DNA from: Oopsacas minuta | Lineage: Eukaryota; Animalia; Porifera | NCBI GenBank assembly: GCA_024704765.1 | Contig: JAKMXF010000296.1 | Location: forward strand, 1 to 64,000 | Direction: 5' to 3' | Length of the DNA stretch: 64,000 bases | Part shown: positions 1-64,000 of the stretch, in pieces | How the letters are laid out: each line of letters begins with the position of its first letter | How positions within the stretch are numbered: position 1 is the stretch's first letter | Translations under genes and position numbers: made by a program | Notes under the pieces: model-generated | The model's database searches: none | What the model was told of the DNA's origin: nothing | What the model saw: only the letters and a program-made list of their open reading frames with translations

Positions 1-99
<99 letters not shown>
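1..99. repeat. (ATT)n microsatellite, runs off the window start
   Basis: Uninterrupted ATT trinucleotide repeat. Confidence 0.98.
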
Positions 100-118
100 T
101 ATTATTCTGTCCCCATTA

Positions 119-472
119 CATGGTTGCCGTGGGAATGGGAAACGAATCTGTCACGCTTCAATAAGTAATTACCCGAAAGCAAGGATAACTAACAATGAGA
201 AATGGTAGAATTATAGAGTTTTGGGTGAAAAACAAGTAAATGTAATTAACTAGCCTCTAGAATAGAATATATAATCCAAGTATCGTAGTCGCTATGTGTG
301 GTCGGTACGTCGACTATTCACTAATAATAGATGTGCTATAAATAGCCTGTACAGATCCTCTAAAATGGGAATCCTATAGGAATTCTCTAGGGATTCCCAC
401 AGAATTCCCATATTGGAATTTCCATGGGATTCTCATAGGATAACTACAATTCCCATTCCCACGGCAACCCTG
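119..472. mobile_element. MITE (~354 bp)
   Basis: GGTTGCCGTGGGAATGGGAA (122-141) is the exact reverse complement of TTCCCATTCCCACGGCAACC (450-469). The interior is non-coding. TSD is unclear. Confidence 0.75.
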
Positions 473-749
473 GTAACAGTAGGCTGTAAAGTTCATAACA
501 AGCTACAAGCATTCTCGTATCTGTAAAATCTGTATACTATTATCTGAATTGTTTATAGATACTTTCACTGCTAACAGTGTGCAATCATTATAGATATATC
601 TGTCATAGTATAAACTCCTGCTCCTTCCGGTTACCCTATCACATGGGTAATTTCCTTTGTATTATTCTATTTATAAATTACAGAATTATGAATTATATGA
701 ATCCACTAATTCTCACAGTTTCACAAATTTAGTCCATATACAAATTAGT

Positions 750-990
750 CCGGTGTCATAGGGAATCCTGTTCCCCCGGAATACTTGTTCACGTTTCTTT
801 GACCCGCGTACGTGTGCTAAGTATGCAAGGGGAAACACTCGGAGAAACAGGGTTTCCTAGAGAATAATGTTTCCCTAACATCATTCACTAGTGAATAATG
901 TTCGGGGAAACAATATTCCCTAGCGAATAGTGATTGGGGAACACTATTCCCTGAATTTGGTGAGGGGAACAGGATTACCTCTGACACCGG
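750..990. mobile_element. MITE with CCGGTGTCA termini
   Basis: 27-bp TIRs CCGGTGTCATAGGGAATCCTGTTCCCC / GGGGAACAGGATTACCTCTGACACCGG with 2 mismatches. The same terminal motif recurs at 28261-28269 and 28459-28572. Confidence 0.8.
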
Positions 991-1077
991 TATTACATGT
1001 AATTTTCTTAATTACTCTTGACGAGGAAGTCTATCAGTCCGTATTTGTAATATGCTTTTTCCAAATTTTGTAGTATA

Positions 1078-1256
1078 TAGTGGAAACCGCCTAATATATT
1101 AGCAATTCGAATTTTGAAGAATTTACCTTGCTAATACACGAATTTTGCAATTATGCACACTAATTACCACTCAAGACTGCACTCTATCTCCATGAAAAAG
1201 GTTGCTAATATGCGGATTTTTCCATTAAACTAATTGCTAATAGACGGTTTCCACTA
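1078..1256. mobile_element. pogo/Tc1-type MITE
   Basis: TAGTGGAAACCG...CGGTTTCCACTA termini flanked by TA on both sides. Confidence 0.7.
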
Positions 1257-1499
1257 TAAATGAATGTGCATTCATATATAGTCAGGTGTGAGGCAGACAA
1301 ATATGCCGCTCCTTTTTCAGGCTCGGGAGAGAGAAGCGAGAGCGCGCTCAAAAAAATGAGGAGCGCTTAATTATTAGGCAGTCTGATTTAGTATATTAAA
1401 TGGGTTGCCGATATTATTCTTGTAACCTCCTCAGCGAAAACAGTTGAGAAACACAGTTGAAATATTAATTAAATTTGGTTTGATTAAAGTTAAAGAACT

Positions 1500-3600
1500 C
1501 ATTGAGAGAAGCTGATAGAGCTAAAGAACTCAAAAATCAGAATAAAACCAAAAATCCCCTTACTAAGCCGAATCCTATGAGGAATTTGATTAGTCACTAT
1601 AATTATATAATGCTGTAATGAATTGACTATAATGGGGTATCTTAAGACAAAGATACATGGCGATACCGGAAATAGTCGGGACATTGAGGATCTTCATTCT
1701 CTTGCTCCCTCCCTAGAACAACCAACTCGCACTATGATCCTATTCTTCATGAGCACCTCTACAATGTTCTTAATTCACAAGAGAGAGGCAAACGCCTACA
1801 AGCACATTATTTGTCTGATACCTCTTAAAATGAATTAATCTCATTGTGTGCTAAATCTGTAAGATATCGCATCTTTGATCAATTACGAGATTCTAAATAT
1901 TACTCAATCATAGTTGACTCGACGTCTGATTCAAGCCACAAAGAGCAGACCACATTTATTCTTCGTTACTTCATGAAAGAAAACGGAATCTTCTCAGTTA
2001 AAGATTTTTAAAATTTATCGATTGTAGTAACAAATCTGGAGCAGATATTGCATTGCTAATTGTACAAACTCTCCATGAATTCCAAATATCTCTTGCTGAT
2101 TGTAGGGGACAGGGGTATGACAAAGTAGCAAACATGAGTATAATGGAGTTCAAAAGTACATACTGAACTTAAATCCATTCGCTATATTTCATCATATGCT
2201 TGTCACTCATTAAATTTGTGTGGAGCAGGCTCAGCTATATGCTGTAGACATGCAATAACATACTTTGGTGTTATACAGACGGTGTATGACCTATTTTCGT
2301 CGAGTCCTCAACGATGGGAAATTTTACTAGCTGAAATAGGTAGAACATTAAAGGGGCTATCTGGCGCGAGATGGACCAATAGAGTGGCTACTGTTCGACC
2401 GTTTTCGAAATCTCTTTCGGGTTTACGTGTTGCTCTTGAGAAACTACAGTCTCTAAATCTAACCCCAAAGACGTCAAGCGATGTAAATGGTGCACTTAGG
2501 TATTTTCTCAGTTTACATGTGTTATAATGTCATTAATGTGGCTAAAGATTCTAGTAGAGATCGACAACATGAATCAAGTAATTCAAGCTCGCGGAACTAC
2601 AATTGATGTCGAGGTGAGCAACCTTAGATCATTCATACAACGTTTGCAAAAACTTAAAGATTCATGGAGTGAGATACTCAATGAATCGGAACTAGTTGCT
2701 TCTGCAATGGGCATTCTCCTGAGTTTCCAACCCATCGAAAGCGAAAATCAAAAACTTTCATTGATTGATCAGAAAATGATCAACCCAAGAGTGAACTTTT
2801 ATCAAGTTCCGCTGAATTTATGGAAGTATCCTTTAATATCATTATGGAATCTGTACTTAGTGGAATTTCACGGCGTTTTTCATCCGTTAAGAACATAACT
2901 CTTTATTTTGTTTCTTGTGTATGTATATGGAGATGAGTGAGGATGTATTATCAATTTCTTGTGTATAATTTGCAAAGTTTACTTCATGGATGTTTGTGAG
3001 AAGGATCTTGAAAGTGAAATATTTCATCTGAAGTCCATTCATGAAGCCAAATATGGAGAAAGACAACTCAATCCACTCGACTTGTAAACATTATTCACAA
3101 ACAAAATTTGAAGAGATCTTTTGCAACATTTCAGTCGTACTTCGTATTTTATGCATACTCCCGATTACAATGGCCTCTGGTGAACGAAGTTTTAGCAAGC
3201 TATCATTGATTAAAAACTACCTTCGAAGTACAATGGGACAGGAAAGGCTGAATGATCTCGCAATACTTAGCATAGAGAGCGACCTGGCAAGAAATGTTGA
3301 CTTTAGCTCTATTATTGATGAATTTGCTAGAGAGAAGCCAGAAAAGCATATTTTGGAAGAATCTTGTGTATGCTAATAATAATAATGTACAGATAGGTAT
3401 AATTTAATAACATTTTCGATAAGTCAGGGCGTGGATTGAGACCGCCTTAGATAATCTTGTTGTATATTAGACCTAAAAAATATTAAAACCTGAGGGGAAA
3501 AATCAAAAGTATTTAGACCTGTTTTTGGGTCTTCACTCGTATTAAAGGGAGCCCCAAAAATTAATTATCTCGGGGCCCCAGCTTGCCCTCCGCGGTACAG
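1500..3600 (+). mobile_element. Degenerate hAT element (ZMYM1-like transposase pseudogene)
   Basis: Frameshifted fragments carry SKYYSIIVDSTSD, DCRGQGYD, HSLNL and the hAT dimerisation motif ASGERSFSKLSLIKNYLRSTMGQERLNDLAILSIE (3041-3376). A GGGGCCCC subterminal motif lies near 3570. Ends are approximate. Confidence 0.85.
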
Positions 3601-3848
3601 AGTACATACCCGCCATTACATCTCAAGCAACTAGCATACACAGATCAATAGAAAGCATGTATCTGAGATTTTGGAAATATATTTAAGTATTTTGGTATTG
3701 AGGTTAAAATGTAAGTGAAGCGAGCAGAAACTTTACCGATCGCAATTTGAAATAGCAATGGTTATAAACTTTTCTTGTTTTAAGATCATATGTCGGCTAG
3801 TGTCCGATTTTCTCATGTCCTCTGCTATTATCATTCATGTGCTTAATT

Positions 3849-4063
3849 CAAGGTTTCAACCGAATAGTTCAATATTCGGTTCAGCCAGATAATATTTGGC
3901 GAATAGTTCAATATTTGGTTAACAAGCGAATATCAGTATTCGGTATTCGTTTGGTCCAAACCGAATATTATCAGTATTCGATTGATGTAACCGAATATTA
4001 TCAGTATTCGGTTAAGCAGCTATTCATGAATACTGATATTCGGTTCGATCGGTTTCAACCTTG
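3849..4063. mobile_element. hAT-type MITE with internal ACCGAATA repeats
   Basis: CAAGGTTTCAACCGA...TCGGTTTCAACCTTG termini with an 8-bp TSD GCTTAATT (3841-3848, 4064-4071). Relatives at ~19490, 46281 and ~48680. Confidence 0.9.
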
Positions 4064-4354
4064 GCTTAATTATCCTAGCGAGCGGGATGTATCCTCCTAT
4101 CCTCTGGATCCGCCACTGCATTAGCTTAGGTCACGCAAATATAGAATCTATGATTCGTGTTCTTGTCTCTTTGATAGTTTCTACCAACACAAATTTATAC
4201 GTCTACAAGAGGAGAGACCCTGTTTGACGAAAAGTAAAAATACTGAACACATTCTTCGTACAGTTAGGTGATCTCTAGCAGGTCACATGGGTAGGGATGG
4301 CGGAAATGCTGTTAATAGCTACAATTCTCCAAACAATTAATTGTTTAGACTATA

Positions 4355-5662
4355 CAGGGTGGCTCCAAAGTTCTGATACAAGATCACGATTAATATACAA
4401 CCATTATCAGGAATTATTCTCAATGGTTTGCTCTTCCATAACATACCTTATACGCTTCCTAACAAATATTATTTCAATTTGGCGTATTCTATTTCGAAAA
4501 AAAATTGTGATTGACCATGGAATCTGAGAGGTCAGCAATTTTTGAGTTGCATGTAGCGGGGAAAAGTCCATCAGAAATTTTGAAACTGCTGAATATTGCA
4601 AAATGACGTAGGGCATTTATCTACAGGACGATAAATCGATATAAGGAAACTAGGGACACTGTAGACAAGCAGAGATCTTGTTGTCCATGATCTGTAACGA
4701 CCCAGGTCTCAAGAAAGGGGTGCGAGAACGTTTTCGGCGGAACCCACACCGTCCGATGATGAAAATGGCCTTGGGAGCTCAATATATCTCGCCGAGCAAT
4801 ACAAAAGGTTGTCAAAAGGGACCTAGGAATGCGCTCTTTTAAACGCAAAAAGGTACAATTCCTATCTGGGTCGGTGAAAGAAAAGAGAGTGTCCCGGAGC
4901 AAGAGCCTACTTGCTCAACACGCTATTGGGATTCTCGAAAATATTCTTTTCTCAGATGAGAAAATTTTCACCATAGAAGAGGCTACAAATTGCCAAAACG
5001 ACAGAGTCATCTCGACCTCAGTTTCAGCGATCCCTGATAAGTTCGGATATATCAGTCGGATGAAGTAACCACTGTCGGTTATGGTTTGGGCTGGGGTCTC
5101 TGCTGTTGGCCGGACACCACTGATTTTCATTACCCAGAAGTGAAAATCAATGCCAAAACATACTGAGAGCTTGTATTAGAGCCTGTGGTAAAAGGTCTGA
5201 GCCAGACCATGTTTTCTGGACAGCTATTTGTCTTCCAACAAGATGGTGCTCCCGCCCATACGGCCAATACGACCCAAGATTGGCTGAAGCACAATACTCC
5301 CAATTTTATACACAAAGATGAATGGCCACCATACAGTCCCGATTTAAATCCTATGGACTATTCTGTATGGTCTATCTTGGAAAATAAGGCTTGTTCTGTG
5401 TCACACAACACAGTTAGCTCTCTAAATATTTCCTTGTGTCGAGAATGGGAGAAGATACCCCAAGAAACTCTGCATGCCGCAGTAGAAGGGTTCCCGAACA
5501 GACTCAGGGCTGTCATTTCCATAAAGGGTGGTTATATTGAAATGACTAGGCAATATCTTCCTAATAGCATGTATTAATTTTATATAGAAAATCAATAATG
5601 TAGGTCATGCTGAAAAATATTATAGACAAAATGGTTTGTATCAGAACTTTGGAGCCACCCTG
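4355..5662 (+). mobile_element. Tc1/mariner element, DD37D (maT-like), transposase disrupted
   Basis: TIR CAGGGTGGCTCCAAAGTTCTGATACAA at both ends with TA TSD. Fragments LFSDEKIF and QQDGAPAH...WPPYSPDLNPMD, with 37 residues counted between the last two Asp. Confidence 0.95.
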
Positions 5663-6174
5663 TATATGAATTTGTTTGGATTCAACAAATAATAACATAC
5701 TGTACGCAAATGTGCAGCTCCCCATGGGTCCGAATCCTTAATTTGACTAATTTTTGTCCTTCAGAATTTTATCAGCTGATGTATTTATCCATGTGAAAAA
5801 TATTTGAACCCGATCTATTTTAGTTCATGAATGCACAATTCGGTGTGAAAAGACAGAAATAATAACACATATTGTAACTATGACAACGATATGCCAAACA
5901 AATTCAGAAAAGTATCAATAGAGCCATTGTTTGCAGACTGTATTATATTTTTCACTACTCACATCAAACCTAACAACTCCATTTTCATATTTTAGCTTAT
6001 TATTTTCATGGCAACACCAATTCTGATATTTCTTTCTCTTCTGATTCTAAAACTACCAATGAGTTATGGGAGCATGGTGACGACAATTCTCAATCTAACA
6101 ACACATCCAGCTCATCCATTGATATTGAAACGTTTAGCTCTCAGTCTTTTAATTCTCCAGGTTCTTCCCAACAA

Positions 6175-8194
6175 TTGACACCAGGCATAGCGTCTCCTAT
6201 GACAGTATTGAACCTCTCTTCCCAGGAATCTGAATTTTTCTTCCCCCCAATGTCGAGCACTCCTATCCCACCGCGAAAACGAGGACGACCTTCGAAAGGC
6301 TCAAAGTTCCGAGGAAATCAATATACAAAATCTATTCACGAAACTGACGAGATTTCCTCACTCGATAACTCAATTCTACCTTCACCTACTAGAACCTCTG
6401 TGAAACGTGAAGACTGTCATTCCTCGCCGTGGCTATACATCACGAATATCCGCTCTTATCTATCAATCGAAACGTGACGTAACTTTCGAATGTAACAACA
6501 CCACAAAACATATAAAAGCTTCTAAACCATCTGGAATGAGGATACTTGATATCGGCATAATTGCAGAAGCCATGACGAAGATAGCATGCAGTCAATGTCA
6601 CACTGGATACTTATTATTATTCGAATCTGATTTTCAACATGGATGGCAAACAGATTTCTACCTAAAATGCTCTCATTGTAACCACCAATTTGCCGATTTC
6701 CCTTCATCTAAACCTATGGACGTTCCATTTTTGAAAGAACAAAATTCGTAAATGTTCCACTTCCAAAACGAGAACAAAACGAAGTAGCAATGAGCTCTAT
6801 CCTAGCTGTACACTGTTCAGGACTTTCATGGAGAGATCTACACAAATTCTCAACCATATTCGATATGGTACGATATCCATAAACCGAATTGTAAGAAAAA
6901 CTATAGCGGATCTAGTCAGTCAATGGAGCCAGCAGCAGCAAAAATGATTTGGAGTCGGTCATCTGAAAAGAGAAAACTATGCTCCATAACTTTTATCGGG
7001 GATGGAGACTCGAAATCATACAGCGAAATCTTGCAACTGAATCCCTATGACTCTATTCCCATCCACAAAGAGGAATGTACCACTCACGTTTCGAAACGAC
7101 TAAAGAAGACTTTGTGTAAGATCAAGAAGAACACTGCCAACAAGTCTTATGTTCAGTGCAAACTTTCTGAACCCAAAGCTGACTATATCTCTTCAACCTA
7201 TTCTGCCGTTATCTTTCAAACAGGGGCAAATCAACTGCTGAGTTGTGTAAAGCTATTTCTATCATTCTGGACCATGTTTGCGGTAATCATTCCAACTGCC
7301 CAGAAGACACATGGTGCCGATGGCGACAATCTTCATCCTCAGCAAAACCACCACCCCCTCCAATACCAACTACACACCTGTTGAACAAGCCAAAATTCGA
7401 GAAGTATTCCAAACATACGCTTCGAAAGAGTTTTGCAGCCACCTAACTCTTGGGCTGACTCAAAATGCCAACGAGTCACTACACAACGTTATCTGGAACT
7501 TTGTCCGAAGGCTAAGTATGTTTCCCCTCAAAGTCTTAGAATCTCAAAAGCCATCGCAGTTTCGATTTTCAATGAGGGCGAACTATGTCTATATGGTTTT
7601 ATGCGTGATCTAAATCTAAAACCTTCTCCTCTCTCCTTTAGATCAGTCTGCCTGCGTGAAGAAGTGAGAAAGAGACACCGAAACTATATCAAGAAAGTGA
7701 ACGTACACTGACGAACACGCAGACAGAAACTAATCAAGCTCCGGCATGAAAGGGATCTTCTCAGACAAGAAGGTGGACGTAGCTACAAGTCCAGTGGCTT
7801 TAGTGCTGAAACCTTCAGCAAGCCATCAAAACCCCTTCAAGTTCGAGGACAAAGAAGACCTAGAAGAAGCACATCTTCCCGAGGGACTACCAGCAGAGGC
7901 AAAGTTGTGAAACGATGTCTCATTCCAACAAGGGACTCTGATGATTCTGAAGACTCAACCACTACTTCCGACAATTCTCTAGCTGATAATGAAGTCGATA
8001 CTATCCCAAAAGAAACCTGCGTTATACGCCAACTCACACACCCTCCATCTCAAAGACAACAAGCCATATCTATTTGGGCTAGGGTGAAATGGCTAAGATG
8101 TACCCGATGCGACCGATCATTCCACCAGCGATGCACAGAACTGGACAGGGGGGCTGAGGATAGTTCTTTCATCTGTTTTAGTTGTTTAACCTGA
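6175..8194 (+). pseudogene. Mutator-like/Kolobok-type DDE transposase with N-terminal AT-hook and C-terminal PHD finger, frameshifted
   Basis: Consecutive fragments give RKRGRP, FRGNQYTK, CSQC...CSHC, FIGDGDS, KEECTTHVSKRL, TQNANESLHNVIW and WLRCTRCDRSFHQRC...FICFSC. The region around the first catalytic Asp appears deleted. Superfamily is assigned from motif recall only. Confidence 0.75.
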
Positions 8195-8399
8195 TATATT
8201 CCCTAAATTATGCACATTGATCGACCAACTAATAGCATTTTTATTTTTTTGGCCGCATGACGGATATTGTCCCGATATAGATTTTTTGAAATCTATTGGT
8301 TGATCACTTGATAATCTCCATGATATACCCCCGTCTTGATTGGAGATTATCACATCTTTTGACTGATTTTTTATTGTTTGTTATCAGTCAAAAGCAAGA

Positions 8400-8456
8400 T
8401 GGTGTCTTAAGACAAGGCGTAGCTTGACTGATGAGTCCTAGCGGGACGAAACACCA
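8400..8456 (+). ncRNA. Type III hammerhead ribozyme
   Basis: UGGUGU-C(8406)-UUAAG-loop-CUUGA-CUGAUGA-GUCC-UAGCG-GGAC-GAA-ACACCA. Stems I, II and III all pair, the core is complete and the cleavage triplet is GUC. Confidence 0.87.
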
Positions 8457-8539
8457 CTATAATATGTATATATTCAAAAAATATATTTTATGAATCTTTA
8501 ACTTCAATTGTCTCAAAACTATGTTTTTCGCCATATGGG

Positions 8540-8805
8540 CCAATTACTTTTGAAAAAGACTGTTTCTTTTGCTCTGAAAATTTAGGGGAAGTATTTATAC
8601 AATGTTATTTGAAATCTGGACCACATTTGGAATGAATGAACGAATAATTCTCATGATATCACACCCTAAGACCGGTTTTTAGCCTATTTTTGCCAGACCC
8701 CACATCAAACGTTAATACCTTCTCTCCAGAAATTAGAACTACATATTGTTAGCATATATAACAATTTATAGGTCTTAGGCAATAGTCTTCTTCAAAAGTA
8801 ATTGG
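8540..8805. repeat. 25-bp inverted repeat pair (MITE or subterminal region) ending near CT-TTAA at 8821-8826
   Basis: CCAATTACTTTTGAAAAAGACTGTT (8540-8564) matches the reverse complement of 8781-8805 at 23/25. Confidence 0.6.
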
Positions 8806-10080
8806 GTAATATGTCCCGAACTTTAATGTTACGTCTACTGGAGGACTTTTGTCCCCCCCCTTTTCATGCCCAATTCGTAATACACACTAGATACATCGGG
8901 GTTTATTATTATTATTATCTCATAGTTTGGCCAATGCAAACGAGCTGGAAAACAATAAACATGTATAATGGCATATACTTTAGAAAATAGCCCATACCGT
9001 AATACAAAGTTCGCGGTGAGTTCATCGAAATTCCTGGAGATTAACCGTAACACTTACGGAGATCTATGATTTTCACGGATCATTTCAAATCTCACCCTGA
9101 GTCTAATCCGGCCCTACGTACAACAGTGGAGAACTTAATAATTAAGATGTCTATGATATGCTTAGATTCTGATTTGTAAAAGGCTGCATATTTTTCCACT
9201 TTTGTTGTTGACTAAAACATGTGTGCAACAATAAGTGTGAGTGCTATAACTAGTGAAAGTTTCATTAACTGAGGTGTAATATGTCTTGAGCTAGTTTATA
9301 CAAATACAAAATGTGTTATATTTTTCAGGCGAATAAATATTCTTATGTTATGAATTGATAGTGTTGGACAGATGCAAGTACATTTTGGACGATGAATCAG
9401 GGCTCCTGATCTAAAACATATTATAACTATCAATTTTCAAGATTTCATTGATATTCAATAAATTAATGTATTCGTACATACAAGTATACAAAGTAGCGTA
9501 TTTCTATTTTCAATTTGAATACTTAAAACTCTTTCTTTTTGTACAATATTGCGTGGCACTTGGTAATCATGCTTCCAAAGTCCGAACACATGCCCAAGCC
9601 ACGCTAGTGGTAGTTAAATTGAATGAAAAAGTATATATTCATAATATTATTTGGTATCTGTTCTTCTCTTTCTGAAATTCTCTCATCAATGGGAAACCTC
9701 ATATTGTTTAAACCTTTATGAGCTCTTCACTCATCCATATTTTACCAAGAAACATATCTTAGATTTCCCTCAATCGTTGAACAATAGGCAAAGTGTAAAT
9801 ATATAAAACGTATATTGTTACTTTAAATAGAGTAATTTATTTGGAAATTTTTGACTTTTTATTGAAATTTGATTCTTCAAGATGGGATGTTGTTTTGGTA
9901 ATCAGAAAAGTGTAAGTAATATTTTAGGTATGACATCTGTCCAATGTAGGATTTTTCAATGTATTTGTGGCCTTAGTGCACTATCCAATTTTCTATTCAA
10001 TTAATGCATTTTGTTTCACATACTATATATTCAAGCAGAAATTAATCTTACGGCGAACGTATTGTTGTTAATTAGATACA

Positions 10081-12205
10081 CAGGGCCGTAGGAAGCTGTT
10101 CAACTGTGGTCAGGCCATAAGGCCTAATCAAGGTTGGGTTTCAGCAGAGCCGGATTAAGCAGTTCCGAGGCCCTGGGCTAAATATTCAATGAGGCCCTCG
10201 AACCCTTTTACCCCTGAAATTTATACAGGAGTAAATTTGTTAAATGTATTTCACTAAAGTTTTGTAGAATTATTTATAGTCTAAAATTGCATGACATCCA
10301 TCAAAAATTAAATTTTCGAGACTTCATTTCAACAAATGTCCTTAGTACATCCTCAAATTCAACTTTTTTGAGTATTTCGCTTTCATGTGACATAAGAGAT
10401 AGGTAATTAAGTCTTTCCTGTTTCATACAAGTTCTCTTTTCATTTAAAATAAGTCTCAGCTTTGAAAATGAGCGTTCTCCTGTTGCATTAGTTATCATCA
10501 GTGACAAATATATACGCATCATAATTTCGACATTCGGAAATGTTGATACTAGTTGATAGTCAAATAGGATGTCATAAATTTGTTGTACTGATACTAGGTC
10601 ACAACTCTTGATTTCAAGATCCACGAAGTGACAAAAGTGCTTGTATTTCTCTGAAAATTCTTTCTCTAAGTCCGATCGGTATTCTTGTTTTAACCGTTCA
10701 TATGCTAGTTCAATATCTTTTTCTGATATATGTCTGAATTCATAGAGAAAGCCAAATAAATTATAGACCTGCTCATATGCTTCGATGCGTGTTTTGAGTG
10801 CTACTGATAAGTTATCTAAAATGAGTAAGAACGAATCTACCCTGAATCAGACTCATATTCTTTCTTGTTAGGATCAATTTTCTGCAAATCTATACCAACT
10901 TCCAGCAATTTATGTTGATTTTCATTCACAGGAAACTAACAATTTGTGATATTTCACTTCTTTCGTTTTTTCCTGAAGCAACATCAACAACGTCTGTAAC
11001 TGTAATTTCTCTAGGCATACGTGAAAACCCAAGATCCTATATCTTTGGTGTTTGGCGAATAATTAATTCGTTTTCCTTTCTTTTCTCTTCCTGTTTCTTG
11101 TGCTTGGCTGCACCACTTTCATGACGCTTTTCACGCTCTCAGCCATAAGTTAAATAATAACTAAAATTCAGAAATCTTACTAATAAATAACAGAATAAAA
11201 GTTGCAATTATGTACAAGAATACCATCTTCTCCCCTAGGTCGAAACCGCAGGTAAGAAACAGGAATGATTTTTCAACAACTCAAGTACTGATGAACAATG
11301 ACCGTTGATTTTACACACAGTACTGAAATGGTTTCTTAGCTTGAAGGTGGCAACCACTGTTATCGAATACCCAGGGCTCGATTAAGCTAGATGGGGTCTG
11401 AGACACAGCTGAATTTGGGGCCAGGAGGCCTGTGCCTCATGGTTATTCGGGCACTGCGAATACCTTAAGCTGGAATTCAGAGACCCCCTTTTGTCTCGAG
11501 GCCCTGGGCTGCAGCCCAGTTAGCCCATTGGATAATCTGGCTCTGGGTTTCAGAGAACCTTACCGGGGAAGTTTTGAAACAAAATGCCTTGAAATAGCTC
11601 ATTGACTACCTGGTATAATACATTTCCACATTATTTCAGATTAAACAAATCATTTTGATTTTCAGACATACTGACAAATAATAAAGTATCATGGAAATAA
11701 TGATTGTAACTATAAAATACATTACAATTAAATGATTATTGTAGCATCATTCCTTTTTCAATCAGAAGATACTAAGATATGTATAAAATAGGCAAGCATT
11801 TGGAGGTAAATGGATGAGGCAATCCTTCTCTTATGCTATATACAATTTTTGGTGAGTGAGGGTGAAGATAATTCTCTCAAATTATAGAAATTTTATGTTA
11901 ACTTATCTTACATTATTATTTGCTAGAGGCCAGACCAAAGTTTATCCGGTGTCCAATCGAATAGCAAATAGTAGAAGCACACCCGGCGAATATCCAACAC
12001 ATTTATTTAATCATTCAAAACTATGGTTCTTGTAAGTCAAGGCTGTGGAGGTGGTACAGAGAAAAAGTATAAAATATTAATATATGCAGTGATTTTAATA
12101 CTGGCCAATTTGCATAGTAAAAATCCATCAGTTTGGAGCGAATTGGTAGGGTGTTACTTTTCTGAAAGTGGTCAGGCCATGGCCTGACCACTTCCTACAA
12201 CCATG
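10081..12205. mobile_element. Possible older hAT-like shell enclosing the 10145-11545 element
   Basis: CAGGGCCGTAGGAAG at the left and CTTCCTACAACCATG at the right are imperfect inverted ends. Both ends carry GTGGTCAGGCC motifs. No TSD found. Confidence 0.45.
10145..11545 (-). mobile_element. Internally deleted hAT element
   Basis: TIRs CAGAGCCGGATTA / ATAATCTGGCTCTG with an 8-bp TSD GGTTTCAG. The C-terminal fragment TNATGERSFSKLRLI...QERLNYLSLMSHE is at 10301-10624. Confidence 0.9.
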
Positions 12206-12976
12206 ATACAGCATGACAAATGGACACTTCGTCGACGGACATTTCGTCGAATAAAAATTTCTTCGGATGTCCAAACTTGCTGGAGATGTTGTTGGGATTC
12301 TGGGCTACCCTACGGTTTGTTGATAGGGAATTTATAGTGATATCTCGCTGTTGATATGACGACATTTTAATCGAATTAGTGAATTACAATGTATTAATAG
12401 GATATGTGTATCTTGGTCACTAATTCGATAGTAAATCTGAATTACAATATAATTCAGATAGGTCTGGAGAATAATATGTATTGTTTTTCCTCGGGGCAAG
12501 TTGTACATAGTATTTTTCCGCGGGGAAAATTACTATAAGCGACATATACCATATGGCACCGACAATAATAAAATAGTTTTGCAGAAAATGGTCCTCCCTA
12601 CGAAACTGGCCCGGCCGGACCAATTTCATATTCCATTCAGAACTTGGTTCCCCTACTTCTACATGCAAATTTTGATCAGTAAGGATCACATAGCACTTTT
12701 TAGTATGACTAATTCTCCATTTCTTGCATGGCTTAGCATTCAGATTCTTTTGCATTAATGTTGGACGCGAAATTAGATGTAGTCCAGTTGTACAAATCGT
12801 AATGTCATGAATAGTATGTAGGCCGTCTCCATGTAATACGTACTAAGTTGCTAATGCTATAGAATCTATAAATTATAGAGATAGAATGTAATATTACAAT
12901 TTTATCTGACATTTCGCTTTACTACTTTATTTTTACTATTTTATATACCGGTGTTTCTTAAACAACTGACAACTTA

Positions 12977-13287
12977 ATGGATCCCACAGAGTACAAAACG
13001 ATAGAAGATTATCAGTTTCCATCATATCCCATGAATTCAACAAAAATACAAAAGTTTATTACGTATGTTAGCCTCAAATTACACTATCAATTCAATCCAA
13101 CTTGTTAAACCATCTGGTAGTACCTTTTTAATTAATATTATAGCTGAAAAGTACCTGATATTCTAAAAGAATTCATGATAATTCAGGGCACCAATGTTTC
13201 CGCTACTCTTACCGCATAGCAAACGAGAGATATTACTGGCCGAAAGGGTACACGGAAATTGGAGAATATGTACAGCACTGTATACCT
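12977..13287 (+). pseudogene. Ginger/Gypsy-type integrase N-terminal fragment (HHCC zinc-binding region)
   Basis: 13165-13287 translates as KRIHDNSGHQCFRYSYRIANERYYWPKGYTEIGEYVQHCIP, matching the H-x-GH...RYYWP...YV-x2-C pattern. An MDPTEYKTIEDY start lies upstream. Confidence 0.6.
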
Positions 13288-14378
13288 AAGTTGTATAATA
13301 CGCGTATAACATACAATACATATTAAACATATAATACGTTATATGAGATCTATTTTAACGTATCATACGTCTAGATTAACCCCCAAATATGAGATTTTGA
13401 CATTGTTAGACTTGTATAAATTACATTAATATCAAGTATTATATAATTTGGTTAACTATGCTTAGATTTATCATTAAAATTCTAGAACTTCTGTTTTAAT
13501 GAAAAATATTTATTGCAGAAATCAGCATAATAGAAGTTACGTCACAAAATTGTAGATTGAACGTAGAATACGTATTACGTCTTTATTGAAAGAAGTATAT
13601 TAAACACCTTAGCTGTATACCATGTCAAAGAACAAGCCTAGCATAAAAGCACCTACTATCTCCCTCCAACTAGTAAACCGATTCATTTATCGTATGGGGT
13701 AGATCTCGTTAACTGGCCTAAATATTAGATTGAAATGTCTATAAAATTGTTAACTTGAATACTATATCTTAGCTAGTACATTTCCGATTTATTCTGGAAA
13801 GAACTCGTGTTTGCATGGGGATAAACAAGATTACGTATATACATTAGAAAGTCGGAAAATTGTTTCAAACAATAACATGCATCCGTTTGGGCCAATCAAC
13901 CGAATTCCCATTTAATAGAATTTCGTTTATCCACATGCAAACGAGTTGCCTTCAGGATTGTTCATAAGATATAGAGAATATAGACTATTCAAATTAACAA
14001 TTTTAATTTTAGCAAAAAATATTATGATCAGTTACGGAACAACAAATTCGCTTGGAGAAAAATTGTCCTGAGGTATTTTGTTATGTCATCAGATTGCACT
14101 AGAGACAGGGGTCACTTGGGAGAGGTACTAATCCATTGGTGACTTCATAGAAAAAAGGAATTTTTGGATATACCCACCACCCAGGAGGCCAACCTAGAAA
14201 TAGTTGACCGATAGTCAGATGATGGGCCCAATTTTAAGTGCTTGAAGTACCTGGTACTTCCATGATCTGTGTTTAACTTAAAATACATGGTAATTAATTT
14301 CCATATGCTATTCAGGGTTAGTTCCGAATAACGCTGTATAATAAACACAAAGTAAAGTGTATTCCGGATTATTTATCA

Positions 14379-14997
14379 CTAGCGCGCTTCGATTGCAGGG
14401 GCGCTGTGCGACAGCTTAGTGCCTCAGGTTAGATTAATATCAAATAGATAAATGTTTTGGTCAATAGGCGACGGGATAAACTGGGCACTTCGTACCTTGG
14501 GTGTATATGATAGCAGAAAATTTAAGATTTTATTATCCATGGCCCATCCAAATTACATTCAATGGCCTTATGTGGTGACCCTGGAGATGCCATGTCGCTG
14601 TTGGTTAGTAATCTCGGCACTTCGTCCCTCGTGTGTTAAGAATTAAAAAATTTTATTTGGTACAGTCACGATGACGTACTAATCCCATGTTGACTTAGCT
14701 TATGGTAAGAATCATGGAGTCAGGACATTTGTCATATTGAGGGGTACTTGTGATTCTAATTTCATTAGATGAATCCCGACCATAACTTCTATCATGTATA
14801 TTGGCTGTGGATAATAATGTGATTTTTCGAAAATCCAAAAAGGTGATAATGACGTCATAATTTTGTCATAGGAGTGAATTTTCGTCCAAGACTCTTATTT
14901 GTCTGAGCCAGGCCCAAAATACCCCTTGTATGCCAATAATCATCCCTGGGATCTTCCAGTTTCTTCAAACATACAAACATATATATACATATACATA
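14379..14997 (-). mobile_element. Non-autonomous Helitron-like repeat, family B
   Basis: The minus strand ends in a GC-rich segment followed by GCGCGCTAG-T. Homologous blocks lie at ~31230, ~47900, ~57811 and ~62400. The 5' side has an (ACAT/ACAAAC)-type tract. Confidence 0.6.
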
Positions 14998-14999
14998 TA

Positions 15000-17900
15000 C
15001 GAGGATCAGTCCAAAAGTTTTGTCGTACACAAAAAATATAATAACAAATTTAATCAAACTTTCACAGTTTCTTAAAGTAACGACCAAAACAATCTATGCA
15101 AAGTTGTATACGATGAAACCAACTGTCGAAACAATTATGCCATTTTTCCTCTGGCAGGCTCCAAAGGGCCCTTCAAATGCCAGACGAGCCTCTTCAGGAT
15201 TCTCAAACCTTATTCCACGGATCTTTTCCTTGATTGTTGAGAACAAGAAAAAGTCGCATGGAGCTAAATCTGGACTGTAAGGTGGATGCGATACCAACTG
15301 GACCGAATTTTCAGCCAGGAAGTCCAATGTTTTGCCTTCCGTGTGTGCAGATACATTATCGTGGTGAAGGAGAAGTCCTCTGATACCGGTCTTAGGGCGA
15401 CGAGAACTCCAAGCTTCCAATGCCTTGGGTAGGCAATTGTTAATGTACCAATCAGCATTGACGGTACGACGATCCTCGAGAGGAATTATTGCTATTGGGC
15501 CAGTCTTACAGAAAAAAGCAGCCACCATCTTCTTCCCAACGCTGCGAGCCCGGCGAAATTTAACAGGGAGATCTTCGGCAGGAAACACCCAGATTAAAGA
15601 TTGCTGCTTTGTTTCCGGATCGTACCGATAGATCCATGTCTCATCACATGTTAGTATGTCGTAAACTCGTTTAGACTCTCCTCCTGTAAATTTCTTTGAG
15701 CATAAACTTGCACCATTCTACCCTTGCCTCTAATTGCATTTCAGAGAGATTATGAGGGATCCATCGGGCCACAAGCCTTCTGACACCAAGATAATCATGT
15801 AGAATAGTATTGATGGCGGCTTTCCCGATCATTAGGGTCTCAGCAAACTGCTCATAGTTAATGCGTCTATCCTCTCTGATTAATGTCCTGGCAGCAGCAA
15901 TAGTCTTTGGAGTGAAGGCGGTTGAAGGTCGCCCAGACCTAGCTTCATCTTGTAGTGACGTTCTCTCCCTCCTGAAATTTAGATATCAGCGCTCCACTGT
16001 ACACTTAGATGGCGCTTGATCTTGGAAAGCTTCCACCAAGTTATCATGACTCTGCTCAACTGATATCTTACGCATAAAGTCATAAAACATCATAGCTCAA
16101 AAATCCCTTCTTTCCAGTTCCATTCAGTAATTATAAAATCTGTATATAGGCTTATGGATAAAATAGCGCTACTCAGAAAATAAGTGTTGAATATAGCTCA
16201 AATTAAAAGTAGAGTCATTATATATATATCTAAGTATATAGCAGGGTCGGCAAACTTCCCGCCAACGGGCCAAAATAGACAAATTGCATAAGATTGCGGG
16301 CCAGATGGGATACCATCGAAAACTCGTTTAGATTTTTGTAATTTATCAATTGATTAAGTACGATTATTATACAAGTATTAAGTAGGTAGATTTAGAATAT
16401 CCATTTGTTTATGATAATTATTTTGCATTATAAAATTAGACATACAAAAATATTAATGTTGATGTGATGGATGATACTGCCCTACTTTGGATAGCGCCTC
16501 TATGTCTGGTTTTAGGTTAGAGGTTGCCAATCGTAGCACACTGTCTAGGTGATTTTCGCTTAACCGTGTTCGCAACTTGCTTTTTATGTATTTCATCTTC
16601 GAGAAGAGTTGTGCACAAACGTATGTACTCCCGAAGAGAACTGCAACCTCCTTTGCATGTTTCATTAGTGAAGGAAATCTTTGAGGAGTTATATAATGTT
16701 GATAGAATTCGAGTAAAGGCACATCTCGAAATCTTGATCTGAGCTCACTCGAACTTTGGAGCTCAATCAGTTCCATTTGTAAATTTTCTGGGGCGTCACA
16801 TATTTCAACATCAAATACGGCGGCGAAGTAGCTAAAATACTTACAATGCTTATCCATATCTGCGAATCGAGTGTTAAACTGATCTTTGAGATCAGATATG
16901 AATTCGGCGTAACAAGAAACATCACATGGTTGGTGTGAACGAAGTGTAGGGAAATTAATGCAATTACTCTCTTTCAATTGAAGCTCCCATAGTTGTAACT
17001 TAACTTCAAATGCATAAATGTGTTCATAGAGGACATTGATGAACTGGTTCATTCCTTGTATTTTCAAATTTAGCATATTTAGATGATTAGTGATATCCAC
17101 CAGAAAGGAAAAATCTGTCATCCATTTCGCATCACTGAGCTCTGGAACTTCCATCCCTTTTTCCTCAAAAATTCGTCAATTCAGCTCTCAATTGGTAAAC
17201 TCTCTGCAACATTGCACCTCTACTTAACCAGCGCACTTCGCAATAATATAACAAATCGCCATATTGGTTATCCATCTCTTCTAACATATGCTGAAATTGA
17301 CGATGATATAATCCTCTTGCACGCACAAAGTTCACAATTTTTATGACTACCCGCATTACTTCCTGCATCTTCAGAGATTTTGCGCACAAGGGCTCGAGAT
17401 GGATTATACAATGTGTTTTTACCAGTTTTCTTTCAATGCCAGCATTTCTCATTTCTTTTTCTATCAAAGAAACTGCTCCCTTCACCTTTCCGATCATAGC
17501 TGGAGCACCATCTGTCGTTCCCCCACAAATATTACTTAGATTTAAGCCCAGGCTACCTATGACACTCATGATTCCTTGGAATATATTCTCACCAGTAGTG
17601 GTATCCTTTAGTGAAACCAAACTTGCCAATTCTTCTGTAATGTCAAACGTTGCATTGATTCCTCTCACAAAAATTGCAACCAGAGCAATATCAGTCGCAT
17701 CAGTGCTCTCATCAAGTGCAATTGCATATAATTCAAATTGTTGAGCACGCTCTTGTAATGTTGTCCTGATATCTGAAGACAAATCTTCAATTCTTCGGGT
17801 AACGGTTCTTGCAAGGCAGACTAATCTTACCAAAAAGATCTCTTTTTTCTGGACATATAATATCAGCCACAGTTAGAAGACACTCCTTCACAAATTCACC

Positions 17901-18651
17901 ATCAGTGAAAGGTTTCATGCGTTTCCCAATGAGTTCGCTAACAGCGAAACTAGCACGTGTAGTATTCTTTAACTCAGAAGTATGCTGTAAAAATTTACTC
18001 TGTTGCTCAGTTAAAGACCTTTGGAGAGATTCGATCTTACTCCTTCGCGTGGCACCGGTAAGAAAATCGAAATTTTTCGAATGCTTCGTCTCGTAGTGTC
18101 TCTTCAAATTGGACTCCTTCATCACAGCAAGAGATACAGCACATAAAAGGCAGGTGGGCAATCTTCCCGGCATAATAAAAAATACTTCTCGTCCAACTTT
18201 CCTTAAATACGCGATTTTCAAGATCTACTTTCCGCCTTTTAGATGTTGATGCCATTATTTAATTCACAATGAATTTGAAATTTGATCTGAGTATTGAAAC
18301 TTGAATCATGTGTATTTATCTACAATTCTACATACTATATTATGCTGAGATCAAATCCAAATAGTGTCAGAATACATTTGTGTGGCATCACTAACACACT
18401 CATTCCATTCACCCATTCTTCAATATGGCCTCCAAATTGCCGTAGAGGCCATAATAAGTGTTTCTGAAACAATTTTGGATTATAATTGAAAGAGCCTGAA
18501 AAGTAGAATAATTTCTGAAAGAGTCGAGCGAGGGCCGGGTAAAATCACCTCGCGGGCCGGAGTTTGCCGACTCCTGGTATATAGTGTTGTATTTATTTGA
18601 TTGAAGACAAAATGGCACCTTTGTACGACAAAACTTTTGGACTGACCCTCG
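15000..18651 (-). mobile_element. mariner element (DD34D), interrupted by a hAT insertion
   Basis: 30-bp TIRs CGAGG(A/G)TCAGTCCAAAAGTTTTGTCGTACA with TA TSD. Fragments TCDETWI and LHHDN...HPPYSPDLAPCDFFLF (15094-15588). Confidence 0.95.
16242..18576 (-). mobile_element. hAT element, GTF2IRD2/SPIN-like transposase (frameshifted)
   Basis: TIRs CAGGGTCGGCAAACT / AGTTTGCCGACTCCTG with an 8-bp TSD GTATATAG. Fragments from 18255 to 16453 include ALDESTD, TTDGAPAM, HCIIH, EVRWLSRG and FGSTYVC. Confidence 0.95.
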
Positions 18652-18707
18652 TATAAATATAAAACTGGTTAAATACCGTTACTTACAATTAGATGAATCC
18701 CGACCAT

Positions 18708-18790
18708 AACCTAACCAACCTGACTGAGTAGTCAAGTTAACTTGACCAACCTGACTGAGTAGTCAGGTTAACCTAACCAACCTGACCTAG
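18708..18790. repeat. 31-bp tandem repeat with internal palindromes (about 2.7 units)
   Basis: Units at 18708-18738, 18739-18769 and a partial at 18770-. Unit 2 contains AACCTGACT-GAGT-AGTCAGGTT. Confidence 0.88.
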
Positions 18791-18859
18791 TGGTGCCATA
18801 TGGGGGAAATTCAGTAACCAAAAGTGGTCAGGTTGAAACCTGACCAGTGGCTAAGGTCT

Positions 18860-19123
18860 TGTTGATTTGTACATTTATTGTTGTTTTTATGAATATAAAG
18901 TAAACAAATTAAATTTACGTCGATACATGCTCTCAACGGCTACAAAGTGGGTTGATCTTTCAAAATAATTCAATAATATATGGCATATACGTATATTTGT
19001 GAATTACATTGTTCTATATATATCAATATTATAATACTCAAAGAGCCCGTCAATTTGGTGCTAATGGATACTTCGAGGCGCAATGCGCCGAGTTCATCAC
19101 GAAGCGACAAGTCAAAGGCTCGT
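18860..19123 (+). mobile_element. Non-autonomous Helitron-like repeat, family A (3' part)
   Basis: Ends in GCGAAGCGAC(G/A)AG(C/T)CAAAGGCTCG-T. Matches copies at 21200, 24442, 25586, 43645, 46519, 52169, 58759 and 59620. Confidence 0.65.
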
Positions 19124-19781
19124 TTCAGTTAAATTACAATGGGAACAGTAACATCCTCTATTGATAAATTCAAAGTCAGACTACCACCCAAAATCAAATT
19201 CCTAGACTGGAAAAACAAACAAAATTTCGGAATCTATCCACAATTCCAGAAAATAGGTTTGAAACAATACAATTTTGTCATATATTGAGATTTAAATGGG
19301 GGGTGCATAAACCAATCCTCGTTGGGACATGAAAATTATGTTAGTTGAGCAAATTGTCAAATTATGCAGGAAAATTTGTATTGTCGGAAGCTATTTCAGA
19401 AAATACACACTGTTGGATTATAGAGGTCTTCGGGAATATTCAGGCATCGGTTTATGCAGGTTCCGCTGTAGTCCTTTTTTATGCTATTTTCAAGGTTGAA
19501 ACCGATCGAACCCGAATATTCGGGTGGCCAAATAGTTGGTTTGTCACAAAAATTGCTCCGTGAGACCAAAATTCCATGGAAATTGGTCTTATTATGAATT
19601 TTGGTCTCCCTATGTTATATGTTTATCTAATTAGTAAATATTTAATTTAACATCAAATTTATGTAATTTTAAACTTTTGGAGAGACAAGATCTGAGAGCG
19701 AGATGTGTATCAGTACCTAAAAAGCTGGATAATAAACTAGTTAGAGAAAAATCAATTCAACAGCCAGGCCAAACTCTAATC

Positions 19782-19843
19782 TTACAATCAGGAGCTGGTA
19801 TCCCGAACAACGTCCTCTTCGGATTACTAGCTCCTGATTGTAA
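19782..19843. other. 62-nt hairpin: minimal TA-flanked MITE or pre-miRNA-like stem
   Basis: 26-nt arms TTACAATCAGGAGCTGGTATCCCGAA / TTCGGATTACTAGCTCCTGATTGTAA around a 10-nt loop. Confidence 0.75.
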
Positions 19844-21199
19844 ATAAACAGGACTAAATGTGAATAACTAAGGATATATACAAATCTAATTTTTAATTTT
19901 TAAAAATAAACACGATTGTTTTTAAACCCTGTTGGCGGGTGGGCGACTCAAAAGACTTAGAATATCATGAGGTCTTGAACGTCGGGGTAGTTCATACATC
20001 CGAACTACCCCTAGTCATAGTTGAATAGGAGCTAGGACCAGTGGTAGTTTCGGATAATCAAATATTAACAAGTGATGACTGATTTTTCGCATTCGGAAAT
20101 AACATATTGGTTGACCAGGGGTGAGTCATTATTCCAAATATATATGTATACATTATTCCAAATTTGAAATGTTTGCATTAGTCCAAATGTGACGCATGCA
20201 TTAATCTAGATTCGTATGTCTGTAATTTTGATCAGCTTAGTTAAGAAAGTGTCAATATTTGGCCTGGATGTTGTCCAGATGGCCGACTGCCATCTGATTG
20301 TTGCACAAAGTGCAGACTACAAAATCAGGACAATGCATGCGCTCCGAAATTTTGAACTAACGGAGACTTCCTGAAAACTTTGGACTAATGCTAATTTTCA
20401 CATTTGGACTAATGCATACAAATACGCGGCCCGTTAGTACCTTTTGTGCGGCCCTTAGGCCAACATACGTCCTCCTAGCCTGGACTATTTTAAAACACTA
20501 TATAGAGTAAGCTCCACAATTTCGCTCACTCTTTACGCTTGAAAATTAAATCAATACTACAAATTTTCACTCACACATAGTATCAAAGATAATGTGTAAG
20601 AGAACTTATTTATTACAATGGAAATTTTCAGTCTATAAAACTGGAAAACATGTTAATCTCCAAAAAGGTATGAAATATTCACTTTAGAATATTTCATGCC
20701 CGAGTTGCAAATCTCCGACTCAAAACGGATAAGTATACCAATTTTCATAAAATCTTTCTGTTAGATTCAGGCATCTCCCTATAGGAGCTACACTAACAAG
20801 TATTTAGAATCTCAACTTGTGGTACTATAGAATGGTATTGTTATGACAAAAATGGCCTCCATATACGCTTATCAAATAATTAGCCATGGATTTTGGATTT
20901 CGTATTTCTGATTGAATCATATTCAAAAGGTATTTTGAGATACTCCTCTGTTTGTTGGTTTAGGTATTTCCTATGAATTTGTGACTATATATGCTTGGAT
21001 GTTGTCAAGGATTTTTTGATGCGGGAGTAGAGGAATAATTTCTATAACACATAAATTATCATATAGGGAATAACCTAGCATTCTGTTGATGATATAGAAA
21101 AGGTATACAATTAGATTGGGGTGCTGATTCTGATTTTTATACATTCAAATTAATCATATGTAAATTTATTTGTTGTATTTATAATTATATAGTAAATAT

Positions 21200-21523
21200 A
21201 TTGTTCAAGTGTCGAAATATACTTTCAGACTTGCTCTCAACAGACTTATGCGGATAATCAAGTACACTGATTCCGAAAATCGTATTTTCTGATATGTAAA
21301 TGTATTATTGTTCATATGAAAACAAATATTTGAATTCTCGGCTACAAAGGAGGTTGATCTTACAAAATAATTCAATAACATATATGCCATATACGTATAT
21401 TTGAGAATTACATTGTTCTAAATATATATTATAATACTCAAAGGGGATCTTCAATTTGGAGAATAATGGATACCTCGACGCGCAATGCGCGAGTTCACGC
21501 GAACTGTGCAGCCAAAGGTTCGT
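21200..21523 (+). mobile_element. Helitron-like family A copy (3' part)
   Basis: Homologous to 18860-19123 and ends GCAGCCAAAGGTTCG-T. Confidence 0.6.
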
Positions 21524-21838
21524 ATAAATACATCTGAATAAACAAATAGTTGAAATCTCGAAATATACTTAGAGAGTTGCCCTCAACAGACATATACGGG
21601 TAATCAAGTACGCTGATTTCGAATTTCGCATATTCAAGTTTCTCTTTTATATATTCTTTATATATTACTTATATATTTCTTTGTTTGTATTATTATAAAG
21701 TAGACAAATTGTTGAAATATTAAGTTATTAATTCAATTTTCAATTTTATACTTTGCTAATTTCGAGGTACGAAGTGTCGAGTCACTTGCGAACACAAATT
21801 GTTCGCAATTCCTTTTTGATTAGTTTTCTTATATCTAG

Positions 21839-22349
21839 GCTGCCGTCGACGAAAAGGACAAGTTACTACCTGAAGCTTCAAGCATCCCTAAATACTCTTC
21901 AGATACTAATCAACCAACTGCAATGTAAGTAAGAATGATAATCATATCACTTTGTATAATAAAGCCTGATATTATAAATCTGTAAAACTTGTATTTACCT
22001 TTTCCGGCTCTAAGTATTGTATATGGTAAATCTTTAATATTACTACGAGATGCAATGAATTTTCTATATACACACGACTATACTATTGTCTGTTAGTGGC
22101 TATATACCCCAAAGAATTATTCTACAACCCTGGCCAGATCGTATCCTCAGGCGTCGGCCATTTCATAATATATACATCAACCGAACTTAAATTTGATATG
22201 TTGATGGAATTCTATCTGTTCATACCTGCAAGCCTTTGTATATCATATACCTGGAATCAGTGCAAAATTAGCCCTGTACAATGGATGGTTCCCAATATTT
22301 TAATGCAGTCGAACACTAAAATTTTCGCTCGTTCGGTACACACTCAATC
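21839..22349 (+). CDS. Two candidate coding exons (21839-21924, 22097-22349) of an unidentified gene
   Basis: Pyrimidine-rich AG acceptors, GTAAGT donors and compatible phases give LPSTKRTSYYLKLQASLNTLQILINQLQ-L-AIYPKELFYNPG...VHTQ. No recognisable domain. Confidence 0.35.
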
Positions 22350-22480
22350 GTAAGTCTATATATACAAGTACAAGTATATGGCCAGTGTCTAGAAGGATTT
22401 GTCCCATTTACCCTTTTGTGCAGGGGTCTAGGCCAGGGATTTACTCCATTTAATTCCTGTAGATTTCAATACTACAAACT

Positions 22481-22941
22481 CAGGGCCGGATTAAGACTTT
22501 ACGGGACACTAAGTCATACATTTGGCGGGGCCCTACGTATTCAGCTAAGACCAAATACAATTGTATGAGATTACATTCAATATGTAGTAAACTAGTAATT
22601 AGATAAATGCATCATCACATATCCGTCAAATTGACCTTTTCTTGATTTCATTTTTGCAAAGTCATCAATGATATCCTGAAAGACGATGTTGTTCGTCAAA
22701 TCCGATTCAATGCACAACAAAGACAGGTTACAAATTTGCCTTCGTATAATGTCGATCGAAGCTCGTTCTTCACTCTTTTCAATAAAGAAAAGGATCATTC
22801 TCCTGTAGTGTTAGCAGCTTGACATGAAATTGAGTCTATCTCCAAAAATATCAAGCTTCGTTTAAATAATTTTGCAGGAAATCTAATTATCCGCGGGGCC
22901 CTAGGCCATGGCCTATTTGGCCTATGCCATAATCCACCAGC
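22481..22941 (-). mobile_element. hAT deletion derivative
   Basis: CAGGGCCGGATTA left end and GGGGCCC subterminal motifs. Dimerisation-domain fragment NLSLLCIESDLTNNIVFQDIIDDFAKMKSRK at 22592-22798. Confidence 0.7.
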
Positions 22942-24441
22942 GGCTACAGTGTATTAGGTTCATTCCCCAATATAAATCGACAATCCTAGCTATACTCCCC
23001 GCGTGAAAATCTCAGAATTATCTAACATTTTGCCAAAACTTTACCACAGGGCTGTGCCAGTAATGCCAACTGACCAAGTCGAACTTGGGCAGAATTCGTA
23101 CCTGACTGATTTTGGGCTCCTGGATCTGATAATTATTTCAGGATATTCAATAATATTTGTCCCCTGATGTACTTCATGTTTTATCCTCAAATCCTTGGAT
23201 AAAATTCCGAATAATTTTTCTACAATTACCCCCTGTCTAACTTTTTAAAGGAGCTCTCTAGCATCAATTTGATATATGTGCAAAAGGTGTGAAAATATGA
23301 TAAATCATATAAAAATAGATTTGAAAATGTTAATTTTGGAACCTACATGCTCGATTACCCCTAAATACCAGTTAAACGTAATCTCTAGCATAAGTTTGAC
23401 GAATATGCAAACAGTCGTGAAATATTCACTTTAGAAAAATTCATACCCGAGGTGCAAATCTCCGACCCAAAATGTATATGTTGTGCAAATTTTCATGTTA
23501 ATTGGACGGTCTGATTTCGCACGGCCGCGCGGACGGACGGATGGACGGACGAATGGGCTTATGGACGTCGCACATCGTCCATACCATTAGAGCAATCTCC
23601 CTATACTAAAACTTTCAAGAATTTGTCGAAATTCTCTGTCTCGTAACCCTTTATTTGTTAAATTATGTAGAACGTTAAATAATGCAACTTTCAATTCATA
23701 GTGAATATATGAAATTCTAAACCCTAATTGGATGTTAGTGAGTATCACCTAATGTGTTATCTAACCTAGTTGAATGCCGCTAAACAAGGGGGGTTCTCTG
23801 TCAACTAATTTGTGCTTCAAATTTTGCAGACAGTAAATTCTCTCTCTTTCCTACTTGGAGTAATACACTGTCGCCAGAGTCCTTCTGCTCTCTCGTTTAT
23901 TCAAGTCTTGGCGGGCTGTTCCTCTGGCTTAGGTACTTGTGGAATAGCGCTGATACACGCTTGTAAAATCGAGCGATTCTCCCGTTTCGCTTCATTCCAG
24001 AATTTGATAAAGAGATCATCGACGTATTTCCACTGGACCAATGCATGTCTTACAACTTCTTCGTTGCTTCATACATATAGTATATAGTATGTTAACAAAT
24101 ACATGTATTAATAAATGTTACTTTACATAGCAATCAGAAATACTGATGTAAACTCATTAGGTGGGAAGTACACTTTTCTGTCCAGATTTTATTCGGAAAA
24201 TCTGAAAATGTCCAGGTTTTGGTAAAAACCATGCTTTACATATACTTAATGCACAAAATATGTGTAGTTAATGCACATGGTTATCATCATCCTAGGGGCG
24301 TTGCATTAGTTCGAATTTACATGTTGGTATTAATTCAAATTTCTGATGTGGGCAATAGTTCGAAAGTTAAATATATGTAAGTTCGAATTAATTTCTATAT
24401 TGACATTAGTTCTAATGAAATATGATTCAATTATTTAAGTA

Positions 24442-25141
24442 ACGAGCATTTGGCTCGTCGCTTCGCGATGAACTCAGCGCATTGTGCCTCGAGGTATCCA
24501 TTATTCTCCAAATTGATTACCCCTTCGAGTATTATAAAATAGATATATATAGAACAGTGTAATTCACAAATATACGCACATGGTATATATATTTTTGAAT
24601 TATTTTGCAAATCTCCCTGTATATTCATAAAAAATCAATAAATTTACATATCAAGGGACAAACAACAAACAATACCATATTCGGACTCAGCATACTCGAT
24701 TACCCCAGTATAGTCGTTGAAAGTATGATTCTACCTCAATTTTTGGATTTGTTTTCCTTTATATTCATAAAATCAACACTAAATTTCCATATGAGAAGCT
24801 TGAAAAGCGAAATTCGGATTCAGCGTGCTTAGTTACCCCTGGGTAGCCGTTTAGAGCAAGCCGTACGTATATTTTGAGATTTGGATAATTTGTTTACTAT
24901 ATATTCATAAAAACAACAATAAATTTACGTATGATTAATCCAAAGTGTGAATATCGGATTAAGCATGTTTGATATATTTGGTGAAGTTTTATTGAATTCT
25001 AATTACTTCCTTGACAAACACTAAATACATAGTTATGCGACAATAATAAACTTGCATACCTTAAATCCTATCCTTTACAACGGACAACAAACAGACAAAC
25101 AGCCAGACCGACAGACAACAATTGAGATTTAATGATATAGA
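24442..25141 (-). mobile_element. Helitron-like family A, near full-length (~700 bp)
   Basis: Minus strand has the 5' TCTATATCATTAAATCTC end, a (TGTC/TGTT)n tract and the 3' GAGCCAAATGCTCG-T end. Confidence 0.7.
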
Positions 25142-25585
25142 TTCAACCGTGCTCCACGAGTCTACCAAGGCTGGCTACGCCACTGCTCCAGATCCTATTC
25201 CTTCAGTAAAATTTTAGTCTCTCTCCATATTGGCATGTCAAGCTATTTTTATACTTTATAAGAATTTTGGACCTCTAATCTCAAAGGATGATAAATTTCT
25301 ATTTGTATTCGTTTTAGAATTGGATCAAATGCATTTGTATTCGATTTGAAATTTTTGGACGACCATATTTGTATTGTATTTGGTAGATCTGTTGCGTAAT
25401 TGTATTTATATTTGATTAAAAAGAAATGTATTTGGCCCCAGCCTGGTTAGTGGAGAAGAGGTCTTAGATTTGGCCCCAATATATTTTCTCAGAATGGTGG
25501 AAGTTTGGTCGCTGGAACATTGGTCGCTCAACATTTAGTTCTTATTATTATTAGTGCATAATAATAGTGAAGTATACGTGTATTA

Positions 25586-25859
25586 TCTATATTATTAAAT
25601 CTCAATGATTGTTTGTTTGTTTGTTTGTCCGTTATCAAGGAAAAGATTTATGGTATGCAATTTTGAAATTGTCGCAAAACTATGTATTTATCTTTTTATC
25701 AAGGAAGTGAAAGAATTTAATAACTGCATTAAATATATCAAACATGCTCAATCCAATTTTCACACTTTTGGGTTAATCATATGTAAATTTATTGTTGTTT
25801 TTATTAATGTCGAGGCTCAATGCGCCGAGTTCATCGCGAAGCGACGAGCCAAAGGCTCG
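25586..25859 (+). mobile_element. Helitron-like family A, internally deleted, both termini intact
   Basis: A|TCTATATTATTAAATCTC...GAGCCAAAGGCTCG|T. It sits between A and T with no TSD and has a terminal hairpin. Confidence 0.75.
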
Positions 25860-27424
25860 TATATTATTAAATTTCTATTCTTGTCTGTATTCAGAGATCT
25901 GATTATCGATCGTATATGCTTGCATTGTCGATGGTCCAAATATCGATCATTGGATTGGATTGGCAACCTTGATTATAGGTACACTGAATGTGCAATAATA
26001 GTTACATCGAGGGTTGTTGATATATATATTACAATCCCGGCATACCAGAGTATTTTCTCCCCGGGATTATTGTCTGAATCTCATCTTCCTGTGTCATAGT
26101 GCCATGTATCCCCATACTCGTAGTCCTAGAGTGAGTTGTCCCCTGAACTCGTGGCACTAGGATGAGATCTCCCCCGAACTGGTGGCCTCAGGGTGAGATG
26201 TCTCCCGAACCAGCGACACTAGGGGTGAGTTTCCCCATTTTATATTTTCTTTCATACAATTTGGGTCCAAAGGACACCTGGCGGGTATGTAAAGTTTACA
26301 GCCCGCGTAGTTATATGAAAATTTGTACTTTAGTAGCTGTGGTTGGTAGAAAATAATGTTGATTATTCAAAATAAACTAACCTTGAAACGGGATACATAT
26401 TAAATTTACTAGGTAGGCGCTAGTACAGTAGGGGTATCCGAAGGTTAGATTTATTTGCTAAAAATTTGTAAGAATGTATCACTTTCAAAATATGGGGGGG
26501 CATTGCCTCCCATGCACTCCCAGAACTACGCTAGTGGACTCTCTTGGACATTGTAATCCTGTACTAATTTGAATCTCAAGATGGGCACTTTGATTCCTTA
26601 TAAGACTGTAAAAGCACTTAAATAAACCCTGTACCGATATAGCCCTATTGAACGGAGTCTACTGTATTAATAAATAGAACTCTCGAAGGAGTTATCTCGA
26701 ACTAGGCCCATTATTTTAGGGGGATCCGTCGTCCTACTTTATCGGGACTCCTCAAACTAGGATCAGATGTCCGTGACGGACACCTCAACCCATTTGATCT
26801 TAGTGCCAGATGTACGCGGCCATCTGGCACTAAGGTCAAATAGGGATTGAATATCGTGATTAGCTTCTCTATCACAAGATCCCAAGATTTTGTTGTTTGG
26901 TAATTAAATTTTGTATACAGATTGAATGCAATACATTTATTCGTAATATCCTCTATAGATGACAGAATACAACCCATATTAACCTTTGGTAGCGTCTAGA
27001 TTTGGGATCATTTTCTTTCATCTTCTGCATAGTTAAAAGTGTGCAAAAATAGTTAAAATGCTGTGATGGGCAGTGGCGGATCCAGGGAAACGTGAATGGG
27101 GGATGTATCCCCTAATATATTCGTTACATTTTATGATAAGCGTCACGTCGATTTGGATGAATTCTTGTTTTGGAAAATTGTATATTTGAGAACGACATCA
27201 AGCTTACTAGCTTAATTCATTAGCCACGTTCTATCTAGGATGGTAAATTTGGGGAGAAGCTTTTGAATATCTTAATGTTAATAATTACCTGGATTACAAA
27301 ATATGACCGTGATTGTATCCCCTAGTTTTTTATCACGAACCTAAATTGTTCTCCCAATATTCTTATCGCCATTAAATTTTTGAATGTAATCACAAATAAT
27401 TTGAATTTTTTCCTTATTTGTCAG

Positions 27425-29056
27425 AAACACACATTTCCCTGGATTACTTATGTTTCGCATGGTTATTATTCCAACTCCTGGAATATTCATTAATCTCTGG
27501 CAAGTTACGAATTCAGGATTACCTGGCCTATCATGCAGATAATCGCCTAATAACTTTGATTGTGAATTCCGAAAAGGAGATTTTTGTAATTAATAGAGCT
27601 GTTAAGCTAATAAGTATGCATTTTTGTTAAAAGCATGAAACTTCCACATAACATCTATATGTTATTGTAAGCTATTATAGACAAGGAGCAATCTCGAAAA
27701 CGATCTCTGGTCAGACATTTTTAATGTGCTACTTTGGGACACATTTTGAATATCTTAAAGCCTTCCTAACCTCCAGTAGGCTACTCTAATCCAATTGCTA
27801 TGTCGATATTCGTCATCAGCGTAAACTTCCCCTTCAAGTTATCACTCAAATATATTTGATACTATTTTTCCCTAGTAACGCAGGAATGTGGCAATGTCCA
27901 TTCCAAAATTTGTCATAACCCTTTCGAGTGATTCCTTGTTTGATGCCGCTAGGCTAGCCGAGTCTATTCATACACACAGCGACCCTCGATACTCGATAGT
28001 ATAGTTTCATTAACACGATTTTACTAGATGGCCCTCTGCGGCCTCCTAAATTTCTTATAATTTTTTCATATTTCTTACAAAATATGATTTCAGCGTTTGT
28101 ATTTATGAGAAATACAGTAGACTCTCGTTAATACGTACACCAGAGGACTGCCAAAATTCGTACTCCTTATCCAGTATTGTAGTGGCATCTGTTCCCTCTA
28201 ATTTGGCCCCCTCGGACTTCTGGCACTAGGGTCAGATGTCCCTCTGGACTTCTGGCACTATGACACCGGTTTCAACTGTACATACTTAGTGGCGTATCCA
28301 CCATCCAGGAGCGCGCAATGGGTAATTGATTATGATTTAGACAGAGATTGTTGTCTAAATCATTATCAATTAAAATCATTGTTATTCAAGGGGTGTGCTC
28401 GAGCACCCATTGCGCGCTCCTGGATAGTGGATACGCCACTAAGTATGTACAGTTGAAACCGGTGTCATAGTGCCTGAAGTCCGGGAGGACAGCTGACCCT
28501 AGTATCACTAGTCCGCGGGGACTCCTTGCCCTAGTGCCAGAAGTCAGGAGGGACAGCTGACCCTCTCACACCGGAATTACTCCTTAACCGTGTTAGTATT
28601 AACGAGACTCTACTGTATACTTGTAAGTTATTAATGTTGAATGTATTTGAATATTTTCAGCATATTTTCCTTTTGATAGAGTTGTCCTTAGTTGCACATC
28701 ATGTCTAACACGTAGCTCAGTAAACGCAAACTAGAGCTTACAATCCCGAACATATTTTGTAATGCCGGGATTAGGCAATGAAACACAAGGATTCCCAATA
28801 AACGGGGTTCTCCGTTTATTTGTTTTAAAATAATACTAATACTTTAATTTATCAGGAACAAATCATATTTAATTTTTTCAGATACGTATAGTCCATGCAT
28901 CATAAGTGCTCTCTGATACTAGTTACTGATTTTGGTAAAGTATGACCCAGAGCCATTAAAGATTTTCTAGGGTCCTGTGAAGTAATAAAAATAGTGAAAT
29001 TGAGTTCATTGCATACAGTCATCCTTGCAATTACTGCCCAGAGAGTTGCATCATTG
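27425..29056 (+). CDS. Candidate upstream exons (27425-27613, 28971-29056) of the 30261-38838 gene
   Basis: AG/GT boundaries with phases 1->1 and 1->0 chain into the phase-0 exon at 30261. No homology recognised. Confidence 0.35.
28115..28615. mobile_element. pogo-like MITE containing a composite palindrome
   Basis: TIR CAGTAGACTCTCGTTAATAC / GTATTAACGAGACTCTACTG (1 mismatch) with TA TSD. Confidence 0.8.
28226..28503. repeat. Long inverted repeat (~98-bp arms) with an inner hairpin
   Basis: 28226-28323 is nearly the reverse complement of 28405-28503. The spacer holds ATTGATTATGATTTAGACA / TGTCTAAATCATTATCAAT. Confidence 0.9.
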
Positions 29057-29137
29057 GTAAATTTGTTGATAGTATAAATTTTAGTACATTTTTTTGAGAG
29101 TCATTTTCTAGAGTTTTGGTATTCTCACGTTTCAGTA

Positions 29138-29607
29138 CAGTCAACTCCGCTTAATTGGGACACCGGTTATTCGGAAAATCCGCTTATTTGGGACAAATCT
29201 CCACAAAAAAAATCATTTCCATTCAAGTTAGTACTAAATATTTTCGGTTAATGGGGAAAAAATCTGGTAATCGAGTGAAAATTAGTAACTCATTAGGACG
29301 AAATTTCTTTTGAGTTAGGAAAATCTAAAACTAGGTACATTTACAAATTTCGATAATTATAGACTAATTTTGGTATTAATTTAGCCAAATCAACTTCTAT
29401 TTACTAGTAATTGTTATCAATACGATTCTGGATGGGTTGGGCTCAATGATAGAGTGGTTAACTTGCTTTAGGGGACTCTGCAACTGGAAAAATAGAATAG
29501 TGTTGCTCTTTAGTATCATTATTAGAAAATCTCCGGTTAATTGGGAACTTCGCTTAATCGGGACTAAAGGACTTAATCGATGTGTTCTGATTAACTGGAG
29601 CTGACTG
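29138..29607. mobile_element. pogo-like MITE
   Basis: CAGTCAACTCCGCTTAAT / ATTAACTGGAGCTGACTG termini with TA TSD. Relative at 62074-62236. Confidence 0.8.
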
Positions 29608-30260
29608 TATATCGATTTGATGTGTTGATTTGAGATGCACGTGTAATCCTTTTGTAGAACCACCATAACACTTTAATATTTTGTTACATGATTGGCATTG
29701 AGCCTGCTTACCACATACAGATCTCAGAAAATGTTTCCATACTTCTGCACCACCAGCAAAATTTTGAAATTTAATACTATCAGCTATAAAACATAGAATA
29801 TACGTAGAGAAATTTAGTTATAGTATTTTATAATATTTATTCATGATTTTAATAGTAATCTTCGAGTCTTTGTTTGTTAAATTATAACAACAATGACCAC
29901 AAAGATTATCATTGAACAAGGAATCCAAATAAGATGATAAAAGATTATAAGCATCCTATACAAATGCATAATTGTTTGTCTAGGAAATCTAATCAAATAC
30001 GTTTGCAATCTTACAGGCAAACCAGTCCCATTCTTTGACTCCAATTAAAGACATTTGCTTCTAAATTCGGAACCCCGAGATTGAGAAATAATCCTCGGAT
30101 TGGAAATCGGGATTGGGATTAAAAAAACAAATCCCGGGAATGAATCACGGAGGTGAAATGGATTGAGATACCAGGATGGCGGGATTGTAAGCCCTAACAT
30201 AAACTGTTGAAATAGCTAGATTCGCACATTTGAATGCAAGTCAATATTTTATATTATAAG

Positions 30261-33200
30261 CAAAATGGATCTCCCATAGAGTTATTGGTATTTCTGAGAT
30301 CCGGGCAAGACTGCTCGGACTCAAACGTTCTACTGTATGTGTAGAAGTGTTTCTATCTTCATCATTTTCTCTCATTTTCTCTCTTTATATACCTATAGAT
30401 TAAAAGAAGGAGATTGTGCATCACTCACTAATCTAGATGCTAATTATGCTATTCAATTAATCGATTCTGCCAAGGGACTGAAGAACAAGTGGAATACTGC
30501 ATTGTCTCAACATAAACCTGGAGATCTGCCAATTCCAGGTTTACTGGCAGAAATAGGAATGGTATTTAATGGTATAAGAGAATGTACTACACGGGAAATT
30601 GGTAATATATTTGGCATTAATATTTTGACCTTTAAATTTATATAATTGAATTCGATTTCGTACTATTTCCATGGTAGGAAAATAATTTGTAATCGAATTT
30701 CAACACTGTTTCGTTCCTGAATACTGATAAATAATCAAGGTCACAATGTCACCAATAACTTACTTACCAATATATTGATATGTAAAGAGATTTTGTTTTT
30801 GAAAACTAGAAAATACTATGACAAACAGTTTAAGTTGAATTATATAATTGTTTGTATACCTCCAGTTTACGTAATTGGATAATTGCACAGTTTGCACCAT
30901 GGCTACTTAATACACGGCCGTGTATGTGACTGAGGAGGTGAAAAACATCAAGGCAGATTTATTTTTTTAGATAATCTAACGCTCTTAATATCTGCCTATT
31001 ATGTTTTCTGGGGTTTTCGTATATGATGTAATATTTGAGACTATTTAGCAAGCTCTCACATCTTTCATATAATTCATGTGGTTTGGGCTCTTTTTACTAC
31101 ATTTGGATGACTTTAGAATTCGAAAGAATTATTCATTAGTATATATTTTTATATTGAATTATACTTACTTATATATATAAAGAGATCCAATAATAATAAT
31201 TCCATATTTTAACACGCAATTAATCTGTACTTGGCCGCTTCGCTTGCTAGGTCGCTGCGCGAAAGCTTAGCGCGTCAGGTTAGATTAGGTATTAAACAGA
31301 TAAATTTCTTAGTGCATTTGGTCGCTACACAAAGGGATATACTCGGCACTTTGTGCCTCGGGTATATAATATAGCAGAAATTCTAAGATTTCATTATCCA
31401 TGGTCCATCTAAATTACATTCAATAGCCTTCTATGGTGACACTTGAGATGCTATGTCGTTTTGGTTAGTAATCTCGGCACTTCGTGCCTCGAGCATTAAG
31501 AAATTCTGAAATTTTTCTTTGATTTTTGTGTAGTCATAATGACGTAATAATTCCATGATGATTTTGCATTAGGTAATAATCAGAACGTGTGGCATATTGA
31601 GGTGTACCTGTTAATTTCGAGTTACTACCATATACTTGTATATTGGCTGAGCAGTGGCCAATAATGTGAAATTTCCGACATCAAAAAGGTGACAATTACG
31701 TCATAATTTCGTCACAGGTTTATATTTTTGTCCAATACTCGAACGCGTGTCCGAGCCAGACCCAATATATCCCTGTACGACACTAATCAGCTATGGTCTC
31801 TTCTAGTTTCTTCAGTTTCCGCTATGACATAATCTAGCTCTGCAAACTTTTCCAAGTCGAATTAACGTCATCTAATTACTTACTTACCAAATTTGTCAAC
31901 AATTGATCCTATTATTTGGCTATTTATCGAGTTTTTACTGTGCCTACTATACCTAAGTATAGGGGCCCAGTATTGAAATGCTTGTCTATATTATTATATT
32001 TTTTCTATATTTTTTTCTTCGTAAAAGCCCTGCAGCCAAAACTGGATAGAATTAAGGTGATATATGCTATGAGAAGTATTGAACATATTCGTCGGGTGTG
32101 CTTCTCCCCTCTGCTAATCAATCGGGGCACCAAGTGCCACTATTTCACACTGGTCAAACTTTTGTCTGGCCTCTAGCAAAAAATTATGAAAGGAAAGGTG
32201 CCAAATTTTTCACACATTTCGAAAGAGAAAAAAATTCTACACCTTCCTACTCTTCTAGAATTTTGATATTGGTTATAGTTTTTTTGCTGAAGTAATGAAA
32301 AATTTACATTATATAGCACTATGTCATAGGTATATAATTCTATTGTTCTTAGATGTTAAATATTTATTACTTAAACATAGGTACTTCTAGTGCTGTATAT
32401 AATATGCATTCATTGAATATCTAAATCAGGGGTGCCCAACTTGATTTAATTGCGGGCCACATTGGCTTCCTCAATAGTTTGGTGGGCCACATGGGCCAAT
32501 TTATAATTTTCAGATTTATTTAGAGAAAATTTGTTGGAATATCCAAGTGGAAATGCTACAGAAAGGGAACACACATATGAAATATTGGCAGACTACAGAA
32601 AATGATAAAAAATACTAACTAATAAGAAACCCGAATACTCATTTTACCACCGCTAATACGAGTACAGACAATGATTTACTACTTTGACATGGATGACGAT
32701 TGATGACGCATATGTCTGACTATATGGTCGATGTTTTGTTCCATATCCGTAGTAGCTATTCTTAATGTATCTTCGAGATGTCTATCAGTTAAAACAGTTC
32801 TGCATTTGCTTTTTACTAGCTTCATTTGGGAGAACAGTTGTTCACATATGTATGTGCTCCCAAATAAACAAGCCATCATCTTACAATGCTTGATAAGATT
32901 GGGGTAATCTGATGATGATAAATACTTTTGATAAAAGTCCATAAGTGTGACATCATTGAATTTTGCTTTCAAGTCCTGGTTACATTGCATGTCAACCAAT
33001 TCTAGCTGGAGATGCTCGGGGAGTTCAATAGGTTCTAAAGAGAAAGGATTTGAGAATATAGCGAAGTTTACAATATTGCTACGAAGATCTTTAAACCTAT
33101 TCTCGAATTCTTTGCGCAGGGAATTGATTTCGATTGCGTATACACCTGTATCTGGAGGGGAATGTTTTGATAAGGTTTCAAAGTGATAAAGATTTCCTTC

Positions 33201-36200
33201 TATTAATTGTTTTTCCCATATCTCGAGCTTTCTTTCAAAAGCGCAAATGAAGTCAAACAAATTGTGAATAAGCAGATTTTTTCCTTGTAATTTTGAGTTG
33301 AGGTTATTCAAATATTGAGTGATATCGACCAAAAATGCCAAGTCACACAACCATAATGGATCATTGAGATGAAAAACTGGTTTCCCCTTCTCCTCCATAA
33401 AATGAAATACTTCTTCTTTGAGTTCACAAAAGCGTCGAAGCATCGCACCCCTACTTAACCATCGTACTTCCGTATAATAAAGAAGGTGTCCATATTGAGA
33501 ATCCATTTCGTCTAAAAGTTTTCGAAATTGTCGATGATTGAGTCCTCGAGCACGAATGAAGTTGACAGTTTTCACTACTATTTCCATTACACCCTGCATT
33601 CTTAATGACTTTTAACAGAGATTTTCCTGGTGAATTATACAATGCACTTTGGCTAATTTCATAGTACTACTTCCTGAATTGATCCTTTCTTTCTCCAGAA
33701 GAGCAACGAAGCCCCTTTCCTTCCCAATCATTGATGGTGCGCCATCTGTCGTTACCCCACATAAATTATTCAACTTAAGTCCGATAGCATCAATTCCATT
33801 CATCACCGCTTTATAAATATCAACTCCAGTTGTTTTATCGTGAAGGCTGTGTAAGTTTGCCAATTCTTCTGTAAGATTAGACTTTGAATCGATTCCTCTT
33901 ACAAAAACAGCAAGTTGGGCAGTATCAGTGGCATCTGTGCTCTCATCAAGGGCCAGAGAATAGTACTGGAACTCACTCGCACGTTTTTCTAAAGTAAGTT
34001 TTAAGTCTGTTGATAAGTTCTCTATCCTACGGCTAATTGTCATTCTTGAAAGGCTAATGTTTTCAAATAACTTCTGTTTCTCTGGGCACATAATTTGCGC
34101 CAAAGTAATAACACACTCCTTGATAAATTCACCATCAGTAAATGGCTTATATTTCTTTGCAATAAGTTTGGAAATGGCAAAGCTTGCACGAACAGCTTTT
34201 TCTGACTCAGAATTAGTATTTGTAAAATATTTTGCTGTACCGAAAGTTCCCTTATTAATGATCGTACTCTATCCTTCCGTATCTGCCCTGAGCATGCTTT
34301 GTAATCTTGATGTTTAGCACTATAGGGTCTTTGGATGTTGTACTCTTTCATCACTGCGATGACCTGCTATTTCTCAGTCCAGCTGTCGTTGAAAGTTCTA
34401 CTCTCGATATCAACTTTCCTTTTCTTAGAACAAGGCTCCATTAATATAAATGATATATATATTCTACAGGTAATTTAGGAGATGAGTAAACGCAGTATCT
34501 GAATTTCAATTATAAGCTTAGAATTATACTAGTTTATATTTATACACCGCTAAGGATTATTATTACTAAACACATGCACCTGTCGTGTATTGAAAATGAA
34601 TAAGAATCCTCAAAATGTCAAATACATCGAAATTCGACACCCAGCATGAATGCTATCGAAATGTGGCTTAGGAATTGTTCATGAAGAAATAGTATATATT
34701 ACAAAGTGCAAATTTTGCGCGGGCCGGATAAAGTTATTACGCGGGCCGTATGTTGGGCACCCCTGATCTAAATTTAACGGTATCTTTAATTATTTCTCTT
34801 ATATTTTTTAATATAATATTTTTCAAGTTAACCATAGATAATTTAAAAGACATGTATTTGTCTGATTATATAACCTTTGAATAATCGTAGAAGATTGTTC
34901 TAAACAGTAAAAGGGGGTAATTCAATACGCTGATTCCGAATTTAACACTCTTGAATTTGTGCCCATGAAATCTCTTCTAGTATTCCCTTCTATGAATATT
35001 ATTTAGTCAACTGATAATTACTGCAAACAAATTCAACATTTTATGGACTGGATAATCATAGTAAATTGTAAATATATTGTTTGATGTATTTGAAATCCGA
35101 GCGGAGCGAGGAAAAAATACAAAATTGTAACCTGTGCCGACAGCTTAGTCTATTAAATTCAATTTGTTTAACAGTGGCACTATTAATTGGAGGCACTATG
35201 TGCATTGGGATTAAACTTGACCTTTCATAGTGCCTCCAATTAATAGTGCCACCTTTAAACAAATTGAATTTAATAGATTAAGCTGCTGGCACAGGTTGTA
35301 ATTTTAAACTCTGTCAAGAGTCAATTAACAGATTACGATTGCATAATTTATTCGATAGGATCTATGTGGGTATGCTCATGCAAACTATAAATTTTGTTTG
35401 ACATTGTTTGCACGTTCCAGAGTTATAGTTGCAACCATGGATGCCAAATTTTTTGCTGATATTCGTAAATACCTTGACAATCTTTAATCTTACGGTCAAA
35501 TCTTGCTGTAAACATGTAGTATATAACTGATTTCCCATACACTGATAGTACATTTTATACGAGATCTCTGACGATTATGACTGTATCATGATTATGCCCA
35601 TATATTGTATTATTCATGACTGTGAAATATTCTTTGGAGATATCTGATCGAAATGTTTAACAAGGTATGAGAAATCGGTTATTACTACATTTTCCAGACG
35701 ATTTGGCCTTAAGATAAGTTTGTCAAGTTATTGGTGAAATATCAGCAAATTTAGCATCCATGGTTGCAACTATAACTCTAGAACCCGCAAACATTATCGA
35801 ATAAAGTTTCGATATTTTGCACGAAATTAGCCATAAATCCTACTAAATACATTTTGCAATCGTAAATGTATCCCGATTAGGGTCGAAGTGGTACGTTCGT
35901 ATTGAAAGGAACACTAAATTTTTACCACTCCGTTTTAAGCAATTCCCGCATCAAAAAACGAGATTTAACCTTTTTAAGTCATAAAATCACACATTTTCAC
36001 GGCATTATTCGGTTAATTGAAAATACAGAGTCAAAGTCTCTGCTATGTTTGCCAAAGAAATTTAAAATGATATTGCCAAAGGCCGATTTGTGCCTAAAAT
36101 TGGCTAATTGGGACTTTTTGTTGAATTTGGATGGAAATTTGCCAAAAATAACTTCATTGTATCACAATTTTATTAGAATTTTTCTGTTTATATTTTTCAC

Positions 36201-38838
36201 TAATAGCTGGCTAATTCATAAAATGAATTTTGAAAAACTGGATAAAATACCTGCGGAACGTCGATATTATTCCCTCCTTAAGACACTAGAATACTGTTTA
36301 TATTCAATTTCAATTAAATTCATCATTTTTTGGTACCTAGTTAGGATTTTACCTCAAAAATCAATATATTGCTATTAATTTTTCTTATTGAATTGCATTT
36401 AGGTGAATTTCAAATCTGATTTCTTCGTTTTTTTGGTCAAGCATGATTTTTGGAATATATACCGTAAACTGGGGCTACTTTGGCCCACTGGGTTTGCTTT
36501 AGCCCAAATATCAAAGTTTCAAAGAAACTAGATTTGATTCAGTATTATACTTGAAAATGACTTGCCTATTTTTAACGAATTTTCAAATATCGGTAGACAA
36601 TTTCGAATACAAATACAATATCTATTCGATACGTAAGCAAATTTTAATATTTGGGCTAAAGCAAATCCAGTGGGCCAAAGTAGCCCCAGCTTACGGTACC
36701 TATGTTGATAATTAGAAAAGCTGTGAAAACCGTAAAAATTGCCACCCACAAACATACCAAGTATGCCAATATTACCTACAAAATCCCTATGACCAATTGT
36801 CCCTAAAGTTCTTGAAAGAGGACACCTTTAACTCTAATTCCTGTAATTTTCTTCCAAAATGGACAAATAGTTTAGAAAATATTGCCATACAGAGTGGCAC
36901 AACCACCTCAAATTCCAATTTGTCAGATTTGCTATTAGATGATATATGTATATGGTACAAAAGAAAATTAATTGGAATAGGAATTCGCTCGTTATTATCC
37001 CTGAACTTGTGCATTTTACATGTATATCGCTGTCATTTCAACCCTTCATACCTCGATAAGAACTATATAAATAGTGTTAATAATTAACTAACTCAGATTA
37101 ATCGGCAAACACCTTTAGTCCGAATACTCTGGTCTAAATGACCTAATTAATCTAAAGTCTAAACGAACATTGTTAACTAAGGAGCTCATCTTTTCTCTTG
37201 CACAATGTACTTCCAGGTAGTATCTCTTTTTTTATTTAGGACGTGGAAAATATGACGAAGCAGAAAAGATTCTAGAAGCAGCAACCCAATTGTATCATGC
37301 TCTTGGCCGAGACATGTTTATGGCTTGTGATATTAATTCATTTTGCCTCGAGTATCTAAGAGTAGGCCCACTTGTCAGAATTATGTGTTTAAAATTTTTT
37401 GAACCACTCACATTTTATAGGTAAGTATACAGTATATTAGAGTACGTATTCTCCATAATCTATTGTTTTGTTGTTTTGTATTACAAAAGTCAATACAAGC
37501 AGGGACAAATAATGCGCACCCTGGGTCCCGGGCGGACACCAACCATAGGCCCTCTTGGCCAGGTCTGCCATCGCTTCATTCGTAAAATTGGCCATTTAGT
37601 GATAATTATAAATTTGGACTCTCACTTTAGCACTATTTAGCTATAATAAATTAATGATAAAGGCATTTTTGCATTGTAAACGTGTGGAATCTTATAAAAC
37701 GTGACTCCATTGTAACAATTCTTAGCAGATAGATGTCAACATAGACTACTATATCATACAGATAGGAAAGTAGCCAAGCAACGAATAAAAAAGAAAGGCC
37801 ATTTATACAAAAATAAAAATTTGTTTACTTTTTGGACATTTTTGTATTTCGATGAATTAATGTCCTCTATTTACTCATATGGTGTAAATAATTAGCACGT
37901 TTTCTTTAAAATAGATTCGGATCACATCTTAATAGCTTATTTCTGAAAATTCATAAATGTATTTTTGATAAATATATTATTTTCATGTCCATGAAATAAT
38001 TAATAAATTTTCTTCCAATAAGCTATCTTAAAACATGGATTTAACTTGAGTGTGAAGTACACGTACAAATTCAAACAATATTAGCATAAAGTTAAATAAA
38101 TGCCTTTTTTACAAAAATATTGAGAAAATGTTCAAATTATAAAATACTAACGTCATCGCATAAATGGCGCCTAAACGAGATGAAGGAATGCCGTTTGAAC
38201 TTTTAGGTAGTCTTAACTGACTAGTTACATTTTCTAACCCTAAAAAAGTTCAATTCACAAATTCTGAAGGGTTAATTTATCTTTTATGAAATTTATATAA
38301 ATGGCCTTTCTTTTTTATTCGTTGCTCGACTACTTTCCTATCTGTATGATATAGTAGTCTATGTTTCATCTTAACAAATTTACCAAATTTCATTCTCAAC
38401 CCTTTGAATTTCATAAGATGTTGCGATGAAGGTGTGAAATGCGTACTCATCATAACGAACGAATATTCTTTTATCCCTAATTATTTCATCATTATTTCTC
38501 ATCACCATGATATTATTATTACTTTATTTAGCGATAAGCCTGTTGATGAAGCTGAGGGCCCGAACCATGGTAACTTATTGAAACATTATATGTTTTCGGT
38601 CTACGAGTTTCGCAATGGACAAGAGGAATTACGCTTCAGATACTTTTTAGAATCAAGCAATGTAGGTTTTGGGACATATTATGTGGTTGGCCTCAGCCCA
38701 CCAGATTTTAGTTTTCACGCTCAAGTTCAACCAATGGGGATGCATAAGTGCCCAAACTATCGAGAGGTTAGAGAAGTTATTGGGCGTGATATAAATCAAC
38801 GTGTTGATCGTCTTGAAGCTGGAGGCTCGTTACTATAA
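30261..38838 (+). CDS. Unidentified spliced gene, exons 30261-30334, 30399-30601, 37240-37420, 38532-38838 (254 aa, 5' end not defined); TPR-like helix plus unknown C-terminal domain
   Basis: Canonical GT-AG introns with consistent phases 0->2->1->2->stop give one continuous frame. YDEAEKILEAATQLYHALG resembles a TPR helix. Confidence 0.7.
31230..31830 (-). mobile_element. Helitron-like family B copy (intronic)
   Basis: Homologous to 14379-14997 (CAGGTTAGATTA..., GCACTTCGTGCCTCG..., TGACGTCATAATTT). Confidence 0.6.
32427..34765 (-). mobile_element. hAT element, GTF2IRD2/SPIN-like transposase (disrupted), intronic
   Basis: TIRs CAGGGGTGCCCAAC / GTTGGGCACCCCTG with an 8-bp TSD ATCTAAAT. Fragments at 32679-33599 and 33612-34103 contain ALDESTD, TTDGAPSM, HCIIH and FGSTYICEQLFS. 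Confidence 0.95.
35121..35305. repeat. Foldback hairpin, ~80-bp arms and 25-nt spacer
   Basis: 35121-35200 is nearly the reverse complement of 35226-35305. Confidence 0.9.
35333..35870. mobile_element. Foldback-type element with long imperfect inverted arms
   Basis: GTTATAGTTGCAACCATGGATGC (~35422) is exactly inverted at ~35755. Similarity continues over roughly 200 bp. Confidence 0.65.
36462..36696. mobile_element. TA-flanked MITE
   Basis: ~50-bp TIR CCGTAAACTGGGGCTACTTTGGCCCACTGG... inverted at the right end, with TA TSD. Confidence 0.85.
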
Positions 38839-40189
38839 ATGATATACTTTATTGTCAGATTTGTATTTCATATAAAATTCATTGCTACTATTCTGATAAT
38901 TTCTATCCTGTTATGAATTTCCTAATATATACTTATTTTTGCTTATCATCCTTATAAAAATTCTGTTTGTGTTATTTTACTGCGCCGGCTATACTATCGT
39001 ATAGTGGTCCAGTTTTTATCTCAGTTCATATTTTGTATTTTCCGTTTTCGGTCTACAGACCACACCGTTCAAGATTAAGAGCTCAAAAAATGTAATCAAG
39101 TTTATGATGATGCGTAAATTTGCATCTTGGTATACGATTTAGATCTGACAAAATTTGACACAATTGTGCTGCGACCAAGATTCTATCCATTATTTCAGAA
39201 AAAATTCTCCAAATTATAGTTTAAGGCCACTGTTAGTTCGAAACATCTTTCATCTCCAGCGCCCGCATCTGATTTGGCTACCGCACTAATATTGTCATTA
39301 TTTCACCATTTACTCAATATATTTCAACTACAAGGTGTATGAACTGGCTAGAGTGCAAGAGAAGTATCTTTTTCATAGTCTATTCTCATATCAAATTTGA
39401 CTTTAGTAATTTTAATATGTTTACGAATGAAGTCAATGAACCAATTTTTCCAGCTGATACGTCACAAAATAATGAGATAATGCTAATGAACCGCCCGCCC
39501 GCACGCATGTTCAGGTGGACCTGATGTGGAACTGTAACAAGTTTCTCATTAACAGTGGCCTAAAGAAGTTTCTATCACTCTTCATTTTTTCTCTATTGAA
39601 TCCTTTGTTTAGGGCTCACACCGCACGGGAGACACATTTTGAAATGATTTTCTTATTCATATACGTAGTTTATACTATTTCTGGGGGGGACTTAAGCCCC
39701 CCTAGCCCCTCCTTATCTACACTCTTGGAAGCTGATCTGCGTTGTTGCTTATTTGTGACCAAGAATAGGAAATTAGTTCATCAAAAACATCTCCAAAAAT
39801 CCTATTAATAATATTCTATTCTATCATATTTCAGAAATTTTTGAATAAATACCATCAAGTTTTAAATGTATAAAAAATTTTTGAATTATAATTACTAATT
39901 CCATGGGTTGGGTCGTGGATACGGTGGCAATCCAGTAATTATGTTGAAAACCCTGATATAGGACTTTTTGACAAGCCTGAATGAGCACAACTTAACACTT
40001 AATAACTTGGAGTTTTTCTCATATTCAACAGATAATCTCTGTCACACCTCATCATGCCACAATGGCATTGAAAATTTTGTGATGCAAAATCTCCATAAGG
40101 GAATATAATATTTGCACTGTCATTGTGGCATAATTAGGTGTGATAGAGATTAATTATTTAATTAAAGGGAAACCCCAACCGTGATTAAT

Positions 40190-40900
40190 GTACTCAACCA
40201 ATTTCGAGTAAATTGATTGGATATTGCTGCCTGAGACCGCTCTACTGAATCCGCATCTCCAGGGAATTGGTTCATAACATAATCGCTGATGTATTCAGTT
40301 GTTTCGTTTTAGGAGACATCATAATATGTGAAGTAATATAATCACGATCATTGTATTTTTCCTTGATATCTCCAATAATATTAGCGGCCAAGTCTCCAAT
40401 AGTTTCACCGCATACTACATACTTAGCATCTAGGTGAATCATGTTAGATTCATTCACAGGTTCAGTGCCTCTGAGAAATTGCTTACTTCTACTGAGTCCT
40501 GTTGGTCTAAACTTTGGAGCCGCAAGTTTATAGTCAACTTCACTTTACATGATGCCAGAGTGGTGATTTATTGATACAGGATGATATCACCTGTCCTCTG
40601 GTACTATGTCGAATTCAGGGAGAATCTGGCGGAAATCTCTTCGAATTACGATCACCTTTCCTCCATATGGTAGCTCACAGGAACAAATATCTCTCAAACT
40701 CCGATCTATACACTCAGCAGCATATCTGTGTGCCATTGGAGCTTCATCTAAGACTAATAGATTCGCGCTTTGTATTAGTTTTGCTAGTTTGATCTGTTTG
40801 GGGATGTTACAAACTGATAGTTCATTTAAGCGAATCGGCACCTCGGAGATATCTCGGCCATAAGAGACAATGCTCCAAATGTGCTGATACATTTATGAAC
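40190..40900 (-). pseudogene. Helitron Pif1-like helicase remnant
   Basis: LLVLDEAPMAHRYAAECIDRSLRDI...PYGGKVIVIRRDFRQILP (helicase motifs II-III), followed by further degenerate helicase-like fragments. Confidence 0.82.
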
Positions 40901-41930
40901 TATTATATCCACTTGGTAAACTTCCTTAAACATTTTCGTTATTTACATTGTGTGAATAAATAGCCGTCAACACATTTAATTAAATAAGAGATTATGTTCA
41001 TAGCAGAGATCCTAATCCAATCCAATCGAGACAATCTTCGATTGTTGATTGGCACATTTCGTATCGATTCGATCGTCGATTGGATTGCTATTTATCGACG
41101 AATTTTCATAGATATATTTGGATTTGAAATTTCTTAAACTAAGATTATAACTTATCTGTATAGTTATCGCTTTCACATGCTGTAAATTAGAATAACATGA
41201 CCATTTTAATTATGCCTGCTACCAGTATGTGTTAAATTGGGAGATGAATATACAGAAATTCTAGTACTGAATTTCAGTATTTTAAAAAGAAATGAAAATT
41301 TTGGGATATTATGAATAGGATGAAAATATCTATTGGATTGTTAAGGAAAAGCAACGATTGCTGAAACCAAGATTCAATTATTCAAATTTGAAGGATTGGA
41401 TTGAATTGGCATCCTTGATTCATACTAACAAATGTTGCTATGAAATATGAGTCCTCATTAATACTTTGGTATCGAATACCGACATCTCGCTACAGCGACA
41501 TTTCGCTACTTATTTGATTGGTCAATTTGACTTATTCTTTTTAATTAAATTATTCCCCATAAATTTAGAAAATGTATCCTTATCCCAGTTGTAGTTTAGA
41601 TTATTGTAAATCCATTCAATATATTGCGTCTAAATTCATTGAGTATCATTTCAGAAGTTCGTCAATCTAATAATTCGAAACAACTGATAATGTTTATACA
41701 ACACTAATTGGAATGTAAACCTCAAGTAATTAGCATCAAATTCTAGAATCTGTAAACATCGTACATCTGTTTTATAAAGTCAATAAGCTTCAAAATTCAA
41801 TAAATACGATAGCTTACTTCCATTGTTCAGATCAGTTTTCTTAAACTAATTATTTATATATTTTTATTGTATTTTTTCGATTTTTTTCGCTAATGGCAGA
41901 GCCTCCTTCTGACCTGATCAACCATTCAGG

Positions 41931-43300
41931 TTGATCAGGACGATCAGAGGAGGCAACAAGATGATGGAGGGAGGCTATATGTATACTGTACAGAGGAGGA
42001 TTGGAGATGGGGTGCATTGGCAGTGCGAGGAGGGGGGAACTTGTAAGTCAAGACTTCACACCAATGGTACAGAGATAGTGAACCGCACGAGTGAACATAC
42101 TCATCCGCCTGACGAGCAGGCTGTGATCTGCTGCGAGACGAAGGTGGGCATCAAGAAGAAAGCGCGGGAGTCCCAGGATAGCGCACACCACATAGTGGGC
42201 GAGACTTTGCAGACAGCATCAGGGGTACTGGTGCTAAACTACCCAAGCTGGACAGCCTGAAGCGGACAATACAACGCCAACGTACTAGTGTACTTGCAGC
42301 GCCAGTACAGCCCCACTCTAGCAGAGCTAGCCCTACAAACAGCATGCCAGCGACAGCCAAGGGGGAACTGTTCTTACTCTACGACTCTGGTGCAGACGAT
42401 GTACACAGATTCCTCATCTTCGGGACACAACGCAACCTCGGGATGCTGCAGCGAAGCAAGATCTGGCTAGCTGATGGCACCTTCAAGAAAGCACCTCCCC
42501 TCTTCGCCCAGGTGTATGTGGTGCATGGACTCCGTGGAGGAGATGATCCTATAAAGACGGGTCATCTGTTACCGAGCTTGTTCATGCTACTGCCCAAAAA
42601 GACGGAGGCTGCCTACCTGAAGATGTGGGAACAGATCCCCTACTGTGTCCACTTGCCCAGCCTCAACAGATGCTCCTGGACTTTGAGAAGGGGGTGATTA
42701 CCAGCTTTGAGCATGTCTGGCCTAACACAGTAGTGAAGTGCTGCTTCTTCCACCTCACACAGAATATCTGGCGACATGTGCAGTCTGCCTACACACATGA
42801 CGAAGAGTTGGCTATGCGCATCCGGAGGATACCAGCCCTTGCTTTTGCCCGACCAGCAGACGTACCTGATCTGTTCGACCAAGTGGCAATGGACCTCCCC
42901 CTTACGCCTGAGATAGGCGAACTAGTCGACTACTTTGAGAGGACGTATATCGGCCGCACACTTGCCACCGGATACCATGTAGCGGCGACGTACCCTATTC
43001 ACCTGTGGAACAATCACATCGGCACGCCCTTAGGACTCCCCCGTACAACCAACGTCGTAGAGGCATGGCACCGCAGCTTCAATGCCACTGTCGGCTGCCA
43101 TCACCCCACCATATTGTAGTTCATCCTCTCCCTCAAGCGTGAGCAGGGCCTAGTGGAGGTGCGGCATGTTAACTACCTTGCTGGGAAGCCTCCAACCAAG
43201 CGGAGGAGGACCCAACGGAGTGAGCAAGCGTTGAAGATTCTAGTTCGTGAATATTATTCTCCATATCGCTCTAAGATGGAGTTTCATTCAAGGTGTAGAC
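41931..43300 (+). mobile_element. MULE (MuDR) transposase with FLYWCH domain, frameshifted
   Basis: GYMY...HWQC...CKSRLHT...HTHPPD (FLYWCH), WLADGTFK, LLDFEKG, CFFHLTQNIWR and RTTNVVEAWHRSFN. A GACATTTCGCTAC-type terminal motif lies near 41480. Confidence 0.9.
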
Positions 43301-43379
43301 ACCATCTCAGTCTGAGAACGGATGTTAATCTTACATATTATTTAGCCCTCAAATAAGTTTGATTTGAGATAATACTTTA

Positions 43380-43860
43380 GATGTTAATCCGCTGCCAGAT
43401 TTGTTTACTTATATTCTTTGAAATAACAATAAATTTACATGTTAATAATTCAAAATTGTGAGAATCGGATTCTGCTTATTCGATATAGTTAGTGAAGATT
43501 ATTGAATTCTATTTACTTGCTTGATAAACACTTTAAATAGGTAGTTATGCGACAATTTCAAAAGTGTATAGCATAAATCCTTCCTTGACAACGGACAAAC
43601 AGACAGACAAACAGACAACCAGACAACAATAAAGTTTAATAATATCTATATTATTAAATCTCAATTGTTGTTTGTTTGTTACAAACTGTGCTACAAAGCG
43701 TGTTGCTCTTTCAAAATATTCAATAATATATATGGCATATATGTATATTTGTGAATTACATAGTTCTAAATATATCTATATTATAATACTCAGAGGGACC
43801 GTCAATTTGGAGAATAATGGATACCGAGTTCATCGCGCAGCGACGAGCCAAAGCCTCTTA
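43380..43860. mobile_element. Two Helitron-like family A copies joined head-to-head
   Basis: The minus copy ends at ~43645 and the plus copy begins TCTATATTATTAAA at 43645. The junction reads TTTAATAATAT-CT-ATATTATTAAA. Confidence 0.7.
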
Positions 43861-43921
43861 TAAATATGTATTGTTACCTCTTAAAACCTGAGAATTATGG
43901 ATCAATTGTTGGAAATGATGC

Positions 43922-44319
43922 CAGGGGTGTATCAACTCATTTTTTTCTACCAACTCATTCATTTTTATTGCACCAACTCATTCAACTCATTCATTTGGAT
44001 GTAACCAACTCATTTCAACTCATTTCAACTCATTCAATAATGAGTTGATTCAGCCAACTCATTATCTAAAATGAGTTGGTTCAATCAACTCATTTCAACT
44101 CATTTCATTAATGAGTTGATTCAGCCAACTCATTATCTAAAATGAGTTGGTTCAATCAACTCATTTCAACTCATTTCATTAAACTATCAACTCATTCAAC
44201 TCATTCATTTGAGGGTTACCAACTCATTCAACTCATTCATTTGAGGGTTACCAACTCATTCAACTCATGTAATTATTTGAGTTGATTTTACCAACTCAAA
44301 ATGAGTTGATACAACCCTG
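43922..44319. mobile_element. hAT-type MITE composed of CAACTCAT repeats
   Basis: TIR CAGGGGTGTATCAACTCATTT / AAATGAGTTGATACAACCCTG with an 8-bp TSD AATGATGC. Internal tandem duplications are present. Confidence 0.92.
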
Positions 44320-44461
44320 AATGATGCTATTCGGTAAACTGAATATAATCATTTCCATGCAGTTCACTGGATATAGCGGAGGTTTGCCGGTTAGCCGGCT
44401 ATGAATGACCATAGATTTTGTAGATAAATAGTTTGTACGGGCCCTGAAGCTACTGCCAGAT

Positions 44462-47400
44462 ATGCTTAAATTTTTTTCTAAATCTATTTTTCTTCCACTT
44501 CTATTCTTTAGAATGATTACGAAATTAAAGACCTTTTCACGACGGACTACTACTCCAACAACTCATATTCTATCTTCTCGAGATTCAATGCAACGTAGTT
44601 TAACTCTTTCTCCGAGCAAAAGTCGTTACAAAACTGGACAGAATGATTGCCATATAATTGATTCTTCTATCCAACCTGAACGTTTCATTAGCACTCTCGA
44701 TTATGTACAAACTCAAACTTTAGATGATGTTTCTGAATCCTACTCTGACAAAGACTTGATCCGTTCGAAGGATGTATTACAATCTAGTAAAATGTGTAGT
44801 TCCCAGTTTCTTGCCAAAGGAAAGTCATATTCTTGCACATCCGAAACATTTCAACCCACAGACTCCACTAATTCATTTACTAACCATTCTATTACGAATG
44901 ATAAATGTAATTTTACCTCTCATGCTCGTCCTTGCTTTAGTCGACATCCTATTTCATTATTAGTTTCATTTAAATCAAATAAACCAATCAAGAATTGCAA
45001 AAATCATCAAACATGTGTTATTTCAAATTCAACAGATTCAAAAATATCAGCTCCCCCACTACCCCTGAGAAAATACCACAATAATCAAGCACGAAAACGT
45101 TCCGCTACTCTTCCAACTCCTACACACATGCCCGATCCTGTTATGCCTCGTACATCTGACTATCGTTTTATTGCTCAACCTCCACTACCACCGAGACGTA
45201 AGGAAATTTTGCCTCAATCCAATATTAATTCTATTTCAGGAAGACAGTTTACGAACTCCTTACCAACCTCTAACCATCTAGACGAGAAGATGATAATGCA
45301 GAATATTCGAGATTTAGTCCGTTATGGTTGGTATTGGGGTCCTATGAACAAAGAAGAAGCTGAAAATAAACTACATTGCACTACTGATGGCACGTTCTTA
45401 GTCCGTGACAGTTCGGACGATCGACATCTATTGACGATAAGTTTTCGCACATCATCCAAAACTTTCCACACACGAATTGAATTTTGGAAAGGAAAGTTTT
45501 CAGTATTTCCGAACTGTCTAGATGATTCTTATGACTCAGTGGGGCAGCTGATTGACCATGCAATGAACCATTGTAAGAATGGAGTATTTTTCTACAGGTA
45601 AGAGAATCATTAATTTGCGATAAAATAAAATTCGAAATCGAAACAAACAGCCGAATTTTAAATTTTCATTCTTCAACGCAATATAATCAGAAGGTATTTA
45701 TATTATAGATTTATATTAGTTTAATCTTTAACCGAATATTGACAGGAAAGTGTGTGATTTGTGACGTCAAAAAGGTGCTAATATCTCGTTTTTTGGTACG
45801 AAAAAAGTCCCAATTTGCGGGTTTTATGTAATAATCTGGCCGGAGCAGATATCATTTTAAATTTCTTTGGCAAAACATAGCCGAATACTTCCGGGAGAAT
45901 GTGTGGTTTATGACATATAATGTGCCAAAATCTCGATTTGGGAGCTGGAATTGGTTGAAAGGAAGTGATAAAATTTAGTATTCCTTTTCATTAGAAACGT
46001 AAATCTTCGACCGTAATCGTTTAAAAGTTTGAAAATCAAATCCTATTGCTTAATTGTCCTTTATGATATCTACTCGCTCTCTCCTTGCCTATTTGACCCT
46101 CCTGGAGTTAGGGTTGGCTCTATCCTTGCCTCACTTCAATTATTAAATACTAAGTTTTAGTTACAAAGCATAAAGTTTCAGTAATTGTAATTGGAATTGA
46201 TTTTAGTTTGGTCTTTCAATTTTATTAATTCACGAGCCATTCTTGGCTTGTCGTTTTGCGCCTCGAGGTATCCTTATTATCAGGGTTACAACCGAATAGT
46301 TCAATATTTGGTTACCAAGCGAATATATTGAATATCAGTATTCTGTATTCGGTTGGTCCAAACCGAATATTATCAGTATTCGGTTAAGCAACTATTCATG
46401 AATACTGATATTCGGTTCGATCGGATTCAACCTTGCTTATTATCTAAATTGATGACCCAAAGGGTCATAGTTCCAGAAATAATATTTACATGAGTTCATT
46501 TCTTTGTATTTAGTTATACTAGCGCGTTTCGCTTGCTCATTCTGCGCGGCTTGCGAACACTTTGTGTTCACATGTGGCTCGATACTTCATGGCTCGAATC
46601 GAACAAAGTATAAAAGTAGCAACATATTCACAATACGTTGTTGATAAATTCATATTTGTAATAGGCGTACTCGATTACCCCTCTATTACTGCTGAAAGCA
46701 AGTTTCTAGGATTAGTTAGAAAATTGTTTACTTTATGCACCTAAAAACAATAAATATTCACAATACGTGGTTAAAATATCATTTTTGGATTCAGTGTACT
46801 TGATTACCCTATATATCTGTTGAGAGCAAGTCTCTAGGTATATTTCTAGATTTCAACTATCTGTTTACTTTATATTCATCAAAACAACAATAAATTTGTA
46901 TATAAAAACCTTTAAAATGCGAAATTCTGATTCAGCGTACTTAGTTACCCCTGTGTAGCCGTTTAGAGCAAACTTGTACATATATATTAAAATTTGACTA
47001 ATTTGTTTACTTATATTCATTAAACAACAATAAATTTACATATGATTAATTCAAAAGTGTAAACATAGGATTCCACACATTATATATATTTAGTCAATTT
47101 TTATTGAATTATATTTATATTTTACTTTCTTGATAATACGTTAAATAGATAGTTATCAGGATTGCGAAATTCGGATTCATAATAGCATACCAGAAATCCT
47201 TTCCTTGACAACTAACAAACAGAGATTTATAGAAACAACAAGTATACTTACAATTTTACGTATGAAAATTCATATTGTGATCGAACAGAGCATATGCGAT
47301 AGATTCTTAATCAAATTTATAGAGTTCGATTTACTTTCTTGGGAAATGAAAAATGATATACACACGTGACTTACGTAAGATATAGCCATTGCACCTGTTC

Positions 47401-50400
47401 ATAAAATGGATCATGTGATACGAATATACAAGGTAACTATGATATTTCAGAAACGGTTCATTTCTGCCCAAATAAATCTATTGCATATTTGTAGAACAAC
47501 AAATTGTCAAGCATGATACGCCAAAATATCTCAGGAATGTGTCACAATATGTGTCTAGTAAGCATTTATTGGTAAAATATGTCATTCTACCTTGTAAACA
47601 TTTAATATTGCTTTCACTTCAAAGTCAATATATTAAATGATCTATAATTAGTTTTATACGAAATATCAAAATTTGTGATACAAAATGTTTCATCCGTGAT
47701 CTCTACTGTAACTCAAGAACGAGGCAACTGTTGTATTACTGAATTTTGATATTATTGTATAAACTATCTACAGATCACAGGGATGGTGTCAATTACATTT
47801 GTTCAATTACCTTATGAATGTACGAAAAAGTTCCAATGAAAATTATTTCAGTAATATTCCCCCTACAATTAATTACAATTACAATAAGTTTCTTGATGCT
47901 TCTGGTCGCTACGCAACAGGGTATACTCGATCTGAATTTTTTTCGGAAATTATTTTATTATCCATGGTCCATACAAATTCGATTTAATGGCCTTCTATAG
48001 TAATACTGGAGATGCTATGTCACTTTTGGTTAGTAACCTGGGCACTTTGTGCCTCGAGTATTATTTAATTCTCAAAAGACCCGAAATTCGGGAAATTTGG
48101 AATTTTTGTACGATCACGTAATAATCCCATAAGGAGTTTGAAATTGTACAAACCATAGCGCCAGGACATTTGGTATATTGAGGGTACCTGTCTTTCAAAT
48201 TTCAATATTCTATCATCTCTATTTCCTGAGCAGTGGCAAATAATGTGATTTCTCGAAAATCCCAGAAGATGACATTAACGTCATAATTTCGTCATAGTTG
48301 TAAATTTTCGTCCAAGACTAGAAATCGTCCGAGCCAGGCCTAAAGTACCATTGTATGCCAAAAATCAGCCCTGGGGATCCTCCAGTTTCATCAATTAATT
48401 ATGGACACGAGAACATATATGTCACACATATTAATTGCGTTTTAATAGTATTGACAGTGGCGTCGTGCTGTATGTTCATGGGAAAGCCGGCCCCCTCAAG
48501 TATTCTCCGATCTCCCATATCAAGGGACCAGAATATGACAACTTTCTGTGCTAATTGCAAATCAAACGTTTTCCTGCGATGGGTTTCGCTTCCTGACCTT
48601 TCTGATTGTTTACAGCACCCATAGACCCTCTCCAGAACTTGTTACACACTAAATTGAATTTGTCAGTTACCAACGGAAAATCAGTATTCGGAATTCGGTA
48701 GGCCAACCCGAATATTATCAGAGTATTTAGGTCGATTTAACCGCATATTTTCAGGATTCGTTTTGCAAACCGAATAATATCAGTAATCGGTTTGGCCACT
48801 ATTCAGGAATACTGATATTCTGTTCGAGCAGTTTCACCTTTATAAAAACGAAATTAATCTATATACAGTCAAACCTGCTTAACGGCCACCTCTGTATAAC
48901 TGTCACCTGTACATAGCGGCCACCTCGAATACTCTCCCGATTTTCCATTATAATGACCTCTGTATAGCGCCACCTGCTCAACGCAGTCAGCGGTCACTAT
49001 TATTGGTCCCTTACTGGCGCTGAACCTGTCTATCACTGCCACTACCTCTATGTATAATCATATTTTCACACCTTTTTTGCATATTATTCAAAATCATGCT
49101 AGAGATTTCGTTTGAACTGCTAGTAAGGGGTATTCAACCAGTACCGGATTAAGGAGTGTTCGGAGTGTGCGGCCGAACAGGGCCCCCACAACTCAATGTC
49201 ATTAATTTTATACACACTGTAATTCTACTTTAATCACTATAAATCTTATACTAGATACCTTTGAGTTGTCCACATCAAATTTCTAGCTATTTTCATATTC
49301 ACTATTATATCTGTCCATAAGCGTCCAGAAAAGCACCCAGGGTGATCTTATAGATTAATTATAGTTATTGTATGTTCATGATATATTTTGTACAACTAAA
49401 TAATTAGAGGTCATGACAAGTCCTGCCATGCTGCCACGGCCGAAACAGGCCTTCTGCTAGGGCGATACTACTTATAGTGTTGAATTTTACATATGCAAAA
49501 TTTTAATACAATAAACACAAGCATTCTAAATTGAGGAATGGGGACAGGTGGGGGCGAACAGTGACGATTTTGAATTGGCTTCCGAGGGTTCGGGAATTGC
49601 CCTCGAACAGGGCCCCCACATACCTATATCTAAATGATTAATCTTATTTCGTTTAAAACTCCTATTCATGGGTCATCGAGCATGTAGGTTCCAAAATTAC
49701 CATTTTCAAATTTATATCTACATTCTTTATCATATTTTCACATCGTTTTGCACATATTTCTGATTTATGGACAGAACATGAAGCACATTAAGAACGATTT
49801 ATATTGAATATCCTGAAATATTTATCAGATCCAGAAGCCCAAAATCAGTCGGGTCCGGTGCATTGCGGCATATACACGGGGGTCAGGGATGCGCGCCCCG
49901 CCTGAAAAGAAGAAAAATACGTAACTCTGTGCTGCACTTCTAGTCTGTCGCCTAAACTTTTTTTATATATCTACTAATAGACTAACTGTTGGCCAAGTTT
50001 GGGTTAGCTCCAATCTGATTCTTTTGGGAACAGCGATTTGGATTTGAGTGGGAAAATTGTCCCACACTCAGTTAACAGCAAAAGTTTACAACGACGGCTG
50101 TAGAAAATATCAATTCGAAAAGTTGGGATTTGTAATTTACAGTATTTTTCTATTTGGAAAGAGAATATCTTAACAATTTAACGCTCGAGTAAATAATTAT
50201 CCAACTTTAACAAACCTTAAAAGGATCCGAGATTTACATAAAACAGGAAATATAAAAGTGGCATAACTTGACTTCATGAAGGGATTGAGTGTGTAATATT
50301 TCAGTGTATTCTTGAAAGATATACAGGTTATAATCTACAAATTTAAAACTATTCTGGGAGAGTCATATTTTGGCACGTTTAAATGACATGGAATATATCA

Positions 50401-51669
50401 TGTGAAATTGAATGATTTTTTGCATTTTTGACCTCATCGACTCCAATATCAATTGTCACATACAATTACATTAGAGGTAATACATGAAAACATGGAATTC
50501 GAAGATCGTATCAAATGGCATGTATGAGAACTGATATACCACAAATTTACACAATGGATGTTGTCTGATTCCTGAAACATACTTGTGTTGCTAACTTGAA
50601 CGACGGGGAATTTTACCTTGATTACGAATATTTGCATAAAATTTAAAAAATCATAGATTGAAGCCTTCAGATGGATTTTAACACCTTCAATATGTGTCAC
50701 TTAAGTTGTCAATATTGTCACCGACACAATTGATATTGGAGTTGCCACTATATCCAAAAATGAATTATTTTGTTGAGGATTAACCTCTGAAAGTGTGAAA
50801 ATTCTATGTTATATTGAAAGATTTTTCCTTTTTTGACCTTATTTACCTACTAGACTATACTAGGTAAATATATCATAATTTGTAATTTAAATGTACTAAA
50901 ATGCCTAGTACCCGTGAACTGCTATTTAGAACCAATGTGAATACCAGTATTGAAGCTTGGCATATTGCCTTTCAATCATCAATATATCCAACTTGGGCAG
51001 TCATTGTTAGAAGCTATGCTTGTGAAGTTGTACACTTGTCCAAACTGAGCTAAGAATGGATTACATTATTACTCCCGTAACAGATTAGGATCTTTAGGAG
51101 GCATAGCAAACAATTTATTTTATTATTTCAGATTTAGTTTATTCCTTTTTATATTTCTATAATTTTATTATCTATTCAAATATTTACAAGTGGTCCCAAA
51201 GTTAGTTTGGTCATTTTCTGTGAAATTTTTGTTCAAATTGTGGTTCGAACCTCTGTTAGATATTAATTAGTCTTTGTTCTCGCATTTGGTTAATGTTCAG
51301 CTCGATAGTGGCTAACATAATAAAGTACTTACATATTATTTGGAAATTATACAAAAAATGTGATGGAAAAAATGATCGAGATAATCGTTTAGTCACACCA
51401 TCTTTATTAATATTCTTTATATTACCCTAGCCTGATACCTTTTCTATTTTTCTTTTCAATATTATTTGTCTTCCTTTAGCCGTCATCATGAACAACCTTC
51501 ATTGGCTCTTCCAGTGTGCCTCATCAAACCACTTTCAAGATTTATGGAGCTTCGTACCCTACAACATCACTGTAGATTTGTCATTCGACAGTACACACGA
51601 TTGGACCTTATTGACTGCCTTGGTCTTCCAACTCGTATCCAAGAATATGTTTGTTTGTCAATATTTTAA
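44462..51669 (+). CDS. SOCS6: Suppressor of cytokine signalling, SOCS6/7 class; exons 44462-45597 and 51480-51669
   Basis: SH2 GWYWGPMNKEEAENKL...DGTFLVRDSSDDRHLLTISFR...TFHTRIE. A phase-2 GT-AG intron gives FFYS-RHHE. SOCS box PLSRFMELRTLQHHCRFVIRQYTRLDLIDCLGLPTRIQEY closely resembles SOCS6. The start could be 44462 or 44513. Confidence 0.92.
46281..46435. mobile_element. hAT-type MITE (3849 family) inserted in a family A fragment
   Basis: 8-bp TSD CTTATTAT and internal ACCGAATATT repeats. Confidence 0.88.
46519..47230 (-). mobile_element. Helitron-like family A, near full-length, in the SOCS intron
   Basis: The minus-strand 3' end is GCGAAACGCGCTAG-T (canonical CTAG). The body matches 24442-25141. 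Confidence 0.7.
47900..48420 (-). mobile_element. Helitron-like family B copy in the SOCS intron
   Basis: Homologous to 14500-14990. Confidence 0.6.
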
Positions 51670-52168
51670 CAATTTTTTATTTTATAATTGGATTATATTC
51701 TTTGAAGAGATATTATTTTAGAGTTCCTGTAATTATCTGATGGACATGAGTATTATGTATCATTATTCGCTTTTTAAATTTGCGTACAAACATATAATTT
51801 CTTTAACTTACTATATATTTGTTTGTTACCTTAGCGTAGTAGTTGGGTAAATTGTACACTCTATGATTAATTTACCATATACTAGGGCCTACGAGAGGGT
51901 GAGGCAGGCGGGCACTGCCCATACCAAGATGGGGTCCATAACCCGAAGGAACCTTAAACCAGTAGCTAAAATTGTCATAAGTGTCATTGATTCTAATTGC
52001 AAATTTAACTCAAAAAGATTGTATCAATACTTTCTTACCGCAATGTGATAAAACTAATAGTGTTATAATCTTATTGCAAAGGCTAGAATCTTGAACCATT
52101 AAAACTTAAATATGATATCAATGGTTTTCTTAACATATTGTGGATAATTATATTGCATAATTGCAATA

Positions 52169-53800
52169 TCTATATTATTCAATCTCAATTGTTGTTTGTT
52201 TGTTTGTTTGTCCGTTTTCAAGGAAAGGATTTATGATATGCAATATTGAAATTGTCGCATAATAATGTATTTATCGTGTTATCAAGGAAGTAACAGAATT
52301 CGATAAACTTCACTAAATATATCCAACATTTGCTTCCAATTTTCACACTTTAAAACATTTGTAAATTTATTGTTGTTTTTATGAATATAAAGTAAACAAA
52401 TTAGCCAAATCTCAAAAATATACAGGGTGGCCAATAAGTTCTGCCACATTGAAATATTATTGTAACTTCATGAATTCTCATTCGATCTTGTTGACATTTA
52501 ACATACGCTTCTACAGACTATTACATATATTTTATACGACTGTCATTCAATTTATCCGCCCTTTTGCTTGATGACAGACTTCAGACGCTGATTGACTACC
52601 GCTACAGTGGTACGAACCATTTCTTGAGGGATATTTTCCCATTCTCGCCTCAAAGATGTTTTCAATGATTCGATATTCGCATGAGACTTCGAGCAGGCTC
52701 TTGACTCCAAAATTCGACCAAAGAGAGAAATCCAAAGGGTTAGGTCTGGACTAGAGGGAGGCCATTCTACCTTCGTGATAAAGTGGAGAATATCCGCACC
52801 AAGCCACTCTTGAGTGCTTTTGCAGTGTGAGCAGGCGCACCGTCCTGTTGAAACACAAATGAACCATTTTCAAACATGGTCTTGCCAAGGTCTTTCACTA
52901 ATGGTTCTAGAATGAGCTCCTTGTATGTCGCAGGGTTGATTGATTTTTACACCAGATGGGACGAAAACAAGCGGTGTCCGACAAACAGAGGATATTCCCG
53001 CCCAAACCATCACCGAGAGTGGTTTCTGGACTCGTTTGACAAATCTGTATTTCTCAGGGATGACAGAGGTACAGTTCGCCTAATTATATCATTCTGACGA
53101 TTTGATGCTTGCTCCACAGTAAAGAGTTTCTCGTCAGAGAAAAGTACTCGATCTAGGCCTTGGGTGGCGAATCGAGAAAGGAGTCCTTTGCTTCTTGACA
53201 GCCTCTTCCTTTTTATTTGATCAGTAATGAAGTGTACTTTTCTCCGCTTAAAAGAAGATAACCCTAAGTCTCTTCTTACAATATTTTGAAGCGATCCACG
53301 AGATATTTTTAGTTCTTTGGTCATTTTTCTTACTGATCGCTGAGGATTCCGCCATACCCGACTTCTGACTGTCTTTCTCATCCGTACAGTCGTAATTGAC
53401 ACTGGGCGACCACTTCTAGGTTTGTCTATAATGCCACCAGTCTCGTCGAATTGTTTTATAGTACGAAATATCAACTTTCTTCTTGTTTCTGGAATATTTT
53501 GTATTCTCATGATTTTCCTTTTGATTTTCCCATTTTTGAATAATTCAATTATTGCTGATCGTTTGCTTTCCATTGCCACCAAATTTGTTGTTATGTTCTA
53601 AATGCTATACTATTCTGTTGAATTTCGATCCTAAGACTTAAATCAATGAATTGAATACGAAAGCTACCTATTTATCATGGTTATTTAAAATATATTACTA
53701 TATGAAGTTATGGGGCAGAACTTATTGGTCACCCTGTACGTACAGACTTCCTCTAAACAGCTACCAGGGTAACTAGCTAGACTCAATTTTTAGCAAGTTG
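52169..53800 (+). mobile_element. Helitron-like family A copy split by the DD37D element
   Basis: TCTATATTATT 5' end and (TGTT)n tract. Family A sequence resumes after 53738. Confidence 0.65.
52423..53736 (-). mobile_element. Tc1/mariner element, DD37D (maT-like), disrupted
   Basis: TIRs CAGGGTGGCCAATAAGTTCTGCC / GGCAGAACTTATTGGTCACCCTG with TA TSD. Minus-strand MESKRSAIIELF...LFSDEKLF and QQDGAPAH...WPPSSPDL, spacing 37 after correcting one frameshift. Confidence 0.95.
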
Positions 53801-53881
53801 TCATTAGCTCGAATCCACTTTAACCAAGTTGTATTTAGGTTGAATTCGGGCAGTAGCTACTAGTTCGATAGTTAGTTATAG

Positions 53882-54047
53882 CCGCATTTATCAAACGCGT
53901 GAACGAGCGCGATTGGCGGAGAAGCTCTGCCCCAAGTCTTCAAGCCTATTGAGGACTTGTACGCGGAACAATGAAGATGCGCCTCCTTTAATTAGAGTTG
54001 AGCTATCGACAACAAATTCAAAACCTGAGTCAACGACTACACAATAA
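53882..54047 (+). CDS. Candidate orphan terminal exon (54 codons)
   Basis: An AG acceptor precedes an open frame RIYQTRERARLAEKLCPK...ESTTTQ*. The segment is GC-richer than its flanks, and the antisense frame is also open. Confidence 0.3.
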
Positions 54048-54148
54048 TTCGAGCTAATGCATGCACCCCAAACTGTCATAGGACAGTCTTAATAACAAAG
54101 TAATCAGAGAATAATCTTAATCTATCTATATATATATATATATATATA

Positions 54149-56495
54149 TGTTACAGTAATTGTGTGAATTCAGAAATTAATTGAATTTCTGGATTTTTGG
54201 AAAATTCACTACAGATATTTGCTAATGTTAACTGGTACTTTCAGTAATGTGTGAACAACATACAATATCAAATAGTGGCTTCACAATAAATATGATGGCT
54301 TCACACAATGAAAGTGATTGTATCTCAGTTGGCTTCACTTGTTTGGGCATTCTTGGGTATATATCCTGGGTAATCCAGTATGTCTAGCATTACTTGGAAA
54401 TAATTCACAGGCTGAACATGTCTGAGCAATCATATAAAGATGCTATGCTTAAGTTATTTGGGGATGGCAAGAGCCTGCTATTGCCCAAATCAAAATTACT
54501 ACAAGCTATTGGAGGAAGTCAGAGAAGCTGCTGACAAAGGAGAAAAACAAAACTAGGAAGGAATTTATCTTTGGACCAAGTAATTTTAATGTATATCACT
54601 AATCACCAGCCACCATGTATTTATTTATTTATTTATTTTAATATATTCCATACTTCTAATTTGAATTAATTTAATTTCTATTATAATTTCATCCTGTGTA
54701 TAGTGTTTACTAGACTTCTGAATTTCACATTATTTCACTTCATTTTTGCAACGATTCTGTAATATTTTAATTTCTACTTTTCCGTCATCTAAAATGATTG
54801 TAGATTTAGTTTCGCAATATTTTATCCCCTTTCGATTTATATTCTTTATTTATTTATTTTCTAACATATATGAAATTCTAGTGTGGCGATGTAGAGAAGC
54901 TGATCCGAAACGTAAAGCTCCCACTGACCCCCATTGTACTACTCTACAATTGAGGACTCATATGATGTCATCAGGAGAGCCCACACAGCAACTGGGCATG
55001 GAGGGCGGGACAGAATGCTGAAGGAATTGAGCAAGAAGTATGCTAACATCACCTGCAAAGCTGTAGAGTTCTACAAGTCTCACTGCGAGGAATGCCAGAA
55101 GAAGAGGAAACGTCCAATGATAAAAGGGGTTGTTGTCTATCCTATTTTGACAAAGGAATTTGCCTCCAGGGGTCATGTAGATTGATTGACATGCAATCCT
55201 TTCCATCTGATAAGCACAAGTGGATTATGGTTTACCAGGACCATCTGACCAAATTTGCGTAAACGAGCTCTATCTTCTAAAAGAGCTAGTTAGGTGGCTT
55301 ATCTTCTAATGGACATACTTCTACTCCTGGGGGCACATGGATTTCTTCAAAGTGACAATGGCTCTGAGTTTCTTTCCCATGCCACCTCTGAACTGAAAGA
55401 CATGTGGCCAGATCTCACAATTGTTCATGGAAAACTCCGGTATCCACAGAGCCAATAGTGACATCAAGGACATGTTAGTTGCCTGGATGTCTGAAAACAA
55501 CACACAAGATTGGAACATTGGGATTAAGTTTGTTCAATTTCAGAAGAATACACCATATCATGCTGGGATTAAGTGCTCCCCATACTCTGCTTTGTTTGGG
55601 TGTGATGCACGTACTGGATTAACATCCTCTTCTTTACCACAAGAGATCATTGAGAGAATGCAATCTGAGGATGATCTGATTGCTCTAATACATGCACCTG
55701 CATCATTTCAGTCACCAGCCTCCCCTGGGCCTTCTACTGACCACCAACCAACCTCCTCTGAGCCATGTGATGCCCTGCCATCATCTCAACTACCAGCCTC
55801 TCCTGAGTTGTCATCCCTGGCTCTCCTCGCCTGGTAACACATGAAACATCTCCTGTTGCAGTTGTGGAGGGGCACAAGAAAGAGCTTAAGAAGAGGAGGA
55901 TAGAGGCCAGTGCCTTGCAATTATCACAAGCAAAGAGGATGATAAAGCGCAGCCACATCCAATGCAAACCTGGGAGCCCTGGAGATAATGTAGCTGTCCC
56001 AATTCCCTCTGTAGATCGTGGAAGAGGAGACCCCAGGAACATTCTAGGAGTCATTCTGTACAGGGGTGAGAGAGATCGGTACAATATTGCAGTGAAATCA
56101 GGAATCCAAAAGGTTTATATTCTCGTAATCAGTTTGCAGAATCTGCAACAGGAGGTCAAGGCTTCACTAAATGCAACTGTCAAGGTTTCAAGAAATGCCA
56201 GACCAATAGATGCAAATGCTATAAGCTACGTTACAGTGCAATTTCAGGTGTCACAGTAACCTAAACTGTTCTATTAAGTAATTATCAATGGGTACATTGA
56301 CTCATTATTATAGTTTGATTACTATGCATGTATGTGTTTTAATTATTATTTCAATTCATTACTTCTATCCTAATATATGTGTTTTTATCATGATAGTTGC
56401 ATACACGTATAAAAGCTAATCCTTTAATACTTTTCTGACTTTGTGTTAATTCCTACTATTGATGAGTTTCCTGAATTCACACAATTACTCTAACA
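54149..56495 (+). mobile_element. Ginger2-like DNA transposon (KRBA2/SCAND3-like integrase), disrupted
   Basis: 25-bp TIR TGTTA(C/G)AGTAATTGTGTGAATTCAG (TGT...ACA) with a 4-bp TATA flank on each side. Fragments AHTATGHGGRDRM...CEEC, DLIDMQS, QDHLTKF, SDNGSEF and a Cys-rich C-terminus. Confidence 0.88.
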
Positions 56496-56499
56496 TATA

Positions 56500-57808
56500 C
56501 TTAGGGCATCAAAAAGTTTCCATCTTTGTTTATATCTTGACACTACAACAACTTACTAATCAAATTTCTACATAAAATGTTCGAAATACTCCCCCCTACA
56601 TCTAAGCATAGTTGTAGCCTTTCAACCCACTTCGAAAATGTGCTATTATACTCGTCTCTGTCCACTGATTGAGGTAGTGGTAAATCCCGTTTCCTAGCTC
56701 TTGTCGTATATGAAGTAGCCGTCCTCCGAGATTTTTTTTCAGTTCAGGAAATAGCCAGAAATCACAAGGTGATAGATCTGGGGAATACGGAGGATGTTCT
56801 ATCGTTTCAAACCCGATATCCTCAATCACTTCCCTAACGTATTTTGAAACATGAGGTCTGGCATTATCGTGGAGAAGTTTGATTCCTCGAGTTCCTGTAC
56901 GCGGACGTCATGTTCTATCGACTTTCTCGACTTCTCTCAGGCATTTATCTACGTAAAATTCTCCATTGAGTCGTTCTCCTTTAGGCACAGGTATTTGAGC
57001 CACTGGCTTATCAAAAAATATATTGTAGAGAACCTAATCGTCTCGGAAGTCCAGACGTGTCTTTTCGGTGGATAAGAACCTTTTTGGAGCCAAGATTTGC
57101 TTTATTCCTTACGCAGAGGTTCAGAAAATTTAATCCAAGTTTCGTCACCAGTAACGATTTCATATAACCTTTCCAATTTTTTCATTGCTTCCATACACAT
57201 ATCAAGCAAAACCGAACAACGAGCTTGCATAAAGAATCGTACCGTACTCGGCGACAAACCACTCCAGATACATGAGGATATCATCATCCTTTATCATGGT
57301 AAAGCTCTAGACCAATTGGTAGCGGAAATTAGACCAGAAGACCAATTGGTAGCGGAAATTGGACCAGAAGACCAATTTCCGCTACCACCCCTGAAATTGC
57401 CTCTGAAATTCTGGAACTATTGAATATTGATCCTTATTTGAGCATTGAAGAGATTGCCCTAATTCTGGACATCTCATCCGGAAGTGTTCATACAATTCTA
57501 GACGATTATCTCGAATATCGAAAGACAAGACAGCGCAATGGATACCAAAAATTCTTACAAAGGGGCAAAGGAGAAGTTGTTTTCATGCGAAGAAATTGCT
57601 TAAAGAATATGGAGATTGTGATTCTCACTCTCGAAAATAGGCAAAATTGAAAGTAGGATAGATCAAGATATATATATTAGCTAGAGTGAATTCCTCAACA
57701 GCATAAATAGGTAATCGATAGGACTATTAGGATATACTATGTATCTCATGTAATCGAGTAGAGTTTAGCTTCTATAAGCTAAGGATGGGAACTTTTTGAT
57801 GCCCCAAG
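56500..57808 (-). mobile_element. mariner element (DD34D) with an internal inversion
   Basis: TIRs CTTAGGGCATCAAAAAGTTTCCATC / GATGGGAACTTTTTGATGCCCCAAG with TA TSD. IVTGDETW and HPPYSPDLSPCDF are on minus, but the N-terminal HTH segments are on plus. Confidence 0.92.
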
Positions 57809-57810
57809 TA

Positions 57811-58250
57811 GATATGTTTGTATGTTCCGATTTGATTGAAGAAAATAGAAGACCACATGGCTGATTTTGGCATACAGGGGTTTTTTGGGCCTGGCTCGGA
57901 TAAGTTCGAGTCTTGGGAGAAAATTCACACCTATGACGTCATTGTCACGTTTGGATTTTCAAAAAATCACATTATTAGCCACTGCTCAGCCAATACAGAT
58001 TTAGATGGTTAAAATTTGAATAACAAATACCCCTCCCAAAGTCTCACGGCATCACTTTTACCAAATGCTAACTCATCGTGGAATTTTACATCATCACGAC
58101 TACAAAAATTTCTCGAATATCTATATTATACTTTTTGATATTAATCGAGGGAAGTAGTGCCGAGATTCATATCGAATACTAGCAGCAATAGTGTGGCTAC
58201 TGAAAGCTTGAATAGTTCCTTTAATGAACCATGGTTAATAATTTCGAAAA
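57811..58250 (+). mobile_element. Helitron-like family B copy
   Basis: Reverse complement of 14500-14990, starting with the TATGTTTGTATGTT tract. Confidence 0.6.
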
Positions 58251-58758
58251 TTTCCTATATATTCTGAACTCGAAGCACGTATGCAGAGTATATCCCATCG
58301 CATAGCGACACAAACCCAAAGCACTAAGAAAGTAAGCCAATGTGTACTTAAGCTAAATCCGAGGAACGAAATGGTAAGTATAAAGCCTCCTGTAGCGACA
58401 AGTTATGCGCAGCATAGTCGTATAATTTTGGTAAATAATAGAATGGAATTATTGAAAGTGATGGCAACTAGACATTTAATAATGCATTTCTCACTTTCTT
58501 CTCTCGCGTCTTTTTGGCTCCAGATTTGTCATTTTCAGGAGAAATATAGGATGTACGATACGAAATTGTTTTGAAATTTTATTTGGAAATACATTGTACA
58601 TGTATATATACAACACAAGTATAACAAAGTAATTAATGATTAATTATCACATACGCACTGCTAAAGTATTTTTACAATGAAGTAACACAATACCTATGTA
58701 ATAATTTGCATTACATATTGTGGTAATTATGTATATTTGCATTTAAAATTAGATAATT

Positions 58759-58990
58759 ATGAGCCTTGGCTCGTCGCTTCGCGATAAACTCCCCGAATTA
58801 TGCCTCGAGGTATCCATTATTCTCCAAAATGATTACCCCTTTGAGTATTATAATATAGATATATTTAGAACAATATAATTCACTAATATACGTATATGCC
58901 ATATATGTTATTGAATTATTTTTGTAAGATCAACCCCCTTTGTAGCCGTTGAGAGCAAGTATCTACCTAAATTTTGAGATTTTGCTAATT
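58759..58990 (-). mobile_element. Helitron-like family A, 3' part
   Basis: GAGCCTTGGCTCGTCGCTTCGCG terminus and the family A body. Confidence 0.65.
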
Positions 58991-59619
58991 GTTTACTTAA
59001 AACTTAATTAATTAATAATCGAGATAGTAAAAAGTAGTAGGGCTTACAATCCCGGGATTGAGTTTTTCTAATCTCAGGATTGAAAAGTAGGTACATGGTG
59101 TGGAATTATTTGAACATACTGTACTAATTAAATAATAATAAGTCGTAAATCACGACCTTTGACTTCAACATCACATATAATTAAGTTTGAAACTGAATAG
59201 TCCAATATGCAATAGTCAGGTGTCAATCGAAATCTGTATTCGGTTGAGTTTCCGAATATCGTCAGAAGTCAGTTGAACCACTATAAGGTTAAAGTAATGA
59301 TTTTACTCAGCTTTCAACGAAATACCGCTTATATAGGAATTAAATCGGCTCCCTAAAACTTCGCTATAACGATAGGTTACATAGTAATTATACTGTGAAA
59401 TATGATAGCATTGTATATTAGTTTCAGGTAATTGTTATCTATGAGCAAGGTTTTAATCGCTCGAATCGAATATCAATATTCGATATATTCTTGAATTACT
59501 GCTTAAATATTGACATTATCATAACGGGAATTTGCTAACTTCAAATTAAACATACTATAACTCTTGTCAATGAGAAAAATTTTCCGTTATTTTAAAGCGG
59601 TTGTCTAATTTGCGACTAA

Positions 59620-60000
59620 TCTATATTATTAAATCTCAATTGTCTGTTTGTTTGTCTGTTTGTCTGTTTGTCTGTTTGTTTGTTTGTCAGTTGTCAAGGA
59701 AAGGATTTACGGTATACAATTTTGAAATTGTTGCATAACTATGTATTTATTGTGTTTATCAAGGAAGTAAATACAATTCAATAAAGCTTCACTAAATATA
59801 TCGAACATACTGAATCCGATTTTCACACTTTTGGGATTAATCATAAGTATTTATTGTTGTTTTTATGAATATATAGTAAACAAATTAGCCCAATTTCAAA
59901 GTATACATGCAGGCTTGCTCTACATGGCTACACAGGGGTAACAGTATGCTGAACCAGAATTTTGCATTTTCAAGTTTCTCATATGTAAATTTTATGTTAT
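59620..60000 (+). mobile_element. Helitron-like family A, 5' part
   Basis: A|TCTATATTATTAAATCTC followed by a long (TGTC/TGTT)n tract. Confidence 0.7.
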
Positions 60001-60051
60001 TTGTGAATATTAATTAATTGTATAGATTTTCACATAATTTCTATCTTTTTA

Positions 60052-60322
60052 ATGGATCCTCTTGCTACAAGCCTGGATTTTGATCAGAGCTTTTCTTCTT
60101 TACTAAAGGTTGAGCTTGCCAAGCAACAAAATCTTATGGATTTAGATGATTCTCTTTCTCTTGATCACGTTCATGCTCAACGTCTAAGAGAGAACAATGA
60201 TATTCCTGAATCCACTACACACTACATAAAAGTTTACCGCGAGCAACTGGAGACTCTACAAAGAGATAATTTTTCTCTCAAACTTCAGCTTTTCTATTTC
60301 CAGAAAGCTTTTGAAAGTGCAG
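60052..60322 (+). CDS. First coding exon of a centrosomin motif 1 (CM1) protein, CDK5RAP2/myomegalin/Cnn family
   Basis: IKVYREQLETLQRDNFSLKLQLFYFQK matches the CM1 pattern (K..E.I..L.KENF.LKLRIYFL). The donor is GCAG|GTCAG. Downstream exons were not identified. Confidence 0.7.
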
Positions 60323-60553
60323 GTCAGCCTTTCATAAAATTTCACAATTGTATACTACCAGCTATATCCAAGGGATTATCTAGGAGCGCCAGACACTGCT
60401 TTAGTCACATGATTTTTTGATACAATTATATATTACCGTGAAAGTTTAGGATCTTCCTCTATGCCATTCCACTAATTTACTGATTTAGTCATATGGAAAT
60501 TTGGGAGGAGGAGAGCTAGGAGTGTGCTCGGAGAACCCTGGCTATATCATATA

Positions 60554-61895
60554 CAGGGTGTAACAAAAGTCTTGGCCGGTTGCATTATGGTGGCTCACAT
60601 AAAATATTTCAAAGTCACAATATCTAATTATTCACCAATATAATCACCACCTCTTTCTAAAACTAATTTCATTCGATTAGGCATCCCATTCACCAGGTTT
60701 CGAAGTAAGTTCGATGAATCGTCTTCCATGCCGTTTTAGGTTTGCAATTAGGGCCTGAATCGTGGTGACCTGGGCCATTTCATCCAACCGTTCATATATA
60801 ATACCCTAATGATTTTCAATCGGATTCAAGTCGGGGAAGTTAACTGGCCACTCCCCTTTCTTCCAAAACGGAGGGAACTTCTCTGAACGCCACTGCTGCG
60901 TGACATTGGCTGTGTGTACGAGAGCACCATCCTGCATGAACAGAAATTCTGACATGTTTTCCAACATGGACCTCTCAATAACGGACCCCTTTTTAGCTTT
61001 ACGAGCGATCGCATCCAGACAGGTTTTCTTCAATATTTCGTTCCTATAGTAGGCTCCATTGACGGTCTGTTTTGGGGTACAATGTGGAGTTCTGACAGCG
61101 CTCTATGTGACATCATTCCCCAGACCATAATTTCGCTGGGAATTTAACCTGAAAATAGGCTCAATATTTTGTGAACCAATTGCCCATACTCGATCATTTT
61201 GTCTGTTTGGCGGATGAAATAACTCAAATGGCGATTCATCAGACCAGAACACATTATTCCAATCTTCGAAAGACCAATTCTCATGATCCCGAGCGAATTT
61301 CAATCGATTTTCCTTGATTTTTTGTGTAATTTTTGGCCATTTGGGACGTTTATAGGGTCTGGCATCAAGTCTTTGTGCTAAGTGCCGCTGAATTGTCATG
61401 TGAGATATGGGGTTTCCTCTGATAGATAGTCTCCTCGACAATTTTCGGGTTGATTGCCTCCTTTTCCCCAAGGATTTCTTAATCACAATTCGTGATACCC
61501 GTTTCAAAATTTGAGGCCGTCCAGATCGAGGCTTAGTCTTCATAGTCTCACCGCATTTGTGTTGACTCCACCATCTCCGTACAGATATTACTCCAACATT
61601 TAGACGTGTAGCTACCTCTTTTTGAGTAATGCCTCCTTCAAGCATCCCAATTGCTTTAGAACGGAGCTCGACTCCGTGATCACCGACATTCATTTTCCCG
61701 AAACAAACTGGTAAGGTAAATGTGCTAAAAAAAATTTGCGAGCAGTGTTGAAGATATTCAATATGTCTATAGTATAAATGTAGTTACTATATAGTAACTA
61801 TCAGTCAACTAGCATTTCCGTTGTATGCTATAATTACTAGTATATATTAAATCCATCTACGATTGAGAACCGACCAAGACTTTTGTTACACCCTG
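60554..61895 (-). mobile_element. Tc1-type element, DD37E, disrupted
   Basis: TIR CAGGGTGTAACAAAAGTCTTGG at both ends with TA TSD. FWSDESPF and MQDGALVH...FPDLNPIE, with 37 residues counted between D and E. Confidence 0.93.
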
Positions 61896-62073
61896 TACTT
61901 GACTAGCATCATTTAGAGGCTGTTTTATCTAATATTTAAATAGTTTTTTTATTAAATAAGCTCAATTTATTGCGTAAGAATCCTGGTAAGCAACATGGTT
62001 TCAATTATACTGAATTCTATATTTCAATATTCAGTTCAATATATACATGTGTGATTGTATCATATTTCAACTA

Positions 62074-62236
62074 CAGTAGACTCCGCTTAATAGGTCACGT
62101 CAGGACCAGCAATTTACCAAATTAAGCGGAATATACGTAGGTGTTGCCCGATTAACCGGAGTAAATTAATACTATTTGTATGGTTCTAGTTCTGGCCAAG
62201 TGGCCCGATTAACTGTATATTAATCGGAGTCTACTG
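62074..62236. mobile_element. pogo-like MITE
   Basis: CAGTAGACTCCG...TTAA / TTAATCGGAGTCTACTG termini. Confidence 0.75.
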
Positions 62237-62399
62237 GATAAAATTATACATGCAGTTAATCATAAATTTCTCTTTATGTAAACTTTCTTAACAAACTTCT
62301 TAACCTTTTATTATATATTATGTATTCCAACTTTTACAATTTAAACAACATTATATTTGTTAAGTTAACAATCTTCTACAAAATGAATTAATCTCCAAA

Positions 62400-62840
62400 T
62401 CGAGAAATGTCATTTTATGCTACTTTTATCAGAGGCATTTGAGATACCACAAAATGGGCCCTCAAAAGCGGTATCTGTTATTCTAAAATTTGGCCAAAGT
62501 TTGTCAAGATCATGACGTGAGAACGTGTGGCATATTGAGGCGTACCTGTGAAACTTCTATCATGTATATTGCCTTGAAGTTTGAAAATTGTATCGCATAT
62601 GCCCTCAATATGTCCCATCTTATTTATGACGTCATGATTTTGACAATTTACCAACTCATCATTGGATTATTACGTCATCAAGACTGTACAAAAAATCAAA
62701 ATTATACGAATTTCGATATTTTGAGCTGTTCAAATTACTTGAGTCACATAATGCCCAGATTACTAACCAAATGATACTAAGCAGCTATAGTGACTAAACT
62801 GTTGTGCTACGACCTATCAAGCGAAGCGCGGTATTGCAAT
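62400..62840 (-). mobile_element. Degenerate Helitron-like family B copy
   Basis: Shares GTGTGGCATATTGAGG, TTCTATCATGTATATTG and TATGACGTCAT with the other family B copies. Confidence 0.5.
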
Positions 62841-64000
62841 TATTTGGCAACAGGTAATATAAAGAATATACAAACAAAAGTACTACGTATTATTCGTATT
62901 TCCTATAGTTCAGTCAGTTTAAGCGGTTATCCTTTTATTCGAGTCCCGATTAAGCGGCTTCCACTGTATTATTGTTGTCATATCGAACTAACAAACGATA
63001 TAGTTTGACACAAGTAAACAAAAGAATATCCCATCTATGCCACCTTTTTTTACATAACTAATTCATTCAATTGAAAATTCACGACTTTTCCTATTACCCC
63101 TTCATAAGAGTCACGCGGAGGTAATTTATCTCCAGGTTAGCATATATTGCCTTATTTTAATTTACTTTTAATTTCCTAGTATCGAGCCATGAACGTTCAT
63201 GCGATAAACACGTTTGTTGAAATATACACGAGCATGTCTAATGCGTATAGAGTTATTGATCCCGGGATTAGTATCACACATTAACAAAATTGTAAATTTG
63301 TTACAATCCAAAATCTGTTGATTCTTCATCTAAGTCCGATAGATAAAATATTATTGTAAATTGAGTCAACTTTTGTAATTTCTTAATATTTACTTGGCAG
63401 TGCAGGACTTGTTAAAAAAATTTGTTTTTGCTATCATATACTAATAAACACATAACAAACTTGTAAGTATTTTAACTTTTTTATAGTTTCAAACGTTGGC
63501 TGTGAACACTTAATTGTAATAAATCAATTATACTCTTTTCCATTTCAATACCAAATTCTTTACAGCATATTTTCTATTGAATTCAGACAAATTATTCCAC
63601 CCGCTAGAAGCTCGGGTGAATGTTTTTTTGACTCACGATTTAAATCATTAATCAGTTCGAAATTTATTACTACTGAGACTAATTAGATAATTTAATTATG
63701 GAAGTGTGTGTTTCTAGCAAATACAAATCAGTGAAGACTTGTATTACTAACTGCAGTAAAAAAGTCCTATTTACTAAAGTATTCCTTTTTTGGTATCTCA
63801 TGACAAATTACAAACATTCCGTCTTAGTTGTCATGGCGAGGAGTCCTGTTTAGGTTTTTGGCTCACGAAGCTCCCAAATTCAGACCGCTGGCTTGCGAGC
63901 CGCGCCTCTGAAACATCTATATAGGTTGTATTAGAAAATTCTCTTAGGACACCAAAATATAAAACAAGTGTGTGAATTGAAAAGAATTATATGATAAAGT

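What the first reader, a model, noticed from the sequence alone, without database searches (positions are those of the whole stretch)
6175..8826. Possible ribozyme-equipped DNA transposon: cleavage site coincides with a TTAA 3' of the transposase
Seen: the ribozyme is on the transposase sense strand ~205 nt after the stop at 8194. The scissile bond falls exactly at GTC|TTAA, and a second CT|TTAA lies at 8821-8826. Established: Kolobok elements duplicate TTAA and begin with two purines, which both candidate ends satisfy on the minus strand (GA, AG). Hammerheads are known from Penelope-like retroelements and retrozymes, and I am not aware of them as parts of cut-and-paste transposons. Inference: the ribozyme could end or destabilise the transposase mRNA, block read-through, or process an RNA intermediate. 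The left end of the element was not found.
Basis: inference. Interest (0 to 1): 0.82.

Follow-up and report, generated by a model that had tools for sequence, protein, structure and literature searches.

The report
Hammerhead ribozyme inside sponge Kolobok transposon
A complete self-cutting RNA motif (type III hammerhead) is a built-in, conserved part of a cut-and-paste "Kolobok" DNA transposon of a glass sponge, sitting just after the transposase gene; such ribozymes were known only from retroelements, and what it does here is still untested.

Summary
A full type III hammerhead lies at 8399-8457 (+), 205 nt after the stop at 8194, and GTC|TTAA is at 8406|8407.

The general reading, a ribozyme-equipped TTAA transposon of Kolobok type, is supported. 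Both proposed ends are wrong. Neither TTAA at 8407 nor at 8823 is a terminus.

Other copies show the real ends: TTAA|GGAGTCTTGCCGCGAA ... TTCGCGGCAAGACTCC|TTAA. The window copy is a dead autonomous element. It is cut at 5723 on the left and is 9 bp short on the right (9016).

About 30 copies in this 61-Mb genome, mostly 1.1-1.7 kb non-autonomous derivatives, keep the ribozyme. Related elements in two other assemblies carry it in the same place, and there it is the best-conserved non-coding block (73% against 44-48% identity).

A sister variant with compensatory helix changes lies downstream of integrase-type transposases. One intact relative in this genome lacks the ribozyme.

The most likely job is cis-cleavage of the transposase transcript's 3' UTR, for 3'-end formation or dose control. 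This is inferred, not shown.

This scan had already noted hammerheads in other transposons of this genome. I found no paper on this setting.

The parts
5723..5790 (+). Remnant of the element's left arm. It matches positions 303-371 of the ~370-bp left arm of full copies and includes the B-box-like part of a degenerate tRNA-like segment. The true left terminus (TTAA|GGAGTCTTGCCGCGAAAT) is missing from the window copy.
6175..8194 (+). Decayed transposase gene, with frameshifts and stops and pieces in several frames. It includes an N-terminal zinc ribbon (6407-6751), the DDE core with GDGD and CxxH (6878-7213, PF20700), a Cys/His cluster HxxCPx5WC (about 7270-7320) and the catalytic-E motif NANESLHN (about 7461-7484).
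   Evidence: criterion from PMC9587614
8084..8194 (+). C-terminal PHD finger and the stop codon (TGA at 8192-8194).
   Evidence: PF00628, 24.3 bits; the same architecture is in the intact 853-aa relative L043:5590-8151
8309..8352 (+). Hairpin 1, 12 bp in the window copy. The basal 7 bp (UGAUAAU/AUUAUCA) are kept in other lineages.
8356..8394 (+). Hairpin 2 (12 bp), ending 5 nt before the ribozyme. The pair 8363:8387 covaries between lineages (C-G, U-A, A-U).
8399..8457 (+). Type III hammerhead ribozyme. The predicted cleavage is between C8406 and U8407.
8458..9016 (+). Right arm of the transposon, non-coding. It holds a strongly conserved island at about 8507-8529. The inner 7 nt of the right TIR (TTCGCGG, 9010-9016) are present. 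The outer 9 nt (CAAGACTCC) and the TTAA target are missing in this copy.

Best explanation
The window holds a dead, end-truncated autonomous copy (5723-9016) of a Kolobok-type cut-and-paste DNA transposon of a glass sponge. The family has a TTAA target duplication and 16-20-bp terminal inverted repeats beginning GGAGTCTTGCC. It encodes a DDE transposase with a C-terminal PHD finger.

Shown: the type III hammerhead at 8399-8457 is an integral part of this element. It sits in the 3' untranslated region on the transposase sense strand. It is preceded by two hairpins and followed by a ~620-nt right arm. It is kept in all deletion derivatives and in diverged lineages from other assemblies.

Inferred: when the element is transcribed through the transposase gene, the ribozyme cuts the RNA at 8406|8407. 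This separates the coding part, which then ends in two hairpins and a 2',3'-cyclic phosphate, from the right arm, the TIR and any downstream host sequence or poly(A) tail.

The most likely role is therefore to define the transposase transcript's 3' end and so control transposase dose. It could act as a poly(A)-independent end or as a self-limiting cut. Whether the net effect stabilises or destabilises the message is open.
For: Element identity:
- Left ends read TTAA|GG(A/T)GTCTTGCCGCGAAAT. Right ends read TTCGCGGCAAGACTCC|TTAA in 13 of 16 copies.
- Copies with both ends have matching 4-bp flanks: three with TTAA/TTAA, one with TTTA/TTTA, and two that differ by one base.
- An intact 853-aa relative in the same genome (PF20700 at 112.6 bits, plus PHD) is also bounded by TTAA|GGAGATCGCC... 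inverted repeats.
- Non-autonomous forms equal left arm + window 5723-5790 + 8323-9016, or left arm 1-168 + filler + 8120/8296-9027. The window's transposase therefore lies between the same arms.

Ribozyme:
- The full RF00008 match has all core bases.
- About 30 family copies exist, most with an intact core.
- Between this variant and the sister variant, 4 base pairs in helices I and III change on both sides and stay paired. In total 91.7% of cells are paired, against 28-45% when the partners are slid.

Conservation of the pairing:
- A complete 5.2-kb element in another assembly (L063) is about 70% identical in DNA. It has the same-type ribozyme on the sense strand, 650 nt from its right TIR.
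- L064, on a 3.5-Mb contig, has an intact-core ribozyme 174 nt after the ORF pieces, with a G-C to A-U change in helix II.
- L068, from a third assembly, has a decayed one.
- Across the four lineages the ribozyme block is 73% identical, against 48% upstream and 44% downstream. The conservation peak coincides with the ribozyme.

Context:
- The motif is always sense to, and downstream of, the transposase (C296, C199, L063, L064, L068).
- No AATAAA or ATTAAA lies between the stop and the ribozyme in the window.
- A structured hairpin with a covarying pair lies directly upstream.
Against: - Self-cleavage and transcription were not tested, and no RNA data were available.
- The Rfam score is below the gathering cut-off.
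- The predicted fold is no more stable than shuffled sequence (z = -0.96).
- This lineage is extinct in the genome. No copy has an intact ORF.
- The copies in L063 and L068 have core-inactivating changes.
- Not all relatives carry the ribozyme. The intact C338 element and loci L062 and L065-L067 show none, so it is not required for this kind of transposase.
- Non-autonomous copies, which make no transposase, also keep it. This fits passive carriage in the right arm. Within the young sub-family its decay rate is not significantly lower than that of the flanks (1.7% against 3.2%, p = 0.10).
- The compensatory changes rest on few independent lineages.
Confidence: 0.55

Rival explanations
1. Passenger or relic. 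The hammerhead was captured once, for example from a retroelement, into the right arm of an ancestral element. It persists because the right sub-terminal region is needed in cis as DNA (transposase binding), not because the RNA is cut.
For: - All non-autonomous derivatives keep the whole ~700-bp right arm, including the ribozyme, although they encode nothing.
- The right arms of diverged lineages are colinear and of equal length. They share a 22/22 identical island that is better conserved than the ribozyme.
- Within-family decay of the ribozyme does not differ significantly from that of the flanks.
- Some related elements do without it.
Against: - Between lineages the conservation peak sits exactly on the 59-nt ribozyme (73% against 44-48%).
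- The changes that do occur in helices are compensatory. This is expected for an RNA structure and not for a protein-binding DNA site.
- A sister variant occurs in an unrelated (integrase-type) transposon group at a fixed distance from the ORF.
Confidence: 0.2
2. The cut serves the downstream product. Cleavage releases the right-arm RNA, which starts at U8407 with a 5'-OH, as a functional non-coding RNA or a circularisable RNA. This could be a regulator of the element or a decoy for silencing.
For: The right arm keeps a constant length (about 600-650 nt) and has conserved islands in diverged lineages. The whole arm is retained in every derivative.
Against: - There is only one ribozyme per element, so no unit-length RNA can be excised as in retrozymes.
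- No second ribozyme or direct repeat was found.
- Most of the arm is poorly conserved (44%).
Confidence: 0.1
3. An independent ribozyme-bearing mobile element (a retrozyme, a SINE like Schistosoma Sm-alpha, or a Penelope-like LTR) that happens to sit next to a transposase pseudogene.
For: - Most copies of the 8296-9016 module are not next to a transposase.
- Some copies carry perfect tRNA-type A and B boxes upstream (TGGCCTAGTGG, GGTTCGAATCC).
- A separate type I-like hammerhead family with 507-nt direct repeats exists elsewhere in the genome.
Against: - The tRNA-like piece is internal, about 250 nt from the end. ARAGORN does not call it.
- The units are bounded by inverted repeats and TTAA duplications. 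They have no poly(A), no simple-repeat tail and no LTRs.
- The junctions show the units are internal-deletion derivatives of the transposase-bearing element.
- The same ORF-ribozyme-right-arm order is kept at 70% divergence inside one pair of TIRs (L063).
Confidence: 0.05
4. A sequence that merely resembles a hammerhead and has no catalytic activity.
For: The score is below Rfam's gathering threshold. The fold is not unusually stable.
Against: Every invariant core position is present. The three helices are supported by compensatory changes and there are at least 113 genomic hits. The motif is the conservation peak across lineages.
Confidence: 0.05

Closest known systems
Kolobok superfamily of DNA transposons (Kapitonov and Jurka; Xenopus T2-MITE/XKol, PMC6004289; KolobokP, PMC9587614)
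   Same: - TTAA target duplication and termini 5'-RR..YY-3'. One relative even reads TTAA|AGGAG, like the Xenopus AGGRR motif.
- DDE transposase with a CxxH motif and a Cys/His cluster before the catalytic E.
- Abundant non-autonomous derivatives.
- The superfamily has been reported from sponges.
   Different: No Kolobok described in the papers read carries a ribozyme. This lineage has a C-terminal PHD finger. Pfam's nearest model is named 'Mutator-like'. Placement on a tree with reference Kolobok proteins was not done.
Retrozymes and viroid-like RNAs with type III hammerheads (PMC4918200, PMC7761336)
   Same: The same ribozyme class and topology, with helix III open and loops on helices I and II. 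Both are carried by a mobile element.
   Different: Retrozymes are retroelements with a ribozyme in each LTR or repeat, and they excise a circular RNA. Here there is one ribozyme per element, inverted-repeat ends, a TTAA duplication and a DDE transposase. The review states that type III motifs are mostly from plants and type I from animals.
Penelope-like elements and Terminons with minimal type I hammerheads (Cervera and de la Pena 2014; PMC6431247)
   Same: A hammerhead is a conserved part of an animal transposable element, near its 3' region.
   Different: Those are reverse-transcriptase elements with minimal type I motifs in terminal repeats. This is a full type III motif in a cut-and-paste element.
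Ribozymes that process retrotransposon transcripts (HDV-like in R2 and L1Tc, cited in PMC7761336) and the discontinuous hammerhead in mammalian CLEC2 3' UTRs (from my own knowledge)
   Same: A self-cleaving RNA embedded in a protein-coding transcript that trims the message in cis. This is the mechanism proposed here.
   Different: Those act at the 5' end of retroelement RNAs or in host genes. A 3'-UTR ribozyme in a DNA-transposon transposase gene has not been described in the papers I could search.
Hammerhead cassette downstream of integrase-type ('Ginger') transposases in the same genome
   Same: The same ribozyme class, the same helix II and a loop-1 motif AAGGC. Both lie sense to and downstream of a transposase.
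   Different: It has another cleavage triplet (GUA) and other sequences in helices I and III. It has a conserved ~145-nt upstream domain instead of the two AT-rich hairpins, and belongs to another transposase superfamily.

Membership tests
Hammerhead ribozyme, type III (Rfam RF00008) | Invariant catalytic core (C3 U4 G5 A6 N7 G8 A9, G12 A13 A14) and an NUH cleavage triplet | tested here: met
   CUGAUGA, GAAA and GUC are all present at 8399-8457. They are kept in most of about 30 copies.
Hammerhead ribozyme, type III (Rfam RF00008) | Three helices around the core, with helices I and II capped by loops and helix III open | tested here: met
   The cmscan alignment spans model positions 1-54 of 54. 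In total 91.7% of pair cells are paired and 6 pairs show changes on both sides.
Hammerhead ribozyme, type III (Rfam RF00008) | Score at or above the curated gathering threshold (48.5 bits) | tested here: not met
   36.9 bits, so the default scan was blank. The shortfall comes from a long loop 1 and helix sequences unlike the plant and viroid seed.
Hammerhead ribozyme, type III (Rfam RF00008) | Self-cleavage activity | not testable with these tools
   This needs an in vitro transcription and cleavage assay.
Kolobok DNA transposons | [quoted passage not shown] | tested here: met
   TTAA is on both sides in L003, L004 and L005. L007 has TTTA on both sides. L009 and L011 differ by one base. 13 of 16 right flanks read TTAA. 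The same holds for the intact relative and for L063.
Kolobok DNA transposons | Termini 5'-RR ... YY-3' with terminal inverted repeats | tested here: met
   GGAGTCTTGCCGCGAA ... TTCGCGGCAAGACTCC.
Kolobok DNA transposons | DDE transposase with C/DxxH and a zinc-finger-like Cys/His cluster between that motif and the catalytic E (absent in MuDR, P and hAT according to PMC9587614) | tested here: met
   By inspection only. The window has ECTTH, then HVCGNHSNCPEDTWC, then NANESLHN. The intact relative has ECLAH, then HKFCPKGVGSWC, then NNNEAAHN.
Kolobok DNA transposons | Groups with reference Kolobok transposases in a phylogeny | not tested
Mutator/MuDR (MULE) transposons | Match to a Mutator transposase profile | tested here: met
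   PF20700 scores 53.7 bits for the window piece and 112.6 bits for the intact relative.
Mutator/MuDR (MULE) transposons | 8-11-bp target site duplication (established knowledge) | tested here: not met
   The duplications are 4 bp, TTAA.
Retrozyme | Hammerheads in two flanking direct repeats or LTRs, or in tandem units, that delimit an excisable RNA | tested here: not met
   There is one ribozyme per element. The ends are inverted repeats.
tRNA-derived SINE (Sm-alpha-like) | A 5'-terminal tRNA-derived Pol III promoter, a 3' A-rich or simple-repeat tail, and variable target duplications | tested here: not met
   The A and B boxes exist but lie about 250 nt inside the left arm. ARAGORN is negative. 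The ends are TIRs with TTAA.

The most novel reading that the evidence does not exclude
Glass-sponge cut-and-paste transposons of at least two unrelated superfamilies (Kolobok here, integrase-type 'Ginger' elsewhere in the genome) have each recruited a type III hammerhead together with an upstream structured RNA. This module makes the transposase mRNA's 3' end without polyadenylation, or meters transposase dose. It would be a ribozyme-based mode of gene expression not known for any DNA transposon, and the module may be exchanged between transposon families.
Probability: 0.3. Interest if true: 0.85.

Novelty: new variant of a known kind. Interest (0 to 1): 0.7.

Why it matters
Genomic hammerheads have so far been tied to RNA-based mobile elements: viroid-like RNAs, retrozymes and Penelope-like elements. 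In those, RNA cutting is part of the replication cycle.

A conserved hammerhead inside DNA transposons that move without an RNA intermediate implies another use. Most simply, it would shape the transposase message.

This would add a new layer to how transposons control their own activity. It would also extend full type III hammerheads to an early-branching animal.

The result is a short, testable sequence: about 100 nt of hairpin plus ribozyme. It could be tried as a compact poly(A)-independent 3'-end or dosage element.

The finding also corrects the element's annotation (true ends, superfamily, non-autonomous derivatives).

Tried and rejected
Readings rejected:
- SINE reading. Perfect tRNA A and B boxes upstream of some copies suggested a tRNA-derived SINE like Sm-alpha. 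I rejected this. Similarity continues about 250 nt further left to an inverted-repeat terminus with TTAA, and ARAGORN finds no tRNA.
Similarity runs through both in all copies.
- MULE classification from Pfam alone. The TSD is 4 bp, so I rejected it.
- A right end just after the ribozyme (about 8476). Several alignments break there. L013 and L016/L027 are explained by foreign insertions with 7-8-bp duplications. L025 and L026 are old fragments without recognisable termini. This is left as unexplained coincidence.
- Coding potential in the right arm. tblastx hits occur in all frames on both strands, so this is nucleotide similarity only.
- RNAalifold on the 160-nt module did not recover the hammerhead fold and gave a weak consensus.

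Searches that came back blank:
- The Rfam default scan of the window was blank.
- No ribozyme was found near the intact C338 element or near most other PF20700 loci.
- No ribozyme was found in L062 or L065-L067 from other assemblies.
- The tRNA-like piece is not found in L063 or L064.

Steps not completed or not used:
The contexts of the sister variant were therefore judged from coordinates only.
- The costly word-index protein search and the metagenome and viral scans were not used.
- No complex or structure prediction was needed.
Full report
**Observation**

The window comes from a 61.46-Mb, 365-contig assembly. Earlier notes of this scan name it as the glass sponge Oopsacas minuta.

- The last transposase ORF piece ends in TGA at 8192-8194.
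- GGTGTC|TTAAGAC places the GUC triplet at 8404-8406 and TTAA at 8407-8410.
- CTTTAA lies at 8821-8826.

Rfam's default scan of the window is blank. A permissive scan aligns 8399-8457 (+) to the whole type III hammerhead model RF00008 at 36.9 bits. That is E 1.1e-6 locally and 5.9e-5 genome-wide, below the gathering score of 48.5. All invariant core bases are present. The minimum-energy fold is close to the three-way junction but is no more stable than shuffled sequence.

**The protein**

The ORF pieces between 6407 and 8194 lie in several frames, so the gene is decayed. They match Pfam PF20700 'Mutator-like transposase' at 53.7 bits and a PHD finger at the C-terminus.

An intact 853-aa relative with the same architecture exists on contig C338 (L043:5590-8151, minus strand). 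It scores 112.6 bits for PF20700 plus PHD, and is about 30% identical to the window pieces.

**The element and its true ends**

The stretch 8296-9016 is repeated at least 30 times at 77-91% identity. In other copies similarity runs 9 nt past window 9016 and ends ...TTCGCGGCAAGACTCC, followed by TTAA in 13 of 16 copies.

One group of copies (L007, L009, L012, L024, L027, L028) joins a ~370-bp left arm directly to window 5723-5790 and then to 8323-9016. A second group (L002-L005, L008, L010, L011, L014) joins the first 168 bp of the same left arm, about 690 bp of unrelated filler and the last ~40 bp of the ORF to 8296-9027.

The left terminus reads TTAA|GG(A/T)GTCTTGCCGCGAAAT. This is the inverted repeat of the right end.

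Six copies have both ends. Three show TTAA/TTAA, one shows TTTA/TTTA, and two differ by one base.

The window therefore holds an autonomous-type copy. It is cut at 5723 on the left, next to a young mariner that ends at 5668. It lacks the outer 9 bp of its right repeat. The 1.1-1.7-kb copies are its internal-deletion derivatives.

Every copy continues across both sites.

**Superfamily**

A 4-bp TTAA duplication and GG...CC termini are the hallmarks of Kolobok as listed in PMC9587614 and PMC6004289. They do not fit Mutator.

The intact C338 relative is likewise bounded by TTAA|GGAGATCGCCCCTCAAAA inverted repeats. A complete relative from another assembly reads TTAA|AGGAGTCTTCGG.

Both the window pieces and the intact protein have CxxH, then a Cys/His cluster (HxxCPx5WC), then the catalytic-E motif. 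PMC9587614 reports that cluster for nearly all Kolobok transposases and as absent from MuDR, P and hAT. I checked it by eye only.

I file the element as Kolobok-type, with the Pfam label as the nearest profile. A tree against reference proteins was not made.

**Is the ribozyme part of the element, and is it selected?**

Within the genome, most family copies keep an intact core. Across 12 full right arms the ribozyme ranks in the top 5% of 59-nt windows for conservation. Its mismatch rate is 4.8%, against 8.8% for the rest of the arm. Copies share ancestry, so p = 1e-4 is only indicative.

Inside the youngest sub-family the difference is not significant: 1.7% against 3.2%, p = 0.10. This is the expected pattern if selection acts on master elements and not on inserted copies.

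I built a covariance model from both ribozyme variants of this genome (A1, R1). It finds at least 113 hits.

The second variant (GUA|UUGCG...CGCAA) has a different, strongly conserved ~145-nt upstream domain. At six loci it lies 2.7-3.1 kb downstream, on the same strand, of integrase-core (PF00665) matches. This partly confirms earlier notes that place it in 'Ginger' transposons.

Between the two variants, four base pairs of helices I and III differ on both sides and remain paired. Helix II and a loop-1 motif are shared.

**Other assemblies**

I ran a profile-free search with a 186-aa transposase piece from the 70%-identical copy on C99. It gave close relatives, and I looked up their contigs.

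- L063 (ENA ERZ25072730) is a complete 5.2-kb element with TTAA-flanked repeats. Its ORF is about 70% identical in DNA to the window's. It has a window-type hammerhead on the sense strand, 650 nt from the right end. Its core carries inactivating changes.
- L064 (same sample, a 3.5-Mb contig) has an intact-core ribozyme 174 nt after the ORF pieces. The first pair of helix II is changed from G-C to A-U.
- L068 (ERZ25766962) has a decayed ribozyme in the same position.
- L062 and L065-L067 have none.

L064 shares other repeat families with this genome at 83-95% identity but is not colinear with it. It is probably a related sponge, though the species is not known to me.

Across the four lineages the ribozyme block is 73% identical, against 48% upstream and 44% downstream. 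The sliding-window maximum coincides with the ribozyme.

Hairpin 2, just upstream, keeps its stem, with one pair covarying C-G, U-A, A-U. The right arms are colinear and of equal length. They share a 22/22 identical island 50-72 nt after the ribozyme.

**Limits of the association**

Only the window's lineage of PF20700 loci carries the ribozyme: C296, a 66%-identical copy on C199, and fragments on C244, C151, C105 and C9. The intact C338 element and about 20 other loci show none. The ribozyme is therefore an accessory of some lineages and not a requirement of the transposase.

**Mechanism**

Shown:
- The ribozyme is sense to the transposase and lies 205 nt after the stop.
- Two hairpins precede it, and there is a single ribozyme per element.
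- The window has no canonical poly(A) hexamer between the stop and the ribozyme.

Inferred:
- Transcripts through the transposase gene are cut at 8406|8407.
- This leaves a coding RNA that ends 12 nt after hairpin 2 with a cyclic phosphate, and discards the right arm, the repeat and any read-through.
- This would give either a poly(A)-independent 3' end or a self-limiting cut. I cannot tell which.

Rivals are passive carriage in a right arm needed as DNA, a function of the released right-arm RNA, and an independent ribozyme element. The last is contradicted by the ends, the duplications and the conserved order within one pair of repeats.

**Comparison and novelty**

The review PMC7761336 assigns type I hammerheads to animals and type III mostly to plants and their circular RNAs. 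It lists retrozymes, Penelope-like elements and Terminons as carriers. PMC6431247 mentions hammerheads only for Penelope-like elements and Terminons.

Full-text searches combining hammerhead with DNA transposon, terminal inverted repeat, transposase, sponge or Oopsacas found no report of a hammerhead in a cut-and-paste element. The library is incomplete, so this is absence in what I could search.

This scan has already reported type III hammerheads after transposase genes on other DNA of this genome, mainly in 'Ginger' elements, and one note mentions a Mutator-like transposon.

This report adds:
- the element's true ends and its Kolobok assignment;
- the non-autonomous derivatives;
- the distinct hairpin-plus-ribozyme variant;
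- its conservation in other assemblies.

**Verdict**

The function is inferred only.

Noticed in passing
L009:1370-1460, L027:1380-1450 and others; window 5723-5745 holds the 3' part: A degenerate tRNA-like segment lies inside the transposon's left arm, sense to the transposase. It has perfect A and B boxes (TGGCCTAGTGG, GGTTCGAATCC) and a complementary 7-bp acceptor stem (GTCCTGC/GCAGGAC). ARAGORN does not call it, and it is absent from relatives L063 and L064. It could be a captured tRNA, a Pol III promoter or an RNase P/Z processing signal that marks the 5' side of the message.
   Followed up: partly
G000:C24:79400-80300 (L049) and about 15 other loci listed: This is a second, unrelated hammerhead family (CUGAUGAGCUGGAUAAAUAGCCAGCGAAAC). 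It is type I-like and gives a weak match to Rfam HH9. It sits in 507-nt direct repeats next to an (ATT)n tract, so it looks like a retrozyme or Penelope-like terminal repeat.
   Followed up: partly
window 8469-8476 (TATATTCA), seen in L013 and in L016/L027: Two independent foreign insertions of about 0.9 and 1.3 kb hit the same AT-rich site 12-19 nt after the ribozyme, with 7-8-bp duplications. Old fragments L025 and L026 also stop within about 25 nt of it. It may be an insertion hot spot or an unexplained boundary.
   Followed up: partly
window 8507-8529; L063:6736-6757: A 22-nt island (ATCTCAAAACTATGTTTTT...) lies 50-72 nt after the ribozyme. It is identical between elements that are otherwise about 44% alike in this arm. 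It is a candidate transposase-binding or RNA-processing site.
   Followed up: no
window about 4300-5668: A Tc1/mariner element has ORF pieces at 4829-5577. Its right end (5600-5668) matches dozens of loci at 97-99%, so the family is young and probably recently active. It abuts the truncated left side of the Kolobok copy.
   Followed up: no
L063:6300-6560: Between the ORF and the ribozyme, this relative has a minisatellite of the palindromic hairpin-1 motif (GATTATC...GATAATC), repeated about 8 times.
   Followed up: no
L063:7285-8060: A ~770-bp MITE with TTAA|GGACACCAGAGGAG inverted repeats is inserted exactly at the TTAA that flanks the right end of the 5.2-kb element. Its GGACAC terminus resembles the left end of one Oopsacas derivative group.
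   Followed up: no
G000:C155:342926, C199:259883, C296:326306, C304:227395, C314:110098, C326:210713, C328:136936, C329:83479, C332:259060, C343:970238, C351:61096: Eleven hits of the sister ribozyme variant have the same model score (66.0 bits), which suggests one young transposon family. Two of them lie 3.1 kb downstream of integrase-core matches. One hit lies on the same contig as the window, outside the window.
   Followed up: partly
window 14997-16241 and 18577-18654: Another repeat family is present here. A 91.6%-identical copy is inserted into the Kolobok derivative in L012:2025-3329.
   Followed up: no

What the first reader, a model, noticed from the sequence alone, without database searches (positions are those of the whole stretch)
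8400..8456. Complete type III hammerhead ribozyme in an animal genome
Seen: stem III UGGUGU/ACACCA (6 bp), GUC triplet with C17 at 8406, stem I UUAAG/CUUGA with an 11-nt loop, CUGAUGA at 8428-8434, stem II GUCC/GGAC with loop UAGCG, then GAAA at 8448-8451. Every core nucleotide is canonical. Established: animal genomic hammerheads are mostly type I, whereas type III is typical of plant retrozymes and viroid-like RNAs. It is the only such motif I found on either strand.
Basis: partly seen in the sequence, partly recalled or inferred. Interest (0 to 1): 0.9.

Follow-up and report, generated by a model that had tools for sequence, protein, structure and literature searches.

The report
Hammerhead ribozyme inside sponge DNA transposon
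A complete self-cleaving "hammerhead" RNA motif in a glass-sponge genome is a conserved built-in part of a family of cut-and-paste (Mutator-like) transposons, lying just after the transposase gene, a pairing I could not find described for eukaryotic DNA transposons.

Summary
In detail: window 8400-8456 (+) is a complete, canonical type III hammerhead (Rfam Hammerhead_3 end to end at 36.9 bits, below the 48.5 gathering score). It is the only one in the window and far better than chance allows. The window is Oopsacas minuta (glass sponge, about 61 Mb genome). The motif lies 205 nt after the stop codon of a decayed Mutator-like (MULE) transposase with a C-terminal PHD finger. Homologous MULE copies in other assemblies carry the same motif at the same place and on the same strand. 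One has an intact 848-aa transposase and a fully canonical hammerhead (45.5 bits). The hammerhead and two upstream hairpins (one with clear covariation) form a roughly 155-nt block that is the most conserved part of the element's 3' end. In the sponge's own runs this block has about 10-15 times the depth of the transposase body. My best reading is a ribozyme module that cuts the transposon's transcript after C8406 and so defines or regulates the transposase RNA's 3' end. Cleavage is untested because no RNA runs were available. The link to a DNA transposon was absent from the literature I could search. Earlier unchecked notes of this scan report similar hammerheads elsewhere in this genome.

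The parts
5894..9002 (+). Decayed Mutator-like (MULE) DNA transposon copy; this is the minimum extent given by homology to the intact element in L016
   Evidence: blastn against L016 9904-13375: 70% over 5960-6867, 78% over 6866-8661, and patches to 9002. About 330 nt of L016 (10870-11204) are absent from the window. True ends and TIRs were not resolved.
5992..8194 (+). Transposase pseudogene: a PF20700 Mutator-like domain and a C-terminal PHD finger, broken by several frameshifts, an in-frame stop and an internal deletion
   Evidence: Frame map. Pfam Mutator 2e-14 and PHD 3.2e-5. The piece 6806-7381 is 78% identical at protein level to the intact 848-aa P0163.
8305..8460 (+). Conserved non-coding 3' module (hairpin 1, hairpin 2, hammerhead)
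   Evidence: Pairwise identity is 0.73-0.82 here against 0.06-0.31 just upstream and 0.26-0.49 downstream. It folds as three separate domains in the window and in L016, z -2.2 and -2.4. Depth rises 10-15 fold here in the sponge's own runs.
8309..8352 (+). Hairpin 1 (12-bp stem, 8309-8320 with 8341-8352)
   Evidence: MFE fold. RNAalifold recovers the outer 9 pairs in 7 copies, with U-A/G-U alternation at one pair.
8356..8394 (+). Hairpin 2 (12-bp stem, 8356-8367 with 8383-8394)
   Evidence: MFE fold. In the RNAalifold consensus one pair appears as U-A, A-U, C-G and G-C, and the next as U-A, A-U and G-U.
8400..8456 (+). Type III hammerhead ribozyme motif. Stem III 8400-8405/8451-8456; C17 8406; stem I 8407-8411/8423-8427; loop 1 8412-8422; core CUGAUGA 8428-8434; stem II 8435-8438/8444-8447; loop 2 8439-8443; GAAA 8448-8451
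   Evidence: It is homologous to the motifs in L016, L001, L004, L006 and L013.
8406..8407 (+). Predicted self-cleavage site (3' of C17)
   Evidence: Inferred from the hammerhead consensus; not tested because no RNA runs were available.

Best explanation
Window 8400-8456 is a genuine type III hammerhead ribozyme. It is a built-in, selected component of a family of Mutator-like (MULE) cut-and-paste transposons of glass sponges. It sits in the sense strand, 130-210 nt after the transposase stop codon and several hundred nt inside the element's 3' end, directly after two conserved hairpins. Shown: the motif, its position, its homologues, its higher conservation than its surroundings, and its multi-copy status. 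Inferred: when the element is transcribed, the RNA cuts itself after C8406. This would separate the transposase message from the downstream terminal sequence and from any read-through into host DNA. It would leave a 3' end (2',3'-cyclic phosphate) immediately behind the two hairpins, which may protect that end. The likely effect is a polyadenylation-independent or self-limiting way of setting the level and 3' end of transposase RNA. The copy in this window is a dead element (broken transposase) whose ribozyme is still canonical.
For: The motif is canonical and matches Rfam Hammerhead_3 end to end. Chance expectation is negligible. The transposase is a PF20700 Mutator-like protein with a PHD finger. 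DNA homologous to 8297-8460 follows the homologous transposase genes in L001, L004, L005/L006 (two copies), L013 and L016, always on the transposase strand. L016 pairs an intact 848-aa transposase with a fully canonical hammerhead: GUC, CUGAUGA, G10.1-C11.1, 7-bp stem III, Rfam 45.5 bits. GAAA is invariant in the six complete copies aligned in A4, and the L016 copy added later keeps CUGAUGA and GAAA intact. The hammerhead block has 0.79 pairwise identity against 0.46 upstream and 0.38 downstream, higher than the PHD coding part. RNAalifold independently recovers the three-way junction and two upstream hairpins with compensatory changes. In O. minuta runs the module's word depth is 10-15 times that of the transposase body. 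Of the three majority variants across 9-12 contigs, 8399 A>G and 8426 G>A strengthen helices and 8419 G>A lies in loop 1. The U10.1.U11.1 seen in the second version is a documented natural, active variation, and stems I and II differing by 2 bp goes with a loop-loop pseudoknot in type III hammerheads (PMC3088659). Such complementarity exists in 5 of 6 copies.
Against: No cleavage data exist: no RNA run was available and contigs show no read ends. Rfam scores are below the gathering threshold. Covariation within the hammerhead stems is not above the shuffle controls with 6 sequences. Loop-loop pairing is only modestly better than shuffled loops. Several copies carry core or junction defects: L001 has C3>U, L004 has C at 16.1, L015 is truncated inside the motif. 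More distant MULE relatives (L002, L007-L012) lack the module, so it is not essential to MULEs in general. The biological role (3'-end formation or regulation) is inference only.
Confidence: 0.6

Rival explanations
1. Passenger relic: an ancestor of this MULE lineage captured a hammerhead-bearing fragment (from a retrozyme-like, viroid-like or phage/bacterial source). The fragment is simply inherited with the element and plays no role for it.
For: MULEs are known to capture foreign DNA (my own knowledge; an unchecked scan note reports a Pack-MULE-like element in this genome). More distant relatives lack the module. A phage-like metagenome contig carries a hammerhead with the same stem I 3' strand, core and stem II letters. 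Several copies are mutated.
Against: The module is the most conserved part of the 3' region across copies that are only 65-78% identical overall, more so than the coding PHD part. Orientation and distance to the stop codon are fixed. The adjacent hairpins covary. The copy with an intact transposase has the best ribozyme.
Confidence: 0.17
2. A conserved structured element that is not catalytic: the roughly 155-nt block acts as an RNA or DNA structure (protein-binding site, stability or localisation element). The hammerhead-like fold in it, at least in the version with GUA and U.U, does not cleave.
For: Hairpins 1 and 2 are as conserved as the hammerhead. Most copies of the second version have a U.U at 10.1/11.1, and Rfam does not report them at E<=1. 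Rfam scores are sub-threshold.
Against: Conserving exactly the 13 core nucleotides that catalysis needs, in two versions whose loops differ, is hard to explain without catalysis. U10.1.U11.1 is known to be compatible with cleavage (PMC3088659).
Confidence: 0.12
3. Retrozyme-like circular RNA: the hammerhead excises a small RNA that is circularised and spreads by reverse transcription, as in plant (type III) and animal (type I) retrozymes.
For: Type III hammerheads are the hallmark of plant retrozymes. The module is more abundant than the transposase body in the sponge.
Against: There is only one hammerhead per element and no flanking direct repeats or tandem copies. It is collinear with a DNA-transposase gene in every copy found. 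The extra depth covers the whole 3' part of the element, as expected for deletion derivatives of a DNA transposon.
Confidence: 0.06
4. Chance occurrence of the hammerhead consensus in AT-rich DNA.
For: The loose core pattern CUGAUGA...GAAA occurs at the chance rate in the window. The fold energy of the 57-mer is ordinary.
Against: No simulated motif with stems of 4/3/4 bp or more in 40 Mb. Local Rfam E 1.1e-6. Homologous motifs occur in six other loci and in many contigs of the same genome.
Confidence: 0.01

Closest known systems
Type III hammerhead ribozymes of plant LTR retrozymes and viroid-like or satellite circular RNAs (Rfam RF00008)
   Same: Same ribozyme class and topology: stem III open, loops on stems I and II, canonical core, and compact size of about 57 nt. 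Carried by a mobile element.
   Different: Those sit in LTR direct repeats or in both polarities of small non-coding circular RNAs and act in pairs to release a circle. This is a single copy per element, in an animal, downstream of a DNA-transposase gene. Rfam score is below gathering (36.9 and 45.5 against 48.5).
Hammerheads of Penelope-like elements/Terminons and metazoan non-LTR retrozymes
   Same: Hammerheads embedded in animal transposable elements and multiplied with them.
   Different: Those are type I, often minimal or dimeric, lie in terminal or tandem repeats, and belong to retroelements. This one is type III, monomeric in design, and in a cut-and-paste MULE.
Discontinuous hammerhead in the 3' UTR of mammalian Clec2 genes
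   Same: A type III hammerhead in the 3' untranslated region of a protein-coding transcript, proposed to affect 3'-end choice and expression.
   Different: Clec2's stem I is interrupted by 150-1500 nt and it is a host gene. Here the ribozyme is compact, multi-copy and part of a transposon.
HDV-like ribozymes of non-LTR retrotransposons (R2, L1Tc, RTE)
   Different: A different ribozyme class, placed at the 5' end of retroelement RNA to release it from a co-transcript. This one is a hammerhead at the 3' side of a DNA transposon's gene.
Prokaryotic and phage type III hammerheads with a loop-loop pseudoknot (Perreault et al. 2011)
   Same: Compact type III design, stem I two pairs longer than stem II, possible loop 1-loop 2 pairing, a tolerated U10.1.U11.1 variant, and an intergenic position after an ORF.
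   Different: Those are in phage or bacterial DNA, often as pairs. This one is in an animal's DNA transposon with conserved upstream hairpins.

Membership tests
Hammerhead ribozyme, type III (Rfam RF00008) | Conserved core C3 U4 G5 A6 N7 G8 A9, G12 A13 A14, A15.1-U16.1, H17 | tested here: met
   All positions are canonical at 8405-8406, 8428-8434 and 8448-8451. The same holds in L016.
Hammerhead ribozyme, type III (Rfam RF00008) | Three helices around the core, stem III open-ended, stems I and II closed by loops | tested here: met
   Rfam alignment over model 1-54; MFE in context; RNAalifold on 7 copies.
Hammerhead ribozyme, type III (Rfam RF00008) | Base pair 10.1-11.1 (normally G-C) opening stem II | tested here: met
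   G8435-C8447 in the window and G-C in L016. The second version has U.U, A-U or C.A. U.U is a documented active variant.
Hammerhead ribozyme, type III (Rfam RF00008) | Score at or above the curated Rfam gathering threshold (48.5 bits) | tested here: not met
   36.9 bits for the window and 45.5 bits for L016. The long loop 1 and short loop 2 cost score; no core mismatch.
Hammerhead ribozyme, type III (Rfam RF00008) | Tertiary contact between loops 1 and 2, needed for fast cleavage at cellular Mg2+ | tested here: inconclusive
   4-6 bp loop-loop complementarity in 5 of 6 copies, but 4-30% of shuffled loops do as well.
Hammerhead ribozyme, type III (Rfam RF00008) | Site-specific self-cleavage 3' of H17 | not testable with these tools
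   No RNA runs hold the locus, and contigs give no read ends.
Retrozyme (plant LTR type or metazoan non-LTR type) | Two or more hammerheads in direct or tandem repeats bracketing a short non-coding unit | tested here: not met
   One motif in 64 kb; no direct repeat around it; one per element in the related loci.
Retrozyme (plant LTR type or metazoan non-LTR type) | Non-autonomous and non-coding, mobilised by a retrotransposon | tested here: not met
   The motif is collinear with a Mutator-like DNA-transposase gene, intact in L016 and L006.
Penelope-like element hammerhead | Type I (often minimal) hammerhead in the terminal repeats of an RT/GIY-YIG retroelement | tested here: not met
   Type III topology. 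The neighbouring gene is PF20700 Mutator-like, not a reverse transcriptase.
Mutator-like (MULE) DNA transposon (host element) | Mutator-like DDE transposase domain | tested here: met
   PF20700 at 2e-14 in the window, 3e-41 in L006 and 5e-59 in P0008.
Mutator-like (MULE) DNA transposon (host element) | Terminal inverted repeats and target-site duplications | tested here: inconclusive
   L006 has nested inverted repeats 9245-9311/13089-13160 (25 nt at 96%, 72 nt at 68%). None is convincing in the window or L016.
Mutator-like (MULE) DNA transposon (host element) | Multi-copy, with intact and decayed members | tested here: met
   68 close transposase clusters, many 800+ aa with up to 44 members. 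Depth and contig counts in the sponge's runs. A second sponge copy, L015.

The most novel reading that the evidence does not exclude
Autonomous Mutator-like DNA transposons of glass sponges end their transposase messenger with a self-cleaving type III hammerhead preceded by two protective hairpins. This would be a ribozyme-made, poly(A)-independent 3' end that also cuts the message free of the element's 3' terminal repeat, so no terminal-repeat double-stranded RNA forms to trigger silencing. It would be the first ribozyme-based gene-expression device of a eukaryotic cut-and-paste transposon and the first abundant type III hammerhead family in an animal genome.
Probability: 0.3. Interest if true: 0.85.

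Novelty: new variant of a known kind. Interest (0 to 1): 0.7.

Why it matters
Hammerheads are known in viroid-like RNAs, retrozymes, Penelope-like retroelements, satellites, a few host introns and UTRs, and phages. In animals they are almost all type I and tied to retroelements. A type III hammerhead kept under selection inside a DNA transposon, next to an intact transposase gene, would add a new class of ribozyme-bearing mobile element. It would suggest a new way for a transposon to shape its own messenger RNA, and it would place type III hammerheads in one of the earliest-branching animal lineages. It also gives a compact natural module (two hairpins plus a ribozyme) that can be tested as an mRNA 3'-end device. 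The claim is directly testable with one in vitro transcription and with existing sponge RNA-seq data.

Tried and rejected
1. The default Rfam scan of the window was blank; the match appears only in E-value mode.
2. Both searches for RNA runs returned only the assembly's own sample as contigs, so the read-end test at 8406/8407 could not be done.
3. Pattern scans of JGI metagenomes and IMG/VR gave one unrelated phage-like hammerhead contig (L014) and nothing viral.
4. The element is a MULE, the TTAA is the conserved 5' strand of stem I, and homology continues 200+ nt past it.
5. I first read 8520-8811 as a MITE insertion marking the element's end. That is unresolved: homology to L016 runs through to 8661, although one contig lacks that stretch.
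6. The TIR search in the window and L016 was inconclusive.
7. Covariation within the hammerhead helices was not above the shuffle controls with 6 sequences.
8. The loop-loop pseudoknot was only weakly supported.
9. Searching with the C-terminal transposase piece gave a single sponge protein, whose locus holds a copy truncated inside the ribozyme.
10. The relatives without the module showed no other Rfam ribozyme.
11. Look-up of the scan's notes by sequence was blank.

Full report
**Observation.**
- Stem III has 6 bp (8400-8405 with 8451-8456).
- The cleavage triplet is GUC, with C17 at 8406.
- Stem I has 5 bp (one U.G) and is closed by an 11-nt loop.
- CUGAUGA is at 8428-8434.
- Stem II has 4 bp (GUCC/GGAC) with loop UAGCG.
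- GAAA is at 8448-8451, and its last A opens stem III.

A descriptor I wrote for type III hammerheads finds this motif and no other on either strand. Rfam's default scan is blank. In E-value mode, Hammerhead_3 aligns over its full length at 36.9 bits with local E 1.1e-6, below the curated 48.5 bits.

In 40 Mb of Markov-chain sequence with the window's dinucleotide make-up, nothing reached stems of 4/3/4 bp or more. A motif with 5/4/6 bp is therefore not expected by chance in a 61-Mb genome. The fold energy of the isolated 57-mer is ordinary.

**Organism and surroundings.**
The window is the first 64 kb of contig JAKMXF010000296.1 of assembly GCA_024704765.1, the glass sponge Oopsacas minuta. 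The genome is about 61 Mb and 36% G+C.

Upstream of the motif, at 5992-8194 on the same strand, lies a broken gene for a Mutator-like transposase (Pfam PF20700) with a C-terminal PHD finger. It has several frameshifts, an in-frame stop, and about 330 nt missing relative to an intact relative. Its stop codon is 205 nt before the hammerhead. A young mariner with perfect 31-nt inverted repeats lies just upstream at 4351-5666.

**Relatives.**
An exhaustive protein search with the best transposase piece found hundreds of relatives. I fetched DNA around twelve of them.
- In L001, L004, L005/L006 (two copies), L013 and L016, DNA homologous to window 8297-8460 follows the transposase gene on the same strand.
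- L016 is the key case. It has an intact 848-aa transposase, 78% identical in protein to the window's piece and 78% in DNA over 6866-8661. This is followed by a fully canonical hammerhead (GUC, CUGAUGA, G10.1-C11.1, GAAA, 7-bp stem III) that scores 45.5 bits with Rfam.
- A second version, in L001, L004, L006 and L013, has GUA and mostly U.U at 10.1/11.1. Perreault et al. (PMC3088659) report this mismatch in natural hammerheads and say it supports more cleavage than any other mispair.
- Individual copies have decayed: L001 has C3>U, L004 has C at 16.1, and the second sponge copy L015 is truncated between stem I and the core.
- More distant MULE relatives (L002, L007-L012) lack the module and have no other Rfam ribozyme.

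**Conservation and structure.**
Along the aligned 3' regions of six copies, pairwise identity is 0.79 in the hammerhead, 0.46 upstream and 0.38 downstream. Two further peaks of about 0.8 sit at 8305-8324 and 8345-8364. The PHD coding part scores only 0.4-0.6, and conservation collapses right after stem III.

RNAalifold, given no hint, returns the hammerhead three-way junction and two upstream hairpins. In hairpin 2 one pair occurs as U-A, A-U, C-G and G-C, and the next as U-A, A-U and G-U. In context, the window and L016 modules both fold as three separate domains, with z -2.2 and -2.4.

Within the hammerhead helices, 90% of cells pair. With six similar sequences there is only one compensatory change (G-C to A-U at 10.1/11.1), which does not exceed the shuffles. 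Loops 1 and 2 can form 4-6 bp in five of six copies, and stem I exceeds stem II by two pairs in the second version, the pattern linked to pseudoknots in type III hammerheads. Shuffled loops do as well 4-30% of the time.

**Copy number in the sponge.**
I laid contigs of the sponge's own runs on 7600-9000 at 80% likeness or better. Word depth is about 90-190 over the transposase end, then 1150-1630 over 8305-8539. At the listed variant sites, 9-12 different contigs carry the alternative base. The majority changes are these:
- 8399 A>G adds a seventh stem III pair with C8457.
- 8426 G>A turns U.G into U-A in stem I.
- 8419 G>A lies in loop 1.

No listed majority change hits the core, though most variant rows were not shown. 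A run from a second, coded organism holds 8368-8522 at about 95% identity. The 3' part of the element, ribozyme included, is thus far more abundant than this transposase body, as expected if deletion derivatives keep the ends. Unchecked notes of this scan list about 21 findings of type III hammerheads, most of those shown lying 3' of DNA-transposon genes in other pieces of this genome. I used them only as a lead.

**Position in the element.**
Homology between the window and L016 continues 200 nt past the hammerhead, with patches to about 9000. In L006 the motif lies about 580 nt inside a nested inverted repeat that may be the 3' terminal repeat. The ribozyme is therefore internal, between the stop codon and the 3' end, not at a terminus. 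The TTAA after the cleavage site is simply the conserved 5' strand of stem I.

**Mechanism.**
- *Shown:* a canonical type III hammerhead, fixed in place and strand relative to a MULE transposase gene, more conserved than its surroundings, multi-copy, and best preserved next to an intact gene.
- *Inferred:* transcripts of the element cut themselves after C17. This releases the coding part, ending just behind two stable hairpins, from the downstream terminal sequence and any read-through. It could set the RNA's 3' end without polyadenylation, limit transposase expression, or prevent pairing of the two terminal repeats within one RNA.
- *Confidence:* about 0.85 that this is a real, element-borne hammerhead family; about 0.4-0.5 for the specific role; 0.6 for the combined statement.
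- *Rivals:* a hitch-hiking captured fragment (0.17), a conserved but non-catalytic structure (0.12), a retrozyme-like circle (0.06), and chance (0.01).

**Comparison and novelty.**
By core and topology it is a type III hammerhead, though below Rfam's threshold. It fails the defining features of retrozymes (paired ribozymes in repeats, non-coding) and of Penelope-like element hammerheads (type I, retroelement).

It works most like a 3'-UTR ribozyme such as the Clec2 hammerhead, or like the HDV-like ribozymes that process retrotransposon RNAs. The host element, however, is a cut-and-paste DNA transposon. Full-text searches for hammerheads together with DNA transposons, Mutator-like elements, cut-and-paste elements or sponges found no such report. 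The reviews assign type I to metazoans and type III to plants and infectious circular RNAs. I rate it a new variant of a known kind.

**Limits.**
- There is no experimental or RNA evidence for cleavage.
- Only seven complete copies were in hand.
- The organisms behind the ENA assemblies are unknown.
- Element ends are unresolved.
- The literature search covers open-access papers and preprints only.

Noticed in passing
window 4351-5666: Young mariner/Tc1 element with perfect 31-nt terminal inverted repeats and a DDE_3 ORF (5185-5577), about 230 nt upstream of the MULE's 5' homology limit.
   Followed up: partly
window 10301-10624 (-): ORF with a hAT-family C-terminal dimerisation domain (Pfam 6.4e-10), a fragment of another DNA transposon.
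   Followed up: no
window 8519-8812: Contigs of the sponge's own runs include a form that skips 292 nt (TA..TA ends), bounded by 51-nt inverted repeat arms at 8532-8582 and 8763-8813. Whether this is an insertion here or a deletion elsewhere is unresolved, because L016 homology runs through to 8661.
   Followed up: partly
L016 19674-19735 (+): A second, weaker hammerhead-like motif (CUGAUGA, GUCCC/GGGAC, GAAA intact; poor stem III; 16.4 bits with model R1) with no transposase ORF upstream. It may be a relic of another ribozyme-bearing element.
   Followed up: partly
L014 1812-1864 and 2279-2337 (JGI contig CERP01026441.1): A phage-like metagenome contig with two type III hammerheads between ORFs. 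One shares the stem I 3' strand, core and stem II letters with the sponge ribozyme.
   Followed up: partly
L006 14082-14445: Tandem array of about 42-nt units, each an imperfect palindrome (GAAGTGGGGTC...GACCCCATTTC), about 900 nt beyond the MULE copy.
   Followed up: no
L015 8122-8956 (O. minuta contig JAKMXF010000105.1): Second sponge copy of the same MULE 3' region, 89% identical to window 7583-8425. Its homology stops exactly between stem I and the CUGAUGA box.
   Followed up: yes
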